IMG/VR virus record: IMGVR_UViG_3300042484_002041
Coordinates: 1 to 64,000 of that record
Direction: 5' to 3' (one strand)
Origin: a virus
DNA length: 64,000 bases
The first letter of the stretch is position 1, and the number at the start of each line of letters is the position of its first letter. The translations under genes and the position numbers were made by a program. Positions 1 through 64,000 of this stretch are shown piece by piece. Under the pieces are notes generated by a model, which did not search any database, had not been told where the DNA came from, and worked only from the letters and a program-made list of their open reading frames with translations.

Positions 1-103
1 ATACAGAGACGCAGATGTCAGAGTTATTGTCCCCGAAGACGAAAGAGCAGCGTGTTACTATGGACAAGGAACTCAGTGGTGTACTGCGTCTTCGCGAAAC
101 AAC

Positions 104-334
104 ATGTTCAAAAATTACCAGAAACATGGACCACTGTATATCCTTCTCCCACAGAAGCCCGAAGAGCCTGGAGAGAAGTATCAGTTACAATTTGGCTCAA
201 ATCAATTTATGAATGCCAGAGATGAGCCTGTCAAGTTAAGTTATATCTTTAGTAAATTCCCTGGATTCAAAGAGTGGGCAGTTGCTAACGTTCCCGAGGT
301 TCAGGATAAAATTGAATATGCTTCTGATGAATAG
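104..334 (+). CDS. C-terminal part of a hypothetical protein that probably starts upstream of the window
   Basis: ORF at the window edge; the upstream frame appears open; phage-like content (YILLP..EKYQLQF..QFMN). Confidence 0.55.
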   Translation: MFKNYQKHGPLYILLPQKPEEPGEKYQLQFGSNQFMNARDEPVKLSYIFSKFPGFKEWAVANVPEVQDKIEYASDE

Positions 335-402
335 GTAGAAGAAGATATTCGCAATACTATCTTAAAAGATGGCGGTAACAAATAATAACAAGGGAGCGTT
401 AG

Positions 403-588
403 ATGGTAATCAATAATAAAAAGGTTGCTGCTAGAAAAAAAGTGGTAGTGCCTCCTCCGCCACCTCCGCCTTCACCAGCTGCAAAAGGTGTCCCGACTGC
501 CGCCATTGGTTTAGGTATGGTTGTTCTTACAAATTATCAAGCAGAAGTGAAACAGGTATTATCATTGTTATTGAAGGTAGTAATGTAA
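403..588 (+). CDS. Small Pro-rich protein with a hydrophobic C-terminus
   Basis: AAGGGAG SD upstream; poly-Pro tract; abuts the next ORF. Confidence 0.55.
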   Translation: MVINNKKVAARKKVVVPPPPPPPSPAAKGVPTAAIGLGMVVLTNYQAEVKQVLSLLLKVVM

Positions 589-589
589 T

Positions 590-1336
590 ATGAAAATATT
601 GAATAAATTTTTAGAATTTAAAAAAACTCCATACATCATCACAGGAATTATATTCCTTTGTAGCTTAGTAGTTCTGAGCTGTTTTAAAAATGCAGAAACA
701 CAGTTGTCTATTCTAAATCAAGCGGTGTCATTCAGTCGCAACATGACTAAATCATCTGACGAGTTGACCAACTACGCCAGATATTTTGTAACAACCAAAA
801 ATGAACAGTGGAGAACAGAATTTAACCATGTTCTTAAAATACGCAACGGTTCCATAGCAGATGAGGCCGGCGTTACAAAATCATTCAAAGATAGATTAAA
901 AGAGGTTCCCTTCCTGCAATCTGAAATAAACATAATATTGAATGCAGAACAGTTAAGTAACAATCTTGCCAAGTTAGAAGTTGCTGCATTTGCCTGGATT
1001 GACAAAGGTAAACCAGAATATAATACCGAAGTGCAGGTACATCACTACACTGCGGCACAGATGTTAATGTTTGGTGATGACTATAAAAAATATAAAAAAG
1101 AAATCGTCAATGCCACAACTGAATTTTATTCGTCAGTGGTCAACAGGTTACAATCACAATATTTGTTTTACATGTCAGTGGCCTGGGCGATGATTATTGT
1201 TATCAATCTGAGTCTAATTTTACTAGTGATGGTTATTAAGCATAAAGAAACACCAGTAACCAAACCTAATAGAACTATTAAAAAACCACCAATCAAAAAG
1301 CCAGTTGTTAAAAAAAGCACAGGGACACAACCATGA
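590..1336 (+). CDS. Two-TM membrane protein with a chemoreceptor-like periplasmic helical sensor domain
   Basis: TM at both ends; SSDELTNYARYFVTT...VLKIRNG resembles MCP/HK extracytoplasmic domains; Lys-rich tail. Confidence 0.55.
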   Translation: MKILNKFLEFKKTPYIITGIIFLCSLVVLSCFKNAETQLSILNQAVSFSRNMTKSSDELTNYARYFVTTKNEQWRTEFNHVLKIRNGSIADEAGVTKSFKDRLKEVPFLQSEINIILNAEQLSNNLAKLEVAAFAWIDKGKPEYNTEVQVHHYTAAQMLMFGDDYKKYKKEIVNATTEFYSSVVNRLQSQYLFYMSVAWAMIIVINLSLILLVMVIKHKETPVTKPNRTIKKPPIKKPVVKKSTGTQP

Positions 1337-1794
1337 GAACACAAGAATTCATCACTGAGTTATTTGACCCAAAAACAGCCCTGCCCTTAAAGTGGGATCA
1401 GCAGTTTGCTGCCAGTCATAACGAAGTTCATGCCGAAGCAATGGACGAAGAGGGCCGGGAACTTTATATATCATTTGTCCCTGTGGGTTTTCGCAGCACT
1501 GTTATTGAGATAACATTCACCCGCGAAGGTAGTTATGATATTACTGGACAAGGCGATGCTGCCCGAGTATTGGCCACTGTTGCTAAAGCAATTGATATCT
1601 ATTTGCGTAAGTATAGCCCCAAATATGTTGTGTTCAGTTCCAAGGAAGGTAGCAGGACAGGGGTTTACTCGGCAATGGTACGCAGATTGCTCAAGGGCTA
1701 TACACAAGTACCACCTGATCAGTTTCCGCCTGGATTAGAAGAGTGGGGGGGAAACACACAAGGTGGGACCCCGTTTGTATTCAAGAGAATATGA
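1333..1794 (+). CDS. Hypothetical protein with a capsid-targeting-like N-terminus (MRTQEFITE)
   Basis: N-terminus resembles the T4 internal-protein CTS MKTYQEFIAE. Confidence 0.6.
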   Translation: MRTQEFITELFDPKTALPLKWDQQFAASHNEVHAEAMDEEGRELYISFVPVGFRSTVIEITFTREGSYDITGQGDAARVLATVAKAIDIYLRKYSPKYVVFSSKEGSRTGVYSAMVRRLLKGYTQVPPDQFPPGLEEWGGNTQGGTPFVFKRI

Positions 1795-1823
1795 AACCCA
1801 CAATAGCAAATCGCTAACGTGAT

Positions 1824-2963
1824 ATGAAAAATAAAAAATATTTTTGTTACGAAATTTATAAAAATCTCGCAGTATGGTCGCATAATGGCAAATTAGGGTA
1901 TAATCCTTGTTCATTCTTTAATGGCTACATCAAAACAGCATCTGAGTTTAACTTAGAAGAGGTATGGAATAGTCACGAGCACAACGAGTTAAAGAGATGT
2001 GTCGAAAACGACATACCTATCAATGGATGTAAAGCATGTTACACAGCCGAAGAGAACGGGCTCGAGAGCCGGCGGCAAGGGGCAAAAAAATTATATGAAG
2101 AATTTCATGCAGATACTAACATTGAACTTGACGCCCCCCAAGGTCTTGATTATAGCGTCGGTAATTTATGCAACTTAAAGTGTGTAATATGCGGGCCATC
2201 TAATAGTTCACAGTGGGTAAGTGATTACCAAAAACTAAATCCTCAGCGCAATATGGCAGAATTTCAATACAACAAATATAGTCAAATTGAAATTACTAAT
2301 CCTGAACTATTAAAAAATCTAACATCTGTGCATTTTCACGGTGGCGGCGAACCGTTGTTATCAACCAATCATGTTAAACTTTTGACAAAAATTCAAGAAG
2401 TTAAAGGATTATCAGATGTCAGAGTGTTTTACAATGTTAATGGTACAAAAACTGTATCTGATGAAATATTAAAACTTTGGGAAGAATGTAAATTGATTGA
2501 ACTTTACTTTAGTATTGATAGTATAGGGGAACATTTTGATTATCAACGTACTAATGCACACTGGCCAAATGTAGAGTCAAATTTAAAATGGTTTTACAAA
2601 AATATGCCGCACAACCACATGTTTAACATAAACTGTACATGGAGTTACCTTAACTTTTATTATCTCGACGAAGTATATGATTGGTGGCAAAATAACTTTT
2701 CTTCTAACAGATATGGCGATCCGACAAATTTAATTTTTCAAAAAGCCGTCGGGGTATATAGTCTCGATCATCTATCATCCCTGGCTCACCAAACACTGTT
2801 TGACAAATTCCAGGAGCGTAGTGAGTTGCTGGCGCTACTAAGATCTATATCACTTGGTGATCAGACGCATGATCAGTTTTGGGCATCAATAACAGCGTTG
2901 GACAAAATAAGAAACACTAATTTTAAAACTTCGAACCCAACTTGGAGCAATCTCATATCATGA
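1824..2963 (+). CDS. Radical SAM protein with an N-terminal SPASM/twitch-like Cys cluster
   Basis: CNLKCVIC motif; GGEP; N-terminal PC...CKAC. Confidence 0.85.
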   Translation: MKNKKYFCYEIYKNLAVWSHNGKLGYNPCSFFNGYIKTASEFNLEEVWNSHEHNELKRCVENDIPINGCKACYTAEENGLESRRQGAKKLYEEFHADTNIELDAPQGLDYSVGNLCNLKCVICGPSNSSQWVSDYQKLNPQRNMAEFQYNKYSQIEITNPELLKNLTSVHFHGGGEPLLSTNHVKLLTKIQEVKGLSDVRVFYNVNGTKTVSDEILKLWEECKLIELYFSIDSIGEHFDYQRTNAHWPNVESNLKWFYKNMPHNHMFNINCTWSYLNFYYLDEVYDWWQNNFSSNRYGDPTNLIFQKAVGVYSLDHLSSLAHQTLFDKFQERSELLALLRSISLGDQTHDQFWASITALDKIRNTNFKTSNPTWSNLIS

Positions 2964-3499
2964 TATTATGTACCGGAAACCCATTTCATACCACTGTTGC
3001 CGCAGCGGTTAGTAGAGTATTCCCGGAAGCAAAGTTTGCAAGCAGAGCCACCGGATTTGATTTAAGATTTTGGGATCAAGGGAGCGAAGATTTTTTTCGC
3101 AAAGAGATCAAGAATTATAACATTTTTATCAATAGCTCTTTTATTTGCAGTGGAGGACAGTCGGCATTGTTAGAAGCAGCCTGGCACGAGTGGGCAAATA
3201 ATAACATTCAAGGTCACATAATAAACATTGGTAGCACCGCTGAATGGACAGGGATTGATGCTAGTCCATTTGATAGTATGTATGGGGCATATAGTATCCA
3301 AAAGAGAGCACTGCGGGATCGTAGCCTCCAACTAAACAATAAAAAAGGAATCAAAACGTCGCATATAATTGCCGGAGGGTTGAACGACGGCAAATTAGGG
3401 CACGAAAACTGGTTAAGCCTGGACCATGTAGCTAACACTATCCAATGGATCATTGATCATCCTGTTAATATTCCGTTGATTGAAATCAGAAGTGCTTGA
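2960..3499 (+). CDS. Short-chain dehydrogenase/reductase-like protein
   Basis: IFINSS, IINIGS, YxxxK (YSIQK); paralog at 42800. Confidence 0.65.
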   Translation: MILCTGNPFHTTVAAAVSRVFPEAKFASRATGFDLRFWDQGSEDFFRKEIKNYNIFINSSFICSGGQSALLEAAWHEWANNNIQGHIINIGSTAEWTGIDASPFDSMYGAYSIQKRALRDRSLQLNNKKGIKTSHIIAGGLNDGKLGHENWLSLDHVANTIQWIIDHPVNIPLIEIRSA

Positions 3500-3514
3500 T
3501 CGATAATTCGTAGC

Positions 3515-4165
3515 ATGAAACACACAATAGCAATCTTCTTACATCATCCAGAATGTAGTGAGGACTGCGTCAATGGCATGACAGCGGCCTTAGGTGCGCA
3601 TTACACCATTAAAACATTTGGGGTCGATGAATGCTCGGCCGAAACATTTGTTGGAATAGATATCGTTGCATTCCCGGGTGGCATAGGTGATGCCGGCTCT
3701 TATGATAGATTCTTCCGTCGTAAAGCACAAAATGCAGTAGCTGACTATGTAGCCAACGGTGGCAGATATCTTGGTATCTGTATGGGTGCGTATTGGGCCG
3801 GCGGCCATTACTTTGACCTGCTGGACGGAGTAGATGCTGTACAATACATAAAACAACCCACCAGTGATATCAAACGCAGCTATGGCACAGTGGCTCCTGT
3901 ATTATGGGATAATAAACCAGAAAATATATTCTTCTATGATGGGTGTGCCCTGGTAGGTGATTCAGCTAAGTTTGAAACTGTTGCAACATATGCCAATGGT
4001 GATGCAATGGCAATCATACAGAATAGAGTTGGTATTATAGGATGTCATCCCGAAAGTCTTGAATATTGGTACGAGTCGCCTTATCAGTATATCGACCGGT
4101 ATTGGCACCACGGTGCTCACCACAAGTTATTACTGGGCTTTGTGGATCAACTAATGAATAAATAA
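3515..4165 (+). CDS. Class I glutamine amidotransferase-like protein (BPL_N type)
   Basis: FPGG, YLGICMGAY nucleophile elbow, HPE. Confidence 0.8.
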   Translation: MKHTIAIFLHHPECSEDCVNGMTAALGAHYTIKTFGVDECSAETFVGIDIVAFPGGIGDAGSYDRFFRRKAQNAVADYVANGGRYLGICMGAYWAGGHYFDLLDGVDAVQYIKQPTSDIKRSYGTVAPVLWDNKPENIFFYDGCALVGDSAKFETVATYANGDAMAIIQNRVGIIGCHPESLEYWYESPYQYIDRYWHHGAHHKLLLGFVDQLMNK

Positions 4166-4169
4166 TCCC

Positions 4170-4700
4170 ATGCAAGCACACGAATTCATATTTGAGTACG
4201 ACGAGGACTATCGAATACCTCATCGTGCGCCCATGCACGACAGTGGATCACCACTGTATGATGTGACTGGAACTTATCCGGATGACATATATGGCCCAAA
4301 TGGTGTTCAATATTATGGCACTAGAGAACCGTGGGATGCCCGATCAATTCATGTTATTAAGTTATGCAAGGGCAAGCCTAATCAAACTGTTCAAATTTTC
4401 CGTGCAGTGCCAAAAGAGGTTAAATCAAATACAATTAATCCAGGTGACTGGGTCACTGTTAGCAGGGAATATGCGGCCCAGCATGGCAAGGGACTGGGCA
4501 AGTATAAATTATTAAGCAAGATTGTTCCGGCTAAAACACTGTTCACCAATGGTGATAGCATTCATGAATGGGGATATGATCCGGGTAGTGCAGCACAACC
4601 TGTGGCAGAAGGCTGGAGCCAAAAATACAAGAGCAGCATCAACTGTGCTAAAACTCCAGACAAGGCCATATGTAAAGCCCGACGTAGGTGGAATTGCTAA
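4170..4700 (+). CDS. Putative ADP-ribosyltransferase-fold protein with a CTS-like N-terminus
   Basis: MQAHEFIFE; IFRAV...WVTVSREYA..HG...EWGY has R-S-E-like spacing. Confidence 0.45.
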   Translation: MQAHEFIFEYDEDYRIPHRAPMHDSGSPLYDVTGTYPDDIYGPNGVQYYGTREPWDARSIHVIKLCKGKPNQTVQIFRAVPKEVKSNTINPGDWVTVSREYAAQHGKGLGKYKLLSKIVPAKTLFTNGDSIHEWGYDPGSAAQPVAEGWSQKYKSSINCAKTPDKAICKARRRWNC

Positions 4701-5005
4701 TGAGACTATATGAATTTGCACCCGGCTCTGGTAACAACAAAGGGCCCGGCCCGGCCGTGAATGAAAATCTTCGCGACTGGTTCAAAGACAAATGGGTACG
4801 ATTTGGGCCCGACGGTAAGATACGCGGCGACTGTGCTCGAGGTTCAGAATCTGAAGGCAAGCCCAAGTGTTTGCCACGGAGCAAGGCACATGCTCTAGGC
4901 AAAAAAGGTCGGGCAAGTGCAGCGGCCCGGAAACGACGTAAAGATCCCGATGCCAACCGTTCAGGCGCAGCAATCAATGTCAGCACAAAAGGTGCCAAGA
5001 AATGA
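4700..5005 (+). CDS. Small basic conserved phage protein (LRDWF..KWV family)
   Basis: ATG overlaps the upstream stop; MRLYEF start; basic C-terminus. Confidence 0.65.
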   Translation: MRLYEFAPGSGNNKGPGPAVNENLRDWFKDKWVRFGPDGKIRGDCARGSESEGKPKCLPRSKAHALGKKGRASAAARKRRKDPDANRSGAAINVSTKGAKK

Positions 5006-5637
5006 CATTTTTAGTTGCCAACCTACCACCTGTACACTGTTGGATTCGTCGAGAGTTTCTATACGATTTCAAATCAGGGCACGGCGAATATGAACCCTGC
5101 ACCTGGGTCACAATCAAAAGCCTACGCAGCCAGGCCTTTAGAATAGAAAGCTACCTGCCCAGATACGCGGCACTGTATGACAAAATACCTCTGCATGCCT
5201 ATGTGAGCAGGAGCACTGATCTAGAACCAGACAAGTTCCTGAGCCTTGATACACTACAGATCTGGGACTGCTTCAGCTATGATATTGCTGTGATACAAAA
5301 GGCTTTTCTACGCAATCTTTCATGTGAATTTTTTGCCAAGGATCGTCAGTTGCACAAAGGTGACTACTTGTTTACTGTGGACAACGCAGCACCGGATCTC
5401 AACACGCTGGACACCAGCTACTCGGAATGGCCCGAAGACCACAAGAGCTTCAACTTCATACAGCTGAACAATGGTCAATATGCTGCTCAACCCAACAATC
5501 GTTGTAGATTTTTTGACGCTGCATCAAATCCCCAAGAGATCCTACATCCAGATTTCAAAGTGGCCACAAAGAAATGGGTAGTAGAAACCAATCCCAAATG
5601 GCGCCTGGGAGACTCAGACACTGTGACTTACGAATAA
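5002..5637 (+). CDS. Conserved hypothetical phage protein
   Basis: 211-aa ORF (ANLPP...LQIWDCFSY...AAQPNNR); translationally coupled. Confidence 0.7.
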   Translation: MTFLVANLPPVHCWIRREFLYDFKSGHGEYEPCTWVTIKSLRSQAFRIESYLPRYAALYDKIPLHAYVSRSTDLEPDKFLSLDTLQIWDCFSYDIAVIQKAFLRNLSCEFFAKDRQLHKGDYLFTVDNAAPDLNTLDTSYSEWPEDHKSFNFIQLNNGQYAAQPNNRCRFFDAASNPQEILHPDFKVATKKWVVETNPKWRLGDSDTVTYE

Positions 5638-5653
5638 CTAGAGAAGTACGCAA

Positions 5654-6331
5654 ATGAACATAAATGATATCATTACAGAATCACAACACACATGTCCGCA
5701 CTGCGGTGGCTCTGTGGTTGAATATTCAGAACTGACAGAAAAGAAAGATGCCTGCTACTACAAGGTCAAGGCTTCGGCAAAAGTATGGCCCAGTGCTTAT
5801 GCATCAGGTCGCTTGGTGCAGTGTCGCAAAAAAGGTGCTGCCAATTATGGCAACAAGTCAGAAAGTGTAGCAGAAAACTTTGCTGATGGTAAAGGTCCTG
5901 GACGTCCCGGAGACAGCGGTCGTCACGGTATTCCTAAGAATGCCACTATGGCTGAATTAGAAAAGGCCAGCCGTAGTGCAGGTCGTAAAGGGCAGCTGGC
6001 CCGTTGGCAATTGAACATGCGCAGAGGCAAGGCCAAGTTGTCAGAAATTAAACAACGCTTAGACGCCAAGTGCTGGCCGGGCACACGAAAAGAAGGCACC
6101 AAGATCAAAGGTGGCATCAGAGTCAACAACTGTGTGCCAGTGTCAGAAACAGGTGTTAAAACCCCCCAACTGAAAACTTATGCTGCCCGTGTCAAACTCA
6201 AACAAGCAGGATACACCAACATTGTTGATGCTACTGTAATGGCTCGAAACCCGGAGATGGCACGGCGCTTGCTGCACCAACTGTATGGCGGCAACAGCAG
6301 TGTGGTTGGACAGCCTAGAGAAATCAAGTAA
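5654..6331 (+). CDS. Modular basic protein with a CTS-like start and E-delimited modules
   Basis: MNINDIITE; modules KKDACYYKVK..WPSAYASG, ENFADG, CWPG..KKEG. Confidence 0.7.
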   Translation: MNINDIITESQHTCPHCGGSVVEYSELTEKKDACYYKVKASAKVWPSAYASGRLVQCRKKGAANYGNKSESVAENFADGKGPGRPGDSGRHGIPKNATMAELEKASRSAGRKGQLARWQLNMRRGKAKLSEIKQRLDAKCWPGTRKEGTKIKGGIRVNNCVPVSETGVKTPQLKTYAARVKLKQAGYTNIVDATVMARNPEMARRLLHQLYGGNSSVVGQPREIK

Positions 6332-6375
6332 CATTCAATACGCCTGTGGCGTGATCTACAGCCGCTAAATAAGGC

Positions 6376-6663
6376 GTGAACACTAAATTTGTCAAAGCCA
6401 CCATTGATATCAATTGCGACTGGACCGGTACCGAACCCGGATACCGCGTGTATGTTAATGATGAATTGTTTACCGAGCGGGTCTGGCGCTGGCGAGATTG
6501 TTACATCCAGGAGATGTTGCAGATTCAAGCAGAGCCCGGCTCGTACACTGTTCGACTAGAGCCAGTGAATGCGCAGCAAGCTCGATTCCACGTGAGCAAT
6601 CCACAAGTTGAAAACGGGCCGGCGCGCTGGATCGACAACGACACTTTAAGCATAGAACAATGA
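6376..6663 (+). CDS. Hypothetical protein
   Basis: GTG start 5 nt after TAAATA. Confidence 0.6.
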   Translation: MNTKFVKATIDINCDWTGTEPGYRVYVNDELFTERVWRWRDCYIQEMLQIQAEPGSYTVRLEPVNAQQARFHVSNPQVENGPARWIDNDTLSIEQ

Positions 6664-6839
6664 GATATAAAGAATTTCTACCCGAAAGCATGGGCGGCAC
6701 TACTACATCTGGCAGTGTGGCCACGGTTGATAACGGCCTTGGTGGCGAACTTCCGCGTTACAAAACACCAACAAACGCTAAATATCGTAACACGGCTCCT
6801 GAAGTCATTAAGAAACGGAATAAACATGCTCGGCGATGA
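6660..6839 (+). CDS. Small CTS-bearing protein, 59 aa (MRYKEFLPESMGGTTTSGSVA...); not in the ORF track
   Basis: ATGA overlap with the upstream gene; CTS-like N-terminus. Confidence 0.6.
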   Translation: MRYKEFLPESMGGTTTSGSVATVDNGLGGELPRYKTPTNAKYRNTAPEVIKKRNKHARR

Positions 6840-7266
6840 TCTAAAAACACTGTTGGCCACACAATATGCTTTTGTTATTAAGGCACAGTACTTTCACTGG
6901 AACGTGGAAGGTCCGGACTTTGGGCAGCTACACAAGTTTTTCCAAAAAATCTACGAGAATGTAAACGGAGCAATTGACCCCACTGCCGAATACATCCGTA
7001 CCTTGGATGAATACACACCAGGCAGCTTTGAACGCTTCGTTGATCTGAGTCAGATCACAGGACAGACCAAGGTTCCTCGAGCTAGACTCATGCTGCAAGA
7101 ATTACTAGCCGACAATCAAACCATGCTCGATCTGTTGAACACCACTTTCCGGGCTGCTCAAAACGAGCGACAGGAAGGTATTGCGAATTTCATTGCCGAG
7201 CGCATCTCTGCACATGGCAAATTTTCCTGGCAACTCAAATCTTACCTGAAGGACGCACGGGCATGA
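6826..7266 (+). CDS. dps: Dps/ferritin-like DNA starvation protein
   Basis: FHWNVEGPDF..LHKFF, AEYIR, H.K..WQL motifs. Confidence 0.9.
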   Translation: MLGDDLKTLLATQYAFVIKAQYFHWNVEGPDFGQLHKFFQKIYENVNGAIDPTAEYIRTLDEYTPGSFERFVDLSQITGQTKVPRARLMLQELLADNQTMLDLLNTTFRAAQNERQEGIANFIAERISAHGKFSWQLKSYLKDARA

Positions 7267-9929
7267 GCTCTACTGATATCTCAAACATTCTAAAGCAGCT
7301 GGATGAACTGTCACAGCCCCGGCAGTTGCCGGCCCTGTTCAAGCCACACAACATCAGCCCTGTGCTGGGATCTCCAGAAAAGAAAAACCCCATGTCTGGC
7401 TACTTTGTGGGCGGCGAGGGTGCAGAGCCTGATGCCAAACCAGTCTGGTATGCAATTCGCCACCGTGACACGGGTCACACACTCAGCTCACACAAAGATG
7501 AAGCAGCGGCCCGTGATGAGATGGCTGGCCTGGGTGACCGGCGTCAAGAATACAAACTGGTGAAAACTTCTCGGCGTCCAAATCAGTTCGGACTTGATGA
7601 AGAAGACTCCGGTGGCCAACAATATGCTGTCACTATTGACGCAATTGATCACGGTGTATTGTCGCCCATCACTGTGACAGCATCAAACCCGGCTGCGGCC
7701 AAACAAAAAGCCATTGCAAGTGCAACAGCATCCATGGCCAAACGTGGGTATGAACTACAGGTTCGTAGTGCCGCTGTTAAATCTGCACAAGGTGTAGCAG
7801 AAGCAAAAGTTATTGGACATGTAGGAGATGTTGCCGGACACGGTAAAGTAGTTCAGTGTGCCAAATGTGAAACCGATCTCCGTGATGATCATGGATTTGC
7901 GTTGGACAATGGCACTTACATTTGCCGAAGCGGCAAGTGTTCTATGAGGCAGGCAAAGAACCGCCTGGCTGCGATGGCAGCACGAGGTGAAAAACCTCGT
8001 TGGAGAAAAGATGAAGGTGTGGCGGAAGCAACTGGTGACAAACGATTTGATTCGATGATGGGTAAGATCACGGGTGGTGCTGGCGCTAGGCAAGGTGTAG
8101 ATAGTTTGAATAAGTCTCTCACTGCAAGAACAGGCAGTAACCCCGAAACCGCATTGGCCAAATGGGGCCAGGAATTTATAAAATGGCTTGAAGATATTTG
8201 TCGTAACTTTGCCAAGCAAGGTGCAGATAGGATTAGTAAATTAGAAAATTTAGGTAACCTTGACGACGGTGGCGAAACTATGGCGCACTGGTTGATTGAG
8301 GTTGCTAAAAAGACCAATACCTCGGGCATCACACCGGCTGACATACAGGAATTTTCTAGCGAGTTTAATACCCACGGAATGTGGGCTTGGCAGCATTTCC
8401 CTATAGCCTGGAGTCAGAGCGAATGGCAAGACTACAAAGATCAATGGACTGGCCCCGATGGTTACATAGCCAGTCTAGGACAAGGTGTGGCGGAAGGCTC
8501 TTCATCGCCTGATGAATATAAACGTAGATTGGCTAGCATACAATCGTTAAGATACGATAATCCACAGGAATATGCAAAGCAATATCGTGCTTTACTCCAG
8601 GCGATGCCGGAAGAACACGCAGCACATGCTAATCAGGCACAGAAAGGTTCGTATTCTCCCGGAGAGCGCGGAGCAGGTACTGGTCGTATCGGGGGTGTGG
8701 CGGAAGAAGCAAGCCCGATGATTACGCCTCCTTCTAATCGCTTTGACAGCAAGCAAGAAGCATTTGCACATGCCAAAGCTCACGGCGGCAAGGTATTCAA
8801 GAGCACATATACAGATCCCAACACCGGAAACAAAAATGTATCTTTTGTTGTTAAAAAGGATCAAGATGTCGAGGAAGGCTGGAAACAAAAGCTTGGTGCA
8901 GCAGCGTTGGCAGGTTCAATGGCCATGGGTGCAAGTGCAGGCGGCGTCTCGTTGCCCGGGTCCGGTGGCAGCTTTACTCCCGACGCTCAACAAACCTTAA
9001 ATCAGCGTGTACAAGCAACAAAGGATGCCGAAGCTAAAGAGCATGAGGAAAGCATGGCTCGGTGGGGTATTGGATATTTAAAAGGAGTGGTGGCCGCAGG
9101 ACCAGGTTCGAGAGCATTAGTCCCATACGAAGATGCCAAGAAAGAATTAGCCCGTCGTGAGGCAGCATACCAAAAACGAGCTCAAGGTGTAGATGAAGTC
9201 GCACCCCCGGGTGCTCGGGCCGAACGCATGGTCAAGCACATCAAGCAAGGTTATGCCAAGGACGGCAAACTGACCGGTAAAGAAAAAGCCATTGCGTATG
9301 CCACCACATGGAAAGCACACAACCAGGGACAGGTAGAAGAGGCCAGCGCGGATCTGGTCGGATTTCACTTGGATACCGAACGTGCGTACAATGCTGTAAT
9401 GGAAAGATTTGGTGATGTGGTTGAGCAAGACCCTGAGTCGGGCATGATGACTGTACCTCGCCGCTACTGGCCGCAGCTGGAACAGGTTGCACATGATGCC
9501 GATGGTATTGGTGCTATCGAAGCCGGCGGTGAAAAAATTGCAGTAGACGAAGTTGAAGAGTCTTACTGGCAGCCCCAGATTGATGAGGCCATTGCACAGG
9601 AAGATGTGTTAGACAAAGAAAAGCGCCACCTGGGCGACTACCTGCAAAGTGTAGCCGATGCAGTCAAGCATGACGCTGCGCTATCCAGCAAAGACACACC
9701 TACCCACAGTGGCGACACAATTGGATCAGCAGTTAAAACTGTCACAACTGATGACGGACATGATCTCAAGATTCACGGTAACGAGGACGACGGCTTCCGT
9801 ATCAGTATCAAGGGTCGTCCCAGTTCGGTCAAGTTCAAGAGCCTAGACGAAGCCGGCATGGCATGTGAAATGTATCGCTCACATCGGCGCCACAAGCTGG
9901 AGTCAGCAGACTACATCGAGGAACAATAA
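7263..9929 (+). CDS. 888-aa modular putative head internal (poly)protein with repeated (Q/E/G)GVAE linkers
   Basis: Unrelated modules separated by QGVAEA, EGVAEA, QGVAEG, GGVAEE, QDVEEG, QGVDEV, GQVEEA. Confidence 0.75.
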   Translation: MSSTDISNILKQLDELSQPRQLPALFKPHNISPVLGSPEKKNPMSGYFVGGEGAEPDAKPVWYAIRHRDTGHTLSSHKDEAAARDEMAGLGDRRQEYKLVKTSRRPNQFGLDEEDSGGQQYAVTIDAIDHGVLSPITVTASNPAAAKQKAIASATASMAKRGYELQVRSAAVKSAQGVAEAKVIGHVGDVAGHGKVVQCAKCETDLRDDHGFALDNGTYICRSGKCSMRQAKNRLAAMAARGEKPRWRKDEGVAEATGDKRFDSMMGKITGGAGARQGVDSLNKSLTARTGSNPETALAKWGQEFIKWLEDICRNFAKQGADRISKLENLGNLDDGGETMAHWLIEVAKKTNTSGITPADIQEFSSEFNTHGMWAWQHFPIAWSQSEWQDYKDQWTGPDGYIASLGQGVAEGSSSPDEYKRRLASIQSLRYDNPQEYAKQYRALLQAMPEEHAAHANQAQKGSYSPGERGAGTGRIGGVAEEASPMITPPSNRFDSKQEAFAHAKAHGGKVFKSTYTDPNTGNKNVSFVVKKDQDVEEGWKQKLGAAALAGSMAMGASAGGVSLPGSGGSFTPDAQQTLNQRVQATKDAEAKEHEESMARWGIGYLKGVVAAGPGSRALVPYEDAKKELARREAAYQKRAQGVDEVAPPGARAERMVKHIKQGYAKDGKLTGKEKAIAYATTWKAHNQGQVEEASADLVGFHLDTERAYNAVMERFGDVVEQDPESGMMTVPRRYWPQLEQVAHDADGIGAIEAGGEKIAVDEVEESYWQPQIDEAIAQEDVLDKEKRHLGDYLQSVADAVKHDAALSSKDTPTHSGDTIGSAVKTVTTDDGHDLKIHGNEDDGFRISIKGRPSSVKFKSLDEAGMACEMYRSHRRHKLESADYIEEQ

Positions 9930-10078
9930 TGATTGTTGATGACTTGTTTGAAGATGACCCTGCCAGTTTAGAGTTTATCAAACTGGTACAAGAAAGTGTA
10001 CAACAGCAGGATGACATCCGTGTTATCCAAAACATGCTATATAAAATGCGCTCTGAGCGCGAACAGAACCAAGCCTAG
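9929..10078 (+). CDS. Small protein, 49 aa (MIVDDLFE...); not in the ORF track
   Basis: TAATG coupling to the upstream gene; CTS-like start. Confidence 0.55.
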   Translation: MIVDDLFEDDPASLEFIKLVQESVQQQDDIRVIQNMLYKMRSEREQNQA

Positions 10079-10160
10079 GACCGTTAAGGTGCGGTGGGCG
10101 GCCCCGGCCCACAAAGCAAAAGATTCGCTACCTTGCTTGCTTTTAAACTGGGGCACTTTT
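10076..10160 (+). ncRNA. Putative structured RNA with a pseudoknot
   Basis: GTGGGC/GCCCAC hairpin whose loop GCCCC can pair with GGGGC near 10150; AAAGCAA/TTGCTTT stem. Confidence 0.45.
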
Positions 10161-10229
10161 CCAAACTGTGTTCAATCCACTATGAATCTTGTGACAAGTG
10201 TGTTATACTAGCTTAACAAGGAGATTTAC

Positions 10230-10490
10230 ATGGACACTCGAGTATTTTCCGGCGAACAAAAAGCCAAACTAGTTCAAATCATCAACGAAGGCATGCAGAT
10301 CATGCATGATGTTGAAACCCTCAACGCAGGTCTTTCGGAAACAGTCAAGGCCATTGCCGAAGAGCTAGAAATCAAACCCAATGTACTAAAGAAAGCCATC
10401 CGCTTGGCACACAAAGCGGAATTCGGCAAAGAGAAACAGGATCACGACCTGCTGGAAACTATTCTGGAAACTGTAGGCCGCACTCTGTAA
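10230..10490 (+). CDS. T4 DsbA-like dsDNA-binding protein
   Basis: 86-aa helical protein (IAEELEIKPNVLKKAIRLAHK); AAGGAG SD; lies upstream of the DNA polymerase. Confidence 0.65.
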   Translation: MDTRVFSGEQKAKLVQIINEGMQIMHDVETLNAGLSETVKAIAEELEIKPNVLKKAIRLAHKAEFGKEKQDHDLLETILETVGRTL

Positions 10491-11210
10491 ATGCTGTATT
10501 CGGGTATCGGGTATTCTATCATTGGTCCAGGATTTGTTGGCAAGTTAATAGCAAGCCAACTGCATGTCAACCACATCTACACTCGAACCAATCTTGATAG
10601 CTTGCCAAATTTGAGCCATGATACTATCATACTAGCAGCGCCAACAGGAAACCGTATAGTAGTAAATCTGGATCCTCAACAGGATCGCAATGACTGTGCT
10701 GGTATTGTTGATGCTCTTAAGAGAACCCAGTTCAACAGGATTGTGTACATTAGTACAGTGGATGTCTTTCTAGAATCAAGATATGGTCAAAATCGCCTAT
10801 GGTTAGAGCAACAGATTCAGCAGTTTCCCAATCATATTATTCTTAGACTTCCGTCATTGTGCGATCCCTCTATAAAAAAGAATGTGCTGTTTGATCTTGC
10901 CAATCGACAATGGTTGGACAAAGTTTCTCTGGATTCGATGATACAATGGTACCCACCCAACAGGCTAGCACAAGATATAACATATGCAATTGACAACAAT
11001 ATCACTGAATTGAATCTAGTGTCTGCGCCAGTTTGTAATCGTGATATTGTATCAAAGTTTACCCCGGAACTACTTGAGAAACTAGAGAAGAATACTTCTA
11101 CAGCAGTCTACTATGATGTGAAATCTTCTAACGGGCAGTATTGGATTGATACACAACTGATCTGGGCAGAACTTGGCCATAGCTTTAAGAAAATTCAGCA
11201 ACATGCATAA
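10491..11210 (+). CDS. NAD-dependent epimerase/Rossmann-fold protein
   Basis: IIGPGFVG, YISTVDV, YG.NR, LRLPSL. Confidence 0.7.
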   Translation: MLYSGIGYSIIGPGFVGKLIASQLHVNHIYTRTNLDSLPNLSHDTIILAAPTGNRIVVNLDPQQDRNDCAGIVDALKRTQFNRIVYISTVDVFLESRYGQNRLWLEQQIQQFPNHIILRLPSLCDPSIKKNVLFDLANRQWLDKVSLDSMIQWYPPNRLAQDITYAIDNNITELNLVSAPVCNRDIVSKFTPELLEKLEKNTSTAVYYDVKSSNGQYWIDTQLIWAELGHSFKKIQQHA

Positions 11211-12231
11211 TCAAGCAGAGACTGCTGTGTTTCAAAAAAACCGTTGGCTATCTGAACGAGAAAAACTGTTTGATCGTGTAAAACAATTTTGCAATCGACA
11301 TAATTTTTATTTTTTAATAAATCTTAAAAATCTTCAAATAAAAAATTGTCCATCTACCAAGTTGGTATATTTTTGGCAAGGTGATCTGTTACCAGATCTA
11401 ACTTATTGGAAACAAGTCGACAATGATTGTAGGGTAACCGGAAAAACGATGACTATAATTTCTGATAATATTTTAAATTTTCCTAATTTAAATAATGTTT
11501 TCTTTTACAGTTATCCCGAACTCAATGGCGTTATGTCGGTGTTTGATATTCCATCGGGGACATCTACCAACTGGGGGAAACTGTATAACTGTTTCATACA
11601 AAGAGTCGACTCAACAAGACAGTCTTGGTTTTATTTTTTGCATCAACATAACTTGTTGGACAAAGGATATGTGAGTTTTTTACTCAAGCAGTTGTCTGTT
11701 TACAGCGACTTAACTGGACAAGAGTTGTTTTCTTATATTCACGAGAAATATCAGCTTGGCCAATTACCGCACTTTGCTCAAGCGTACCGGGAACTTTACG
11801 AAATAGTACCATATCGTAATTTTGAAGAGGTATTAGATCTTAACAAGTATATCATAGATAGTAAATATTCTTTGGTTCTAGAAACCTATGCAACTGATGA
11901 CGGCTTGAATCAATGGTATTTCAGCGAAAAAGCCTTAAGGTCTTTACAATTTCCAAATTATAGTTTATTATTTGTACAGCAAGGGGGAATTGCAGTATTA
12001 GAAAAATTAGGATTGCAATTTGCGACCTCATTGAGGCACTTAGATGAGCTACCTTGGCAAGAGAGACAACAGCATTTACTAACTCATCTGATCAATAATC
12101 ATGATGATGTTAAGCAACTTGATTTAGTAGACATAGCGATACACAATCAAAACATATTTAAATCATGGAAGTCAATGTACGATCATCAAAATTATTTTGA
12201 TAAAGTATTCGAGCATCTAGTATCACATTGA
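11203..12231 (+). CDS. Hypothetical glycosyltransferase-like protein
   Basis: YSLVLETY...FSEKALR, similar to 58469; AT-rich cargo. Confidence 0.45.
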   Translation: MHNQAETAVFQKNRWLSEREKLFDRVKQFCNRHNFYFLINLKNLQIKNCPSTKLVYFWQGDLLPDLTYWKQVDNDCRVTGKTMTIISDNILNFPNLNNVFFYSYPELNGVMSVFDIPSGTSTNWGKLYNCFIQRVDSTRQSWFYFLHQHNLLDKGYVSFLLKQLSVYSDLTGQELFSYIHEKYQLGQLPHFAQAYRELYEIVPYRNFEEVLDLNKYIIDSKYSLVLETYATDDGLNQWYFSEKALRSLQFPNYSLLFVQQGGIAVLEKLGLQFATSLRHLDELPWQERQQHLLTHLINNHDDVKQLDLVDIAIHNQNIFKSWKSMYDHQNYFDKVFEHLVSH

Positions 12232-12259
12232 ATCAAACTACAAAATAGAACGGAGATAG

Positions 12260-14920
12260 ATGAGTTATATTGATGCATTGTACGATCGTGATCGTGATCG
12301 TATTCATTTGGTGGGTCGGCGCAATGGTGTTCGTTACTACGAGGACTACCCGGCTAACTATGTATTTTACTACGACGACCCCAAGGGCAAGTTTCGCAAC
12401 ATCTATGACAAGCCAGTAAGTCGTTTCAGCTCTCGAAACAACAAAGAGTTCCGCAAAGAAATGCGGGTACACTCGGGTAAAAACATCTACGAAGGTGATA
12501 TCAACCCGGTGTTTCGTTGCTTAGAAGACAACTACAAGGGGCAAGACGGGCCGCCGTTACACACAGCATTTTTCGACATTGAGGTTGACTTTGATCCAGT
12601 CAAGGGTTATAGTCGACCCGATGATCCGTTTAATCCCATTACCGCGATCTCGGTTTACTTGGACTGGATGGATCAATTGATCACCCTGGTGGTCCCGCCC
12701 AAGCGCATGAGTGCCGAAACTGCGCAAGAGATTGCTGCTGAGTTTCCCAACACATTTGTGTTTTGGGAGGAAGCCGAACTGCTGAAAACGTTTATGTCTT
12801 TGATTGAAGATGCCGATGTGCTTAGTGGTTGGAACAGTGAGGGATATGATATTCCGTACACTGTCAATCGTGTGATCAAGTTGTTAAGCAAAGACGATAC
12901 ACGCAAGTTTTGCCTTTGGGAACAACTGCCTAAGCCAAGAATGTTCGAACGCTTTGGTGCCGAGAACATGACATATGACTTGGTTGGCCGTGTTCACTTG
13001 GACTACATGCAATTGTACCGCAAGTACACCTATGAAGAGCGACACAGCTACAGCTTGGATGCTATCTTAGAGTACGAGGGACTAGCAGGCAAGACCAAGT
13101 ATGAGGGCACACTAGATCAGCTGTACAACCAGAACTGGAAAACTTTCATCGAGTACAACCGGCAGGACGTGGTTGGTCTTGCCAACATCGATAAGAAACT
13201 TAGATTCCTGGATCTAGCCAACACCCTGGCACACGAAAACACTGTGTTGCTGCAAACTACAATGGGTGCAGTAGCAGTGACCGAGCAAGCAATTATCAAT
13301 GAAGCCCATGAACGTGGGCTAGTAGTTCCTAACCGTAAAGAGAGACTCAATGACAGTGATACACAAGCGGCAGGTGCCTATGTTGCTACGCCCAAAAAAG
13401 GAATCCACGAATACATCGGTTCCATTGACATCAACTCGCTCTATCCCTCGGCTATTCGCGCCCTCAACATGGGCCCAGAAACCATTGTCGGACAACTCAG
13501 AAGTACCGCAACCGACAACCTAATCCAGGAACGCATGGCCAAAGGCGATAGTTTTGCAGCATCCTGGGACGGACTGTTTGCCACACTAGAGTACACGGCT
13601 GTGATGGAACAGCAACGGGGCACTGAGATCACAATCGACTGGCAAGATGGCAACAGCACAGTACACTCGGCTGCCGAGGTATGGAAGGCTGTGTTTGACA
13701 GCAATCAACCCTGGATCCTAAGCGCCAATGGCACTATCTTTACATATGAGAAAGAGGGTGTGATCCCAGGCTTGCTCAAGCGTTGGTATGCAGAGCGTAA
13801 ACAAATGCAAGCCAAGCTAAGGGAATGTACAGACAAGACGCAAGAAGAATACTGGGACAAGCGGCAGTTGGTCAAGAAGATTAACTTGAACAGTTTGTAT
13901 GGTGCTATTTTAAATCCTGGCTGTAGATTCTTTGACAAGCGTATTGGGCAAAGTACCACGCTGACTGGACGTAGCATTGCCAAGCACATGGATGCCCATG
14001 TGAATGAATGTGTGACTGGCAAGTACGATCACGCCGGCGCGGCCATCATCTATGGTGATACAGACAGTTGTTACTTCTCTGCCTGGCCCATGCTCAAGGA
14101 TGATGTAGAAGCAGGGCGTATGGAATGGGACAAGGACATCTGCGTAGCACTGTATGACAGCATCGCCGAACAGGTCAACCAAAGCTTTCCGGGATTCATG
14201 GAGCAAGCATTCCATTGTCCCAGAGAGATGGGCAATGTTATCAAGGGCGGTCGAGAGCTTGTTGCCAGCAAAGGCTTGTTCATTACCAAGAAGCGATATG
14301 CTGTACTTTACTATGACAAAGACGGCAAGCGTCTTGATGTCAATGGCTATCCAGGCAAGGTCAAGGCCATGGGCTTGGATCTTAAAAGGTCAGATACTCC
14401 CAAGGTAGTTCAGGAATTCCTGAGCGAGATCCTGGAGAATGTGCTAACTGGGCATGGTCGTGCAGATGTAATTGAGAAGATTCGAGCATTCAAGTACTTG
14501 TTCATGGAGAGGCCTGCATGGGAAAAGGGTACGCCCAAGCGTGTAAACAACTTGACCAAGTACGGCGATGCTGAACTCAAGGCAGGCAAAACTAACATGC
14601 CCGGGCATGTACGTGCTGCACTCAACTGGAATACTATGCGGCGCATGAACAGTGATAATTACAGCATGCAAATTATCGACGGCATGAAAACAATTGTTTG
14701 CAAGCTAAAGTCTAACGCTTTAGGTTGGACCTCAATTGGCTACCCCACAGACGAAATGCACTTGCCACAGTGGTTCAAGGACTTGCCTTTTGATGACGGC
14801 TTGATGGAAACTACAATTATCGACAGTAAGGTATCCAACTTGCTGGGTGTACTGAACTGGGACATTAGTCAGGCCACTAATACAGAAAATACATTTCAAT
14901 CGTTATTTGAATTCACATGA
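12260..14920 (+). CDS. Family B DNA polymerase (T4 gp43-like)
   Basis: Exo FDIEV, DINSLYPS, K..LNSLYG, YGDTDS, KKRY. Confidence 0.97.
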   Translation: MSYIDALYDRDRDRIHLVGRRNGVRYYEDYPANYVFYYDDPKGKFRNIYDKPVSRFSSRNNKEFRKEMRVHSGKNIYEGDINPVFRCLEDNYKGQDGPPLHTAFFDIEVDFDPVKGYSRPDDPFNPITAISVYLDWMDQLITLVVPPKRMSAETAQEIAAEFPNTFVFWEEAELLKTFMSLIEDADVLSGWNSEGYDIPYTVNRVIKLLSKDDTRKFCLWEQLPKPRMFERFGAENMTYDLVGRVHLDYMQLYRKYTYEERHSYSLDAILEYEGLAGKTKYEGTLDQLYNQNWKTFIEYNRQDVVGLANIDKKLRFLDLANTLAHENTVLLQTTMGAVAVTEQAIINEAHERGLVVPNRKERLNDSDTQAAGAYVATPKKGIHEYIGSIDINSLYPSAIRALNMGPETIVGQLRSTATDNLIQERMAKGDSFAASWDGLFATLEYTAVMEQQRGTEITIDWQDGNSTVHSAAEVWKAVFDSNQPWILSANGTIFTYEKEGVIPGLLKRWYAERKQMQAKLRECTDKTQEEYWDKRQLVKKINLNSLYGAILNPGCRFFDKRIGQSTTLTGRSIAKHMDAHVNECVTGKYDHAGAAIIYGDTDSCYFSAWPMLKDDVEAGRMEWDKDICVALYDSIAEQVNQSFPGFMEQAFHCPREMGNVIKGGRELVASKGLFITKKRYAVLYYDKDGKRLDVNGYPGKVKAMGLDLKRSDTPKVVQEFLSEILENVLTGHGRADVIEKIRAFKYLFMERPAWEKGTPKRVNNLTKYGDAELKAGKTNMPGHVRAALNWNTMRRMNSDNYSMQIIDGMKTIVCKLKSNALGWTSIGYPTDEMHLPQWFKDLPFDDGLMETTIIDSKVSNLLGVLNWDISQATNTENTFQSLFEFT

Positions 14921-15897
14921 AACTTAGCTCTATAATTGACTATAGAAATTTGTTAGCACGCCTGGATCCTGCCGATACAGATCTTTTGATTAGCAGTCAT
15001 CTTGGCCCAATACTGTACAGTATTGGGGCCAGTGCAGTGCAGTTTCCAGATTTGTTAGAACAGCTTAACCGTGACCGTGACCAGATACACGGTGCGTTTA
15101 TGAAATTTCGATCTACTGTGCGTGAAATAAGAGAACAACTGCAAGATTTGATTGATCAGTTAGAGCCAACCTATTTCACAAACAGCTTTGAACTTTATAA
15201 ATCAAGCCAACATGGCGATAAGCCCGAATATTTACTTTCAAGGCAACACGAATTATCTCAGGATGCAGTCGACTACATCCGTAGTCGACTTAGATTGCTG
15301 TCTGACTGGCATCACCCGGCTATGGTCATCAGGCCCGGCCGAGAAGACTGGATTGAAGACTTAGTTGGATCAGATCCGTTGTATCTAGTTGACTACTGCG
15401 AAGAAATGATTCAACCGACTCTTAATCGTTTCCGAGAGGAATACCGCCGACGAATACAAGTTTACATTGAGCCAAGAGATGAAGATTCTACTGCACTAGC
15501 AGAGTTACCGCAATCACAATTTGGATTAGTGGTTGCGTTGCACTACTTCAATTTCATGCCCATGGAACGTATTGGCCAGTATTTAACTGAAATATTCAAC
15601 AAGCTCAAGCCCGGCGGCAGTCTACTAATGACCTTCAATGATTGTGATATTGCCGGCGGCGTTGATCTAGCTGAACGAAGTTTTATGTGTTATACTCCCG
15701 GACACATGGTTAAGACACTAGCAAAAACTCTTGGGTTTGAAATAACTCAATGGTATTATCTAGAAAAATCCAATGCGTTGATAGAATTGCGCAAGCCGGG
15801 ACGGCTTACATCACTCCGTGGCGGCCAAAGCCTGGGGAAAATTATACCAGTGACTAGCAAAGACCATCATGCCAGGCGGATACGAGTTAGATCATAG
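14917..15897 (+). CDS. SAM-dependent methyltransferase-like protein
   Basis: IFNKLKPGGSLLMTF motif. Confidence 0.6.
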   Translation: MKLSSIIDYRNLLARLDPADTDLLISSHLGPILYSIGASAVQFPDLLEQLNRDRDQIHGAFMKFRSTVREIREQLQDLIDQLEPTYFTNSFELYKSSQHGDKPEYLLSRQHELSQDAVDYIRSRLRLLSDWHHPAMVIRPGREDWIEDLVGSDPLYLVDYCEEMIQPTLNRFREEYRRRIQVYIEPRDEDSTALAELPQSQFGLVVALHYFNFMPMERIGQYLTEIFNKLKPGGSLLMTFNDCDIAGGVDLAERSFMCYTPGHMVKTLAKTLGFEITQWYYLEKSNALIELRKPGRLTSLRGGQSLGKIIPVTSKDHHARRIRVRS

Positions 15898-15975
15898 AGT
15901 CTATAGAATTATACCGAACCCTGTTGCAAATTCTAAATAACTGTAATACAATTAACCCATAACGGAGAACTTATA

Positions 15976-16707
15976 ATGAGAGATTATCTACTTGACTTAG
16001 TCGAGCACACCTTTGATCTTGGCTGCATTGACTTGATCAAAACCACCGGAACCGACCAAGACACTATTATTGATGGCTTGTCAGAGGATCGCAGTGTGGT
16101 TGTACAAGGGAAGTTTTTGACCCCTGTGGCTGAATTCATTGGCACATTTGGTATGCCGAATCTCAACAAGCTCAAGATTTTGTTGAACTTGCAAGAGTAC
16201 CGCGAAGGTGCCGACATTACTGTGTTGCGGCAGGATCGTAACGGAGAAGCCATGCCAGTAGGGCTGCACTTTCAAAATGCTGCTAACGACTTTACAAATG
16301 ACTACCGGTTTATGACATCGGAGATCATTGCAGAAAAGCTCAAGACCATGAAGTTCAAGGTTCCGGCCTGGCACATTGAATTTGAGCCCAGCGTTGCTTC
16401 TTTGTTAAGACTCAAAATGCAAGCTCAGGCCAATGCAGAAGAAGACACTTTCCAAATTCGCACTGACAAAGGTGATTTGAAGTTCATGTTCGGAGACCAC
16501 AGTACACATGCTGGTGAATTTGTTTTCCAGGCCGGAGTATCAGGCGTGCTCAAGCGTTCATGGTCATATCCCAAGGCACAGGTGATTAGTATTCTAAACC
16601 TTACTGGGGACAAAATTATCCGTATCAGTGATGACGGTGCTGCACAGATCACTGTGAACTCGGGCATTGCCGAATACAATTACATCCTACCCGCAATGGG
16701 CAAGTAA
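15976..16707 (+). CDS. Probable DNA polymerase sliding clamp (gp45-like)
   Basis: 243 aa, beta-rich, ends YNYILPA, next to polB; position and size inference. Confidence 0.5.
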   Translation: MRDYLLDLVEHTFDLGCIDLIKTTGTDQDTIIDGLSEDRSVVVQGKFLTPVAEFIGTFGMPNLNKLKILLNLQEYREGADITVLRQDRNGEAMPVGLHFQNAANDFTNDYRFMTSEIIAEKLKTMKFKVPAWHIEFEPSVASLLRLKMQAQANAEEDTFQIRTDKGDLKFMFGDHSTHAGEFVFQAGVSGVLKRSWSYPKAQVISILNLTGDKIIRISDDGAAQITVNSGIAEYNYILPAMGK

Positions 16708-16713
16708 CTGCCA

Positions 16714-18231
16714 ATGATTGAACAAGACGACCTAACTGCCAAGCAGAATGACTATGCTATTTTTCTGCCAGCTATTTCCAGTTTTTATGGCAGCTATATT
16801 GGCAAACAACGTGCCGGCACGTATGTAGAGCAGAGTCGCATGCCCGCGGGAATTCCCGAGATGGAACAACTGAACTGGTTGAATCCACAAAAGGGGCTGT
16901 TTCCGTACCGCTGGAGTCTTTACAGCGCAGGGCACGCCAATCTTGACATGACCAAGCCCAGTGCCAAGGAAGACATGGTACGGGATCGAGACCCCAATAG
17001 CTTCATGCTGTTGGACTCGGGCGGGTTCCAGATTGCCAAAGGAGTGTGGCCTGGACAATGGGCTGATCCCGCGGACTTGAATGCAGAGAAGAAACGCAGA
17101 CAAGTGCTAGAGTGGCAATGTCAAATCGCCGACTACGCAATGACCATGGATATCCCCACCTGGACCTACTTGGACAAGGAAGCATCTGTGCTGTGCGGGA
17201 TTCACAGTTATGATGATGCAGTCAACGCTTCTAAGTACAATAACGAGTACTGGATGGCAAATCGTTATGGCAAAACCAAGATTCTAAACGTGTTGCAGGG
17301 TAGCAATCACAGCGAAGCTGATCATTGGTATGACATGATGAAGGGCTATTCTGATCCAGGCCTGCACCAAAATGCCTTTAATGGTTGGGCCATGGGAGGG
17401 CAAAACATGTGTGATGCGCACCTGGTGCTTAAACGCTTAGTGCACTTGATACATGATGGATTGTTAGAAAAAGGACAACATGACTGGATGCATTTCTTGG
17501 GAACATCGAAACTGGAATGGGCAGTATTACTCACAGCCATTCAGCGTTCGATTCGGTACTATCACAATCCCGACTTCACAATTAGTTTCGACTGTGCGTC
17601 ACCCTTCTTGGCCACAGCCAACGGGCAATTATACCATAACATCACCACAGAGAACAGGGGCAAATGGTCTTACAACATGAGTCCCACGGTGGACGATAAA
17701 AAATACTCTACTGATTCCCGTATGTTTGGTGATACAGTTCGGCAGGATGGAATCCATCCTAGATTCGAAGACAGTCCCATTACCAGTAGGTTAAAAATTA
17801 GTGATGTTTGCTGTTACCAGCCCGGCGACCTAAATAAGATTGGTAAGGAAGGCCGCACATCTTGGGATAGTTTCAGCTACGCCTTGCTCATGGGACATAA
17901 TGTTTGGATGCATTTAGAATCAGTACAACGGGCAAATCGAATGTGTGATTCGGGTGTTTACCCAGATATGATGGTACATCCAATTTCTGAAGCATTCAAT
18001 GTTACTAACCTAATTGATAGAATATTTTCTGCCCGTGATCGCCAAAAGAGCTTGGAAATTATTGACGGACATGCTAAAGTATGGGAACGGGTGGTAGGAA
18101 CTCGTGGGTACACAGGAAAACGAGCAGTCAACGCTCATACTCAGTATAACAATTTATTCAGCGTAGTCGAGGAAGAAGCTACAGATGAACTAGATCAATC
18201 TCGACTTGATCAACTTGAGGATAGTGTATAA
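16714..18231 (+). CDS. dpdA: TGT-fold guanine transglycosylase, probably DNA-acting (DpdA-like)
   Basis: LDSGGFQ, MDIP, VLQG, GWAMGG, HFLG, SFDCAS; next to replication genes and folE/queD/queE. Confidence 0.8.
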   Translation: MIEQDDLTAKQNDYAIFLPAISSFYGSYIGKQRAGTYVEQSRMPAGIPEMEQLNWLNPQKGLFPYRWSLYSAGHANLDMTKPSAKEDMVRDRDPNSFMLLDSGGFQIAKGVWPGQWADPADLNAEKKRRQVLEWQCQIADYAMTMDIPTWTYLDKEASVLCGIHSYDDAVNASKYNNEYWMANRYGKTKILNVLQGSNHSEADHWYDMMKGYSDPGLHQNAFNGWAMGGQNMCDAHLVLKRLVHLIHDGLLEKGQHDWMHFLGTSKLEWAVLLTAIQRSIRYYHNPDFTISFDCASPFLATANGQLYHNITTENRGKWSYNMSPTVDDKKYSTDSRMFGDTVRQDGIHPRFEDSPITSRLKISDVCCYQPGDLNKIGKEGRTSWDSFSYALLMGHNVWMHLESVQRANRMCDSGVYPDMMVHPISEAFNVTNLIDRIFSARDRQKSLEIIDGHAKVWERVVGTRGYTGKRAVNAHTQYNNLFSVVEEEATDELDQSRLDQLEDSV

Positions 18232-18443
18232 TGTATGAAACTAGAATTCGACACTTAGAAAACGTGCATGCCGATCTAGATAATCGGGTCGACACCATGG
18301 AGAAAAACAACGTGTTTGAAGACCATCAGATATCAGAACTTAAGAAACGGCGACTTGCTGTGCTAGACGAACTACGATTTCTGCGGCGTCAACAACACGA
18401 ACATAACCAGCGAGTAGATCTTGACTCGGAGGACCGGCAATGA
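18231..18443 (+). CDS. Small coiled-coil protein (DUF465-like)
   Basis: H..LD..V...E...ISELKKRRL.VLDEL. Confidence 0.6.
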   Translation: MYETRIRHLENVHADLDNRVDTMEKNNVFEDHQISELKKRRLAVLDELRFLRRQQHEHNQRVDLDSEDRQ

Positions 18444-18955
18444 ATCGAGAAGGACACGAGGACATCAAGTTCTTTACTGGCATTGAAGTTGAAAATACTC
18501 CACAACGAGGCAAGAATACCTTGTTTGTTGTGGGAGTACAACCTGTGGATGACATTGCTGCTCAACTCAGCGCCGGCAATGCTATTCAACATATCTATTT
18601 TGGAGCCAATCAAAGCTTTCCTAAGCTAGCAATCAATGATGCGGAAAACTGGGAACAATGGGAAGAGATGATTAGTTTCTTCTTGGAGCTTGAGTACACC
18701 TGTACACTTGATATTGATGTAAACTGTGTAGAAGGATTGCTTGAAAGCGGCCTAACCGAAAATCATAAATTTATCCCCATGATATCTGTTAAAATCCCCT
18801 ACATCCAGCAACTGGGATACAATGCAACCGTAAAGATTGATGATTATGACTTCGATGCCACCAACCCCGGGGTATGGTGTCACAGTGTACATGATCTCAT
18901 GGCACGGGATTGTTTCACAGACTGGGATGAATATACAAAGGACAAAACACTATGA
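18440..18955 (+). CDS. Conserved hypothetical protein in the deazaguanine cluster
   Basis: Coupled between dpdA and the QueD-like gene; HIYFGANQSF. Confidence 0.7.
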   Translation: MNREGHEDIKFFTGIEVENTPQRGKNTLFVVGVQPVDDIAAQLSAGNAIQHIYFGANQSFPKLAINDAENWEQWEEMISFFLELEYTCTLDIDVNCVEGLLESGLTENHKFIPMISVKIPYIQQLGYNATVKIDDYDFDATNPGVWCHSVHDLMARDCFTDWDEYTKDKTL

Positions 18956-19395
18956 GCCAAGACCAAAGAGACTCCACTGAACGTATTCGTAAAGCTGCAT
19001 CCAGGATGATCTGGGTTACCTTTCAAAAAGAAGGTATCCACAAGTATCCGGCAGCATTGACTGACCCGGCGCTGGCCACCGGGAATGAATATGATGTAAG
19101 TTTTCTGGGCCACCCGCATCGTCATATCTTTCACTTCCGCGTTTGGATTGATGTGTTCCATGATGACCGGGATATTGAGTTTATTCAGTTCAAAAGATGG
19201 TTGGAAAATCTCTACAAAGATGCTATACTAGCGTTGGACTATAAAAGTTGCGAGATGATTGCAGATGACCTATATACTCATATCAGTTTCCGACATCCTA
19301 AACGTGCAGTATGGATTGAGGTATCCGAAGACGGTGAGAACGGATGCCTTATACGTTACGAAACTCACCAACCTCCTAACCGCTTGAAAATTTAA
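18952..19395 (+). CDS. QueD-paralog T-fold protein (DpdL-like CDG decarboxylase candidate)
   Basis: LGHPHRHIF matches LxxxHRHxF; SCEMIA; VSEDGENG. Confidence 0.7.
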   Translation: MSQDQRDSTERIRKAASRMIWVTFQKEGIHKYPAALTDPALATGNEYDVSFLGHPHRHIFHFRVWIDVFHDDRDIEFIQFKRWLENLYKDAILALDYKSCEMIADDLYTHISFRHPKRAVWIEVSEDGENGCLIRYETHQPPNRLKI

Positions 19396-19403
19396 TTAAA
19401 ATT

Positions 19404-19646
19404 ATGGCTAAAACTGTTTTTGAACCCAACCCCCGCGTCCACCAAATCTTTGATGATTTGGATCAGTACTTGGAATTCTGCCAAGACTTTGGATACATGT
19501 ACGACGAATCCGATCTTTACAATTGGAAGAGCTACGCTTATCAACAATTCACCAAGAACCAGCAGAACAAAGCTGCCAAGGACATGTGGGTGATTGACGG
19601 CCGCAAGCCCGAAGATCGTGTGTTTAGGAAGTACGCCAGTGCGTAA
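19404..19646 (+). CDS. Hypothetical protein
   Basis: 80-aa ORF within the operon. Confidence 0.65.
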   Translation: MAKTVFEPNPRVHQIFDDLDQYLEFCQDFGYMYDESDLYNWKSYAYQQFTKNQQNKAAKDMWVIDGRKPEDRVFRKYASA

Positions 19647-20844
19647 GTTGTTTTACATGGGCCTGGAGGCTTACGAGGCTCGATACACACTTCAACTCAC
19701 AGAGTGGAATCGGCGAGTGTTTGATCGCCGTGGACTTGATGTTGTGTACGTGCCTGGATCGGTGATTGACAACACCAAAAGCATCAGTGTAGGCCAGGTG
19801 CTGGATGCACACGGTCGCAGCTATTTCTCATTAAGCCAGATGATGAACTTGGTGCAAATGATGCGCAGTGGTGATGTCACAAACGAAGATGTCATCTACT
19901 TTGAAGACATGTTTCAACCCGGTATCGAAAGCTTGCCCTACATCCTGGATCAAGTTCCGCTCGACATGCGTCCTCGCATTTATGTGCGATGTCTTGCACA
20001 AGCTATTGACCCCGATGATTTTGTTCATGTGTGGGGCATGGCTGGCTGGATGAGCACGTATGAAAAGATGGTTAATGAATTTGTAACCGGTGTGCTTGCT
20101 ACCAACGAGGAAATGGTCGCTCACATGCGTATTGCTGGGTGGAAGGCTCCGATCTACAACATCAGCGGCCTGGCGTTTGGCAAGGAAGAAGTGCTAGAGC
20201 GCATTGGTGGTGCCGAGAATATTGCTCCGTTCAAGTCGAGAGATCTTCGTGTTGGATTTGCTGCACGGTTTGACCAAGAGAAACAACCAGACTTCTTTAT
20301 GGATCTGGCTCAAGAGTATCAATTGGCATACCCGCAAGTCAAGTTTGCTGTTTTTTCAGGTGGGCCGCTGCGCAGCAACAATCCTCGATACATCACCCGT
20401 GCCAGGGCCATGCAGGAACAAGGGCTGCTTGAGATTCACGAGAACCTCGGCAAGAATGATTATTATGCACTGCTGAATAATACTCGAGTACTGTTTAATT
20501 GTGCCTTGCAAGACTGGGTTAGCAACACTGTAAGCGAAGCAGACACTGTAGGATGCAATGTACTGTATCCGGCTTATCGCAGTTTCCCGGAAACGTTTGC
20601 AAACGACCCGGACCGTTTGTATGTGCCGTGGAGTGAGGACGATGCTTTCAACAAGCTTACTAGCCTGCTGCAAAAACCACATCACAACATGGGCCTGATC
20701 TCTGATTGGAACAATGGCACAGTGGATCGCATTGTGGACATCCTTGAGGATAAAGGCCGGGGTGAACAGTGGCGTCGCGTCGGTCCCAGGTATCGGGATC
20801 ATGTTGCGCATGCCAAATATCCTGTGGTCAAGATCGAAGCATGA
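19639..20844 (+). CDS. GT-B (GT4-like) glycosyltransferase
   Basis: FAARFDQEKQP, VSNTVSEA..GC..LYP...SFPE. Confidence 0.8.
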   Translation: MRKLFYMGLEAYEARYTLQLTEWNRRVFDRRGLDVVYVPGSVIDNTKSISVGQVLDAHGRSYFSLSQMMNLVQMMRSGDVTNEDVIYFEDMFQPGIESLPYILDQVPLDMRPRIYVRCLAQAIDPDDFVHVWGMAGWMSTYEKMVNEFVTGVLATNEEMVAHMRIAGWKAPIYNISGLAFGKEEVLERIGGAENIAPFKSRDLRVGFAARFDQEKQPDFFMDLAQEYQLAYPQVKFAVFSGGPLRSNNPRYITRARAMQEQGLLEIHENLGKNDYYALLNNTRVLFNCALQDWVSNTVSEADTVGCNVLYPAYRSFPETFANDPDRLYVPWSEDDAFNKLTSLLQKPHHNMGLISDWNNGTVDRIVDILEDKGRGEQWRRVGPRYRDHVAHAKYPVVKIEA

Positions 20845-21545
20845 AAAATTTTCAAGCCGATCAATTTAAGCAAGAGGTTAATCAGTTACAATACGATGTT
20901 GCCTTAAAGGAATTGTTTGGTAATGATCTTATATTAACTTATGGAATTGGATCGAAGATAATCGGGCCAAGGACAAACACCCCGCGTGAACAATTGATGT
21001 TAAGAAAATTTAGTATGGTACCATTATGGTACCTACGATTCCTTGTTGATGCGGGTCCATCTCGAATAGTTGATATCGGATGTGGTGCGAACTTTTTTAA
21101 ACCAGTGCTTGCAAAATTGTATGGAATCCAAGTGCATGGCATTGATCCAGTTCCTGATAATAAAGCTGCTGATGAGAATAATTATTTTGATTCGGACTTT
21201 AGTAAAGTGCACACAGATGCATATGAGAGTGTGTTTTCGATTGATGCCTTGCACTTTGTGCCCCTAAACGAGTTGACAACTGTGATCAAGGAATTCTATA
21301 ATATTGTTGCGCCCGGGGGACGTGGGTTTTTAGCGTTAAATTCTGCTCGTATGATTGAACTTACCGAACATGAGTGGCTGTTACGCAATTTTAATAGCAT
21401 TGATCCTGATCCGTTGCAAATTCAAGAGTATGTACGTAGTCAATTGTCTACACTTGACATTGATTTTTTAGTAATTGATTTACTGATTGACAAGGTCAGA
21501 GACGAGTACATGGACGGAAATATTAGAATGGTATTTAAAAAATGA
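20841..21545 (+). CDS. Class I SAM methyltransferase
   Basis: VDIGCG, GIDP, APGGRGFL. Confidence 0.8.
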   Translation: MKNFQADQFKQEVNQLQYDVALKELFGNDLILTYGIGSKIIGPRTNTPREQLMLRKFSMVPLWYLRFLVDAGPSRIVDIGCGANFFKPVLAKLYGIQVHGIDPVPDNKAADENNYFDSDFSKVHTDAYESVFSIDALHFVPLNELTTVIKEFYNIVAPGGRGFLALNSARMIELTEHEWLLRNFNSIDPDPLQIQEYVRSQLSTLDIDFLVIDLLIDKVRDEYMDGNIRMVFKK

Positions 21546-22489
21546 ATATAGTAGTTACCGGGGCCGCAGGATACATTGGCGGTGAAATCGCTCTGCGGTT
21601 GAAAGACGCAGGACACACTGTGGTCGGCATTGATCGTCGGCCCTTGCCCGGGTATTTTGACAAAGATGTAATGAGTTTCCTACAGGCCGACTTCGATAGT
21701 GATGTTGCTAAACAACAGTTACTCGAGGCGAGGCCAGATGCTATCATACATTGTGCCGGCACAAGCTTGGTCGGCCCAAGCTTGTCAACTCCGTGCGAGT
21801 ACTATAACAACAATGTAGTCAAGACCATACATCTGTTGGACTTTATGTTGCAAGCAATACCAAAAACTAAGTTTATCTTTAGTTCATCGGCAGCAGTATA
21901 CGGGACACCGATCATGAATCCGTGTCACGAAGTTGATCCACGTGAACCAATTAGTCCATATGGTGAGAGCAAACTCATGGTCGAACAGGTATTAGAAAGT
22001 TATCACAAGGCATACGGTCTCGACTATGTTGCTTTTCGCTACTTCAATGCCTGCGGCGCAGACATGAGTGGTCGTCACGGACAAGAACCCGGGGCCACTC
22101 ATATTATTGCAAGGGTGCTTGAAAGCATTCGAGACAACAAGCCATTTATTTTAAATGGTACAGACTATTCCACAGATGATGGTAGTTGTGTAAGAGATTA
22201 TGTTCATGTGCAAGACATTGCCGATGCGCATGTGAGTGCAGTTTATGACGACATGCCGTCTGGCGTATATAATCTTGGCACAAGCAAGGGTACTAGCAAT
22301 TTAGAAATTATTAATGCAGCTGAACGCATTACTGGAAAAAAATTACAGGTGTCCACGGGCCCGCGCAGATCCGGAGATCCAGATGTACTTACTGCTAGTG
22401 CAGAGAAATTTGGAAGAATCTATAAAGGCTGGCAGAAATTTACTCTTGACGATATGATTTCACACGCCTGGTCCTGGTACAATGTTTGA
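21542..22489 (+). CDS. galE: UDP-glucose 4-epimerase
   Basis: TGAAGYIG, SSSAAVYG, YGESK, RYFNACGA, RDYVHV. Confidence 0.9.
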   Translation: MNIVVTGAAGYIGGEIALRLKDAGHTVVGIDRRPLPGYFDKDVMSFLQADFDSDVAKQQLLEARPDAIIHCAGTSLVGPSLSTPCEYYNNNVVKTIHLLDFMLQAIPKTKFIFSSSAAVYGTPIMNPCHEVDPREPISPYGESKLMVEQVLESYHKAYGLDYVAFRYFNACGADMSGRHGQEPGATHIIARVLESIRDNKPFILNGTDYSTDDGSCVRDYVHVQDIADAHVSAVYDDMPSGVYNLGTSKGTSNLEIINAAERITGKKLQVSTGPRRSGDPDVLTASAEKFGRIYKGWQKFTLDDMISHAWSWYNV

Positions 22490-23060
22490 CAGTCTGTTCC
22501 GTTTTGAACATGAACTAGCCGAGTACACAGGTGCACCTTATGTAGTGGTAACTGACGGGTGCACCCACGCCATTGAGCTAGCTATGAGATGGTATCAGGT
22601 CAGGCAGTGTGAATTCACTGCCCGAACCTATATTAGTGTACCACAATGCCTGACTAACTCGGGGATTGAATATACCCTAACTGATGAAGCGTGGCAGGGC
22701 GAATACCAATTCCATGGTACAAACATCTGGGATTCGGCCCGTCGGCTTGAACCCGGAATGTACCGCACGGGTCAAGTGCAATGTTTGAGCTTTGGGCACA
22801 GCAAGCCCATGAATATTGGTAAATGCGGAGCTATCTTGCTTGACGACAAGCCAGCATACTCCCAGTTGAGTCGTATGCGCAGCGATGGTCGAGATCTTAA
22901 AATTCATCCTTGGCAAGCCCAAATAACATTCGGCCCCGGGTGGCACTATTGCCCGACCCTAGAAGATTGTGAGCGGGGGAGTAAGTTACTGCCAACCATT
23001 CAGCCACAATCTCAGCAAGCGGGTTATCCGGACTTGCGGCAAATTAATTTTGTTAGTTGA
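22482..23060 (+). CDS. Short DegT/DnrJ-family PLP aminotransferase-like protein
   Basis: GCTHAI, WDSA, SFGHSKP (PLP Lys); only 192 aa. Confidence 0.7.
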   Translation: MFDSLFRFEHELAEYTGAPYVVVTDGCTHAIELAMRWYQVRQCEFTARTYISVPQCLTNSGIEYTLTDEAWQGEYQFHGTNIWDSARRLEPGMYRTGQVQCLSFGHSKPMNIGKCGAILLDDKPAYSQLSRMRSDGRDLKIHPWQAQITFGPGWHYCPTLEDCERGSKLLPTIQPQSQQAGYPDLRQINFVS

Positions 23061-23118
23061 CAGCAATCTAAATAACCTGTATAATAGATACATTCCTACC
23101 CTTAACCAACAAACATAT

Positions 23119-23814
23119 ATGACCCAACTAGAACGCAATCTATCCCAAGTAATTCGAGACCGCATCAACGCAGCCGGCGCCCGTTTTCACAGCAATGACA
23201 ACATTGCCGAGTTTGTTCACGAAGGTGAACTTGAAGGCCTTGTTGATGAAGTTGCTGCAAAAATGCAAGGTGTTCTTGACTCACTGGTGATTGACACTGA
23301 AAACGATCACAACACACACGACACTGCCAGGCGTGTGGCCAAGATGTTTGTGAAGGAAACGTTTAGCGGTCGCTATCGTCCAGTGCCCAAGATCACTGCT
23401 TTCCCTAACATGGGCTATAAGAGCTTGTACACCACAGGGCCTATTTCTATTCGCAGCACTTGTGCTCACCACTTTCAAAACATTGTGGGTAGCTGCTGGG
23501 TCGGGATTGTGCCCGACACCGAAGTGATTGGGTTGAGCAAGTTCAACCGTTTGGTACATCATATTTGTGAACGTCCTCAAATTCAAGAGGAGATGACCAC
23601 ACAAATTGCCGATGCATTAAAACAATACGCCAAGACTGATAACATTGCTATTGTGGTCAAAGCAGAACATTTTTGTATGACACAGCGCGGCGTGCGGGAA
23701 CACTCAAGTGATATGACCACAGCAATCATGATGGGTGCATTTGAGAAGGATCCTGCATTGAAGAAAGAATTTTACGACATCTGCTTGAGCATGAAAGGCC
23801 ACAGCGGTAACTAA
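23119..23814 (+). CDS. folE: GTP cyclohydrolase I
   Basis: TARRVAK, STCAHH, IGLSK, RPQIQE, HFCMTQRG. Confidence 0.95.
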   Translation: MTQLERNLSQVIRDRINAAGARFHSNDNIAEFVHEGELEGLVDEVAAKMQGVLDSLVIDTENDHNTHDTARRVAKMFVKETFSGRYRPVPKITAFPNMGYKSLYTTGPISIRSTCAHHFQNIVGSCWVGIVPDTEVIGLSKFNRLVHHICERPQIQEEMTTQIADALKQYAKTDNIAIVVKAEHFCMTQRGVREHSSDMTTAIMMGAFEKDPALKKEFYDICLSMKGHSGN

Positions 23815-23899
23815 TCATGGAAACTGTGATTAGGCTTGAGCGGGCTTGTGTAATCTAGATGTAGTGTGTTTAATAGATAAATTAGCAGGAGAGAACAAC

Positions 23900-24382
23900 A
23901 TGGCAAAAAAATATTTTAGTACAAAAACGTACAAGCAAATTGGTCCAGTCGCATACCGGCAATGGAGAGCAGATAGCCACTGCAATCTAATTCACGGATA
24001 CGCAATGAGCTTTCACTTTGAGTTCGAATGCGACACCCTGGACGCACGTAACTGGTGTACTGACTTTGGTGGGCTCAAGCCCTTAAAGGCCGAACTTGAA
24101 AACTGGTTTGACCATACCTTGTTGGTTGCACAGGACGATCCCATGCGTGAACACTTGTTAGAACTTGGTAGACTCAAACTGGCCAAGATCACAGAAGTGG
24201 AAAAGACCGGATGTGAGGGCCTTGCTGACTTTTTATATGAGTATGTTAACACCATCTTCCTGCCAAACTGCGGCAGCGCAGAGGCTGCACGAGTCTGGTG
24301 CTGCAAGGTCGAGGTTCGTGAAACTGACAGCAACATGGCCGGTCGGCAAGGACATCGAGAAGACAACGAGTTTGTTAATTAA
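23900..24382 (+). CDS. queD: 6-carboxy-5,6,7,8-tetrahydropterin synthase
   Basis: HCNLIHGY, DFGGLK, FDH, VRET. Confidence 0.85.
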   Translation: MAKKYFSTKTYKQIGPVAYRQWRADSHCNLIHGYAMSFHFEFECDTLDARNWCTDFGGLKPLKAELENWFDHTLLVAQDDPMREHLLELGRLKLAKITEVEKTGCEGLADFLYEYVNTIFLPNCGSAEAARVWCCKVEVRETDSNMAGRQGHREDNEFVN

Positions 24383-24391
24383 AGCGTACAC

Positions 24392-25213
24392 ATGAGTTTG
24401 GATAACGCATTACCCGGTATCAGTATTCTATTGCCCAGCCGGGGCCGAACTGAACAGCTGAAACGCAGTGTCGAAAGCTTGATTGACCTAGCACAGGCGC
24501 CTGCAGACATCCAGTGGTGTTTTGGTTTTGATCATGACGACTCGGAAAGTTTTGTATACTTTCAATCCTATGTGCTGCCTAAGATTCAGGAGTCTGGTGC
24601 AAAGTATACCTGCCTTGGCTTTGAGCCAATGGGATATGCTCGGCTGCACGAATATGTGAACCAACTTGCGCACACCAGCACAGGCAAGTGGATGGTGTTT
24701 TGGAATGATGACGCAATAATGCGTACCGCAAATTGGGACACAACGATCAAAAGTCAAGGTGACCGTTTTTGTTTGCAAGCCTTTGAAACACATAAAAAAC
24801 ATCCTTATAGCATTTTCCCTATTGTGCCTCGCAAATGGCTTGAACTGATCGGGCACTTTAGCCAACACCAACTGAACGATGCATGGGTAAGTCAGGTAGC
24901 CTGGCTATTAGACATCATGGTTAAAATTGATGTACATGTGGACCACGAACGATACGACCTTACCGGAAAAAACAACGACGCTACCTTCAGAAAGAGAATT
25001 GTGTTTGAAGGGAAACCATCAGATCCAAGAGATTTTAATTATGTGACGCGTCGTCAACAACGGTTAACAGAAGCCCAAACAATCGGGAATTATCTCATAT
25101 CACAGGGATATGATATGAGCTATTGGACGAGTGTGGCACAAGGAAAACAACTGCCCTGGGATCGTATGATAGCTGCAGATGTGAACAAACATCTGTCGAC
25201 CCCGTCGATGTAA
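24392..25213 (+). CDS. GT-A (GT2-like) glycosyltransferase
   Basis: SILLPSRGR, FWNDD. Confidence 0.8.
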   Translation: MSLDNALPGISILLPSRGRTEQLKRSVESLIDLAQAPADIQWCFGFDHDDSESFVYFQSYVLPKIQESGAKYTCLGFEPMGYARLHEYVNQLAHTSTGKWMVFWNDDAIMRTANWDTTIKSQGDRFCLQAFETHKKHPYSIFPIVPRKWLELIGHFSQHQLNDAWVSQVAWLLDIMVKIDVHVDHERYDLTGKNNDATFRKRIVFEGKPSDPRDFNYVTRRQQRLTEAQTIGNYLISQGYDMSYWTSVAQGKQLPWDRMIAADVNKHLSTPSM

Positions 25214-25225
25214 TATAAGTACATT

Positions 25226-26176
25226 ATGAAGAAAATTGTCTACGTGACCGGATGCTTGGGGTTTATAGGATCACACGTGACACGGCAATGTTTGGATCGT
25301 GGATGGTATGTGATTGGAGTTGATAGTTGTACTTACGCCAGTAATTGTAATTTCATGTCTGAGTTTGAAACGTGGCCCACGTTTAAATTTATCAAATCTG
25401 ATATCAATGATCTAGACCGATTGGTTGACTGCGACTATGTTATTAACACGGCTGCAGAAACACATGTAGATAACTCCATCATGAGCTCGGAAGTTTTCAT
25501 CCGCAGCAACATCAACGGGGTGCATCATTTACTGGAACTAATCAAGCAACAACCCAGTCACAAAGCGCCAGTGTTTTTGCAATTTAGTACCGATGAGGTT
25601 TATGGAGATATCGAGTCAGGAGCCCATACTGAACAAGATATGTTGCGGCCCTCAAATCCGTATTCGGCATCAAAGGCCGCTGCTGACATGTTGGTATTGG
25701 CGTGGAACAGAACCTTTGGTATCAAGTACATTATAGTGCGCCCAACCAACAACTATGGCATTGGACAGTATGTAGAGAAACTGATTCCAAAGTCGATCAA
25801 GTATCTTGAACTTGGCAGGAAAATTGATTTGCACGATCATGGTAGACCTGTGCGTACTTGGTTGCATGCCAAAGACACTGCTTGTGCAGTAATATCTATT
25901 ATCGATGCTGGATGTACCAATGAGATATTCAATATCAGTGGCAATACCGAATTACCCAATTGCGAAGTAATTAAAAAAATACTACATCTATATTACGGAG
26001 TTGATCACAACAGCAATTGGGAAACATTTACCACGCCTAGTGCCAGACAAGGACAGGATGTGCGCTACGCTATCGATGACAGCAAATTAAAAAAATTAGG
26101 TTGGGCACCAGAGGCCAAGTTCGACCAAGAACTAGAACAAATAGTCGAGAATTATAGGAATAATTTTGTATGGTAA
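25226..26176 (+). CDS. rfbB: dTDP-glucose 4,6-dehydratase
   Basis: TG..GFIG, AAETHVDNS, STDEVYG, YSASK, NNYG. Confidence 0.9.
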   Translation: MKKIVYVTGCLGFIGSHVTRQCLDRGWYVIGVDSCTYASNCNFMSEFETWPTFKFIKSDINDLDRLVDCDYVINTAAETHVDNSIMSSEVFIRSNINGVHHLLELIKQQPSHKAPVFLQFSTDEVYGDIESGAHTEQDMLRPSNPYSASKAAADMLVLAWNRTFGIKYIIVRPTNNYGIGQYVEKLIPKSIKYLELGRKIDLHDHGRPVRTWLHAKDTACAVISIIDAGCTNEIFNISGNTELPNCEVIKKILHLYYGVDHNSNWETFTTPSARQGQDVRYAIDDSKLKKLGWAPEAKFDQELEQIVENYRNNFVW

Positions 26177-26895
26177 AGAACTATCTAGTATGTTCAGTTC
26201 GCCCTATATCAGAAAATTGGATGGGCAATGATAGTTCACAATTATATTTAGACTATCAAGAAATGTATCGTTTAAGACTGGCTAGTTTTGAACACTTTGT
26301 AAAAGAACCGTTTGAAACAATATTGTGGACTGATCCTGCTACCAACGGCGATACCTGTGCATATCAAAATTGGTTGGACATTAAAGAATTATGGAATCGT
26401 GAATCTTGTAACGTATTCTGGGCCGGTGCCGACACACTTATGATTCAGCCTACAGAATTATTTTCAGATAGATTTACTGAATATCGATTGTTCAATTATA
26501 CTGATCCAAAAAGTTATAGAGATTTTGCACACTATTTTAATGATGATATACAATATTATCCACATACCATGTCAGACGATGTATGGAAACTTGGAGAAGA
26601 GTGGTTGACTCAAAGAGAAACCCACCCAGACCGTAATTGGGGTTTTGACCAGCTAAGACACAATGCCATGTTCTGGAACCAAGATATTGATGAGTCCGAC
26701 ATACTGCATCCAGAGATGGCCTATCAAGCAATGAATTTAAGAGTCCTGGCCCAAAATGTAATAGATTGGCATAATGACTGGAACCGTATATCTATAAATC
26801 AAGCTCACATATTACATTTTCATGGCAGTCGTGGTAGTCAAGCTGTAATAAACATTATGAGAGAAATGTGCAATCAACTTGCAATTAAAATATGA
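26170..26895 (+). CDS. Nucleotide-diphospho-sugar transferase-like protein
   Basis: WAGADT, DQ..HN, ILHFHG. Confidence 0.55.
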   Translation: MVKNYLVCSVRPISENWMGNDSSQLYLDYQEMYRLRLASFEHFVKEPFETILWTDPATNGDTCAYQNWLDIKELWNRESCNVFWAGADTLMIQPTELFSDRFTEYRLFNYTDPKSYRDFAHYFNDDIQYYPHTMSDDVWKLGEEWLTQRETHPDRNWGFDQLRHNAMFWNQDIDESDILHPEMAYQAMNLRVLAQNVIDWHNDWNRISINQAHILHFHGSRGSQAVINIMREMCNQLAIKI

Positions 26896-28214
26896 AACAA
26901 ATATTAGAAGACATTAAAAAATATATTGATAATAAACAAGCAGACAAAACCTGGGTAGCCGGTAAAGACTTTGTAAACTATGCAGGGCCTCATTTTGACT
27001 CTTCGGAGTATGTGGCAGCAGCAGAAGTACTGCTCGACGGCTGGCTTGTTATGGGTAACAAAAGTCTAGAGTTTGAGCGCAAATTTCCAAAAGAGTTTGG
27101 GAAGACTCGCGGAGTATTAACCAACTCCGGGAGCAGCGCCAACCTGCTCATGATGACAGCAATGAAGTCCAAGCGCGGATACAACTTCCCGGCAGGAACC
27201 AAGGTGCTGATGCCTATTGCAGGATTCCCTACAACGTTGAATCCGACCATTCAAAACAATTTCACACCTGTGTTTTGTGACATTGAAATTGATACTCTGA
27301 ACATTGACTTGGATCAAGCAGAACAGATTCTTGCAACTGATACAGATATCAAAATTATCACGTTTGCTCATGTGCTAGGCAACCCCCCCAACATGGATCG
27401 TGTTATGGACCTGGTCCGCAAGCACTCGCTTGTACTGCTAGAGGACTGCTGTGATGGCTTAGGCACAACATACGACGGTCAACCCTTGGGCAGTTTTGGC
27501 GAGATGGCAAGTTGTAGTTTTTATCCGGCACATCACATGACCATGGGCGAAGGTGGCTTTGTAGCCATGAACGACGCCCATCAAGAAGTCATTGTTCGTT
27601 CCTTACGTGAATGGGGTCGTGGATGCTACTGTGTTGGCCCCGATGCCAACAAGTTAAAATGTGGTACTTGTAACAAACGTTTCAACGAGTGGATCCCTGA
27701 GATGCCGGGCGTAATATTTGACCACAAGTATGTGTACGACGAGATTGGTTACAACTTAAAACCCATTGAGCTGCAGGCTGCTATGGGCCTAGAACAGATC
27801 AAGAAGCTGCCAGAAATTCACACACTACGCCAACGCAACTACGAGCTGCTGTTTGCAATTTATGAAAAGTATGAAGAGTTCTTCCACCTGCCCCGTGCTC
27901 AGGACAAAGCAGACGTAAGTTGGTTTGCGTTTCCTCTTACCATTAGAGCAGGTGCGCCGTTTACACGCATGGACATTGTGGATTACCTTGAAGAAAATCT
28001 AATTCAAACCCGTCCCTACTTTGCCGGCAACATCATGTTACAGCCTGCCTACAGCCACTTGATGAATCCTGCAGACGCACGTGACAACTATCCTGTGGCT
28101 ACACTCACAATGAAAAACACATTCTTCCACGGTTGCAGTCCTGTTATTACACCGGAACAGATTGAGTACATTGGTGAGCAGGTAGATGGGTTTATGAGTT
28201 TATTTGGAGTTTAA
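26892..28214 (+). CDS. rfbH: CDP-4-keto-6-deoxyglucose 3-dehydrase (RfbH/DdhC/E1)
   Basis: SFYPAHHMTMGEGG (His in place of Lys), EDCCD, WGRGCYC, DHKY. Confidence 0.9.
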   Translation: MKQILEDIKKYIDNKQADKTWVAGKDFVNYAGPHFDSSEYVAAAEVLLDGWLVMGNKSLEFERKFPKEFGKTRGVLTNSGSSANLLMMTAMKSKRGYNFPAGTKVLMPIAGFPTTLNPTIQNNFTPVFCDIEIDTLNIDLDQAEQILATDTDIKIITFAHVLGNPPNMDRVMDLVRKHSLVLLEDCCDGLGTTYDGQPLGSFGEMASCSFYPAHHMTMGEGGFVAMNDAHQEVIVRSLREWGRGCYCVGPDANKLKCGTCNKRFNEWIPEMPGVIFDHKYVYDEIGYNLKPIELQAAMGLEQIKKLPEIHTLRQRNYELLFAIYEKYEEFFHLPRAQDKADVSWFAFPLTIRAGAPFTRMDIVDYLEENLIQTRPYFAGNIMLQPAYSHLMNPADARDNYPVATLTMKNTFFHGCSPVITPEQIEYIGEQVDGFMSLFGV

Positions 28215-28215
28215 T

Positions 28216-29226
28216 ATGAGAGTATGCGATTGGATAGCAGATTATCTTTATAATTTAGGCATTAAAAATGTCCATGGGCTCATGGGTGGAGGCGCTAGCG
28301 GATTAAATGATGGGTTTATTAAGAATGGTAAAATAAACTATATCTGTTATCATAACGAACAAGGTGCTGGGCACAGTGCAGTTGGAGAAGCAAAATTTAC
28401 TGGCCAATTAGCGGTTGTGAATCCCACCACTGGATGTGCTGGCACTAATTGCACTACTAGTGTATTGGATGCCTGGCAAGATAGTGTTCCTGTTTTATTT
28501 TTAAGTGGCAATGTAAAGCTCAATACCTGTAGTGGGTGGATTAATCAAACTCAGGGGATTAATTTGCGCAAATATGGTGTTCAAGAGCATCATATTGTTG
28601 ATACAGTAAAATCAATTACTAAAATGTCGTACTTTATAACTTCTCCAGATGAAGTTGCCAAAGTTATTCAAGAAGCAATGTATGTTGCTACTACAGGGCG
28701 GCCCGGTCCTGTATGGATTGATATTCCAGGTAATATTCAGACTTCGCCTATGCCCGCTGAGTTTGAAACATTTAATATACCAGAACAAACACAGTCACAG
28801 GTTGATATAAAATCAGTAATTGATGCATTAGAGCAGAGTCAGCGTCCATTGGTTGTTGCAGGGGATGGCATACGACAATCACGCACAGTGAATTATTTTG
28901 TTAGATTTGTTGAAAAGTATCAACTTCCGTTTGTTACTACCTATGGTGGGCGAGATATAACTTCCAATGATTATTCTCTGAATGTTGGTCCTATTGGTGT
29001 TCGTGGTAGCCGAGCAGGAAATTTTGCTTTACAAAATGCCGACTTGTTATTGATACTTGGTACCAGTCTTAGTAGCGGTGTCGTGGGCTATGACCCAGCA
29101 CAGTTTAGTCCATTTAGTTATAAAATTGTTGTTGATTGCGATTCTAATGAGTTAGAAAAAAATATTATACACATGGATCAAAAACATCAACTTGACTTGC
29201 AAGATTTTTTTGGAGCGATGCTATGA
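28216..29226 (+). CDS. ThDP-dependent acetolactate-synthase-like enzyme, N-terminal/central half
   Basis: HNEQGAG, AWQDSVP, GRPGPVWIDIP. Confidence 0.85.
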   Translation: MRVCDWIADYLYNLGIKNVHGLMGGGASGLNDGFIKNGKINYICYHNEQGAGHSAVGEAKFTGQLAVVNPTTGCAGTNCTTSVLDAWQDSVPVLFLSGNVKLNTCSGWINQTQGINLRKYGVQEHHIVDTVKSITKMSYFITSPDEVAKVIQEAMYVATTGRPGPVWIDIPGNIQTSPMPAEFETFNIPEQTQSQVDIKSVIDALEQSQRPLVVAGDGIRQSRTVNYFVRFVEKYQLPFVTTYGGRDITSNDYSLNVGPIGVRGSRAGNFALQNADLLLILGTSLSSGVVGYDPAQFSPFSYKIVVDCDSNELEKNIIHMDQKHQLDLQDFFGAML

Positions 29227-29975
29227 CAAGAACACAATGGATTAAAAGTTGTCAACGTTGGAAAGCAAAATGGCCGATTATACAACAAGAATATCTTCCG
29301 CAACCAGAAGATCAGGCACTTAATATCTATGCTGTGTTGCATGCTATTAATCAACATAGCACAGCCAATGATATTCTCATGGGCGATGGCGGCAGTATAG
29401 GATACGCAGGCCCTACAGCAATGAATGCCAAGCAAGGACAAAGAATAATTTTAAATCTTGCGCAAGGTGAAATGGGATGGGCATTGCCGGCATCTATAGG
29501 TGTATCAATGTCTAGTAATCAACCAGTTATTGCAACCATGGGCGATGGTAGTTTTATGTTAAACATGCAAGAACTTGCCACAGTAAAACAACATAATCTA
29601 AACATCAAATATGTTGTTATGAATAACCGGGGTTACCTAAGCATTAAAAATACACAGAACAAATACTTTGGCGGTCGTGTGTATGGCACAAGTTCTGAAA
29701 CTGGACTTTGGTTTCCTGATTTTGCCAATGTTGCTCAGGCATTTAAAATTGGGTATGCAAAAGTTTCCACTAAAAAAGATCTTGACAATATAAAAGTATT
29801 GTTATCGACTCTGGGCCCAATGATTATTGACTGCACTTGTTTATCTGAGCAAGAAATTATGCCTGGACAAGCTCTTAAAAATGGGCATCAAGCAGCATTA
29901 CATGATATGTATCCGTTTCTAAGTGACAAAGAGATGCAAGAAGAAATTATTAACAAAAAATTGTTAGACCTATGA
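29223..29975 (+). CDS. ThDP-dependent enzyme, C-terminal half
   Basis: MGWALPA, GDGSF...NN ThDP motif. Confidence 0.85.
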   Translation: MTRTQWIKSCQRWKAKWPIIQQEYLPQPEDQALNIYAVLHAINQHSTANDILMGDGGSIGYAGPTAMNAKQGQRIILNLAQGEMGWALPASIGVSMSSNQPVIATMGDGSFMLNMQELATVKQHNLNIKYVVMNNRGYLSIKNTQNKYFGGRVYGTSSETGLWFPDFANVAQAFKIGYAKVSTKKDLDNIKVLLSTLGPMIIDCTCLSEQEIMPGQALKNGHQAALHDMYPFLSDKEMQEEIINKKLLDL

Positions 29976-30664
29976 CAAATTCTATGACAAATTCTACATG
30001 CAAAACAAACCCAACGTTACAAGACCTAATTGAAGTAAGAGAATCTAGTTACCCTGAACTGGGAACATTATGGTGGCCCAGTTACGATCGAGGAATGTGG
30101 GATTACATGCACCAGTATCGCCTGGCACCAGAATTTTTTGATACGTTAATGACGCATGTCACTGGCAATGGTATCGTAGTGCAAGCCGGTGGCAACTGCG
30201 GACAGTATGTAAGACAGTTCAGTCAACGTTTTGATACTGTATATACATTCGAACCAGATCCAATAAATTTTTTATGTTTGACTTTGAACTGCGGTGACAA
30301 TGTGATAAAAACACAGGCCTGTGTGGGCAATGAAAGAAAATTTGTAAACGTAAGCAAAGATAATGATTCGGGCGCTATTCATGTAAGCGGTACGGGTAAT
30401 GTACCTACAGTAATCATTGATGACCTAAATTTACCGGCCTGTGATTTGATACAGTTAGACATTGAAGGTTACGAATATTTTGCATTGTTGGGAGCTCAAC
30501 GTACCATTGAAAAATATCATCCTTTGCTCATGTTAGAATGGTGCGAGCCGTGGGCTAGACGATATGGAACTGATGAAAAAATGCGAGATAATTTTTTTAG
30601 TGATCTAGGATATTGTCAAATTATAAAACAAGATACTGATATTATTTACAAATACCAACCATGA
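29972..30664 (+). CDS. FkbM-family methyltransferase
   Basis: QAGGNCG, FEP, LDIEGYE. Confidence 0.85.
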   Translation: MTNSMTNSTCKTNPTLQDLIEVRESSYPELGTLWWPSYDRGMWDYMHQYRLAPEFFDTLMTHVTGNGIVVQAGGNCGQYVRQFSQRFDTVYTFEPDPINFLCLTLNCGDNVIKTQACVGNERKFVNVSKDNDSGAIHVSGTGNVPTVIIDDLNLPACDLIQLDIEGYEYFALLGAQRTIEKYHPLLMLEWCEPWARRYGTDEKMRDNFFSDLGYCQIIKQDTDIIYKYQP

Positions 30665-31599
30665 AAACAGTATTAATTACCGGTGCCAATGGTTTTATTG
30701 GCCACTACTTGGTAAAAGAATTTTTACCCAATCATCGTGTGATCTGCATGGTTCGTCCAGGTACCCACAACATGGGCAGACTTCAGGATGTGATCAATCA
30801 TGTTGAAATAGTCGAGCACGATATTAAAAATCCCTGTGTTGATTTGCCAGCAGTGGACATCATACTACACGCAGGTGCCAATCCCAGTGCAGCCGATAGC
30901 TTGAACAATCCTACAGCATCGGTTATGGACAATGTGCTGGGCACACTAAACTTGTTGGAATATGCACGGAATACCGGTGTTGAACGATTTGTGTATTATA
31001 GTAGTGCAGAAGTATTTGGCCCTATACCTATCGGTCAAGACAGTCAAGCAACTGATGCCTACAACAGCAATAGTCCTTATGCAGCCAGTAAAGCTGCTGG
31101 GGAGGAGTTGTGTGTGTCTTACGCCAACTCGTTTGGTATTGCTGTTAGTATTATTCACATCAACAACACCTTTGGTCCACGTTGCCAAAGCAATCGGTTG
31201 CCAGTTATAATCATGCGCCAATTGCTAGCAGGCCAGACCATAAACCTGCATGTGGGCACAGATGGAGTAATTGGCGGCCGGAGATGGCTGTATGCCGGAG
31301 ATGTAGCCGGCCACACAAGATTTATTCTACAAGTGCAGTCTGTACTGTGTGAAAAATGGAACAGTGCCGGAAGTAGATTTATTGATAACCTTGAGTTTGC
31401 ACAAAAAATAGCCCGCTTGATGGATCTTGAACTGCTATATAAATTAGTTCCGATAGATCGGCCAGGACACGACTTGTGTTACAGCATTGATCCTAGTAAA
31501 CTATATGAGCTAGGATGGCAAGAACCAGCAGCAATTGATCAACGATTGGCACACACTATTCAGTGGTATCGGGACAATCCCGAATGGCTCTATCGTTGA
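30661..31599 (+). CDS. NDP-sugar epimerase/dehydratase/reductase (extended SDR)
   Basis: TGANGFIG, SSAEVFG, YAASK. Confidence 0.85.
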   Translation: MKTVLITGANGFIGHYLVKEFLPNHRVICMVRPGTHNMGRLQDVINHVEIVEHDIKNPCVDLPAVDIILHAGANPSAADSLNNPTASVMDNVLGTLNLLEYARNTGVERFVYYSSAEVFGPIPIGQDSQATDAYNSNSPYAASKAAGEELCVSYANSFGIAVSIIHINNTFGPRCQSNRLPVIIMRQLLAGQTINLHVGTDGVIGGRRWLYAGDVAGHTRFILQVQSVLCEKWNSAGSRFIDNLEFAQKIARLMDLELLYKLVPIDRPGHDLCYSIDPSKLYELGWQEPAAIDQRLAHTIQWYRDNPEWLYR

Positions 31600-31624
31600 T
31601 ACTTAACATAAAACAGGAGTTTAT

Positions 31625-31996
31625 ATGAGTGATGTTTTCGAAGACCAACGTAAGTTTATGCGAGCATGTGGGCAAACCATCGATACACCCAATGCAGCAC
31701 AGTTCAAGTTGTACTGTGACTTGATCAAGGAGGAAGTTGCCGAACTGGCTGCTGCTGTGGCCAATAGCGATCGCGTCGAGCAACTGGATGCCTTAATTGA
31801 TATCATGGTGGTCACAGCCGGTGCACTGCACAGCATGGGTGTTGATTCTCCCGGCGCCTGGAAGGAAGTAATGCGCAGCAACTTTGCCAAGGTTGATCAA
31901 CGTACCGGTAAAGTTATTCGTAGAGAAGATGGTAAAATTCTCAAACCCACAAACTGGGAACCACCCAGGCTCAAAGGATTTGTGCTTGCGGTATGA
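31625..31996 (+). CDS. MazG/PRA-PH-like NTP pyrophosphohydrolase
   Basis: EEVAEL...DALID...SNFAK...DGKILKP. Confidence 0.8.
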   Translation: MSDVFEDQRKFMRACGQTIDTPNAAQFKLYCDLIKEEVAELAAAVANSDRVEQLDALIDIMVVTAGALHSMGVDSPGAWKEVMRSNFAKVDQRTGKVIRREDGKILKPTNWEPPRLKGFVLAV

Positions 31997-32073
31997 AAAT
32001 AACAGTGGCCGGTACAGCCGAAATGTTAGCCAAACAGCTTGTGTAATCTAAATATCTATGTTACACTAGCAAT

Positions 32074-32364
32074 ATGAATTCCAAAGAAACTGAAGTAATG
32101 AACATTCTGCAAGAAGAATGTGCCGAGGTCATTCAAGCTGTCAGCAAATGCGCTAGGTTTGGGATTGACAATTGCAAGCCGCAAGCCCGAGTGACTAACC
32201 GGGAACATCTTGAAGAAGAAGCAGGTGACTTGCTTTGCATGCTTCAGTTGATGATGGAGATGGGTGTACTCAACGAAAAGAAAGTATATGATGCTGCGCT
32301 CCAGAAACGAGCAAAACTGCACAAATGGTCGAATATCTTTACACATGACGTTACAACAGAATGA
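32074..32364 (+). CDS. MazG-like NTP pyrophosphatase
   Basis: EECAEV...EEEAGD. Confidence 0.75.
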   Translation: MNSKETEVMNILQEECAEVIQAVSKCARFGIDNCKPQARVTNREHLEEEAGDLLCMLQLMMEMGVLNEKKVYDAALQKRAKLHKWSNIFTHDVTTE

Positions 32365-33218
32365 GCAAACTTAAAATCTCAGAACTATTTTATAGCATCC
32401 AGGGCGAGGGACGATACATGGGTGTACCCAGTGTGTTCTTGCGCACATTTGGCTGCAACTTTACCTGCGACGGATTCGGTATGACACGTGGGGAGAAAAG
32501 CCAAGAGCGTATCAAGATTGCTGCACTAGACAGCTTTGGCCCATACGCTAACTACAAAGAACTTCCCCTTGTTAGTACCGGATGTGACAGCTATGCGTCC
32601 TGGGATCCTGCATTCAAGCATCTTAGCCCGGTGATTGATACCAAGGACATTGTCAAGAGCATTTGTGAAATGCTGCCGCACAAAGAGTGGCGTGAAGAAC
32701 ACTTGGTTATCACAGGCGGAGAACCCTTGTTGGGATGGCAACGTGCTTATCCAGACTTGTTGAATCATCCGTCAATGCAAGGACTGAAAGAGATCACGTT
32801 TGAAACCAATGGTACTCAACAGTTGACCGGTGAGTTCAAACGATATCTTGCAGATTGGGGCATTGAGAAACGCGGATACAACGCTATTACATTTAGTGTC
32901 AGCGCCAAGCTTGGGGTCAGTGGCGAATCAAGAGAAGATGCTATTCTTCCTGAAGTAGTATGCGAATATGAACAAGTAGGATACACCTATCTAAAGTTTG
33001 TGATTGCGTCCGAAGAGGATGCAGCCGAAGCACTAGAAGTTATAGGAATTTACCGTGCTGCTGGATTTAAAGGGCCTGCATACTTGATGCCTATTGGCGG
33101 GGTAGAAAAGGTGTACGGCATGAACAATCGCAACGTGGCAGCATTTGCAATCAAACACGGGCTAAGGTATAGCGATCGGCTCCAGGTGCCCTTGTTCAAG
33201 AACGAGTGGGGCACTTGA
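32361..33218 (+). CDS. queE: 7-carboxy-7-deazaguanine synthase (radical SAM)
   Basis: ELFYSIQGEG, FLR..GCN..C...CDS, TGGEP, ETNG. Confidence 0.9.
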   Translation: MSKLKISELFYSIQGEGRYMGVPSVFLRTFGCNFTCDGFGMTRGEKSQERIKIAALDSFGPYANYKELPLVSTGCDSYASWDPAFKHLSPVIDTKDIVKSICEMLPHKEWREEHLVITGGEPLLGWQRAYPDLLNHPSMQGLKEITFETNGTQQLTGEFKRYLADWGIEKRGYNAITFSVSAKLGVSGESREDAILPEVVCEYEQVGYTYLKFVIASEEDAAEALEVIGIYRAAGFKGPAYLMPIGGVEKVYGMNNRNVAAFAIKHGLRYSDRLQVPLFKNEWGT

Positions 33219-33610
33219 TGTTTGAATATTTGAAGAAAAAATTTACAAAGCCGTCGGTGTCCGAAGCACCAAAGGCTCCGAAGGCTGATGCTGCGCCTAA
33301 GAAATCCCCCAAGGAACTGGCTACCGAACGCGGAGAACCGTATGTGGCAATCCTTGGACTAGAGGTTGATCCTGAAAATCTGCATCAGGGCGCATTCGAA
33401 ATTGACTGGAATGAAAAGTTTGTTGCCAATCTAGTTCGTGCTGGATATCAACTCAAACGCGAAGACTCTGACTCGGAAATTGTAGACCGGTGGTTTCAGA
33501 ATGTCTGCAGACACGTTGTAATGGAAACCTGGGAACAGGAACAGGCCATGAACCCGCAACCTTATGTACGCAGCAGGAATCTAGGTAACGGACGCAGAGA
33601 AGTAAGTTGA
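33218..33610 (+). CDS. Hypothetical protein
   Basis: TGATG coupling to queE. Confidence 0.65.
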   Translation: MFEYLKKKFTKPSVSEAPKAPKADAAPKKSPKELATERGEPYVAILGLEVDPENLHQGAFEIDWNEKFVANLVRAGYQLKREDSDSEIVDRWFQNVCRHVVMETWEQEQAMNPQPYVRSRNLGNGRREVS

Positions 33611-33613
33611 AGT

Positions 33614-34090
33614 ATGATATTCAACAAAGTAAAAGAGCTCAAAGAGCAGGGTAAAACAATCGGCATTGTGTTTAGTACATTTGATATGTTACATGCTGGA
33701 CATATTGCAATGTTGAGTGAAGCCAAGCACTACTGTGACTACTTGATTGCAGGTCTACAAACAGATCCAACCATAGACAGGCCAGAAACCAAAAACGCCC
33801 CAGTTCAAACCATTGTAGAACGACAGATTCAATTGGCTGCTACTCGATATGTTGATGAGGTTGTGGTATACCAAACAGAAAAAGATCTAGAAGACCTGTT
33901 GCTTATCCTGCCCGTGGATGTTAGAATACTGGGCATCGAGTACGCAGACCGTGACTTTACCGGCAAGACTATTTGCACACAACGCAACATCAAAATTATC
34001 TACAACGCAAGAGATCACAGCTTTAGCAGCAGCAGTCTGAGAAAGCGGGTAGTAGAATCAGAAAGTCTAAAGAATTGTAAAGGTGTTTAA
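33614..34090 (+). CDS. Cytidylyltransferase (TagD-like)
   Basis: FDMLHAGH, SSSSLR. Confidence 0.9.
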   Translation: MIFNKVKELKEQGKTIGIVFSTFDMLHAGHIAMLSEAKHYCDYLIAGLQTDPTIDRPETKNAPVQTIVERQIQLAATRYVDEVVVYQTEKDLEDLLLILPVDVRILGIEYADRDFTGKTICTQRNIKIIYNARDHSFSSSSLRKRVVESESLKNCKGV

Positions 34091-34788
34091 TGATCTTATA
34101 CGTCAATGGCGATAGCCATGCTGCGGCTGCCGAAGCTGTCAACTGTCATGCATTTGCCGAAGATGATCACCGATATTTTTATATGGGTCGTGCACCACAC
34201 CCAGATAATCTAGCAGTGAGTTGGGGGCGCCGGCTTGCCGATGTTGTTAAAGCTAGTTTCAAATGCGAGGCAGAGTCGGCTAGCTCAAATACAAGAATAC
34301 TTCGCACTACTCGTCAGTGGTTGAAAGACACCAACCTTTCAACCACTGAAGTTCTAGTAGTCATTCAATGGAGTACCTGGGAGAGGGAAGAATGGTTAAT
34401 TGATAAAGTGTACTATCAAGTGGGATCCAGTGGAATTGATCATGTTCCGGTTGATCATCAACAACGATACAAAGAGTATGTAGTTAGTGTAAATTGGAAA
34501 AAGAAAACTGAACAGGCACATGCAGAAATTTGGCAATTACATACCGAGCTCGACACCCTAGGAGTGAATCATATTTTCTTCAACGGTAATAACGACTTTA
34601 GCAGTATTGAAGAACAAAAAAACTGGGGCAAAAGTTATATTGATCCATACGATCCTAAGGGAACTTACAATGCTCGATTAAGAGCTGCAAACATACAAAC
34701 AGTAACCCCCGAGTCATGGCATTTTGGGGTAGATGGACACGCCCAATGGGCACGTGTCATGATGAAATACATTAGTAGTATGTTGTGA
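34090..34788 (+). CDS. SGNH-hydrolase-like protein
   Basis: NGDSH...SN...H...GH. Confidence 0.55.
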   Translation: MILYVNGDSHAAAAEAVNCHAFAEDDHRYFYMGRAPHPDNLAVSWGRRLADVVKASFKCEAESASSNTRILRTTRQWLKDTNLSTTEVLVVIQWSTWEREEWLIDKVYYQVGSSGIDHVPVDHQQRYKEYVVSVNWKKKTEQAHAEIWQLHTELDTLGVNHIFFNGNNDFSSIEEQKNWGKSYIDPYDPKGTYNARLRAANIQTVTPESWHFGVDGHAQWARVMMKYISSML

Positions 34789-35459
34789 AAATTTTATTAT
34801 TTCATTATTTTGGATATGGCGGCGGCAAATTTATTACTAATTGTTTAAGTTTTAGCAAAAGAGTAGCAATTCAAAATTTTGATATAGCATTGCGTACATT
34901 AGAAAATAAGGAGGAGGCGCCGCCAATAGAACAAACACTATTAATGACTATCCCACCTAAAGAAAACTCTCTAGATTGGTGGGGACTTGAACAAGGATGT
35001 GTTCAGTTGTTCGGTGCCGGTATAATCGAAATTAAGCGCAACGGTATACACCATCGGGCCCCGTTAAATAATCTTAGTTTATTAAACGATGTTTGGTTAC
35101 CTTTGGTTACTCATACAAAATTAGAATTTGATAACGTGTTGAAATTTTTCTCAGCATCGACAATTGTTAAAATATTTGTCGATGCCGATCCAACTTTTAT
35201 CAACCTAGCTATGCTTATAAAATCGCCGAACTTCAACAAAGCACACAGTGCCATCGAAAGTTTGCCCATTTACAAAAGTTTTTATGTTGACATTTTATCT
35301 TGTAATTTTGATTTTGTATTCCACAATTGGAACCCATTGATTGCTAAAAATCATTTAAAAATAACAGATCTAGCCAACCTGGTTGGATGCAATTTTGATT
35401 TAGATCTAGCAAAAAATTATATAAAAAAATATGTGGATTTTCATACCGATCGACCTTAA
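34785..35459 (+). CDS. Hypothetical protein (sulfotransferase-like N-terminal loop)
   Basis: YFGYGGGKFI; AT-rich. Confidence 0.45.
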   Translation: MKILLFHYFGYGGGKFITNCLSFSKRVAIQNFDIALRTLENKEEAPPIEQTLLMTIPPKENSLDWWGLEQGCVQLFGAGIIEIKRNGIHHRAPLNNLSLLNDVWLPLVTHTKLEFDNVLKFFSASTIVKIFVDADPTFINLAMLIKSPNFNKAHSAIESLPIYKSFYVDILSCNFDFVFHNWNPLIAKNHLKITDLANLVGCNFDLDLAKNYIKKYVDFHTDRP

Positions 35460-35485
35460 ACTATCTTTGTGCTATAATCCGTTAC

Positions 35486-36511
35486 ATGAAATATCTCTTA
35501 ATTGATACTGCAAATATGTTTTTCCGGGCTAGGCATGTGGCATTCCGTGCCAGCGATCCTTGGGAAAAAATCGGCTACGCCCTGCACATCACACTGAGTG
35601 CAGTGAACAAGGTGGCGCGTAAGTTCAACGCCGATCACGTTGTGTTCGCACTCGAAGGCCGCAGCTGGCGCAAGGATGTGTATCTTCCTTACAAGCGCAA
35701 CCGTGCTGAACTGCGGGCTGCTGCTACAGAAAAAGAGCAAGAAGAAGACAAATTGTTCTGGGAAACATTTGATAACTTTACTAAATACTTGAGTGAGCAG
35801 ACCAACTGTTCAGTTATCCGACATGAAAACGCCGAAGCCGATGACATCATTGCACGGTGGATAGCGTTACACCCCCAAGACCAACATTATATTGTCAGCA
35901 GCGACACCGACTTTGTTCAATTGCTTGCGCCAAACGTGCAACAGTTCAACGGCATCACCGATGAGTTGCTGACTCTTGAAGGCATTTTTGACGCCAAAAA
36001 CAAACTCGTAATTGACAAAAAAACCAAGCTACCCAAGACTGTTCCCGAACCCAAATGGCTATTGTTCGAAAAGTGCATGCGTGGAGATTCCAGCGACAAT
36101 GTGTTTTCGGCCTATCCGGGCGTGCGTGTCAAGGGCACCAAGAACAAAGTGGGGCTGCTTGAGGCATTTGCTGACCGCGAACGTCAAGGATATGCGTGGA
36201 ACAATCTCATGTTGCAACGCTGGACTGATCATGAAGGTGCTGAACATCGTGTGCTGGATGACTATGAGCGCAATCTTATGCTGATTGATCTTACTGCACA
36301 GCCCGACAACATCAAAGCTGCGGTAGACACAGCAATCAAAACCCAAATTAGACACAGAGATATCGGACAAGTGGGTGCACGGTTCATGAAGTTTTGCGGC
36401 AAGTTTGAACTCAATCGTGCATCTGAATCAGCAGAACAATTCGGTCGTTGGCTGAACCAAACATACCCAGGAGTACTTAATAATGATAGTAGCCAAAACA
36501 GTAATACCTAA
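35486..36511 (+). CDS. rnh: T4 RNase H-like 5'-3' exonuclease
   Basis: LID..N, YK.NR, EADD, SSDTDF, GDSSDNV. Confidence 0.9.
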   Translation: MKYLLIDTANMFFRARHVAFRASDPWEKIGYALHITLSAVNKVARKFNADHVVFALEGRSWRKDVYLPYKRNRAELRAAATEKEQEEDKLFWETFDNFTKYLSEQTNCSVIRHENAEADDIIARWIALHPQDQHYIVSSDTDFVQLLAPNVQQFNGITDELLTLEGIFDAKNKLVIDKKTKLPKTVPEPKWLLFEKCMRGDSSDNVFSAYPGVRVKGTKNKVGLLEAFADRERQGYAWNNLMLQRWTDHEGAEHRVLDDYERNLMLIDLTAQPDNIKAAVDTAIKTQIRHRDIGQVGARFMKFCGKFELNRASESAEQFGRWLNQTYPGVLNNDSSQNSNT

Positions 36512-36923
36512 TCAGTATTGGATCCTACGGCAAGGTGATACCAAAGTTGGTAACATCGAGGCCGGGCCAGATGGATTTCAAATCAAAATCAACAACGTTG
36601 TACAACAATACAAATCCATCAAGACTCTTAAACAAAAGGTTCAAATCGACTTTGAACCTGTTGAGAAGAAATCTGCGCCTGTTGTTGATAATGAAGTTAA
36701 TGGATTCCCCACAACCGGGCGCCCATACAATGCCATCTATGATGTCAAGCATCAAGTACCTCTCTGGACACGTGAACCCAGGTCCAAGTCTTGGTTCGCT
36801 GCTGGGTGGTATCGGGTACGCACTGGCCGTACTTGGCAAGTGGTCCAAAGCCCCAAGTTGATTGTTCTGCAACGATATGAATACAAAGGGCCTTTCCATA
36901 CTGAGGCCAAGGCGCGGGCATGA
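36483..36923 (+). CDS. Hypothetical protein
   Basis: ORF with AGGAG SD. Confidence 0.65.
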   Translation: MIVAKTVIPNQYWILRQGDTKVGNIEAGPDGFQIKINNVVQQYKSIKTLKQKVQIDFEPVEKKSAPVVDNEVNGFPTTGRPYNAIYDVKHQVPLWTREPRSKSWFAAGWYRVRTGRTWQVVQSPKLIVLQRYEYKGPFHTEAKARA

Positions 36924-37132
36924 GTATTCATATCAACAAATTTATCGATAAGATCAAGGCCACAGAAAGCCGCAACCTGCGTGACCTCACAATGTCCATG
37001 ACTGACGCCCGGGACCTGCACGCCGACATTACCAAGCTGCTGTTGGCCGTGCAGGTACTGCAAGAGCGAGGACAGGCTGCCGCGCCAACAACCGGCGTTA
37101 TCTCAGTTGAGGTCGAGGGCGGTACCTTTTAG
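36920..37132 (+). CDS. Hypothetical protein
   Basis: ATGA overlap. Confidence 0.65.
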   Translation: MSIHINKFIDKIKATESRNLRDLTMSMTDARDLHADITKLLLAVQVLQERGQAAAPTTGVISVEVEGGTF

Positions 37133-37172
37133 CCTCTGAAGCTGGCTCATAAATAAATGTAGGAGTTTATTG

Positions 37173-37478
37173 ATGAGCCGACCCAGACCAACTGTACTTG
37201 TTGAAGTAACTAATCGTAGTACGTACAAGACCGAACAAGTGTTAGCAGCCGAAGGAGTTTGGGCTGTGTTCTTTGACCGCCAGCCTATCAACTTAAAAAC
37301 CAGTAACCTACTAGTGCAGTACCCAGGTCCTAAGTATAAAAAAGTCAGCTTCCCTAATCAGGGGCATGCTATAAACTTGGCCAAGAAGCTCAATATACAG
37401 TTCAAAACTGACAAGTTTTCAGTGGTGCTATTGACCCAAGGGGAGCAGATATTCCCCAATGAAAAACCGAAAATTTGA
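37173..37478 (+). CDS. Hypothetical protein
   Basis: TAAATA and AGGAG upstream. Confidence 0.65.
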   Translation: MSRPRPTVLVEVTNRSTYKTEQVLAAEGVWAVFFDRQPINLKTSNLLVQYPGPKYKKVSFPNQGHAINLAKKLNIQFKTDKFSVVLLTQGEQIFPNEKPKI

Positions 37479-37830
37479 AATAGTAAGCAAGCTGATTGAC
37501 CTGGTCCCCGAGGCTCGCCGGGAGGCAGTTGACCGGGCCATGGTCACTTGGTGGGCTAATATACGCAGCACCGGTGGACTTAGACTTACAGATCATGGAT
37601 ACTGTATGCTGCATGATCTCCTGGAGATTGAGTCTTGGTCAGTGGCAATTGAAGACCCACGTAAAACTTTAAACCAGCAGTTCATGCTGGCCTTGGATCA
37701 GCGTCTCACTTGGCCTTACTACATAAGCCGAACACACGTGGTTTTCTTTAGCAGTAGAGACGCTGTCATGGCTTCTCTACATGGCGACCTTCGAGCTTGG
37801 ATTGACCTGGTCGAACCCCGCAATCAATAA
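37459..37830 (+). CDS. Hypothetical protein
   Basis: GGLRLT motif; overlapping start. Confidence 0.6.
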   Translation: MKNRKFEIVSKLIDLVPEARREAVDRAMVTWWANIRSTGGLRLTDHGYCMLHDLLEIESWSVAIEDPRKTLNQQFMLALDQRLTWPYYISRTHVVFFSSRDAVMASLHGDLRAWIDLVEPRNQ

Positions 37831-37876
37831 TCCTTAGTATGTTTACCGTTTTTCTTTGGCTTAACATAATTTGCTT

Positions 37877-38326
37877 TCATACACTAAAAGAATTTGATTT
37901 TTTAATATTTTCATGTTCCGTTAAAATTTGAAGATTATTTTCTACATGTAATCCACAAACTAGTGGATGGTTAGATGGAATAATGTGATCTACTTCGTGT
38001 TTAATACCGGTTTCATAAGTAAGCTGTTTTGCCTTTTTATAAATGTTCCTAATTTCTATCACATTTGCCCAGGCAGGCATTGACTTATCTCTTTTTTTTC
38101 GCCTTTCGACTATGTAAGACGACCACTTTGCTTTTTTCTCTAAAATAATAATCTCTTCTTGAGTTAATGAAGATTTTCGTATTTCTGGACCAGGGCGTTT
38201 ATAAAAAATAGAAACTTCGTCTTTCGTACACGGCATGCCCAGTGCAATTGATAGACGTTGTTTTCGAGTTAATTTTGGCCCCACGAATTCTCTTTTAAAT
38301 TTGGCGTATTCTCGTGAAGTATTCAT
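37877..38326 (-). CDS. HNH endonuclease (free-standing homing-type)
   Basis: HEVDHIIP...VCGLHVENNLQ...N..KSN; opposite strand; AT-rich. Confidence 0.85.
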   Translation of the reverse strand: MNTSREYAKFKREFVGPKLTRKQRLSIALGMPCTKDEVSIFYKRPGPEIRKSSLTQEEIIILEKKAKWSSYIVERRKKRDKSMPAWANVIEIRNIYKKAKQLTYETGIKHEVDHIIPSNHPLVCGLHVENNLQILTEHENIKKSNSFSV

Positions 38327-38420
38327 ATAATTATTTATGGTAGAAATATATCATGGTTTCTACTTAGTTTAATAAATACTTTGTAGGACATAATTCTGCA
38401 TACTTAACAAAGGACACATC

Positions 38421-38591
38421 ATGTTAGCAATCTTAATCAAATTTTTCGATCATTTTTTTTCATCGGCAAGTTATTCAAATGAGCTTGATAGGTTCGTGCT
38501 CAGCAAAAAGCCGACCTCGGTGATAGAAATGGAATACTGGGTCAAAGAATACGATCGCAAGATGACTCGCGGCCAAGGCTGGATACTATGA
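38421..38591 (+). CDS. Small protein, 56 aa (MLAILIKFF...EYWVKEYDR)
   Basis: AAGGA SD; followed by small coupled ORFs at 38588-38674 and 38680-38805. Confidence 0.55.
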   Translation: MLAILIKFFDHFFSSASYSNELDRFVLSKKPTSVIEMEYWVKEYDRKMTRGQGWIL

Positions 38592-38844
38592 AGACAGTAA
38601 TCAAGGCCATTTGGAACTTTTTAGCAGCATGGGGAGAGATCCGGGCTGCTCGCCATATAAGCAAGCTGTACTAACTATCATGAAATTCATAACAACCACC
38701 ATGCTAAATATGCTACAACGGTTGGCTGAAATGTTTCCAGATAGCTCTTATCAAGCACGATTAGATGCATACCTAAATTCTCACGGAATTATCGATTCCA
38801 TGTAAACAGCAGCTGACCCTTTTGACTTTAAGGGCACAGCAAGC

Positions 38845-39675
38845 ATGAGACAATTTCTAATATCGTTAGTTGTAGCGATTATTGCCGTAACAGGCACACC
38901 CGGCGCAACAGCCTGGACACAACGTGCCCCACAAGACCCACAGACTTGTAAGGTTCATGCTCCTTATGGGTTCCCACAGACAACAGGCGTACAGCCAATT
39001 TGCCGGCAAGCCTACTTAGTAGGGTATGATGCAGCAGCCAAGTTGCCTAAATACGTGACATATGAGCTACTTCCACAAAATGCTCTTGGCTGCGTTGCCC
39101 GCACTAATGCCTTTGCCACCGATCAATCAGTTGCAGGAGGAGCCACTGCTGCTGACTACGCGGGCACTGGCTACGATAAAGGTCATATGTCACCGGACGG
39201 AGATCTATCTTGGGATGTCCAGGTAGAGTTTGAATCATTCTTAATGACCAACATGAGCCCGCAGGCTGGTTCCCTGAATCGTGGAATCTGGAAACTACTC
39301 GAGACCAGCATTCGTGGATGGGCGGTTCAACGTAATCAAAGCTACACAGTGTACGTGGGCGGGGTGTACGACGCGAAGAATATGAAAATTGGCTCGGGGG
39401 TTGTAGTCCCAAATGGGTTTTACAAGATCGTAATCAACAATCAAACCAACGAGATAGCAGGATGGGCATTCCCACACATGGCACCGTACCCCAACTTGGG
39501 CAATGACTTGTCCAAGTTCCGCTTGCCGATTACACAGATCGAATCAGTAGCAGGCGTGCAATTTGCATTCCCCAAGGCTGCGGTTGAATTGCAGCCCGGC
39601 ACAGAATGGCCAGTAGACTTTGGTGCTCTTACAAAGGCGAAAAGGGTCAAGTGTGGTGCTGCATCAAATGATTAA
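38845..39675 (+). CDS. Secreted DNA/RNA non-specific endonuclease (NucA family)
   Basis: Signal peptide; YDKGH, TNMSPQ..LNRG.W..LE. Confidence 0.9.
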   Translation: MRQFLISLVVAIIAVTGTPGATAWTQRAPQDPQTCKVHAPYGFPQTTGVQPICRQAYLVGYDAAAKLPKYVTYELLPQNALGCVARTNAFATDQSVAGGATAADYAGTGYDKGHMSPDGDLSWDVQVEFESFLMTNMSPQAGSLNRGIWKLLETSIRGWAVQRNQSYTVYVGGVYDAKNMKIGSGVVVPNGFYKIVINNQTNEIAGWAFPHMAPYPNLGNDLSKFRLPITQIESVAGVQFAFPKAAVELQPGTEWPVDFGALTKAKRVKCGAASND

Positions 39676-39711
39676 ACTGATTACCGGACTATATGTACCT
39701 ATAAATAGTCC

Positions 39712-40716
39712 GTGTTAACAATTTCAGATATAGAATCACTTCACATAGAATTAACTACTCGTTGTAATGCTCGGTGCCCGATGTGTATGAGAAACTATCG
39801 AGGCTCAGACTATAACAGCGGCTATCCAACTACTGAACTATCCCTAGCCGATATTAAAAAAATTTTACCACCAGAATTTATAAAAAATAAACGGGTACTA
39901 GTTAATGGTAACTTGGGAGATTTTGGGCTAGCCAAAGATGCACTTGAGATAGTTGAGTATTTTGTCGAACATAATGCCTCGACTCGAATTCACACTAATG
40001 GATCTATGAGAACACCTGGTTGGTGGGCTCAACTTGCCCATCCAAAAGTGCAAATTGGTTTTGCACTAGATGGATTAGCTGATACCCATTCACTGTATCG
40101 ACTCAACACCGACTGGACCAGCATAATTAAAAATGCGCAGGCTTTTATTGCGGCCGGCGGCGAAGCTAGTTGGAGATTTATTGCTTTCGATCATAATTTA
40201 CACCAAGAAGCTGAATGCAGACAAATGGCCAATGATTTAGGGTTTGTATCATTTGATTATATTAATCAAGGTCGTGACAACGGTCCTGTATACACACGGG
40301 CCGGGGATTTCACACATTGGATAGGCGAGCCGTGGCACGAGCATGTACCTGATATAAAATCTATGATACAAAGTCACATAACTTGGTATGATTCTAAAAC
40401 ATTTAAGTCATCTAAAGATACCACTCCGCTTAATATTAGTTGTCAGCATAAAGTTCGCAAAGAATTGTACATAGCAGCCAATGGCGAAATATATCCATGT
40501 TGTTATCTTGGATATTATCCACAAACAATGCATCACCCGGGAAATGAACAACTCAAGACCCTAGTCAAACGAAATAATGCTCTTGAATATCCTATAGAGG
40601 AATGTATCAAATGGTTCGATACTGTAGAAGAGACTTGGGGTAAGTCTAGTATAGCCAAAGGAAGATTGTATGCCTGTGTGAACTCTTGTTCGGCGAGTTC
40701 TGCGGTTGACAATTAA
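39712..40716 (+). CDS. Radical SAM/SPASM protein
   Basis: CNARCPMC; C-terminal YPCC. Confidence 0.85.
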   Translation: MLTISDIESLHIELTTRCNARCPMCMRNYRGSDYNSGYPTTELSLADIKKILPPEFIKNKRVLVNGNLGDFGLAKDALEIVEYFVEHNASTRIHTNGSMRTPGWWAQLAHPKVQIGFALDGLADTHSLYRLNTDWTSIIKNAQAFIAAGGEASWRFIAFDHNLHQEAECRQMANDLGFVSFDYINQGRDNGPVYTRAGDFTHWIGEPWHEHVPDIKSMIQSHITWYDSKTFKSSKDTTPLNISCQHKVRKELYIAANGEIYPCCYLGYYPQTMHHPGNEQLKTLVKRNNALEYPIEECIKWFDTVEETWGKSSIAKGRLYACVNSCSASSAVDN

Positions 40717-40816
40717 TTCATCCTGTGCTATACTGGGCACTTGATCGAAGTTCTTCGGGGCAAGAACCAAAAGTTCAGCGGTCGACCATTAATTCATCCT
40801 GTGCTATAATGGTTAC

Positions 40817-41146
40817 ATGGTTAGAAAAAAGCGTTCAGATCGTACCCACATTGTGTATGCCTTAGTTTCAGGCAGCGACTTCTACATTGGAGTCACTGCA
40901 AAGACTGAAACTACTGTGCAGAAGTCAGCGCAGACTCGTTTCAACAAGCACATCTATCGCTCACGTAGTGAGGACAAGAGCTGGCTGCTGTACGAAGCTA
41001 TGCGCAAACGGGGCACCGAAGCCTTTGCAGTTCTTGTGATCGACGTGCTGCGGGGCAAGGCTGCTGCTCATGCTGCTGAACGCGAGATGATTCGCGAGCT
41101 TGCACCCAACCTGAACACTGATGTGCGGGTGCGAGCAAACGGTTGA
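40817..41146 (+). CDS. GIY-YIG-like nuclease
   Basis: IVY...YIG...R..H...E...LN. Confidence 0.7.
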
Positions 41147-41200
41147 CTCGAAATGGCACTTGTGCTATAATGTTTTTACTGTAGCAAAACGGAGCAAGAA

Positions 41201-41848
41201 ATGATGTATGCTAACTATCGCAAGCCTGTGCAGCGTCAAGCCAACCCTGAACAAGTCCCGGCAGTGGATGCACTGCGGGCCGTGCTGCCTGTGCTGGGCT
41301 ACGGCGACGCCAAGTTCGCAAACGACCTGCTGGGCAACTTTGCGCAGTGGGGCCGGCTGAGTGAAAAACAATTGCACTGGGTCGAGACTCTGACTGCTCG
41401 TGGCCTTGCTCCCAAGCAGGCTCCTATTGCGCAGGTCACAGTGGATTTCAAGAACATTCAAGACATGTTTGACCTGGCTGGCAAGACGCTCAAGCGCATC
41501 AAGGTCAAGCTGCAAGCTGTAGGCGGACAGGCTGTGGTGTTTAATCGTGCTGGCCCGATGAGCAAGTATGCCGGGCAAGTCATGATCACAGACGGCTTGC
41601 CCTTTGGCGAGAACAAGTTCTTTGGGCGCATTGATGTTACCGGCGAGTTCTTTGCTACCCGTAATGCCACGCAAGAAGTGTGTGAGCTGGTGAAAGAGTT
41701 CAGCGAAGACCCGGCAGGCACTGCTGGCAAGTACGGCAGGCTCACAGGCGGCTGCAGTTTTTGCAATCATGGCTTGAAGGATGATCGTAGCACTCAAGTT
41801 GGCTACGGCCCAGTGTGTGCCAAGCGGTTTGGATTGGATTGGGGATAA
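41201..41848 (+). CDS. Early protein with a C-terminal Zn finger (DUF6011-like)
   Basis: CSFC...GYGPVCA. Confidence 0.7.
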   Translation: MMYANYRKPVQRQANPEQVPAVDALRAVLPVLGYGDAKFANDLLGNFAQWGRLSEKQLHWVETLTARGLAPKQAPIAQVTVDFKNIQDMFDLAGKTLKRIKVKLQAVGGQAVVFNRAGPMSKYAGQVMITDGLPFGENKFFGRIDVTGEFFATRNATQEVCELVKEFSEDPAGTAGKYGRLTGGCSFCNHGLKDDRSTQVGYGPVCAKRFGLDWG

Positions 41849-41849
41849 A

Positions 41850-42803
41850 ATGACGCAGGTTCCGGGTGCATTGCACATAGAAACAACAACAAGATGTACC
41901 TTGGCCTGTCCGGCCTGCCCTAGAACCACCTGGCATAATATCACTAAACGCCCAGTTGCCAAGACTGATCTTGACGTTGATTTGCTTGAGAAATTTTTAG
42001 ATTGTGAAGGGGGTAAGCAAATTACCCGTTTTATGTTGTGTGGAGATTACGGGGATTCTATATACTATCCCGATCTGTTAAAGTTGATTCGGCGATTCCG
42101 GGATCAAGTTTCTTTTCAGATTATCACAAACGGCAGCAGACAAACAGAAAAATTTTGGCGCAACTTGGCCGGTGTGCTGACTGAAAATGATTCTGTGACC
42201 TTTTCAATTGATGGATTAGAAAATACCAATCACTTGTACAGAATCAATTCTGATTGGCATAGCATCATGCAAGGAATGGATATTATGGCCCAAAGTGCGG
42301 CGGCCATACATTGGAAAACAATAATTTTTAATTTTAACTACGACCGACTTGACAAAATAAAAGCGTTTGCTGAATCTAAAGGAGCCACATTTCATGCAGA
42401 AAAAACTCACCGTTACGGTGATCAATCACTTGCTCCTCCGCAGCAATTTGTAGAAATCAATCATCTTTTTCAAGACAAGTTTGTACATGATACTATCATT
42501 GAGATAGAACCGCGTTGCGAAAAAGATGCTAAAGTTATAACCTCAGATGGGTATTTGTCCCCTTGTGATTGGCTTAGAAATCCACAAACGTTTTACAAGT
42601 CTGAGTTATGGAAACAAAAAGAGCGGTGGTTGGAAAAAACAAAATTGAAAGATAACACTTATGATCAAGCTATTCTGGCCATAAGAGATTGGGAAAATTA
42701 CATAAGACAAAACAGTCTAGCCGGTTCAGACAAAGTTGATGTATTGTGTAAGATGCTGTGCAGAAAGGGCTGTGTCGAGAATAACAGAATAGAGTTGACA
42801 TGA
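41850..42803 (+). CDS. Radical SAM/SPASM protein
   Basis: CTLACPAC; C-terminal PCDW...C...C. Confidence 0.85.
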   Translation: MTQVPGALHIETTTRCTLACPACPRTTWHNITKRPVAKTDLDVDLLEKFLDCEGGKQITRFMLCGDYGDSIYYPDLLKLIRRFRDQVSFQIITNGSRQTEKFWRNLAGVLTENDSVTFSIDGLENTNHLYRINSDWHSIMQGMDIMAQSAAAIHWKTIIFNFNYDRLDKIKAFAESKGATFHAEKTHRYGDQSLAPPQQFVEINHLFQDKFVHDTIIEIEPRCEKDAKVITSDGYLSPCDWLRNPQTFYKSELWKQKERWLEKTKLKDNTYDQAILAIRDWENYIRQNSLAGSDKVDVLCKMLCRKGCVENNRIELT

Positions 42804-43378
42804 ACGATCAACCGAAAAAAATTGCACATCTAAGGGAAAAATTAATGTCGGACCGTACTGTACTTTGTACGGGAAATCCTGCCAATCCAATGGCATTGGC
42901 CTCTGGTTTTATAAAAATTTTTCCTAAAATTACATTCATCCATCGCAGTGCTGGATGGGACTTAACTGATCAGTCAACCGAAGCCAAGGCAAAATTAAAA
43001 GAGGTGTTTTCCCGGCATAATACATTTATTAATGCCAGTTATATTGCGCCAAATGTCCAATCGTATTTGTTAGAGTTGTGTAATCAATCTGTTAAATTTT
43101 GCGATGTGTTCAACATGGGAAGTACACACGAATATGATAATCTGGGCCGTAACGAATACAAACAATCAAAATTAGATCTTCGTGACAAAAGTTTACAGCT
43201 AAACTCTTATAGATTTCGTACACATCACATTATGCTCGGCGGAATTAAAAAAGAATCAGATCCCAGCACCGAAAACTGGCTTGACATTGCTGATATATGC
43301 AGTTTGATTCCCTGGATAACAGGACAACCATTTGATGTTCCGTTAATTTGTATTGATCAATTCAAGTCTCCTTGGTAA
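42800..43378 (+). CDS. SDR-like protein (paralog of 2960-3499)
   Basis: LCTGNP, FINAS, NMGS, YKQSK. Confidence 0.65.
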   Translation: MNDQPKKIAHLREKLMSDRTVLCTGNPANPMALASGFIKIFPKITFIHRSAGWDLTDQSTEAKAKLKEVFSRHNTFINASYIAPNVQSYLLELCNQSVKFCDVFNMGSTHEYDNLGRNEYKQSKLDLRDKSLQLNSYRFRTHHIMLGGIKKESDPSTENWLDIADICSLIPWITGQPFDVPLICIDQFKSPW

Positions 43379-43454
43379 CTTAATGATCAGGGCCGGTTGA
43401 CACGAAATTCAACTCGTGTTATAATGTTTTTACTGTAGCAAAACGGAGTACGAA

Positions 43455-43868
43455 ATGGCTTATGTGAACCAAGCAACCAAAGCGGCAATTGCACCCAAGA
43501 TCAAGGCTATCCTGAAAAAGTACGGTGTCAAGGGATCGCTTAGTGTTCGCACTCATTCCACTTTGACGCTGACTCTGAAGTCCGGAGCTATCGACTTCAT
43601 CGGCAACGGCAACGAAACTTGCAGTCAGGATCCGTACCAATCTGCAAAAGGTTTCAAGCCCAACACTTCGGGGTCCGAACAGGTTAACCCCTACCACTAC
43701 GGTAGCCACTACAGCGGACGTGCCAAGAAGTTCATGGCAGAGGCCCTTGCTGCCATGAACACCGGAAATCACAACCGCAGTGATGCTATGACTGATTACT
43801 TTGATGTGGGCTGGTATGTTGATATCAATATCGGCAAGTGGAACCAGCCCTACATTGTGCAAGCTTAA
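43455..43868 (+). CDS. Early hypothetical protein
   Basis: Behind a promoter cassette; SDAMTDYFDVGWY. Confidence 0.7.
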   Translation: MAYVNQATKAAIAPKIKAILKKYGVKGSLSVRTHSTLTLTLKSGAIDFIGNGNETCSQDPYQSAKGFKPNTSGSEQVNPYHYGSHYSGRAKKFMAEALAAMNTGNHNRSDAMTDYFDVGWYVDINIGKWNQPYIVQA

Positions 43869-43886
43869 TAATAGGAAAGTCCAGCA

Positions 43887-44444
43887 ATGCAAAACGAACT
43901 CGACAATCGACTTTTTGACAAGTATCCGAAGATTTTTCGTAATCCCCACACCGTGCTGACTCAAACATGCATCTGGGGATTTGAAATAGATAACGGCTGG
44001 TACAATATTGTCGATAAACTGTGCAACAATATTCAACGCCACATCGACTGGGGCCGGAAAGAACGTGCCCGAGCTTTGCGATTTAATCGAGCACTAAAGC
44101 GAGCCATTGCCGGAGATCGCACCAGCATCACTAATTTGTATTTTGACAATCGGGAAGTTCCAACTGATCACTGGATCAGCGATCGCATCAATAAACAAAT
44201 TCGGGATGAAGAGTACAGGGAAGTTCCCGAAATTGTTCAGCAGGTGGTGGCTATACAAGTAAAAGAAAAGTTCGGGACCCTAAGGTTCTACTACTCAGGT
44301 GGTGATGAGTTTGTGGCCGGCCTGGTAGATATGGCAGAATCCATGTCCGGCGTCACTTGTGAAAGATGCGGCACTCCGGGCGAGCTGCGCGGCAGGGGTT
44401 GGATCAAGACCTTGTGCGAACAGCATGCACCAGTTGACCAATAA
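43887..44444 (+). CDS. Hypothetical protein (QVKEKFGTLRFY...CERCG family)
   Basis: Common phage motif with a Zn ribbon. Confidence 0.7.
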   Translation: MQNELDNRLFDKYPKIFRNPHTVLTQTCIWGFEIDNGWYNIVDKLCNNIQRHIDWGRKERARALRFNRALKRAIAGDRTSITNLYFDNREVPTDHWISDRINKQIRDEEYREVPEIVQQVVAIQVKEKFGTLRFYYSGGDEFVAGLVDMAESMSGVTCERCGTPGELRGRGWIKTLCEQHAPVDQ

Positions 44445-44494
44445 TTCCCGTTCTGCTATAATAGCTTTATACAGTTAGCAATTAGGAGCAAAAG

Positions 44495-44656
44495 ATGGAG
44501 ATCGAAACATTGGCGATAGAAATTGCACAGCTTTCAAACGTGGATCTGGCCAAGTTGGCAGATGTGTTGATGGCGCAGTTTAACGCCCGTGCCGAAAAGT
44601 TGGCCTGGAACCTGCAAGTGAGCAGCACCGACCAAGCTCTGCGTGGAGGCATGTGA
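44495..44656 (+). CDS. Small early protein, 53 aa; not in the ORF track
   Basis: Promoter plus AGGAG SD upstream. Confidence 0.6.
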   Translation: MEIETLAIEIAQLSNVDLAKLADVLMAQFNARAEKLAWNLQVSSTDQALRGGM

Positions 44657-44862
44657 GCCAAGTTAGAATCTTAGATGGTGATCGAATCAACGAGTTTGAA
44701 ATGCTCACCGTGTTGGACTACATGCAGAACAAGTATCCCGCCCAGCACTACACCATGTCGCCTGGGAATCAATGTGTTTGGGTTGCTTGGGGTAGCAGTG
44801 TGCCCATGAACTTCTATTTTGTGTTCCGTGAAGGACGCATTGCTGATATTCAAATTGATTAA
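44653..44862 (+). CDS. Hypothetical protein
   Basis: GTGA overlap. Confidence 0.55.
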   Translation: MSQVRILDGDRINEFEMLTVLDYMQNKYPAQHYTMSPGNQCVWVAWGSSVPMNFYFVFREGRIADIQID

Positions 44863-44921
44863 CAGTTGACAACAAACGATCCCTAGTGTATAATGCTGTT
44901 GAGTAACAAGGAGAACGCGAG

Positions 44922-45068
44922 ATGAAGATCATTGTTAAGATTCCCCAGTTGCGCACTCGGGCGCATCGTGTGCTATTTGATAAAGAGCTGCCGTTCCACC
45001 CGCGGCGCGAACAGTCTCGCAAGCAATACCAACGTCATCCCAAAAACCGTAATCAGGAGCTAGTATGA
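44922..45068 (+). CDS. Small basic protein, 48 aa, with an ArfA-like pattern; not in the ORF track
   Basis: Own sigma70 promoter and AAGGAG; VLFDKELPFHPRREQSRKQYQRHPK. Confidence 0.5.
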   Translation: MKIIVKIPQLRTRAHRVLFDKELPFHPRREQSRKQYQRHPKNRNQELV

Positions 45069-45601
45069 ACACAGAACAAATCACCATTCGCGACTTTATG
45101 GAAGTTATCGAATACCGTATCACTGAAGGTAGCGAGTACGGTTGGGACTGCTTTGGCAACAAGGCATTCCAAATGGATCACTGGGCCGGCGAACAGCAAG
45201 ACCCCAGCTTGAGCATTGTGTTTGACACTGCTACGCAGGCGGTGTATCAAATGGAAGCGCATGACTATGTTCATGCGCGAGCGTACCGCTGGACCAATCC
45301 TGATTGGCGAGAAGCAGAGGATCGGGAAAGCCGTGCCCGTGCTGTTGATAATAAAGTAGCGTGGGACGATGTTCTATACATTGATCTAGATGTTGCTGAT
45401 GACATGCTGGAAAAGGCCACTGCTATCGCGACAGGCAAAGAATACGATACCCGTGTCAAGATATCATTAGAGTTCAGTAATGAAGAACTGCTAGAATACA
45501 TGATGATGGCGCATGAGATGGATGTTACCTTTAACGAATTTGTCACGCAGGCACTTGAATCGGCTATTGCACAACACGCCAAGCCCCGGGATTCTGAATG
45601 A
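45065..45601 (+). CDS. Hypothetical protein
   Basis: Coupled ORF. Confidence 0.7.
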   Translation: MNTEQITIRDFMEVIEYRITEGSEYGWDCFGNKAFQMDHWAGEQQDPSLSIVFDTATQAVYQMEAHDYVHARAYRWTNPDWREAEDRESRARAVDNKVAWDDVLYIDLDVADDMLEKATAIATGKEYDTRVKISLEFSNEELLEYMMMAHEMDVTFNEFVTQALESAIAQHAKPRDSE

Positions 45602-45810
45602 TTATCAAGGGACTGACCCGGCGTCAAGTAGAGATTGCCGACGCGCTGTGGGCTTGCGAAACGTTAGACGATGCCGATGAAGTTGTTGCCCGTTACGGGA
45701 CCGACGGTGTTGTGGTACATTCCCTTATGGTAGCCGAAGTGCTAGACTACACTGACGTTGATCTAACTGAAGTAAAGACCTGGCTTAACGATACGTTTTG
45801 GTTGAACTAA
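45598..45810 (+). CDS. Hypothetical protein
   Basis: Coupled ORF. Confidence 0.6.
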   Translation: MIIKGLTRRQVEIADALWACETLDDADEVVARYGTDGVVVHSLMVAEVLDYTDVDLTEVKTWLNDTFWLN

Positions 45811-45811
45811 G

Positions 45812-46273
45812 ATGAAAAAAATCTACTACGAAAAAGTCGGTAAACGGTACAAGCCTGTTGCCGAGCATGACAGTGACCTATTGGACAGTGTTCCCAAGGG
45901 AAACCATCTTGTCATGAGTTACCCCGGAGGTGTTAGTCGTAGGTACAATGTCAATCCCGACCATGCTGCTATGATTGCTGCAGGCCGGGTTGCCGAGAAT
46001 GCTATCTGCAAGGCTATCGGCAAGGCAAGCGAACTACGACCACAGCGAACTCCCATTACTCCTGGACAAAAGAAAGCATGGGAGAAGCTGGCAAAAGAGT
46101 TTGGAGATGAGCTTTGCACACTTAGCGGGCTGTGTATCCAAGACTGCGCAGAAGCAGGGGTCCAGGCCATGATCGATGAAGCCGAAAAGCTAATGCAGCA
46201 CGAAGCAGTTCGCAAAGCATACGAGCAGTTCATGTTGGTGTGCGAATTAACGAAACAACAAGAACAAACGTAA
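45812..46273 (+). CDS. Hypothetical protein
   Basis: ORF within the operon. Confidence 0.65.
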   Translation: MKKIYYEKVGKRYKPVAEHDSDLLDSVPKGNHLVMSYPGGVSRRYNVNPDHAAMIAAGRVAENAICKAIGKASELRPQRTPITPGQKKAWEKLAKEFGDELCTLSGLCIQDCAEAGVQAMIDEAEKLMQHEAVRKAYEQFMLVCELTKQQEQT

Positions 46274-46283
46274 ATATAGGCAT

Positions 46284-46358
46284 GGGCCATTAATTCAACG
46301 GTTAGAATAGACGACTCATAATCGTTCAACGAGTGTTCGACTCACTCATGGCCTACCA
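46284..46358 (+). tRNA. tRNA with CAT anticodon (Ile2 or Met)
   Basis: Cloverleaf GGGCCAT/ATGGCCT, GACGA-CTCATAA-TCGTT, CCA end. Confidence 0.85.
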
Positions 46359-46373
46359 TATTAATACTACACA

Positions 46374-46913
46374 ATGACCAATCCTGTACCAAGCACTAGC
46401 CCGGCGCATTATCATTTCGCAATTGAGAGTGCCCGTCGGCGAAGCCAAGATGCCAATGAGCCCGAAGCGGTGCAGTCTTATTTGCACCAGGTGCAGTACT
46501 ACGAGCAAGCAAGCAAGGAAAAAGCAATGCAAGAACAGGACCCCAAATGGCGCGAGAATAATCTAGAGTACGACCTACGGTCCACTGACTGGATCCTGGA
46601 CAAGGTACGGGCCAGTGATGTGTATGCTCAAAATATCTATGCTGCATTATGCAACAATGACTTTCAGCGTAACAATGTCATGCCTATCCTTAAAAACGAA
46701 ACATGGAGTTGCAGTTGGCGCCACGCAGGCGGAGTTGTGGCTGACATGATAGGCAAGGGTGACTACATGGATTGGTACTGCTCGGGCAGTATGAGCGGTA
46801 CAGCTTTGCGTACCGAAGATTACATCACGGGCTATGTAAATGAAAGCACAGTCACAGATGAAGTACTAGAAGACCTGTTCAAGCTTGGTTGGATTGTTAG
46901 CTCACTTGACTAA
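46374..46913 (+). CDS. Hypothetical protein
   Basis: WSCSWR..GG...DYMDWYCSG conserved-looking motif. Confidence 0.7.
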   Translation: MTNPVPSTSPAHYHFAIESARRRSQDANEPEAVQSYLHQVQYYEQASKEKAMQEQDPKWRENNLEYDLRSTDWILDKVRASDVYAQNIYAALCNNDFQRNNVMPILKNETWSCSWRHAGGVVADMIGKGDYMDWYCSGSMSGTALRTEDYITGYVNESTVTDEVLEDLFKLGWIVSSLD

Positions 46914-46916
46914 CAT

Positions 46917-47126
46917 ATGACAACCGTTGTAGACTGTGAAAAAGTCTTTGCCCGGACATTTGACCAACTTACTGTGTATCGCAGGCACTGCATGGCTGTG
47001 TGGTGCAGCGAGCGCATGACGCCGCTTGATCCGCAGGGCAAATATAACTGGTGGGTCGACGGCAATACCTTTCTCTTCCGTTGCGAGAAAGATCATATGC
47101 TGTTTGTACTGGCCTGGTGTGACTAA
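46917..47126 (+). CDS. Hypothetical protein
   Basis: Small ORF. Confidence 0.55.
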
Positions 47127-47140
47127 CCTTACTAACTAAT

Positions 47141-47968
47141 ATGAAAACTATTGAACTTGAGCATTTTAAAATTGACAGAAAACAGCCGTTAACAGTTATA
47201 GCCGGACCGTGTCAAATTGAAGACTTAACTCATGCTATGGCTATTGCGTTGGAAGTAAAACGCATTTGCGAAGATTTGAATGTTCAGTTCATTTATAAAA
47301 GTAGTTTTGATAAAGCAAATAGATCAAGCATAACTACCAGGCGCGGTGTGGGCATGGAACAAGGGTTGGAGATTTTAAAAACAGTCTCCAACAAATTAGG
47401 TGTTCCTACTATTACCGACATACACGAATCATCACAAGCGGGTATTGTGGCAGAATCAGTTAGTATGCTACAAATCCCCGCATTTTTATGCAGACAAACT
47501 GATTTACTTTTGGCTGCTGGCGCAACTGGCAAGCCCATTAATGTTAAAAAAGGACAATTTTTAGCGCCTTGGGATATGAAAAACGTTGCAGAAAAAATTG
47601 CCTCAACCGGCAATGACAACATAATGTTATGCGAAAGAGGATACAGTCATGGATACAATAATCTTGTGGTTGATATGCGCAGTTTACCTATTATGGCAAG
47701 TACTGGTTATCCCGTTGTCTTTGACTGTACACATAGTGTCCAACAACCCGGAGGACTCGGTGACAAATCTGGGGGAGACAGAAAAATGGTTCCCTTTCTA
47801 TCTAGAGCCGCAGTAGCAACTGGATGCGTGAGTGCAGTGTTTATTGAGACTCATGAGAATCCCGATAAAGCTCCTAGCGATGGACCAAATATGATTCCAT
47901 TACGAGACCTAAGAGTGCTGATAAGTCAGCTAAATTTTATTCATAACAGTGTTAGAAACTTTAACTAA
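47141..47968 (+). CDS. kdsA: KDO 8-phosphate synthase
   Basis: [40 protein letters not shown]. Confidence 0.95.
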
Positions 47969-48058
47969 AGAACAACAACTTACAGCGTTTAGCCTCAAGT
48001 GGGCTTGACAAGCGGTGTGATATCAGTTATACTTGTGAAAATTTATTAAGGACTTTGT

Positions 48059-48364
48059 ATGAGATGGCTCAATGGTTGGATGGAAGAACGATGCAGGAAC
48101 GCATTGGTACTGGTGCAACTTGAGGATTCAAAAATGCGCAACAGGATGGGAATGCAGTCGAAGTCGTCTCATGACGATGTCGAAAGTGATGACGGACTTA
48201 ACATTACCATCAGGCACGCAGTAGGTGGCAAAATTGTTACCTTTAGGCACTTCAATCACAGGACTGATCGTATTACCAATACACTGTATGTGATCCCCGA
48301 GGAACTGGACTTTGAACGAGAACTAGGAAAAATAATCACGCTCGAATCCATGCGGATGTCATGA
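48059..48364 (+). CDS. Hypothetical protein
   Basis: Promoter (TTGACA-17-TATACT) and AAGGA upstream. Confidence 0.6.
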   Translation: MRWLNGWMEERCRNALVLVQLEDSKMRNRMGMQSKSSHDDVESDDGLNITIRHAVGGKIVTFRHFNHRTDRITNTLYVIPEELDFERELGKIITLESMRMS

Positions 48365-48598
48365 ATACTTTGATTACAACTATCGTTGCCCTTGCGGCAG
48401 CGGTCTCGATTATCTCGTTTGTTGCTTGTGACGAGATCAAGGTAGTTACGCCCCCGGTTGAAACTGATTCAACTCTGGGTAAACTGCAAGTAAATAATAA
48501 CTCAAGTCAGCCAAATTGTGTCAACTACACAGGCTGATTTAGCGTTATATATATGTAGGGATAAAAATTCCTACTCCAACCAAAAAGGAAACTTTAAC

Positions 48599-48832
48599 AT
48601 GAAATCAATCGTCACTCTTATCGCCACCCTGGCCACTGTTACTGCATTTGCCGCTGAACCAGTCAAGGCTGCTCCTGCTGCTGCTTCTGCAACAGCCGCT
48701 ACCCCTGCACCTGCTGCTTCTACGCCTGCCAAGAAAGCAGAAAAGAAGGCCGATGCTGCCAAGCCTGCTAAAAGCAAAGCATCGGCACCCAAGGCTGACG
48801 CCAAGCCTGCCGCACCTGCTGCAAGCAAGTAA
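48599..48832 (+). CDS. Secreted Ala/Lys/Pro-rich small protein
   Basis: Signal peptide ending AFA; low-complexity mature part. Confidence 0.75.
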   Translation: MKSIVTLIATLATVTAFAAEPVKAAPAAASATAATPAPAASTPAKKAEKKADAAKPAKSKASAPKADAKPAAPAASK

Positions 48833-49028
48833 TTACACAGCAGACGATGAAGACGATGAGATTGGCATAGGCACAACTGATGTCTATGTAGGTTATCGTC
48901 GTCGCTCACTAGAAGAATGTGACGAACACTGCGAGCATCATGAAGATGGGTTCAGTGATTACGTAAAAACTAGACTGTTGATTGCTAGGTTGCTGGCATT
49001 AAGAAAGCGACAAGAAGTTTGGGGGTAA
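48753..49028 (+). CDS. Small protein with acidic middle, overlapping the previous gene
   Basis: The only ATG is inside the upstream gene; ends at the terminator. Confidence 0.45.
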   Translation: MLPSLLKAKHRHPRLTPSLPHLLQASNYTADDEDDEIGIGTTDVYVGYRRRSLEECDEHCEHHEDGFSDYVKTRLLIARLLALRKRQEVWG

Positions 49029-49042
49029 TACCCCAAACTTTT
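49015..49042 (+). terminator. Intrinsic terminator
   Basis: AAGTTTGGGG-GTAATA-CCCCAAACTT-TT. Confidence 0.7.
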
Positions 49043-49065
49043 CTTACGAAGTAAAAAGAAAACCA

Positions 49066-50022
49066 ATGACAAAAGCGTTGATTACATTTGGATGCAGTTG
49101 GACATTTGGCGTAGGGGTTGGATACGAAGACCCTATGTCATTAACTGACTATAAAACTATAAATCAGTCCGTTGATGTGAATAACAATCTTAGTTTTCGT
49201 GGTATTCTTAGTCAACGGCATGGATTCAAAAATATAAATTTCTCCGAGGCGGGATCTAGCAATCGACGCCAATTTAGATTGGCAACTGAATTTTTCAATG
49301 GTAAAAAGTTTCAAGATCTACAAAACTGCGGGACTAAAATTGTTGTGCTATGGGGGATGACTTCAACCGCTCGAAATGAAGTATTTCTGAGTGAAGAGAA
49401 TAAACTCTATAATTTTATGTACAGTTCGGTAGAAAATATCGGGAGACAGCATCAAGCTGTTGACAATCAAGTTAGACAGTTTTTTGCCAAGCATATGTAT
49501 AGTCATGAACACGAAATGTTTACACTAGCGCACGAGATGGCACATTGGAATACGTTTTTTAAGTCACTTGGTATTGAGAATTATTGGTATGATACATTTA
49601 ATCATCATGACTACACTATCAATAGCCCGGCCTTGCTAGAGTTCAAAAAAAACTATACTGATTGCGCTGGACCAGACTGGCCCAGTTGGCAGAACTTTGT
49701 TGATAAAAAATTTGATGGTATTGATAGTAGCGTAATCGATGAAATTTTAAATACAAACTTTGAATTTGTAAATAATTTGTCAATCACAAATTTTGTAATT
49801 GATCATCCCACTGACCGAGATCTTATGAGTCAACTGGTGATGCGCAACGGTAGCGATCAGTTTGATCGTAATTATCATCTTAGTCATTGGGAAGTTGATG
49901 GCGATCGAGTAAAATATTTGATTGATCTGAAACTTCTTAATCCTTACAGCTTTCATCCTACCAAACTTGGACACGAACAAATAGCAAACATGTTTGACCA
50001 CTTATTTGAAAAAACTAGCTGA
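49066..50022 (+). CDS. SGNH-hydrolase-like protein
   Basis: FGCSWT, GSSN, HP...GH. Confidence 0.6.
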   Translation: MTKALITFGCSWTFGVGVGYEDPMSLTDYKTINQSVDVNNNLSFRGILSQRHGFKNINFSEAGSSNRRQFRLATEFFNGKKFQDLQNCGTKIVVLWGMTSTARNEVFLSEENKLYNFMYSSVENIGRQHQAVDNQVRQFFAKHMYSHEHEMFTLAHEMAHWNTFFKSLGIENYWYDTFNHHDYTINSPALLEFKKNYTDCAGPDWPSWQNFVDKKFDGIDSSVIDEILNTNFEFVNNLSITNFVIDHPTDRDLMSQLVMRNGSDQFDRNYHLSHWEVDGDRVKYLIDLKLLNPYSFHPTKLGHEQIANMFDHLFEKTS

Positions 50023-50040
50023 CTTTTGATAAAACTCAGG

Positions 50041-50069
50041 TTGACAAGGAATAAATAAAAGCATATAAT
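50041..50069 (+). promoter_or_regulatory. Consensus sigma70 promoter of the tRNA-array leader
   Basis: TTGACA-17 nt-TATAAT; the spacer also contains TAAATA. Confidence 0.85.
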
Positions 50070-50079
50070 TGACACTGTT

Positions 50080-50205
50080 ATGAAAAACTTCACACTATCA
50101 CTCTTATCCAAGCACGAACAGATGTGCCCCCGCGCCACCACATGGCTAGGTCCGGTATCATATATTCGCGCATTCGAGAATAGTGATACCAGGGGGTCTG
50201 AGTAG
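50080..50205 (+). CDS. Putative attenuator leader peptide, 41 aa, containing all 20 amino acids; not in the ORF track
   Basis: MKNFTLSLLSKHEQMCPRATTWLGPVSYIRAFENSDTRGSE*; 3' end complementary to the terminator 5' arm. Confidence 0.7.
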   Translation: MKNFTLSLLSKHEQMCPRATTWLGPVSYIRAFENSDTRGSE

Positions 50206-50228
50206 ACTGAGTCGTAAGATTCAAATAC

Positions 50229-50265
50229 ACAGACCCTGGCTCGAAAGACCCAGGGTTTGTCTTTT
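50229..50265 (+). terminator. Attenuator terminator hairpin
   Basis: ACAGACCCTGG-CTCGAAAGAC-CCAGGGTTTGT-CTTTT. Confidence 0.75.
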
Positions 50266-50288
50266 AGTGAAACAGGAATACAGGAGAG

Positions 50289-50317
50289 TTGACAACAAAT
50301 TGAAAACACTGTATAAT
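50289..50317 (+). promoter_or_regulatory. Second consensus sigma70 promoter
   Basis: TTGACA-17-TATAAT. Confidence 0.7.
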
Positions 50318-50650
50318 AAGGCGCTAGGGAATTAAAAATCCTAGCAAAGTGTGATAAGAGGGAACGAGGCCCTCGCTCTGCACTTTAAACAATGGAGCAA
50401 ACGGGCGTGTTAGGGGCATAAAATCTGTGGCGGGAACGCAGAGAGTCAGATCCTAATAGTAAAGTACATTGGTTGTCAGTGTGCTTTACTATACACATTT
50501 TTTGTAAAAAAGAGTGTGTACAGAGAAGCGCGCCATGATCTAATCTGAAGTCCAAACATCTGATGCGGACGGAACCTGTGTGTTGATTATGCTGCACACC
50601 TCGCAGCACGGAGCCAGGATAGCGTGTTTCTCTGTACCTACTTAATTAAA

Positions 50651-50726
50651 GTCTGGTTCGTCTATCGGTTTAGGACGCTGCCCTTTCAAGGCGGAAAGAC
50701 GGGTTCGATTCCCGTACCGGGCACCA
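50651..50726 (+). tRNA. tRNA-Glu(TTC)
   Basis: Cloverleaf, CCA. Confidence 0.9.
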
Positions 50727-50732
50727 AATAAT

Positions 50733-50808
50733 CTCTCCCTAGTTCATGTTGGCAGAACACTGGTCTCCAAAACCAGAGAGCGCGGATCGTCACCGTGGGG
50801 GGAGGCCA
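50733..50808 (+). tRNA. tRNA-Trp(CCA)
   Basis: CTGGT-CTCCAAA-ACCAG; variant T-loop ATCGTCA; CCA. Confidence 0.85.
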
Positions 50809-50825
50809 AACTTTAAGGAACTGAT

Positions 50826-51605
50826 ATGAAAATCGGTATGTTCGGCGATAGTTATATTGCATACCTAAAAAATACTTGGATAGAGCATCTTAACTCTAAA
50901 TCTCAAGACTACAAGATTCAAACTTACGGCAAAGGCGGATCAAACTTATTCTATGCTATAGATCAGTTCAATCAAGCAGTTGATGTAAGAAAGAAAAAAT
51001 ACGATGTTGTTGTTTTTACATTCACATGGCACCAACGATGGTACAGTGCATGGCGGTATAGAAATGAACAATATTGTGCTTTTAGCGAATCAAGAAAATT
51101 TAGTACATATCAGTCTGTTGTCGAGGCGCACGATCCTTCTATTTACAACGACGATACGGATGCCGAATTTATAGCAACTATCCCGAAATTCTACGAATAC
51201 ATGTACGATGATCGGTGGACTAGATTTAATTACGAATTAGAAGTTAAGTATATTTTAGAACTACCGGATCGTTATCCGGATACCAAGTTTATTTTCTTGC
51301 CAAATACAGAATATTCACAAGACCTAGCAAAGAAACATTTCAACAAGGGTGTATTAGTTGATTTTGCATTTGAAACTGTTAGTATCTCGGAACCCGGGGC
51401 GCCAGCCAAGCTCAAGCCCGGGGAGAGAATTAATGTCGAGCGTGACAACCGACTCGGGCATTTAAATCAAAGCAATCATCGTGCAGTCGGTGAACTAATG
51501 TATGACATAATTTCTAACTACCAGGCAGTGGAAAATAAGATTTATCAAGTTGATTTTGATAAATTTGATATGATATTCCCTACCAAGTCTGTTAGCACAA
51601 CATAA
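50826..51605 (+). CDS. SGNH-hydrolase-like protein
   Basis: FGDSY, GGSN, GHL...NH. Confidence 0.6.
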   Translation: MKIGMFGDSYIAYLKNTWIEHLNSKSQDYKIQTYGKGGSNLFYAIDQFNQAVDVRKKKYDVVVFTFTWHQRWYSAWRYRNEQYCAFSESRKFSTYQSVVEAHDPSIYNDDTDAEFIATIPKFYEYMYDDRWTRFNYELEVKYILELPDRYPDTKFIFLPNTEYSQDLAKKHFNKGVLVDFAFETVSISEPGAPAKLKPGERINVERDNRLGHLNQSNHRAVGELMYDIISNYQAVENKIYQVDFDKFDMIFPTKSVSTT

Positions 51606-51611
51606 GTAAAT

Positions 51612-51686
51612 CGCGGGATAGGAAAGCAGTAATCCGCTTGGCTCATAACCAAGAGATCGGCAGTGCGAGTCTGCCTCCCGCAACCA
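51612..51686 (+). tRNA. Initiator-type tRNA-fMet(CAT)
   Basis: CGCGGGA 5' end with C1:A72 mismatch; CAT; CCA. Confidence 0.85.
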
Positions 51687-51691
51687 AGTTT

Positions 51692-52330
51692 ATGAAACCA
51701 TATTTAATAGTGTACCAAGGCGGAACCTGCGGCAATTTAATGGCAGGCTTAATTCATACGCTACAAACAAATACCGCAGTCGAAGTACGGCAAGATGGAT
51801 CACTACACGAACAGAGGCATGGACCGGTGCACGTATACTATCCGTGGAAAATTCTAATAGAAAATGATCTAAATAAAAATTATAACACTGCACTAACAAA
51901 TATTTTTATTACGCACGATAGAAATATTAGAGACTTTGCATCTAGTAACGATTTAACAGTTATTAAAATCGTATACACAGACGACTCGAAGAAGTTAATT
52001 CGTCAGTTAGTATCAGAAAAAGCACAATTAACTAACCTAAAACAATGGTATCTATCACTTCCGGCCTTGCCGTTCAAGGACGTTGATTTAGATAACATCA
52101 ATGATGATACTAGAGTAGTCAAGTACCTTTATCGATGCTTAGATGATCGTATAGATAACTTTATGGACGCAGTAACATATTATCATCATACTGTTAATTT
52201 TGAAGATATTTGGACAGACAATGAAAATTTACTCAACCAATTGAGTAACATAACTGGATTAAAAAGTAACGAAAAAACAGTGCAATTAATTCAAAATTAT
52301 GTTACTATCAATAATAGATTGTATAAATGA
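51692..52330 (+). CDS. Hypothetical protein (sulfotransferase-like N-terminus)
   Basis: YQGGTCGN...ITH...FEDI. Confidence 0.5.
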   Translation: MKPYLIVYQGGTCGNLMAGLIHTLQTNTAVEVRQDGSLHEQRHGPVHVYYPWKILIENDLNKNYNTALTNIFITHDRNIRDFASSNDLTVIKIVYTDDSKKLIRQLVSEKAQLTNLKQWYLSLPALPFKDVDLDNINDDTRVVKYLYRCLDDRIDNFMDAVTYYHHTVNFEDIWTDNENLLNQLSNITGLKSNEKTVQLIQNYVTINNRLYK

Positions 52331-52367
52331 GTAGCATATCAGCTACCAGATTTTTAAGTAGCACAAT

Positions 52368-52443
52368 TCCGGTCAAGCAAACACGGTGTAGGCAGAGGAC
52401 TGTTAATCCTTGAAGCCTGGTTCGATTCCAGGGACCGGAGCCA
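52368..52443 (+). tRNA. tRNA-Asn(GTT)
   Basis: Cloverleaf, CCA. Confidence 0.9.
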
Positions 52444-52451
52444 CACATACT

Positions 52452-52528
52452 GCACAGATACCAAAGAGGCCTAATGGCATGGATTGCAAATCCGTTGTTC
52501 GTGAGTTCGAATCTCACTCTGTGCTCCA
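52452..52528 (+). tRNA. tRNA-Cys(GCA)
   Basis: Cloverleaf, U73, CCA. Confidence 0.9.
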
Positions 52529-52541
52529 AACTCGACACAAC

Positions 52542-52635
52542 GGAAGCGTGGCAGAGCCCGGTTTAATGCACCTGACTTGAAATCAGACGAATGTAGCGAT
52601 ATGTTCCGTGAGTTCGAATCTCACCGCTTCTACCA
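52542..52635 (+). tRNA. tRNA-Ser(TGA)
   Basis: Long variable arm, CCA. Confidence 0.9.
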
Positions 52636-52742
52636 GTTACTGGTTGACAATTAAATCCAAGTACGCTATACTAGAGTCATGTTGTCGGTAACTCAGCAAC
52701 AGCTCTTTAAAAACACAAGCAAGCGTTTGTAAAGATACAATC

Positions 52743-52827
52743 GCCCGGGTGATGAAATGGTATACATAGAAGACTTAAAATCTTCCGCCGTAATGGCATG
52801 CGGGTTCGAGTCCCGCCCCGGGCACCA
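52743..52827 (+). tRNA. tRNA-Leu(TAA)
   Basis: Long variable arm, CCA. Confidence 0.9.
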
Positions 52828-52836
52828 AACATATAC

Positions 52837-52912
52837 AGGGGTTTCGCCAAGTTGGTAAGGCATCGGATTTTGATTCCGACATGCGGTGGTTCGAATCCAT
52901 CAACCCCTACCA
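52837..52912 (+). tRNA. tRNA-Gln(TTG)
   Basis: Cloverleaf, CCA. Confidence 0.9.
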
Positions 52913-52920
52913 AAATTTAG

Positions 52921-52994
52921 GTCTCAAAGTGTTCATGGACGCATACATGCCTGTCACGCATGAGGAAGGGGATCGTTACCCCTTGGGACCGCCA
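52921..52994 (+). tRNA. tRNA-Asp(GTC)
   Basis: Cloverleaf, variant T-loop ATCGTTA, CCA. Confidence 0.85.
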
Positions 52995-53034
52995 ATTTTT
53001 CATTGGTGCTGTTAGTGATATAGATACCTTAGGT

Positions 53035-53106
53035 GTGACTGTAGTGTAGTGGTCTGCACATTGCTCTGTGAAAGCGATAGTATGGGATCGTTCCCCATCA
53101 GTCACC
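53035..53106 (+). tRNA. tRNA-His(GTG)
   Basis: GTGACTG/CAGTCAC, C73; followed by CCT, not CCA; T at position -1. Confidence 0.8.
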
Positions 53107-53160
53107 CCTAAGTTATTTGCGATATGGGATTTTCCCCACTTCACCCCAACATTGTTTTAT

Positions 53161-53234
53161 ACCCGGTTAGCTCAAAGGTAGAGCAATGGCTTGATAAGCC
53201 ATAGACAGAGGATCGTTACCTTTACTGGGTACCA
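53161..53234 (+). tRNA. tRNA-Ile(GAT)
   Basis: Cloverleaf, variant T-loop, CCA. Confidence 0.85.
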
Positions 53235-53242
53235 ATATACAT

Positions 53243-53318
53243 GCTGCTTTAGCTGATGTGGTCATAGCGGAGGTTTGAAGAACCTTGGAACGTGGTTCGA
53301 TTCCACGAGGCAGCACCA
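53243..53318 (+). tRNA. tRNA-Phe(GAA)
   Basis: Cloverleaf, CCA. Confidence 0.9.
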
Positions 53319-53320
53319 GA

Positions 53321-54049
53321 TTATGGAGTTAGGTCTATCAAAGTTAACACCGAGCTGGCTAAATCTAAATTAGATTTAACTCCATGATGAGATAGGTCTC
53401 GAGCACGATCTAATCCTTTTAATGTGTTTAATTTTACTGGAACAAATTTGCACTCATTCAGTTTACTTACTTGTGCAAGTGCAAGCGTGTTCTTTTCAGA
53501 ATTTAACTGACTGTTAGTATCGACTGATAACCATGTTTTGTAAAACCCTGAATAATAACCAGGAGGAGACACAGGGGTTAAAAATTCTACATACTGTTCC
53601 CCGACTAGTTCAACCCTATGCATGTCAGGCAGTAACAATACTACTATCTTTGGTAAGATTTTAGGAATCCAATACGAGCCTAATCTGTATGCAGTATCGG
53701 TACTGCCGCCGCCCTGCCCAAGATTGTAACATTTTAAATTTAGATTGTCGGCAACAATTGTCGGCCAAGTGTGTTCGATAGGTAGGCCAACCCCAACAGT
53801 GTGACTGCAACCCAGAAATAAAATGCTAGGGTCGTTTGTAAACTCTTCGCACCTGAATGCAAAACTATTAAATTTGTAAGTTATTTCTTGGTTGATCCAT
53901 CCGTTGAGTTCCATCTCCGGACGTCTCAACTTTAAGTTTTCAAGATATCGATCTTCTGTATCCTGCGGTAGCCATTTTACAGTTCTGTTGGCTAATGACC
54001 CAGCGTTATTAAAGTTGTTGATGTAGCATGAATCGTAATTTATTTTCAT
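53321..54049 (-). CDS. SGNH-hydrolase-like protein inserted antisense in the tRNA array
   Basis: LGCSHTVG, NLGQGGGS, D.SHHG; TAAATA just upstream on the - strand. Confidence 0.7.
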   Translation of the reverse strand: MKINYDSCYINNFNNAGSLANRTVKWLPQDTEDRYLENLKLRRPEMELNGWINQEITYKFNSFAFRCEEFTNDPSILFLGCSHTVGVGLPIEHTWPTIVADNLNLKCYNLGQGGGSTDTAYRLGSYWIPKILPKIVVLLLPDMHRVELVGEQYVEFLTPVSPPGYYSGFYKTWLSVDTNSQLNSEKNTLALAQVSKLNECKFVPVKLNTLKGLDRARDLSHHGVKSNLDLASSVLTLIDLTP

Positions 54050-54073
54050 TGAAATATTTATTAGTGTAAGAAT

Positions 54074-54157
54074 GCGGACGTGATGTAATTGGTAGCCATG
54101 CGAGTCTTAGAAGCTCGTGCCTTGTGCGTGAGAGTTCGAGTCTCTCCGTCCGCACCA
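54074..54157 (+). tRNA. tRNA-Leu(TAG)
   Basis: Long variable arm, CCA. Confidence 0.9.
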
Positions 54158-54179
54158 TGAGATATATAGTAGTATAAAG

Positions 54180-54254
54180 GCCTGGTTAGCTCAGGGGTAG
54201 AGCGTCTCCTTTACACGGAGAGGGTCCGCGGTTCGAAACCGTGACCAGGTACCA
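54180..54254 (+). tRNA. tRNA-Val(TAC)
   Basis: Cloverleaf, CCA. Confidence 0.9.
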
Positions 54255-54260
54255 AAGTTT

Positions 54261-54337
54261 GGTCGGGTATCTTAAGAGGAAGTAGAGCCTCCCTCATAAG
54301 GAGGAATGTGGAGCTTCGAGTGCTCTCCTGACCACCA
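54261..54337 (+). tRNA. tRNA-Met(CAT), elongator-type
   Basis: CCTCC-CTCATAA-GGAGG, CCA. Confidence 0.8.
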
Positions 54338-54351
54338 AGATAGTTTTATAT

Positions 54352-54425
54352 GGGCGTGTAGTATAATGGGATTACGACGGCTTTGCAAGCCGTTTATGGG
54401 AGTTCGATCCTCCCCATGTCCACCA
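54352..54425 (+). tRNA. tRNA-Ala(TGC)
   Basis: G3:U70, CCA. Confidence 0.9.
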
Positions 54426-54438
54426 TAGTTTTACAAAA

Positions 54439-54528
54439 GGAGAGCGGGCCGGACGGTAAGGCAACTGACTGCTAATCAGTAGAGTGTAGTAATATGCTCA
54501 CAGGGTTCGATTCCCTGGCTCTCCGCCA
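54439..54528 (+). tRNA. tRNA-Ser(GCT)
   Basis: Long variable arm, CCA. Confidence 0.9.
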
Positions 54529-54536
54529 AGTTTTTT

Positions 54537-54611
54537 CGGTCTTTAGTTCAATGGATAGAATACGTGGCTTCGAACCATGTGATGGGAGTTCGATCCTCTC
54601 AGGACCGGCCA
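54537..54611 (+). tRNA. tRNA-Arg(TCG)
   Basis: Cloverleaf, CCA. Confidence 0.9.
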
Positions 54612-54641
54612 AGAGTTTTATACTACACAATAGGAAATAGT

Positions 54642-55112
54642 ATGTTAAAGGTAGATGTTCGAGAGGTTGAAGAATTCATGAGCCAGCAAGGCCCTAATAC
54701 TCGAGTCTACTTGGGTGCCGACAGCGAGCGATTCAAGGTCAACGGTGTTTGGTGGGCCGAATACACAGTAGCTGTGGTTATCCACATCAACGGTCGCAAT
54801 GGTTGCAAGATCTTTGGAGAAACTTCCAAGGAACGCGACTACGATCAAAAGTACAATCGTCCCAGCATGCGGCTCATGAACGAGGTGTACCGTGTCAGCG
54901 AAATGTTCCAGCGGCTGCAAGAGATACTGAAAGATCGAGAGGTCGAGGTGCACTTGGATATTAATCCTAGCGAAATGCACGGATCCAGCTGTGTGGTGCA
55001 GCAAGCAATTGGGTACATACGCGGCACTTGCAACGTGATCCCCATGGTCAAGCCAGATGCGTTTGCAGCCAGTTATGCGGCGGATAGGCTAAAGAGCTTG
55101 CTGGCTGCTTAA
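54642..55112 (+). CDS. RNase H-like YkuK family protein
   Basis: YLGADS, RLMNEV, EVHLDIN, KPDAFAASYAAD. Confidence 0.85.
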   Translation: MLKVDVREVEEFMSQQGPNTRVYLGADSERFKVNGVWWAEYTVAVVIHINGRNGCKIFGETSKERDYDQKYNRPSMRLMNEVYRVSEMFQRLQEILKDREVEVHLDINPSEMHGSSCVVQQAIGYIRGTCNVIPMVKPDAFAASYAADRLKSLLAA

Positions 55113-55120
55113 ATAGTATC

Positions 55121-55849
55121 ATGCAACTTTGGGTATTTTTTGAGCCTGGCACCGGAGGTGATGGATTGTGTAACCTCCTGGAACAGTCAACAGACTGCAA
55201 TAGCCTAGGCGCAATAAAACAATGGCGTCCGCATCGTTATGTTGATGGTGATTTAAAATTTTGGATGCCAACTCCGGATGTAAAACATTGTTTTCGAAGT
55301 TCTGCTCCTTTTAAACAACACAAAAATCAGTTTCATAACAATTATGTTAACTTGGCTAATCAAGATCAAGGATTTGTAATTATACCATCTCACGGTATCA
55401 ACTTGCGGGCGTTAGAAACAAGCGACTGCCAGGATATATTGACTGCTAATCAAAAAAAAGTTTTGCTATTAAGTAAAGATCGAAAGGCTGCTTTACTTCG
55501 AGCAGAACGAAGTTGTTTACGCGAAATAAAGCCAGCAACGCCAGAATATCTTGACTGTCAGATAAAACAAAAAATTAATATTGATAAATTTGACTCGGTC
55601 GTCTACATTGAGGATTTACGATCGAATTTTGACATCTTTGACAACTTTTGTAACACATTAGGAATTGTTGCAGATAAAAATCACTATGACACCTACCTGC
55701 AACTAATCCGAAGAGAACTTTTTTTTGTATCACCAGGTATAGCATATCACAGTTCTAGAATTGACAAAAACGGAATTCTTCGGTATGATCAAGTTGATCC
55801 AGATATGGTAATAGGTCAAAGAAAAAAATTATTGTTTGACTTGATGTAG
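55121..55849 (+). CDS. Hypothetical protein (sulfotransferase-like N-terminus)
   Basis: FEPGTGGD...PSH...YIEDL. Confidence 0.5.
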   Translation: MQLWVFFEPGTGGDGLCNLLEQSTDCNSLGAIKQWRPHRYVDGDLKFWMPTPDVKHCFRSSAPFKQHKNQFHNNYVNLANQDQGFVIIPSHGINLRALETSDCQDILTANQKKVLLLSKDRKAALLRAERSCLREIKPATPEYLDCQIKQKINIDKFDSVVYIEDLRSNFDIFDNFCNTLGIVADKNHYDTYLQLIRRELFFVSPGIAYHSSRIDKNGILRYDQVDPDMVIGQRKKLLFDLM

Positions 55850-55890
55850 TTGACATCTAATAACAGTTGTGTTATAATACATGAATGTAT

Positions 55891-55964
55891 GCGGGATTGG
55901 CATATTGGTTGTGTCCTAGCCTTCCAAGCTAGTCAAAGGAGTTCGATTCTCCTATCCCGCTCCA
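55891..55964 (+). tRNA. tRNA-Gly(TCC)
   Basis: Cloverleaf, CCA. Confidence 0.9.
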
Positions 55965-55990
55965 TAAATATAAATTAACCGAGGTCTTTG

Positions 55991-56236
55991 ATGAATGTAA
56001 CCCTTAGTCGTGGTACCGGTATTAACACTGAAAAATGCGTGGAAAATGCCGGGGGGAATCGATACAATTTGGTGTTGATTGCTTGCCACCGTGCTCGTGA
56101 CATTGAACGTCATAACATCCAGCGCCAGAAGCAAGCCTACGAAAACCCAATTGTGAGTGCCTTGTTGGACGTGCAAAACGGTACAGTCGGCGAAGAGTAT
56201 CTCAAGCGAATTAAGACGCCTAACAGGCGGGTATGA
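55991..56236 (+). CDS. RNA polymerase omega subunit-like protein
   Basis: EKCVE..GNRYNLVLIA.HRAR.I...P.V.AL.DV..G matches the RpoZ pattern. Confidence 0.75.
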   Translation: MNVTLSRGTGINTEKCVENAGGNRYNLVLIACHRARDIERHNIQRQKQAYENPIVSALLDVQNGTVGEEYLKRIKTPNRRV

Positions 56237-56242
56237 TGTAAT

Positions 56243-56316
56243 GCGGGTATGATGTAATGGTAACCTGAAACCTTGCCAAGGTTTATTCGCGAGTTCGATT
56301 CTCGCTACCCGCTCCA
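56243..56316 (+). tRNA. tRNA-Gly(GCC)
   Basis: Cloverleaf, CCA. Confidence 0.9.
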
Positions 56317-56321
56317 GGATT

Positions 56322-56396
56322 CTGCCCATCGTTCAACGGACAGGACATGGTTCTTCTAAATCCAGAATGGGGGTTCGATTCCCTCTGGGCAGACCA
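56322..56396 (+). tRNA. tRNA-Arg(TCT)
   Basis: Cloverleaf, CCA. Confidence 0.85.
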
Positions 56397-56419
56397 ATTT
56401 ATATACAAGGATACGCAAA

Positions 56420-56611
56420 ATGACTGAACAACAACAACGAGATGCTGCTATGGAAGAGTTCCTGGCCAAAGGTGGTAAGATTCAACAAGTGGCCACCGGC
56501 GTTAGCGGCAGGATCGAAGGCGTCAACTATTCAGCCTGGGGCGCACCGCGTAAAGCAGGTAGGCCCCCAAACGTGCCCGATACTGCCAAGGTGGACAAAA
56601 CACCAGTCTAA
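56420..56611 (+). CDS. Small hypothetical protein (FLAKGGKIQ family)
   Basis: AAGGA SD. Confidence 0.65.
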   Translation: MTEQQQRDAAMEEFLAKGGKIQQVATGVSGRIEGVNYSAWGAPRKAGRPPNVPDTAKVDKTPV

Positions 56612-56667
56612 TTTGCGATCTGCTGATATTTTTAAAAATTGGTTAAATAGTAAAAAGGATTTATATT

Positions 56668-56955
56668 ATGACTTTAACCAAAGCGGTAGTTGTTGTTTGG
56701 ACTATACCACTAGATACGGAGTTACCGGTACCGGAGACGGTGCCCACGTCCTGTATCACTGCGCTACAAGACAAACTGGCAGCAATGACCGCTGCTGGTC
56801 AAACAGACGGCAAGAAATATTGGTTCGCGCCCCAGGTTACCGAACACCGTTTTACTGATCAAGCAGCAGCTGAAGAATTTGTGTATTACCTAACTCAGGT
56901 ATTTGCGTGTAGTACAGATATTGATTCTACTCACATCAATCCCCTCTACCTCTAA
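56668..56955 (+). CDS. Hypothetical protein
   Basis: TAAATA and AAGGA upstream. Confidence 0.6.
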   Translation: MTLTKAVVVVWTIPLDTELPVPETVPTSCITALQDKLAAMTAAGQTDGKKYWFAPQVTEHRFTDQAAAEEFVYYLTQVFACSTDIDSTHINPLYL

Positions 56956-56974
56956 GCGCCCGGGCTCAGATAAC

Positions 56975-56997
56975 AGCGCGGTTAATCCGCGCTTTTT
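56975..56997 (+). terminator. Intrinsic terminator
   Basis: AGCGCGG-TTAAT-CCGCGCT-TTTT. Confidence 0.8.
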
Positions 56998-57221
56998 CAT
57001 GGTAGGCACGGTTGACAATTAATTCAACTTGCCGTATAATGCTTGTATGCGTTAAGAGATTAACGCGCTCTTTAACAAGTCGATGAAAAACATGACTGTG
57101 AGGTCATATTGAAGCTCTGGTGTAAATGGGCACATCCCCCAAGTACTAGTCTTGGAAAAACGGGGAGAGAACACGCGGCTCCAAAAGCAGATGCGAGTGA
57201 GTTTCAATATGATCTTACATT

Positions 57222-57295
57222 GGGTTTGTAACTTAAAAGTAAAGTATCGGACTTTTAATCCGACTAAGAAGGAGCGTTACCTTCCAGACCTACCA
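57222..57295 (+). tRNA. tRNA-Lys(TTT), divergent D and T loops
   Basis: TCGGA-CTTTTAA-TCCGA; T-loop AGCGTTA; CCA. Confidence 0.75.
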
Positions 57296-57531
57296 TATAG
57301 AAATGCATTAGATCCCTTGTATGCTGCTGAACAGGCGCCCCGATCAGCGGCATATATCCCTTTTAGTGTGTTTCTATATGGTATGTGAGGGTGGTATGTA
57401 GGTTGGTAACCATTCCAGCGAGGACCGGGATTCCCAAGCCAGCAACACTGGCTACCATATAGAAACACATTATCATCATAACTGGTTGATAAAAGAGACT
57501 TGACCCTCTGTTAGTGTGTTTCTATATGGTA
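57291..57531 (+). repeat. Two long hairpins with near-identical terminal arms and different inserts
   Basis: TACCATATAGAAAYRCATTA ... TAGTGTGTTTCTATATGGTA at 57291-57383 and 57453-57531. Confidence 0.85.
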
Positions 57532-57621
57532 AGTATTTTAGGGAGTAATGCAGATGTCCTGCATTACTTAAACGACCAAGCTGAGCCGGTGTCCCTTAGT
57601 TAAATTAATGGAAAGTATAAT

Positions 57622-57706
57622 GGACAGGTGGGTGAGTGGTTAAAACCAGGAGACTGTAAATCTCCCGCCTCTGGCTACGTAGGTTCGAATCCTACCCTGT
57701 CCACCA
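57622..57706 (+). tRNA. tRNA-Tyr(GTA)
   Basis: Long variable arm, CCA. Confidence 0.9.
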
Positions 57707-57712
57707 AGATTT

Positions 57713-57787
57713 GGGCTGATAGTGATAATGGGAGCACAGGGCGTTTGCAACGCTTTAGTCGGGGTTCGATCCCCCGTCGGTCCACCA
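57713..57787 (+). tRNA. tRNA-Ala(TGC), second copy
   Basis: G3:U70, CCA. Confidence 0.9.
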
Positions 57788-57896
57788 AAATTTTGCGGTC
57801 GCGCCGCAGACGACTCAATACTTGGTCGTAACATCATGTATCTATTAGGTGAAAAGCCTATCCTTATTTGCCTCCATAGTTCAATGGATAGAACAG

Positions 57897-57972
57897 GCCC
57901 CGGTAGCTCAGTGAATAGAGTACATTCCTCCTAAGAATGAGGTCGGGCGTTTGATTCGCCCCCGGGGCACCA
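57897..57972 (+). tRNA. tRNA-Arg(CCT)
   Basis: CATTC-CTCCTAA-GAATG, CCA. Confidence 0.85.
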
Positions 57973-57996
57973 TAACTCAAGTAAATAAACATCTAA

Positions 57997-58071
57997 GCCC
58001 CTTTAGCATAGTGGTACTGCAATCGCCTTGTAAGCGATAGAGCGTCTGTTCGATTCAGACAAGGGGCACCA
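57997..58071 (+). tRNA. tRNA-Thr(TGT)
   Basis: Cloverleaf, CCA. Confidence 0.9.
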
Positions 58072-58077
58072 CATTAT

Positions 58078-58153
58078 CTCCGTAAAGTGTTATCTGGTGG
58101 CATGCTGCGTTTGGGACGCAGTGGTGAAGGTTCAAATCCTTCTATGGAGACCA
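58078..58153 (+). tRNA. tRNA-Pro(TGG)
   Basis: CTGCG-TTTGGGA-CGCAG, CCA. Confidence 0.85.
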
Positions 58154-58202
58154 GTCATGTTGTTATCCTGTACACCATAAATATACAGTAGGAGTAATAA
58201 TT

Positions 58203-58427
58203 ATGACAAAGAAATTTACATTCACTAACTCAACCGGTAATCCTGTTGTAACTCATCGGGCCTGGGTTAACACCTTATCGCCAGGTGACCAAGAAAAATT
58301 TACCGCAGCAAATATTAGACAAAATGCTAGTATAGCCGCAGATCCAACCGCAGACAATGATCCCGAATGGAGTAGTTTTTGGGATAGGTATATTAAAGAA
58401 ACAAACACAGTGTTAACTGTAGAGTAA
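58203..58427 (+). CDS. Hypothetical protein
   Basis: TAAATA and AGGAG upstream. Confidence 0.65.
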   Translation: MTKKFTFTNSTGNPVVTHRAWVNTLSPGDQEKFTAANIRQNASIAADPTADNDPEWSSFWDRYIKETNTVLTVE

Positions 58428-58468
58428 GAATCGGTTCCTTCTATGGCGATCCTCTAATAAATAGGATC

Positions 58469-59542
58469 ATGAGAGAATACATAGTTTTTGATTATAAACC
58501 AACTGACAAGCGCAATTCAATTTGGCGCAATTCAATTTGGTTTGAGTTAAACAACTCTTCTTACCGAATGGTAGGATTTGAACACCGAGGTCAAATCAAT
58601 TTTTGTTGTAATCCTAGTGAAATACTTCGAACGCAACACCACACAATGCTGAGCCTTGATATCTTTCATAATTATGAAAATCAAGGGAAAGTACTAACAT
58701 CAAAAGCAAATGATCACAGTGACATTATAATAACCAATGTCGTAGATCCTAGAATTCAGCATAAAAATATTGTGTTTAGTGACTTTTTGTTTAATCGAAC
58801 AAAAGCTTACTATAGCCAATATCCATTTAACGCCGGCACTACACCTTGGTATCATGCCGGCACTAATGCGTACATCAACCCCCCATTAACCCGTGCTGAC
58901 AACAAGAAGCTTATTTTTGTAGCGGCTTGTAGAACTCATATTGGCAAGAGAATTTATCGAACTCGATTAGCAAAGCTGCTAGAAAGTTATAAACAGCTAG
59001 GCCATCTTGGGCTCGGCGACAACACAATAAATTCGTTATATTCTCACTCAGACTTTCCCAATCATAGCTTAACACAGCTCGACCACGAAAAAAAGACTTA
59101 TTGCAAACGTATTGTCAAGTGGGGCGAAGAATATGCAGCATATTCTGGGTACAACCCACCGCACAATGAATACTACAAGAACACGTTTATCAGTATCTAT
59201 GGAGAAACTATAGAATTTGGGCTAACCACTGCTGTAACAGAAAAAACCTGGGATCCGCTGATCAAAGGGCATTTTATATTGCCGTTTAGCAATGCAGGGT
59301 TTATTGGATATCTTCAGAGTATTGGCATTCAGTTTCCGGACTTTATTAATTACAGTTACGATACCATAATCGACGATGAAAAAAGATTCGCAGCATACAG
59401 CGACGAAGTAAAACGGTTACTGGCACTGGACTTGGACGCCTGGCGAGCGCTGTGGGACAACAATCTGCACACACTGCTGGCCAACAAGAGATATTTCTAT
59501 AACCGAGACTATCATAGAATAGATTTAGAGCAATTTCTATGA
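58469..59542 (+). CDS. Glycosyltransferase-like hypothetical protein
   Basis: FISIYGET...TEKTWDPL.KGH, YSYD. Confidence 0.5.
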   Translation: MREYIVFDYKPTDKRNSIWRNSIWFELNNSSYRMVGFEHRGQINFCCNPSEILRTQHHTMLSLDIFHNYENQGKVLTSKANDHSDIIITNVVDPRIQHKNIVFSDFLFNRTKAYYSQYPFNAGTTPWYHAGTNAYINPPLTRADNKKLIFVAACRTHIGKRIYRTRLAKLLESYKQLGHLGLGDNTINSLYSHSDFPNHSLTQLDHEKKTYCKRIVKWGEEYAAYSGYNPPHNEYYKNTFISIYGETIEFGLTTAVTEKTWDPLIKGHFILPFSNAGFIGYLQSIGIQFPDFINYSYDTIIDDEKRFAAYSDEVKRLLALDLDAWRALWDNNLHTLLANKRYFYNRDYHRIDLEQFL

Positions 59543-60303
59543 ACATATTAATGTTGGGCTGTAGTGTCGGAGTTCCTAATTATGCGTATGGTATAATACC
59601 AAAAAAACCCACACGACAAAGGTGGACCGCACCCCGAAACACAACACCAACTGACGCTCATATTGAGTTCTTGCTGCGCAGCCGTGGATATAACGTCGTT
59701 AACTGTTCACAAAATGACAGCAGTAATTTAAACAGTTTAGATCGAGCAAGAAAATTATTAGCCGGTGAAGCTGTAACACATCCCAAATACAATACTGATG
59801 GTGTTGATCGAGATACAATAAAACTAGAACATCCGCCGGGCAACATTGATTGGGTGATTTGGTTTCACACCGAACTTGCCCGAGACGCTAGTGATGCTGA
59901 ACTTGCCCGATACCCTATAATAAATCTGCTCAACAATACTGCCGAGATTGTGTACCGTGCATATGCGCAGTTTATACAAGAGCTTGGCGCCCAGGTGGCT
60001 GTCATCGGCGGTGCCGGCGATGTATTGCCTAGCATGTACCGCCATATACAACCTACCTTCTGTATACCAAGTTGGCGCAGCTATATTTTTAAAGAGTCGT
60101 TGCCCTCAATGAACTTTCTTAGTAGATTAGAAAAATTCAATCTTATTGCAGACACCACAGAAAACAAGATGTTGATGCTACAACAACAAGAGATCGTAAG
60201 GGCCAAGTTGGCTGCTAGCGACCTCTTCCCCGATAATAACCATCCCGGGGAAGTGCCGCATCGTGAGCTAGCAGGGTTATTACACCGCGTGTTTCAAGCT
60301 TGA
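59539..60303 (+). CDS. SGNH-hydrolase-like protein
   Basis: LGCS, SSN, DNNHP...H. Confidence 0.55.
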   Translation: MNILMLGCSVGVPNYAYGIIPKKPTRQRWTAPRNTTPTDAHIEFLLRSRGYNVVNCSQNDSSNLNSLDRARKLLAGEAVTHPKYNTDGVDRDTIKLEHPPGNIDWVIWFHTELARDASDAELARYPIINLLNNTAEIVYRAYAQFIQELGAQVAVIGGAGDVLPSMYRHIQPTFCIPSWRSYIFKESLPSMNFLSRLEKFNLIADTTENKMLMLQQQEIVRAKLAASDLFPDNNHPGEVPHRELAGLLHRVFQA

Positions 60304-60337
60304 CCATTAATTCCCGTTGTGCTATACTGTGTAATAT

Positions 60338-60802
60338 ATGCCCTGGATTCAGAACATTTCGCTAGAAGACATTAACTTGGGTCGCCATATCGAGCCCGGA
60401 GTCAACGCCATGCTGATTCAGATCATGGATCCTCCAGGCGACTTCCCTGATCCGTTGCCCACGGTCAAGTTTAAAGAAACACATCAGTTCCAGTTCTTTG
60501 ATGTAGAGGAAACAGATCCTGTGCCAGATGAAGAAATGCGTTGCAGCCCGGATCAGGCAGCCCGGCTGGTGCAACTGTTACAGCGCGCCTTGGCCAATCG
60601 AATGCATGTGATAGTGCACTGCCACGCAGGTGTGTGCAGGAGTGGCGCTGTGGCCGAGGTGGGTGTCATGCTGGGCTTTGACGATGCCGAAGCTTTTCGC
60701 AGTCCTAACCTGTTGGTCAAGCACCGCATGTTGGCTGCGCTGGGCTGGCCCTACGACAAACACGAGCCCTGCACCATAAACGGCGTCCCGTTCAGCGGTT
60801 GA
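60338..60802 (+). CDS. Protein tyrosine/dual-specificity phosphatase-like protein
   Basis: VHCHAGVCRS (CX5R). Confidence 0.85.
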   Translation: MPWIQNISLEDINLGRHIEPGVNAMLIQIMDPPGDFPDPLPTVKFKETHQFQFFDVEETDPVPDEEMRCSPDQAARLVQLLQRALANRMHVIVHCHAGVCRSGAVAEVGVMLGFDDAEAFRSPNLLVKHRMLAALGWPYDKHEPCTINGVPFSG

Positions 60803-60856
60803 CCATTAATTCCCGTTGTGCTATAATGTATTTACTGTAGCAAAACGGAGCAAGAA

Positions 60857-61204
60857 ATGGCTTATATTCTTTTTCATCGCACTACTGGCCGGCGCATCAA
60901 GAGCTATCCTACACTGAGCGGCGCTCGGCGCGGCATGACAGTTTCCAACAAGAACGCAGGTTGGGAAATGGTGTGCAAAATATGGTACGGTGCAGTCGAG
61001 AGCCAGCATGGTCGCTGCCACAATGCACGGCCGGCCTCTTATGGGGCGGCTCCGTACAGTCTGGCACACGAAGCTGATTACCAAAAGCTTTACGGCAACC
61101 AGACTCGGACTGTGCATAACTTGATGACCGGTGCACTGGTAGAAGAAGACATCAACACCCCTTTTGCTTGCAGCGTGTCTAGCGAATCATACTGGAGTAG
61201 CTGA
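60857..61204 (+). CDS. Early hypothetical protein
   Basis: Behind a promoter cassette; C-terminal NTPFACSVSSESYWS. Confidence 0.7.
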   Translation: MAYILFHRTTGRRIKSYPTLSGARRGMTVSNKNAGWEMVCKIWYGAVESQHGRCHNARPASYGAAPYSLAHEADYQKLYGNQTRTVHNLMTGALVEEDINTPFACSVSSESYWSS

Positions 61205-61205
61205 C

Positions 61206-64000
61206 ATGAAAACACGGATTGAGATCTTGGCTGAACAGGCCACAGAAATAGATCCCAATGCTCTAGAAGGTGCCGTTGGACCCGGAGTGTTTAACAAAGA
61301 AAAGTTTGCCGAACTGCTCATACACGAGTGCGCCGAGGTGGGTGCATACTATGGCAACAACGTTCGATATTTGATCCTTGATAACTTTGGACTCAAGCCA
61401 TGACTCAAAATCAACAACTCTTTATCAACGGCATCTGCTCTGCTATAGTGTCAGGCGATTTTGCCATGTTCACTAACCCGGCCAATTGCGGCGCTAACTT
61501 TAAGTGGGACGAGTTCGCTGACATGATGGCAGAACGGTGTCGCACTGATATCTTTATGTATGTCAAGTTGACCAAGAAGAACACTGCAGAAGTACAGGCT
61601 CATGCAGAACTAGTTGGACGCAGGGTTGCTACAGAATTGCTGTGGAGAGCGAGGACGGTATGAACGAAAAGATTCGACAACTTGCCAAGTGCAATGAACG
61701 TATCCAAAACTTTTTTGAAACAGGGCCGGTGCAACGTGCTGCTATCGAGGAGTTCGCCGAACTGATTGTTCGGGAATGTGCTCATTTAGTTGACACTCTT
61801 AACGAAGCATACGGAGCACCTAGCACTGCTGGGAAATTTATCAAACAACAGTTCGGAGTTAAGGAATGAAAACAGAATTTGAAATGACCCTGTGGGATGA
61901 TGAGGAAACAGAAAAAAACTTGACGATACTAAATCGTCTTGAGGCATTGTTTGATCACTCAAAGAACACTTTGCCCAAAGATTATTTTTGGTTCAGCGAT
62001 AATTTGCCAGTGGGTTCTCGGGTGAAAATTACATTTGAGGTGATTGAATGAACGCACGAATCACAGCAATTATGCAAAAATGTTTTGACATCACGATTGA
62101 TCAGCGCGGCCGCGAAGAATGCACCGCGGACTACGCCAACATCCAGATGTTTGTTCAACTGATCGGGTTGGAGTGTATCAAGGAAATTGAAACTGCCGCT
62201 TATCACGATTCGTGTGAGGACTGGGAGTATGGTTATAACTCTGGGTTACGCAAAGCAAAAGAGTTGATTGTTAAACACTTTGAGGTGGAAGAATGAGTGC
62301 GTGGAGTCATCTGCCTAACGCGGCACATATTGATCGTGTAATTGAATCCTCAAACTCATATCCTGAAGTTTGGAATGTGGCTTATGATTCGGCTTGGGAT
62401 GCGGCTTGGGATGCGGCTTGGGATGCGGCTTATACTGCGGCTCGGGATGCGGCTCGGGATGCGGCTTATACTGCGGCTTGGGATGCGGCTCGGAATGCGG
62501 TTTTGGCATTTATTGCATACGATGATGCTGCCAACTACCTGGCTATGCCTAGTGATCAATTGAAGGCCTGGGCTATACTGAGTGAAAACCCAGCGGCGAT
62601 CTTATTGTTGCCTGTAGTAATCGCATATGAACGAATTAGTGAATGGGAGTTGGCATGAACGAACGAATTGAACAACTTGCCGATGAGGCCGGTGCCGATA
62701 TTTGGGGACACCAAGTAATGGCTAGTCGGCATTTTGATATAGAAAAGTTCGCCGAACTTATTGTTCGGGAATGTGTCGACTTGTTGCCAGCTGATATGAC
62801 ACATGGCCCGGACAGTCGTCCGTTGTTGCAAGTATTCAAAGAACATTTCGGAGTTGCGGAATGACCGAGAAGATTAAACTACTAGCCGAACAGGCTGGGT
62901 TAGGTCAGGAACGATGGTCCACGACGGAACAGTTTAATTCTTTCCTAGACAAGTTCGGCGAACTGATTGTGGCAGAATGTGTAGGAATTATTGAATCTCA
63001 ACAAGTGCCAGTCGGTAACAGTCCGGCTGGCGAGATGGCGGCTGATTGGACAATAGCTGCGCTTAGTGAGTGTCGGACTGAAATAAAAGAACATTTCGGA
63101 GTCAAATGATGATTCGTGCGGCGGGTGATTATATCACCAACACCATAGCAACCCTGTTTATACTATGTGTTGTATTTGTACCACTAGGCATATGGAAACT
63201 TGCGGAAATAGCTATTTGGTGTTATAATCATATCAGTATCGGAATCAAGTGATGAACGAACGAATTGAACAGTGTTTATACCTGTCAGGGCTAACTGCAC
63301 AGGGATGCTGGGACGAATTGGATGATTATGCTAAACAGGGTATATACAAGTTCGCCGAACTTATTGTTCGGGAATGTTTAGCACAATGTTTAGCACAGGT
63401 TGATAAAGTAGATGAGATGCTTGAGGATGACAGCGAGAAAGCAGGCGTGGCCTGGGTAGGATATGCAATTGAAAAACATTTCGGAGTTGAAGAATGATTG
63501 AAGATCGTATTATTGACGACAAGATTATGTTGAAAGATTTACTAGCACAGGCTGTGTGCCTTGGTGTCAAGGCCGGTCGTGAAGAACTTGATTACACTAG
63601 TCGTGGTGCTTGGCATATTGCCGAAGACATTCTGAACGAGACGGAAGAAATTCTAAGTCACCGTGAACGCATAATGGGCTTTAGAACTATAGCTGTTCAA
63701 ATGGTAGAAAAATTAAATCTTTTGGCAGATCAAGAATGAGAACAGCATATTCCAGTTTGAAGTCGGGCAGAAAACCTAGTAAGCCTCAGGGCTATCTGAG
63801 GGATCCTACTCCTGAAGAATGGAAGAAAACAATGGATGAATATTACAAACAACAGTCACAAAGTAGATACAACGGCAATAGGGGACGGTGGTGAACGAAC
63901 GAATCAAACTCCCGGCTCAAGAATGGTTGGGATATGATCCAGAAAAAGGCGATCTTCATGGTTACACCGTTGAACAGATGCGAGAGTTCGCCGAGTTGAT
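61206..64000 (+). repeat. Tandem family of small MNERI...KFAELIVREC...HFGV paralogs (61206, 61660, 62048, 62655, 62861, 63252, 63891-edge) mixed with unrelated small ORFs (61400, 61866, 62293, 63494)
   Basis: Recurrent protein motifs and nucleotide blocks AAGTTCGCCGAACTKATTGTTCGGGAATGT and AACATTTCGGAGT. Confidence 0.8.
62293..62658 (+). CDS. Protein with AAWD/AARD tetrapeptide repeats
   Basis: 12-nt tandem repeat GCGGCTTGGGAT and variants at about 62389-62500. Confidence 0.75.
   Translation: MSAWSHLPNAAHIDRVIESSNSYPEVWNVAYDSAWDAAWDAAWDAAYTAARDAARDAAYTAAWDAARNAVLAFIAYDDAANYLAMPSDQLKAWAILSENPAAILLLPVVIAYERISEWELA

Follow-up and report, generated by a model that had tools for sequence, protein, structure and literature searches.

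In the trpL, hisL and leuL leaders, and in the multivalent thrL and ilv leaders, the position of the ribosome chooses between an antiterminator and a terminator; the trp leader terminates when it is untranslated. T-box riboswitches also report tRNA status through a terminator/antiterminator choice, by binding one uncharged tRNA directly and without a translated ORF. An attenuation mechanism of the same leader-peptide kind has been described for pheL (PMC3082878). In Escherichia coli, the toiL uORF of topAI-yjhQ senses general translation stress via stalls at different positions (PMC12121999), and leaderless polycysteine short ORFs of mycobacteria are ribosome-stalling attenuators (10.1101/834739). 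The trn operon of Anabaena, a 26-gene tRNA array under TrcR, is induced by translational stress (PMC8421152, PMC10272220). Attenuation is known for amino-acid genes, and no published case was found for tRNA genes; nor was a leader attenuator for phage tRNA genes found in the literature searched, which left most subscription journals uncovered. Why phages carry tRNA arrays has itself long been unresolved; codon bias, decay of host tRNAs and counter-defence are the candidate reasons.

The locus examined here belongs to a large lake phage with DNA polymerase and baseplate genes. Coordinates are those of the window, the whole 64-kb stretch of DNA that was analysed, and this makes up the opening 64 kb of a virus record that is 167.6 kb long and 48% complete. 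Contigs from three runs of lake metagenome sequencing, belonging to three studies, contain the leader stretch without a single difference, so it is not an assembly error; no RNA run was among those listed as containing it. A search with the major-capsid profile PF07068 gave no match and was uninformative. The genome is rich in sugar-modifying and radical-SAM-like genes. In the absence of expression data, we put at roughly 0.85 the probability that the stretch is a transcription attenuator, coupled to the ribosome, through which overall decoding speed sets the output of the phage tRNA operon. Its elements are as follows.

50041–50069, + strand: P1, a sigma70 consensus promoter (-35 at 50041–46, -10 at 50064–69)
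50050–50057, + strand: AATAAATA, a T4-type late-promoter-like motif in the P1 spacer
50080–50205, + strand: leader ORF of 41 codons, in which 19 amino acids have occurred by codon 29 and the twentieth, Asp, occurs at codon 36
50151–50194, + strand: hairpin within the ORF, -17.4 kcal/mol
50189–50204, + strand: antiterminator 5′ strand (core GGGTCTG at 50194–50200; codons 37–41 and stop), pairing with 50226–50239
50208–50223, + strand: small spacer hairpin that brings both antiterminator strands together
50227–50265, + strand: intrinsic terminator (hairpin 50227–50259, -20.5 kcal/mol; U-tract 50256–50265)
50289–50317, + strand: P2, a second sigma70 consensus promoter (12/12) without a late motif, bypassing the attenuator
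50651–56396, + strand: first block of 21 tRNA genes, from Glu to Arg-TCT, with protein genes interspersed
56975–58153, + strand: separate last block, tRNAs Lys, Tyr, Ala, Arg, Thr and Pro

The first-pass annotation had read P1 as a perfect TTGACA-17-TATAAT promoter, and it matched at 12/12 positions. The 41-codon ORF, with 20 amino acids by codon 36, was likewise confirmed, as were the proposed complementarity of 50189–50204 to 50226–50239 and the hairpin and U-tract of the terminator ending at 50265 after the ORF. The second consensus promoter at 50289–50317 is real and could, as had been cautioned, bypass the attenuator. The 27 tRNA genes claimed downstream, for all 20 amino acids, were accounted for by 26 ARAGORN predictions 3′ of the leader and a tRNA-Lys(TTT) at 57222 identified by Rfam.

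By itself, the leader ORF was only moderately unusual, and suggestive at most. All 20 amino acids within 41 codons had p = 0.022 against windows of the phage's own proteins and p = 0.008 against random codons; this was the chance calculation that had been proposed for random 41-codon ORFs. By codon 36, the corresponding values were p = 0.008 and 0.002. The count of 33 different codons was right, though such diversity is as expected for the peptide (p = 0.34–0.48), and the run without repeats, given as 11 residues, is actually 14 residues at its longest and not significant (p = 0.09); both were dropped as evidence. The peptide had no Pfam or PHROG match, and the leader RNA no Rfam match at gathering threshold or at E ≤ 10, T-box included. 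None of 200 shuffles folded as well as the 198-nt leader (z = -5.5). Comparative evidence from a family of leaders is decisive where the single ORF is not.

Leaders were gathered blind to composition in two ways, via neighbouring proteins and via the terminator DNA pattern alone; this collection replaced a candidate list pre-filtered on diversity, which was rejected as circular. We obtained 79 distinct leader/terminator units heading phage tRNA arrays, in 38 clusters at 40% identity. Average linkage was used because single linkage chained. A stand-alone ORF of 20–70 codons ended 21–43 nt upstream of 60/63 tRNA-heading terminators, and of only 5/97 terminators of the same pattern away from tRNA genes. 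Among 32 non-redundant arrays fetched via neighbouring proteins, the unit was present in 21, with leaders of 18–20 amino-acid types, and no convincing unit was seen in the other 11 environmental arrays. Upstream regions of relatives' tRNA arrays, a comparison that the first-pass annotation had suggested, showed a conserved short ORF with broad amino-acid coverage and low peptide identity (median pairwise 21%, versus 17% for shuffles). A pN/pS of 0.56 over 16 pairs places the peptide sequence under weak constraint; a nucleotide indel count inside the ORFs was noisy and was left out. The unit is retained in four close relatives, which differ by a few substitutions and still have 20 amino-acid types; in all five close genomes the leader, the antiterminator and the full amino-acid complement have survived the substitutions. 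Two family leaders lie on short contigs binned to Polynucleobacter (L424) and Haliscomenobacter (L368) genomes. Their phage-like gene content indicates that these are probably mis-binned phage DNA, and the Polynucleobacter binning is only a hint as to host.

Amino-acid coverage of the long leaders exceeded chance expectation whether the null was built from proteins or from nucleotides. The 24 clusters with leaders of at least 34 codons averaged 18.7 amino-acid types (16.6–16.8 expected), and 9 of them contained all 20 (0.58 expected; 0/200,000 simulations). The clusters are not fully independent of one another, but the excess is wide. Amino-acid counts were flatter than chance, with low variance. 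Trp was present in 92% of these clusters, nearly always once, where 52% was expected, and Cys in 83%, where 51% was expected. Ser made up 13% of residues in long leaders, twice the background, and the codon GCT was nearly absent (2/55 Ala codons).

Composition also followed the tRNAs behind the leader. For 15 clusters with partial leaders, the three tRNAs that follow call for 37 amino acids, of which only 1 was missing from the leader, versus 11.9 on permutation (0/20,000 as good, p < 5 × 10−5). A Ser/Leu/Cys/Tyr leader (L199) precedes tRNAs Leu, Cys, Leu, Leu, Ser, Ser, Ser and Tyr; a Ser-rich leader (L333) precedes Arg, Ser and Ser; and the L190 leader precedes Glu, Pro, Cys, Phe, Thr, Arg and Gln. 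With a complete array behind it, the window's all-20 leader represents the extreme of this trend. It includes Lys, Tyr, Thr and Pro, although their last-block tRNAs escape direct control. Leader codons compared with array anticodons gave z from -2.6 to +2.8, the sign being set by the null model. In some phages the task is shared out: each of several tRNA blocks has a leader to itself (L139, with two units; L232/L344 versus L307/L315/L339), and the amino-acid sets of these leaders are partly complementary.

The end of the ORF is matched to its own terminator. Duplexes of ORF ends with their own terminator 5′ arms had a mean energy of -16.7 kcal/mol, compared with -11.6 kcal/mol for arms of other members (0/100,000 permutations matched the own pairing) and -5.7 kcal/mol at control terminators. 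In a 22-sequence alignment, the antiterminator showed 35 two-sided changes, versus 13.9 in shuffles, and all slid registers scored much lower. The shuffle test is inflated by relatedness, a fault from which the slide control is free. Covarying antiterminator/terminator pairs, which it had been proposed to seek in relatives, were thus found. The terminator hairpin was 99% paired across 22 family members, and its 5′ arm (50230–50239) is common to the antiterminator. The U-tract is broken up in the window's clade (TTTGTCTTTT).

Folding was modelled for the RNA at the moment when the terminator 5′ arm has just emerged, with the ribosome treated as a mask. Antiterminator and terminator, the two states whose folding had been called for, were mutually exclusive in the model. 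The predicted probability of antiterminator pairing was 0.86–0.97 with a ribosome on codons 1–35 or with none (0.97 without a ribosome; family mean 0.77), 0.44 at codon 36 and at most 0.11 from codon 37. The family profile had the same shape, descending from approximately 0.8 to 0.3–0.4 within 7 codons of the stop. The modelled edge between read-through and termination shifts by one codon with the assumed ribosome footprint. The polarity agreed with that first proposed, in which completion of the leader leads to termination and a stall to read-through. The idea that a stall at any codon would suffice was borne out in the model for codons 1–35; it was in doubt for Asp, found only at codon 36, which is borderline because the ribosome there already half covers the antiterminator. 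Asp and Glu often debut in a leader's last 5–9 codons, at or past the modelled limit. The hairpin at 50151–50194 engages no more than the initial bases of the antiterminator strand and leaves its core free, so that a delay anywhere upstream can be read out; we infer that it is possibly a pause hairpin. Full-length RNA at equilibrium favours the terminator by 11 kcal/mol, and read-through would therefore need kinetic trapping.

These elements suggest the following mechanism. RNA polymerase would start at P1, and a ribosome, whose loading is inferred, would enter at the near-leaderless ATG. With prompt decoding, the ribosome would reach codons 37–41 as the terminator 5′ arm emerges, covering the antiterminator, and transcription would terminate. 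With a lag in codons 1–35, or with no ribosome, the antiterminator is modelled to form first, and polymerase would read into the tRNA genes. Since the leader samples every amino acid, a shortage of almost any charged tRNA would slow transit; the switch would behave as a timed race, not a stall at one codon run. New phage tRNAs would speed the ribosome, closing the loop. The attenuator logic put forward in the first-pass annotation gains support from the fixed-spacing ORF, the amino-acid coverage, the match of composition to tRNAs and the covarying antiterminator, without data on translation or read-through.

From the inferred start site, the P1 transcript would begin approximately 4 nt before the ATG, a leaderless message with no Shine–Dalgarno sequence. 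Among family members whose promoter matches at 10/12 positions or better, all 52 have the -10 box 6–10 nt before the ATG. The AATAAATA motif, which resembles the T4 late promoter TATAAATA, also occurs upstream of baseplate wedge, hub and virion genes in the same genome. TAAATA was found in 12/20 leader promoters versus 21/225 other promoters (p = 3 × 10−7), and the leader of Xanthomonas phage X1 has the late motif alone upstream. In this contig, which is 48% complete, we identified no late sigma factor. Ahead of the first tRNA block, the P1 motif was the sole late promoter found. P2, 24 nt past the terminator, has been kept by no relatives beyond the four closest, and in the window's clade it could reduce the switch to a minor role; across the family, 4/35 clusters have a strong promoter in the interval from the terminator to the first tRNA and 31/35 have none. 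Within the first block there are a late motif at 55963 and internal sigma70 promoters at 52644, 55761 and 55850, which like P2 sidestep the switch whenever they are active; no strong terminator was found before the one at 56975. Early in infection, P2 and the internal sigma70 promoters would, by inference, give unregulated transcription, and the switch is probably the sole gate of the first block only late in infection. It would most likely matter then, as host tRNAs decay. Decay of host tRNAs has been described in infection by T4 and a T4-like vibriophage (PMC9697503), which fits a late-acting switch.

The last six tRNAs are separated from the others by a terminator (56975–56999), a promoter (57012–57040) and an exact boxA (57067–57078), so the switch gates at most 21 tRNAs. 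The earlier proposal that it controls the replacement tRNA set can stand for the first 21 at most, and not for the six behind their own terminator and promoter. The boxA is of the rRNA-operon type (GYTCTTTAANA), and exact copies also lie 5′ of tRNA blocks in L082, L265, L076, L260, L297 and L104 (near 7005). It was found before tRNA blocks in 4/35 clusters (0.01 expected), an enrichment that suggests Nus-factor antitermination of phage tRNA operons.

Other features of the array were observed. Behind P2, 50321–50518 (+) contains five consecutive hairpins (region z = -5.0; a distant look-alike occurs in L129), and within it 50456–50492 is a near-perfect inverted repeat of 16–17 bp whose loop region looks inverted in L004. 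Directly 5′ of tRNA-Glu, a structured RNA candidate of approximately 120 nt (50518–50638, +) has a long closing stem and two inner hairpins, with compensatory changes in the closing stem in L004 and L008; it matched no Rfam family. The array holds an RNase H-like gene (PF04308, 54564–55112, +), a gene type found within or adjoining tRNA arrays of many unrelated phages, an RNA polymerase omega-like gene (PF01192, slightly under cut-off; 55988–56236, +) and, on the opposite strand, a 242-aa gene (53321–54049, -) with its own late motif near 54062. Such inserts differ freely between close relatives. Upstream of the array lies a DAHP synthetase I family gene (47141–47968, +), KdsA-like by sequence appearance.

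Similar units were found in cultured phages. Xanthomonas phage X1 has a 39-codon leader with 19 amino-acid types before 37 tRNAs. Inside the tRNA arrays of Vibrio phages KVP40, nt-1, phi-ST2 and D480 is an ORF of 37–38 codons with 18–19 types and the same hairpins, and Vibrio phage 1.081.O has a diverged version, also with the same hairpins and inside the array; all five Vibrio-phage ORFs are unannotated. The units in KVP40, nt-1 and X1 are regarded as candidates. Another candidate, an internal attenuator with a 28-codon leader, lies in a 31-tRNA array (L395:1–4600) on a 594-kb Acidobacteriota contig; the array adjoins genes that by eye resemble a HipA-type toxin–antitoxin pair. No convincing unit was seen in the tRNA regions fetched from T5, GAP32 (in part), Aeromonas phage 31.2, Enterobacter phage KKP_3262, RP13, DLP6, RcXuper or BUCT-ZZ01. 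These absences are not proof, as the filter was strict and missed the window's own unit in a genome-wide run.

The same attenuator might have evolved specifically against host defence, sensing anticodon nucleases or tRNA-targeting toxins and switching on replacement tRNAs only in defended hosts. This remains tentative, and we doubt it: sequence cannot separate defence cleavage from phage-driven tRNA decay or starvation, and the nucleases hit single isoacceptors, yet there is no clear codon-level match and every codon is present only once or twice in the leader. A specific link of the trigger to host defence nucleases was not shown; the trigger is most likely a general loss of decoding capacity, of which such nucleases are one possible cause. 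It is also conceivable, though unlikely, that the family is functional and the switch largely redundant in this phage, with P2 and internal promoters supplying the tRNAs. P2 is a 12/12 match conserved in four close relatives, the U-tract is interrupted and the array has four more sigma70 promoters; against this, the leader, antiterminator and 20 amino acids have stayed intact in five close genomes despite substitutions, and the late motif is in P1, not P2.

Two readings do without a decoding switch. The product of the ORF could be a small peptide with a function of its own, or one that arrests translation in response to a metabolite or drug; the terminator behind it would then be constitutive and the tRNAs made from downstream promoters. 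A pN/pS below 1, the repeated appearance of some residues inside clusters (Trp and a late Glu-Asn-Ser-Asp stretch) and the presence of P2 in the window's clade are compatible with a peptide function. We nevertheless find it very improbable, because peptide identity is scarcely above that of shuffles (21% versus 17%), composition tracks the downstream tRNAs, the covarying antiterminator would have no role, in 31/35 clusters no strong promoter separates the terminator from the first tRNA, and Pfam and PHROG gave no match. That the ORF is incidental to a structured non-coding RNA or a protein-controlled terminator can scarcely be credited: an ORF at fixed distance in 60/63 cases, coverage beyond both protein and nucleotide nulls and the lack of an Rfam match weigh against it, despite the strong folding (z = -5.5) and the many small RNAs annotated in phage tRNA regions such as that of T5.

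For the attenuator as a class, we consider it likely that leader attenuators whose codons spell the tRNAs behind them regulate the tRNA genes of many large phages and of at least one bacterial-contig array, and that the all-20 form is a decoding-speed sensor rebuilding the tRNA pool on demand as phage or host defence destroys host tRNAs. If so, the condition that opens the switch would be the condition that phage tRNAs serve, and the question of why they are carried would become one of measurement. It would mean attenuation acting on tRNA genes themselves, with one leader integrating all amino acids, and would offer a compact reporter of translation health. The candidate units in cultured nt-1, KVP40 and X1 make the idea testable.

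Compared with the known systems, T-box riboswitch features (Stem I specifier loop, T-box antiterminator bulge) gave no Rfam match in the phage leader, at gathering threshold or E ≤ 10. toiL differs in acting by translational repression and Rho-dependent termination in response to antibiotics, in controlling a toxin–antitoxin operon and in not sampling amino acids (PMC12121999). The mycobacterial polycysteine ORFs report one amino acid and control downstream translation via ribosome-binding-site access (10.1101/834739), while the Anabaena trn operon relies on a repressor at promoter direct repeats, with no attenuation or leader mentioned (PMC8421152, PMC10272220). The terminator pattern also retrieved a classical Leu-rich attenuator before leuA in a planctomycete (L414, - strand, 700–2650), with a tRNA-Leu gene directly 3′ of leuA on the same strand. 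Like the attenuators of amino-acid operons, the phage unit has a short ORF directly behind a promoter and upstream of the controlled genes, an intrinsic terminator soon after the stop codon, and an antiterminator that, from covariation and mask folding, is exclusive with the terminator and covered by a ribosome near the stop; its leader also matches the product of the controlled genes, at the amino-acid level. Unlike them, it is located in phages, has an inferred leaderless start and, in the model, lacks protector-hairpin termination, so that read-through is the predicted default of the untranslated RNA. Its target is tRNA genes rather than biosynthesis or synthetase genes, and its leader is spread over all 20 amino acids, whereas theirs are enriched in one to three.
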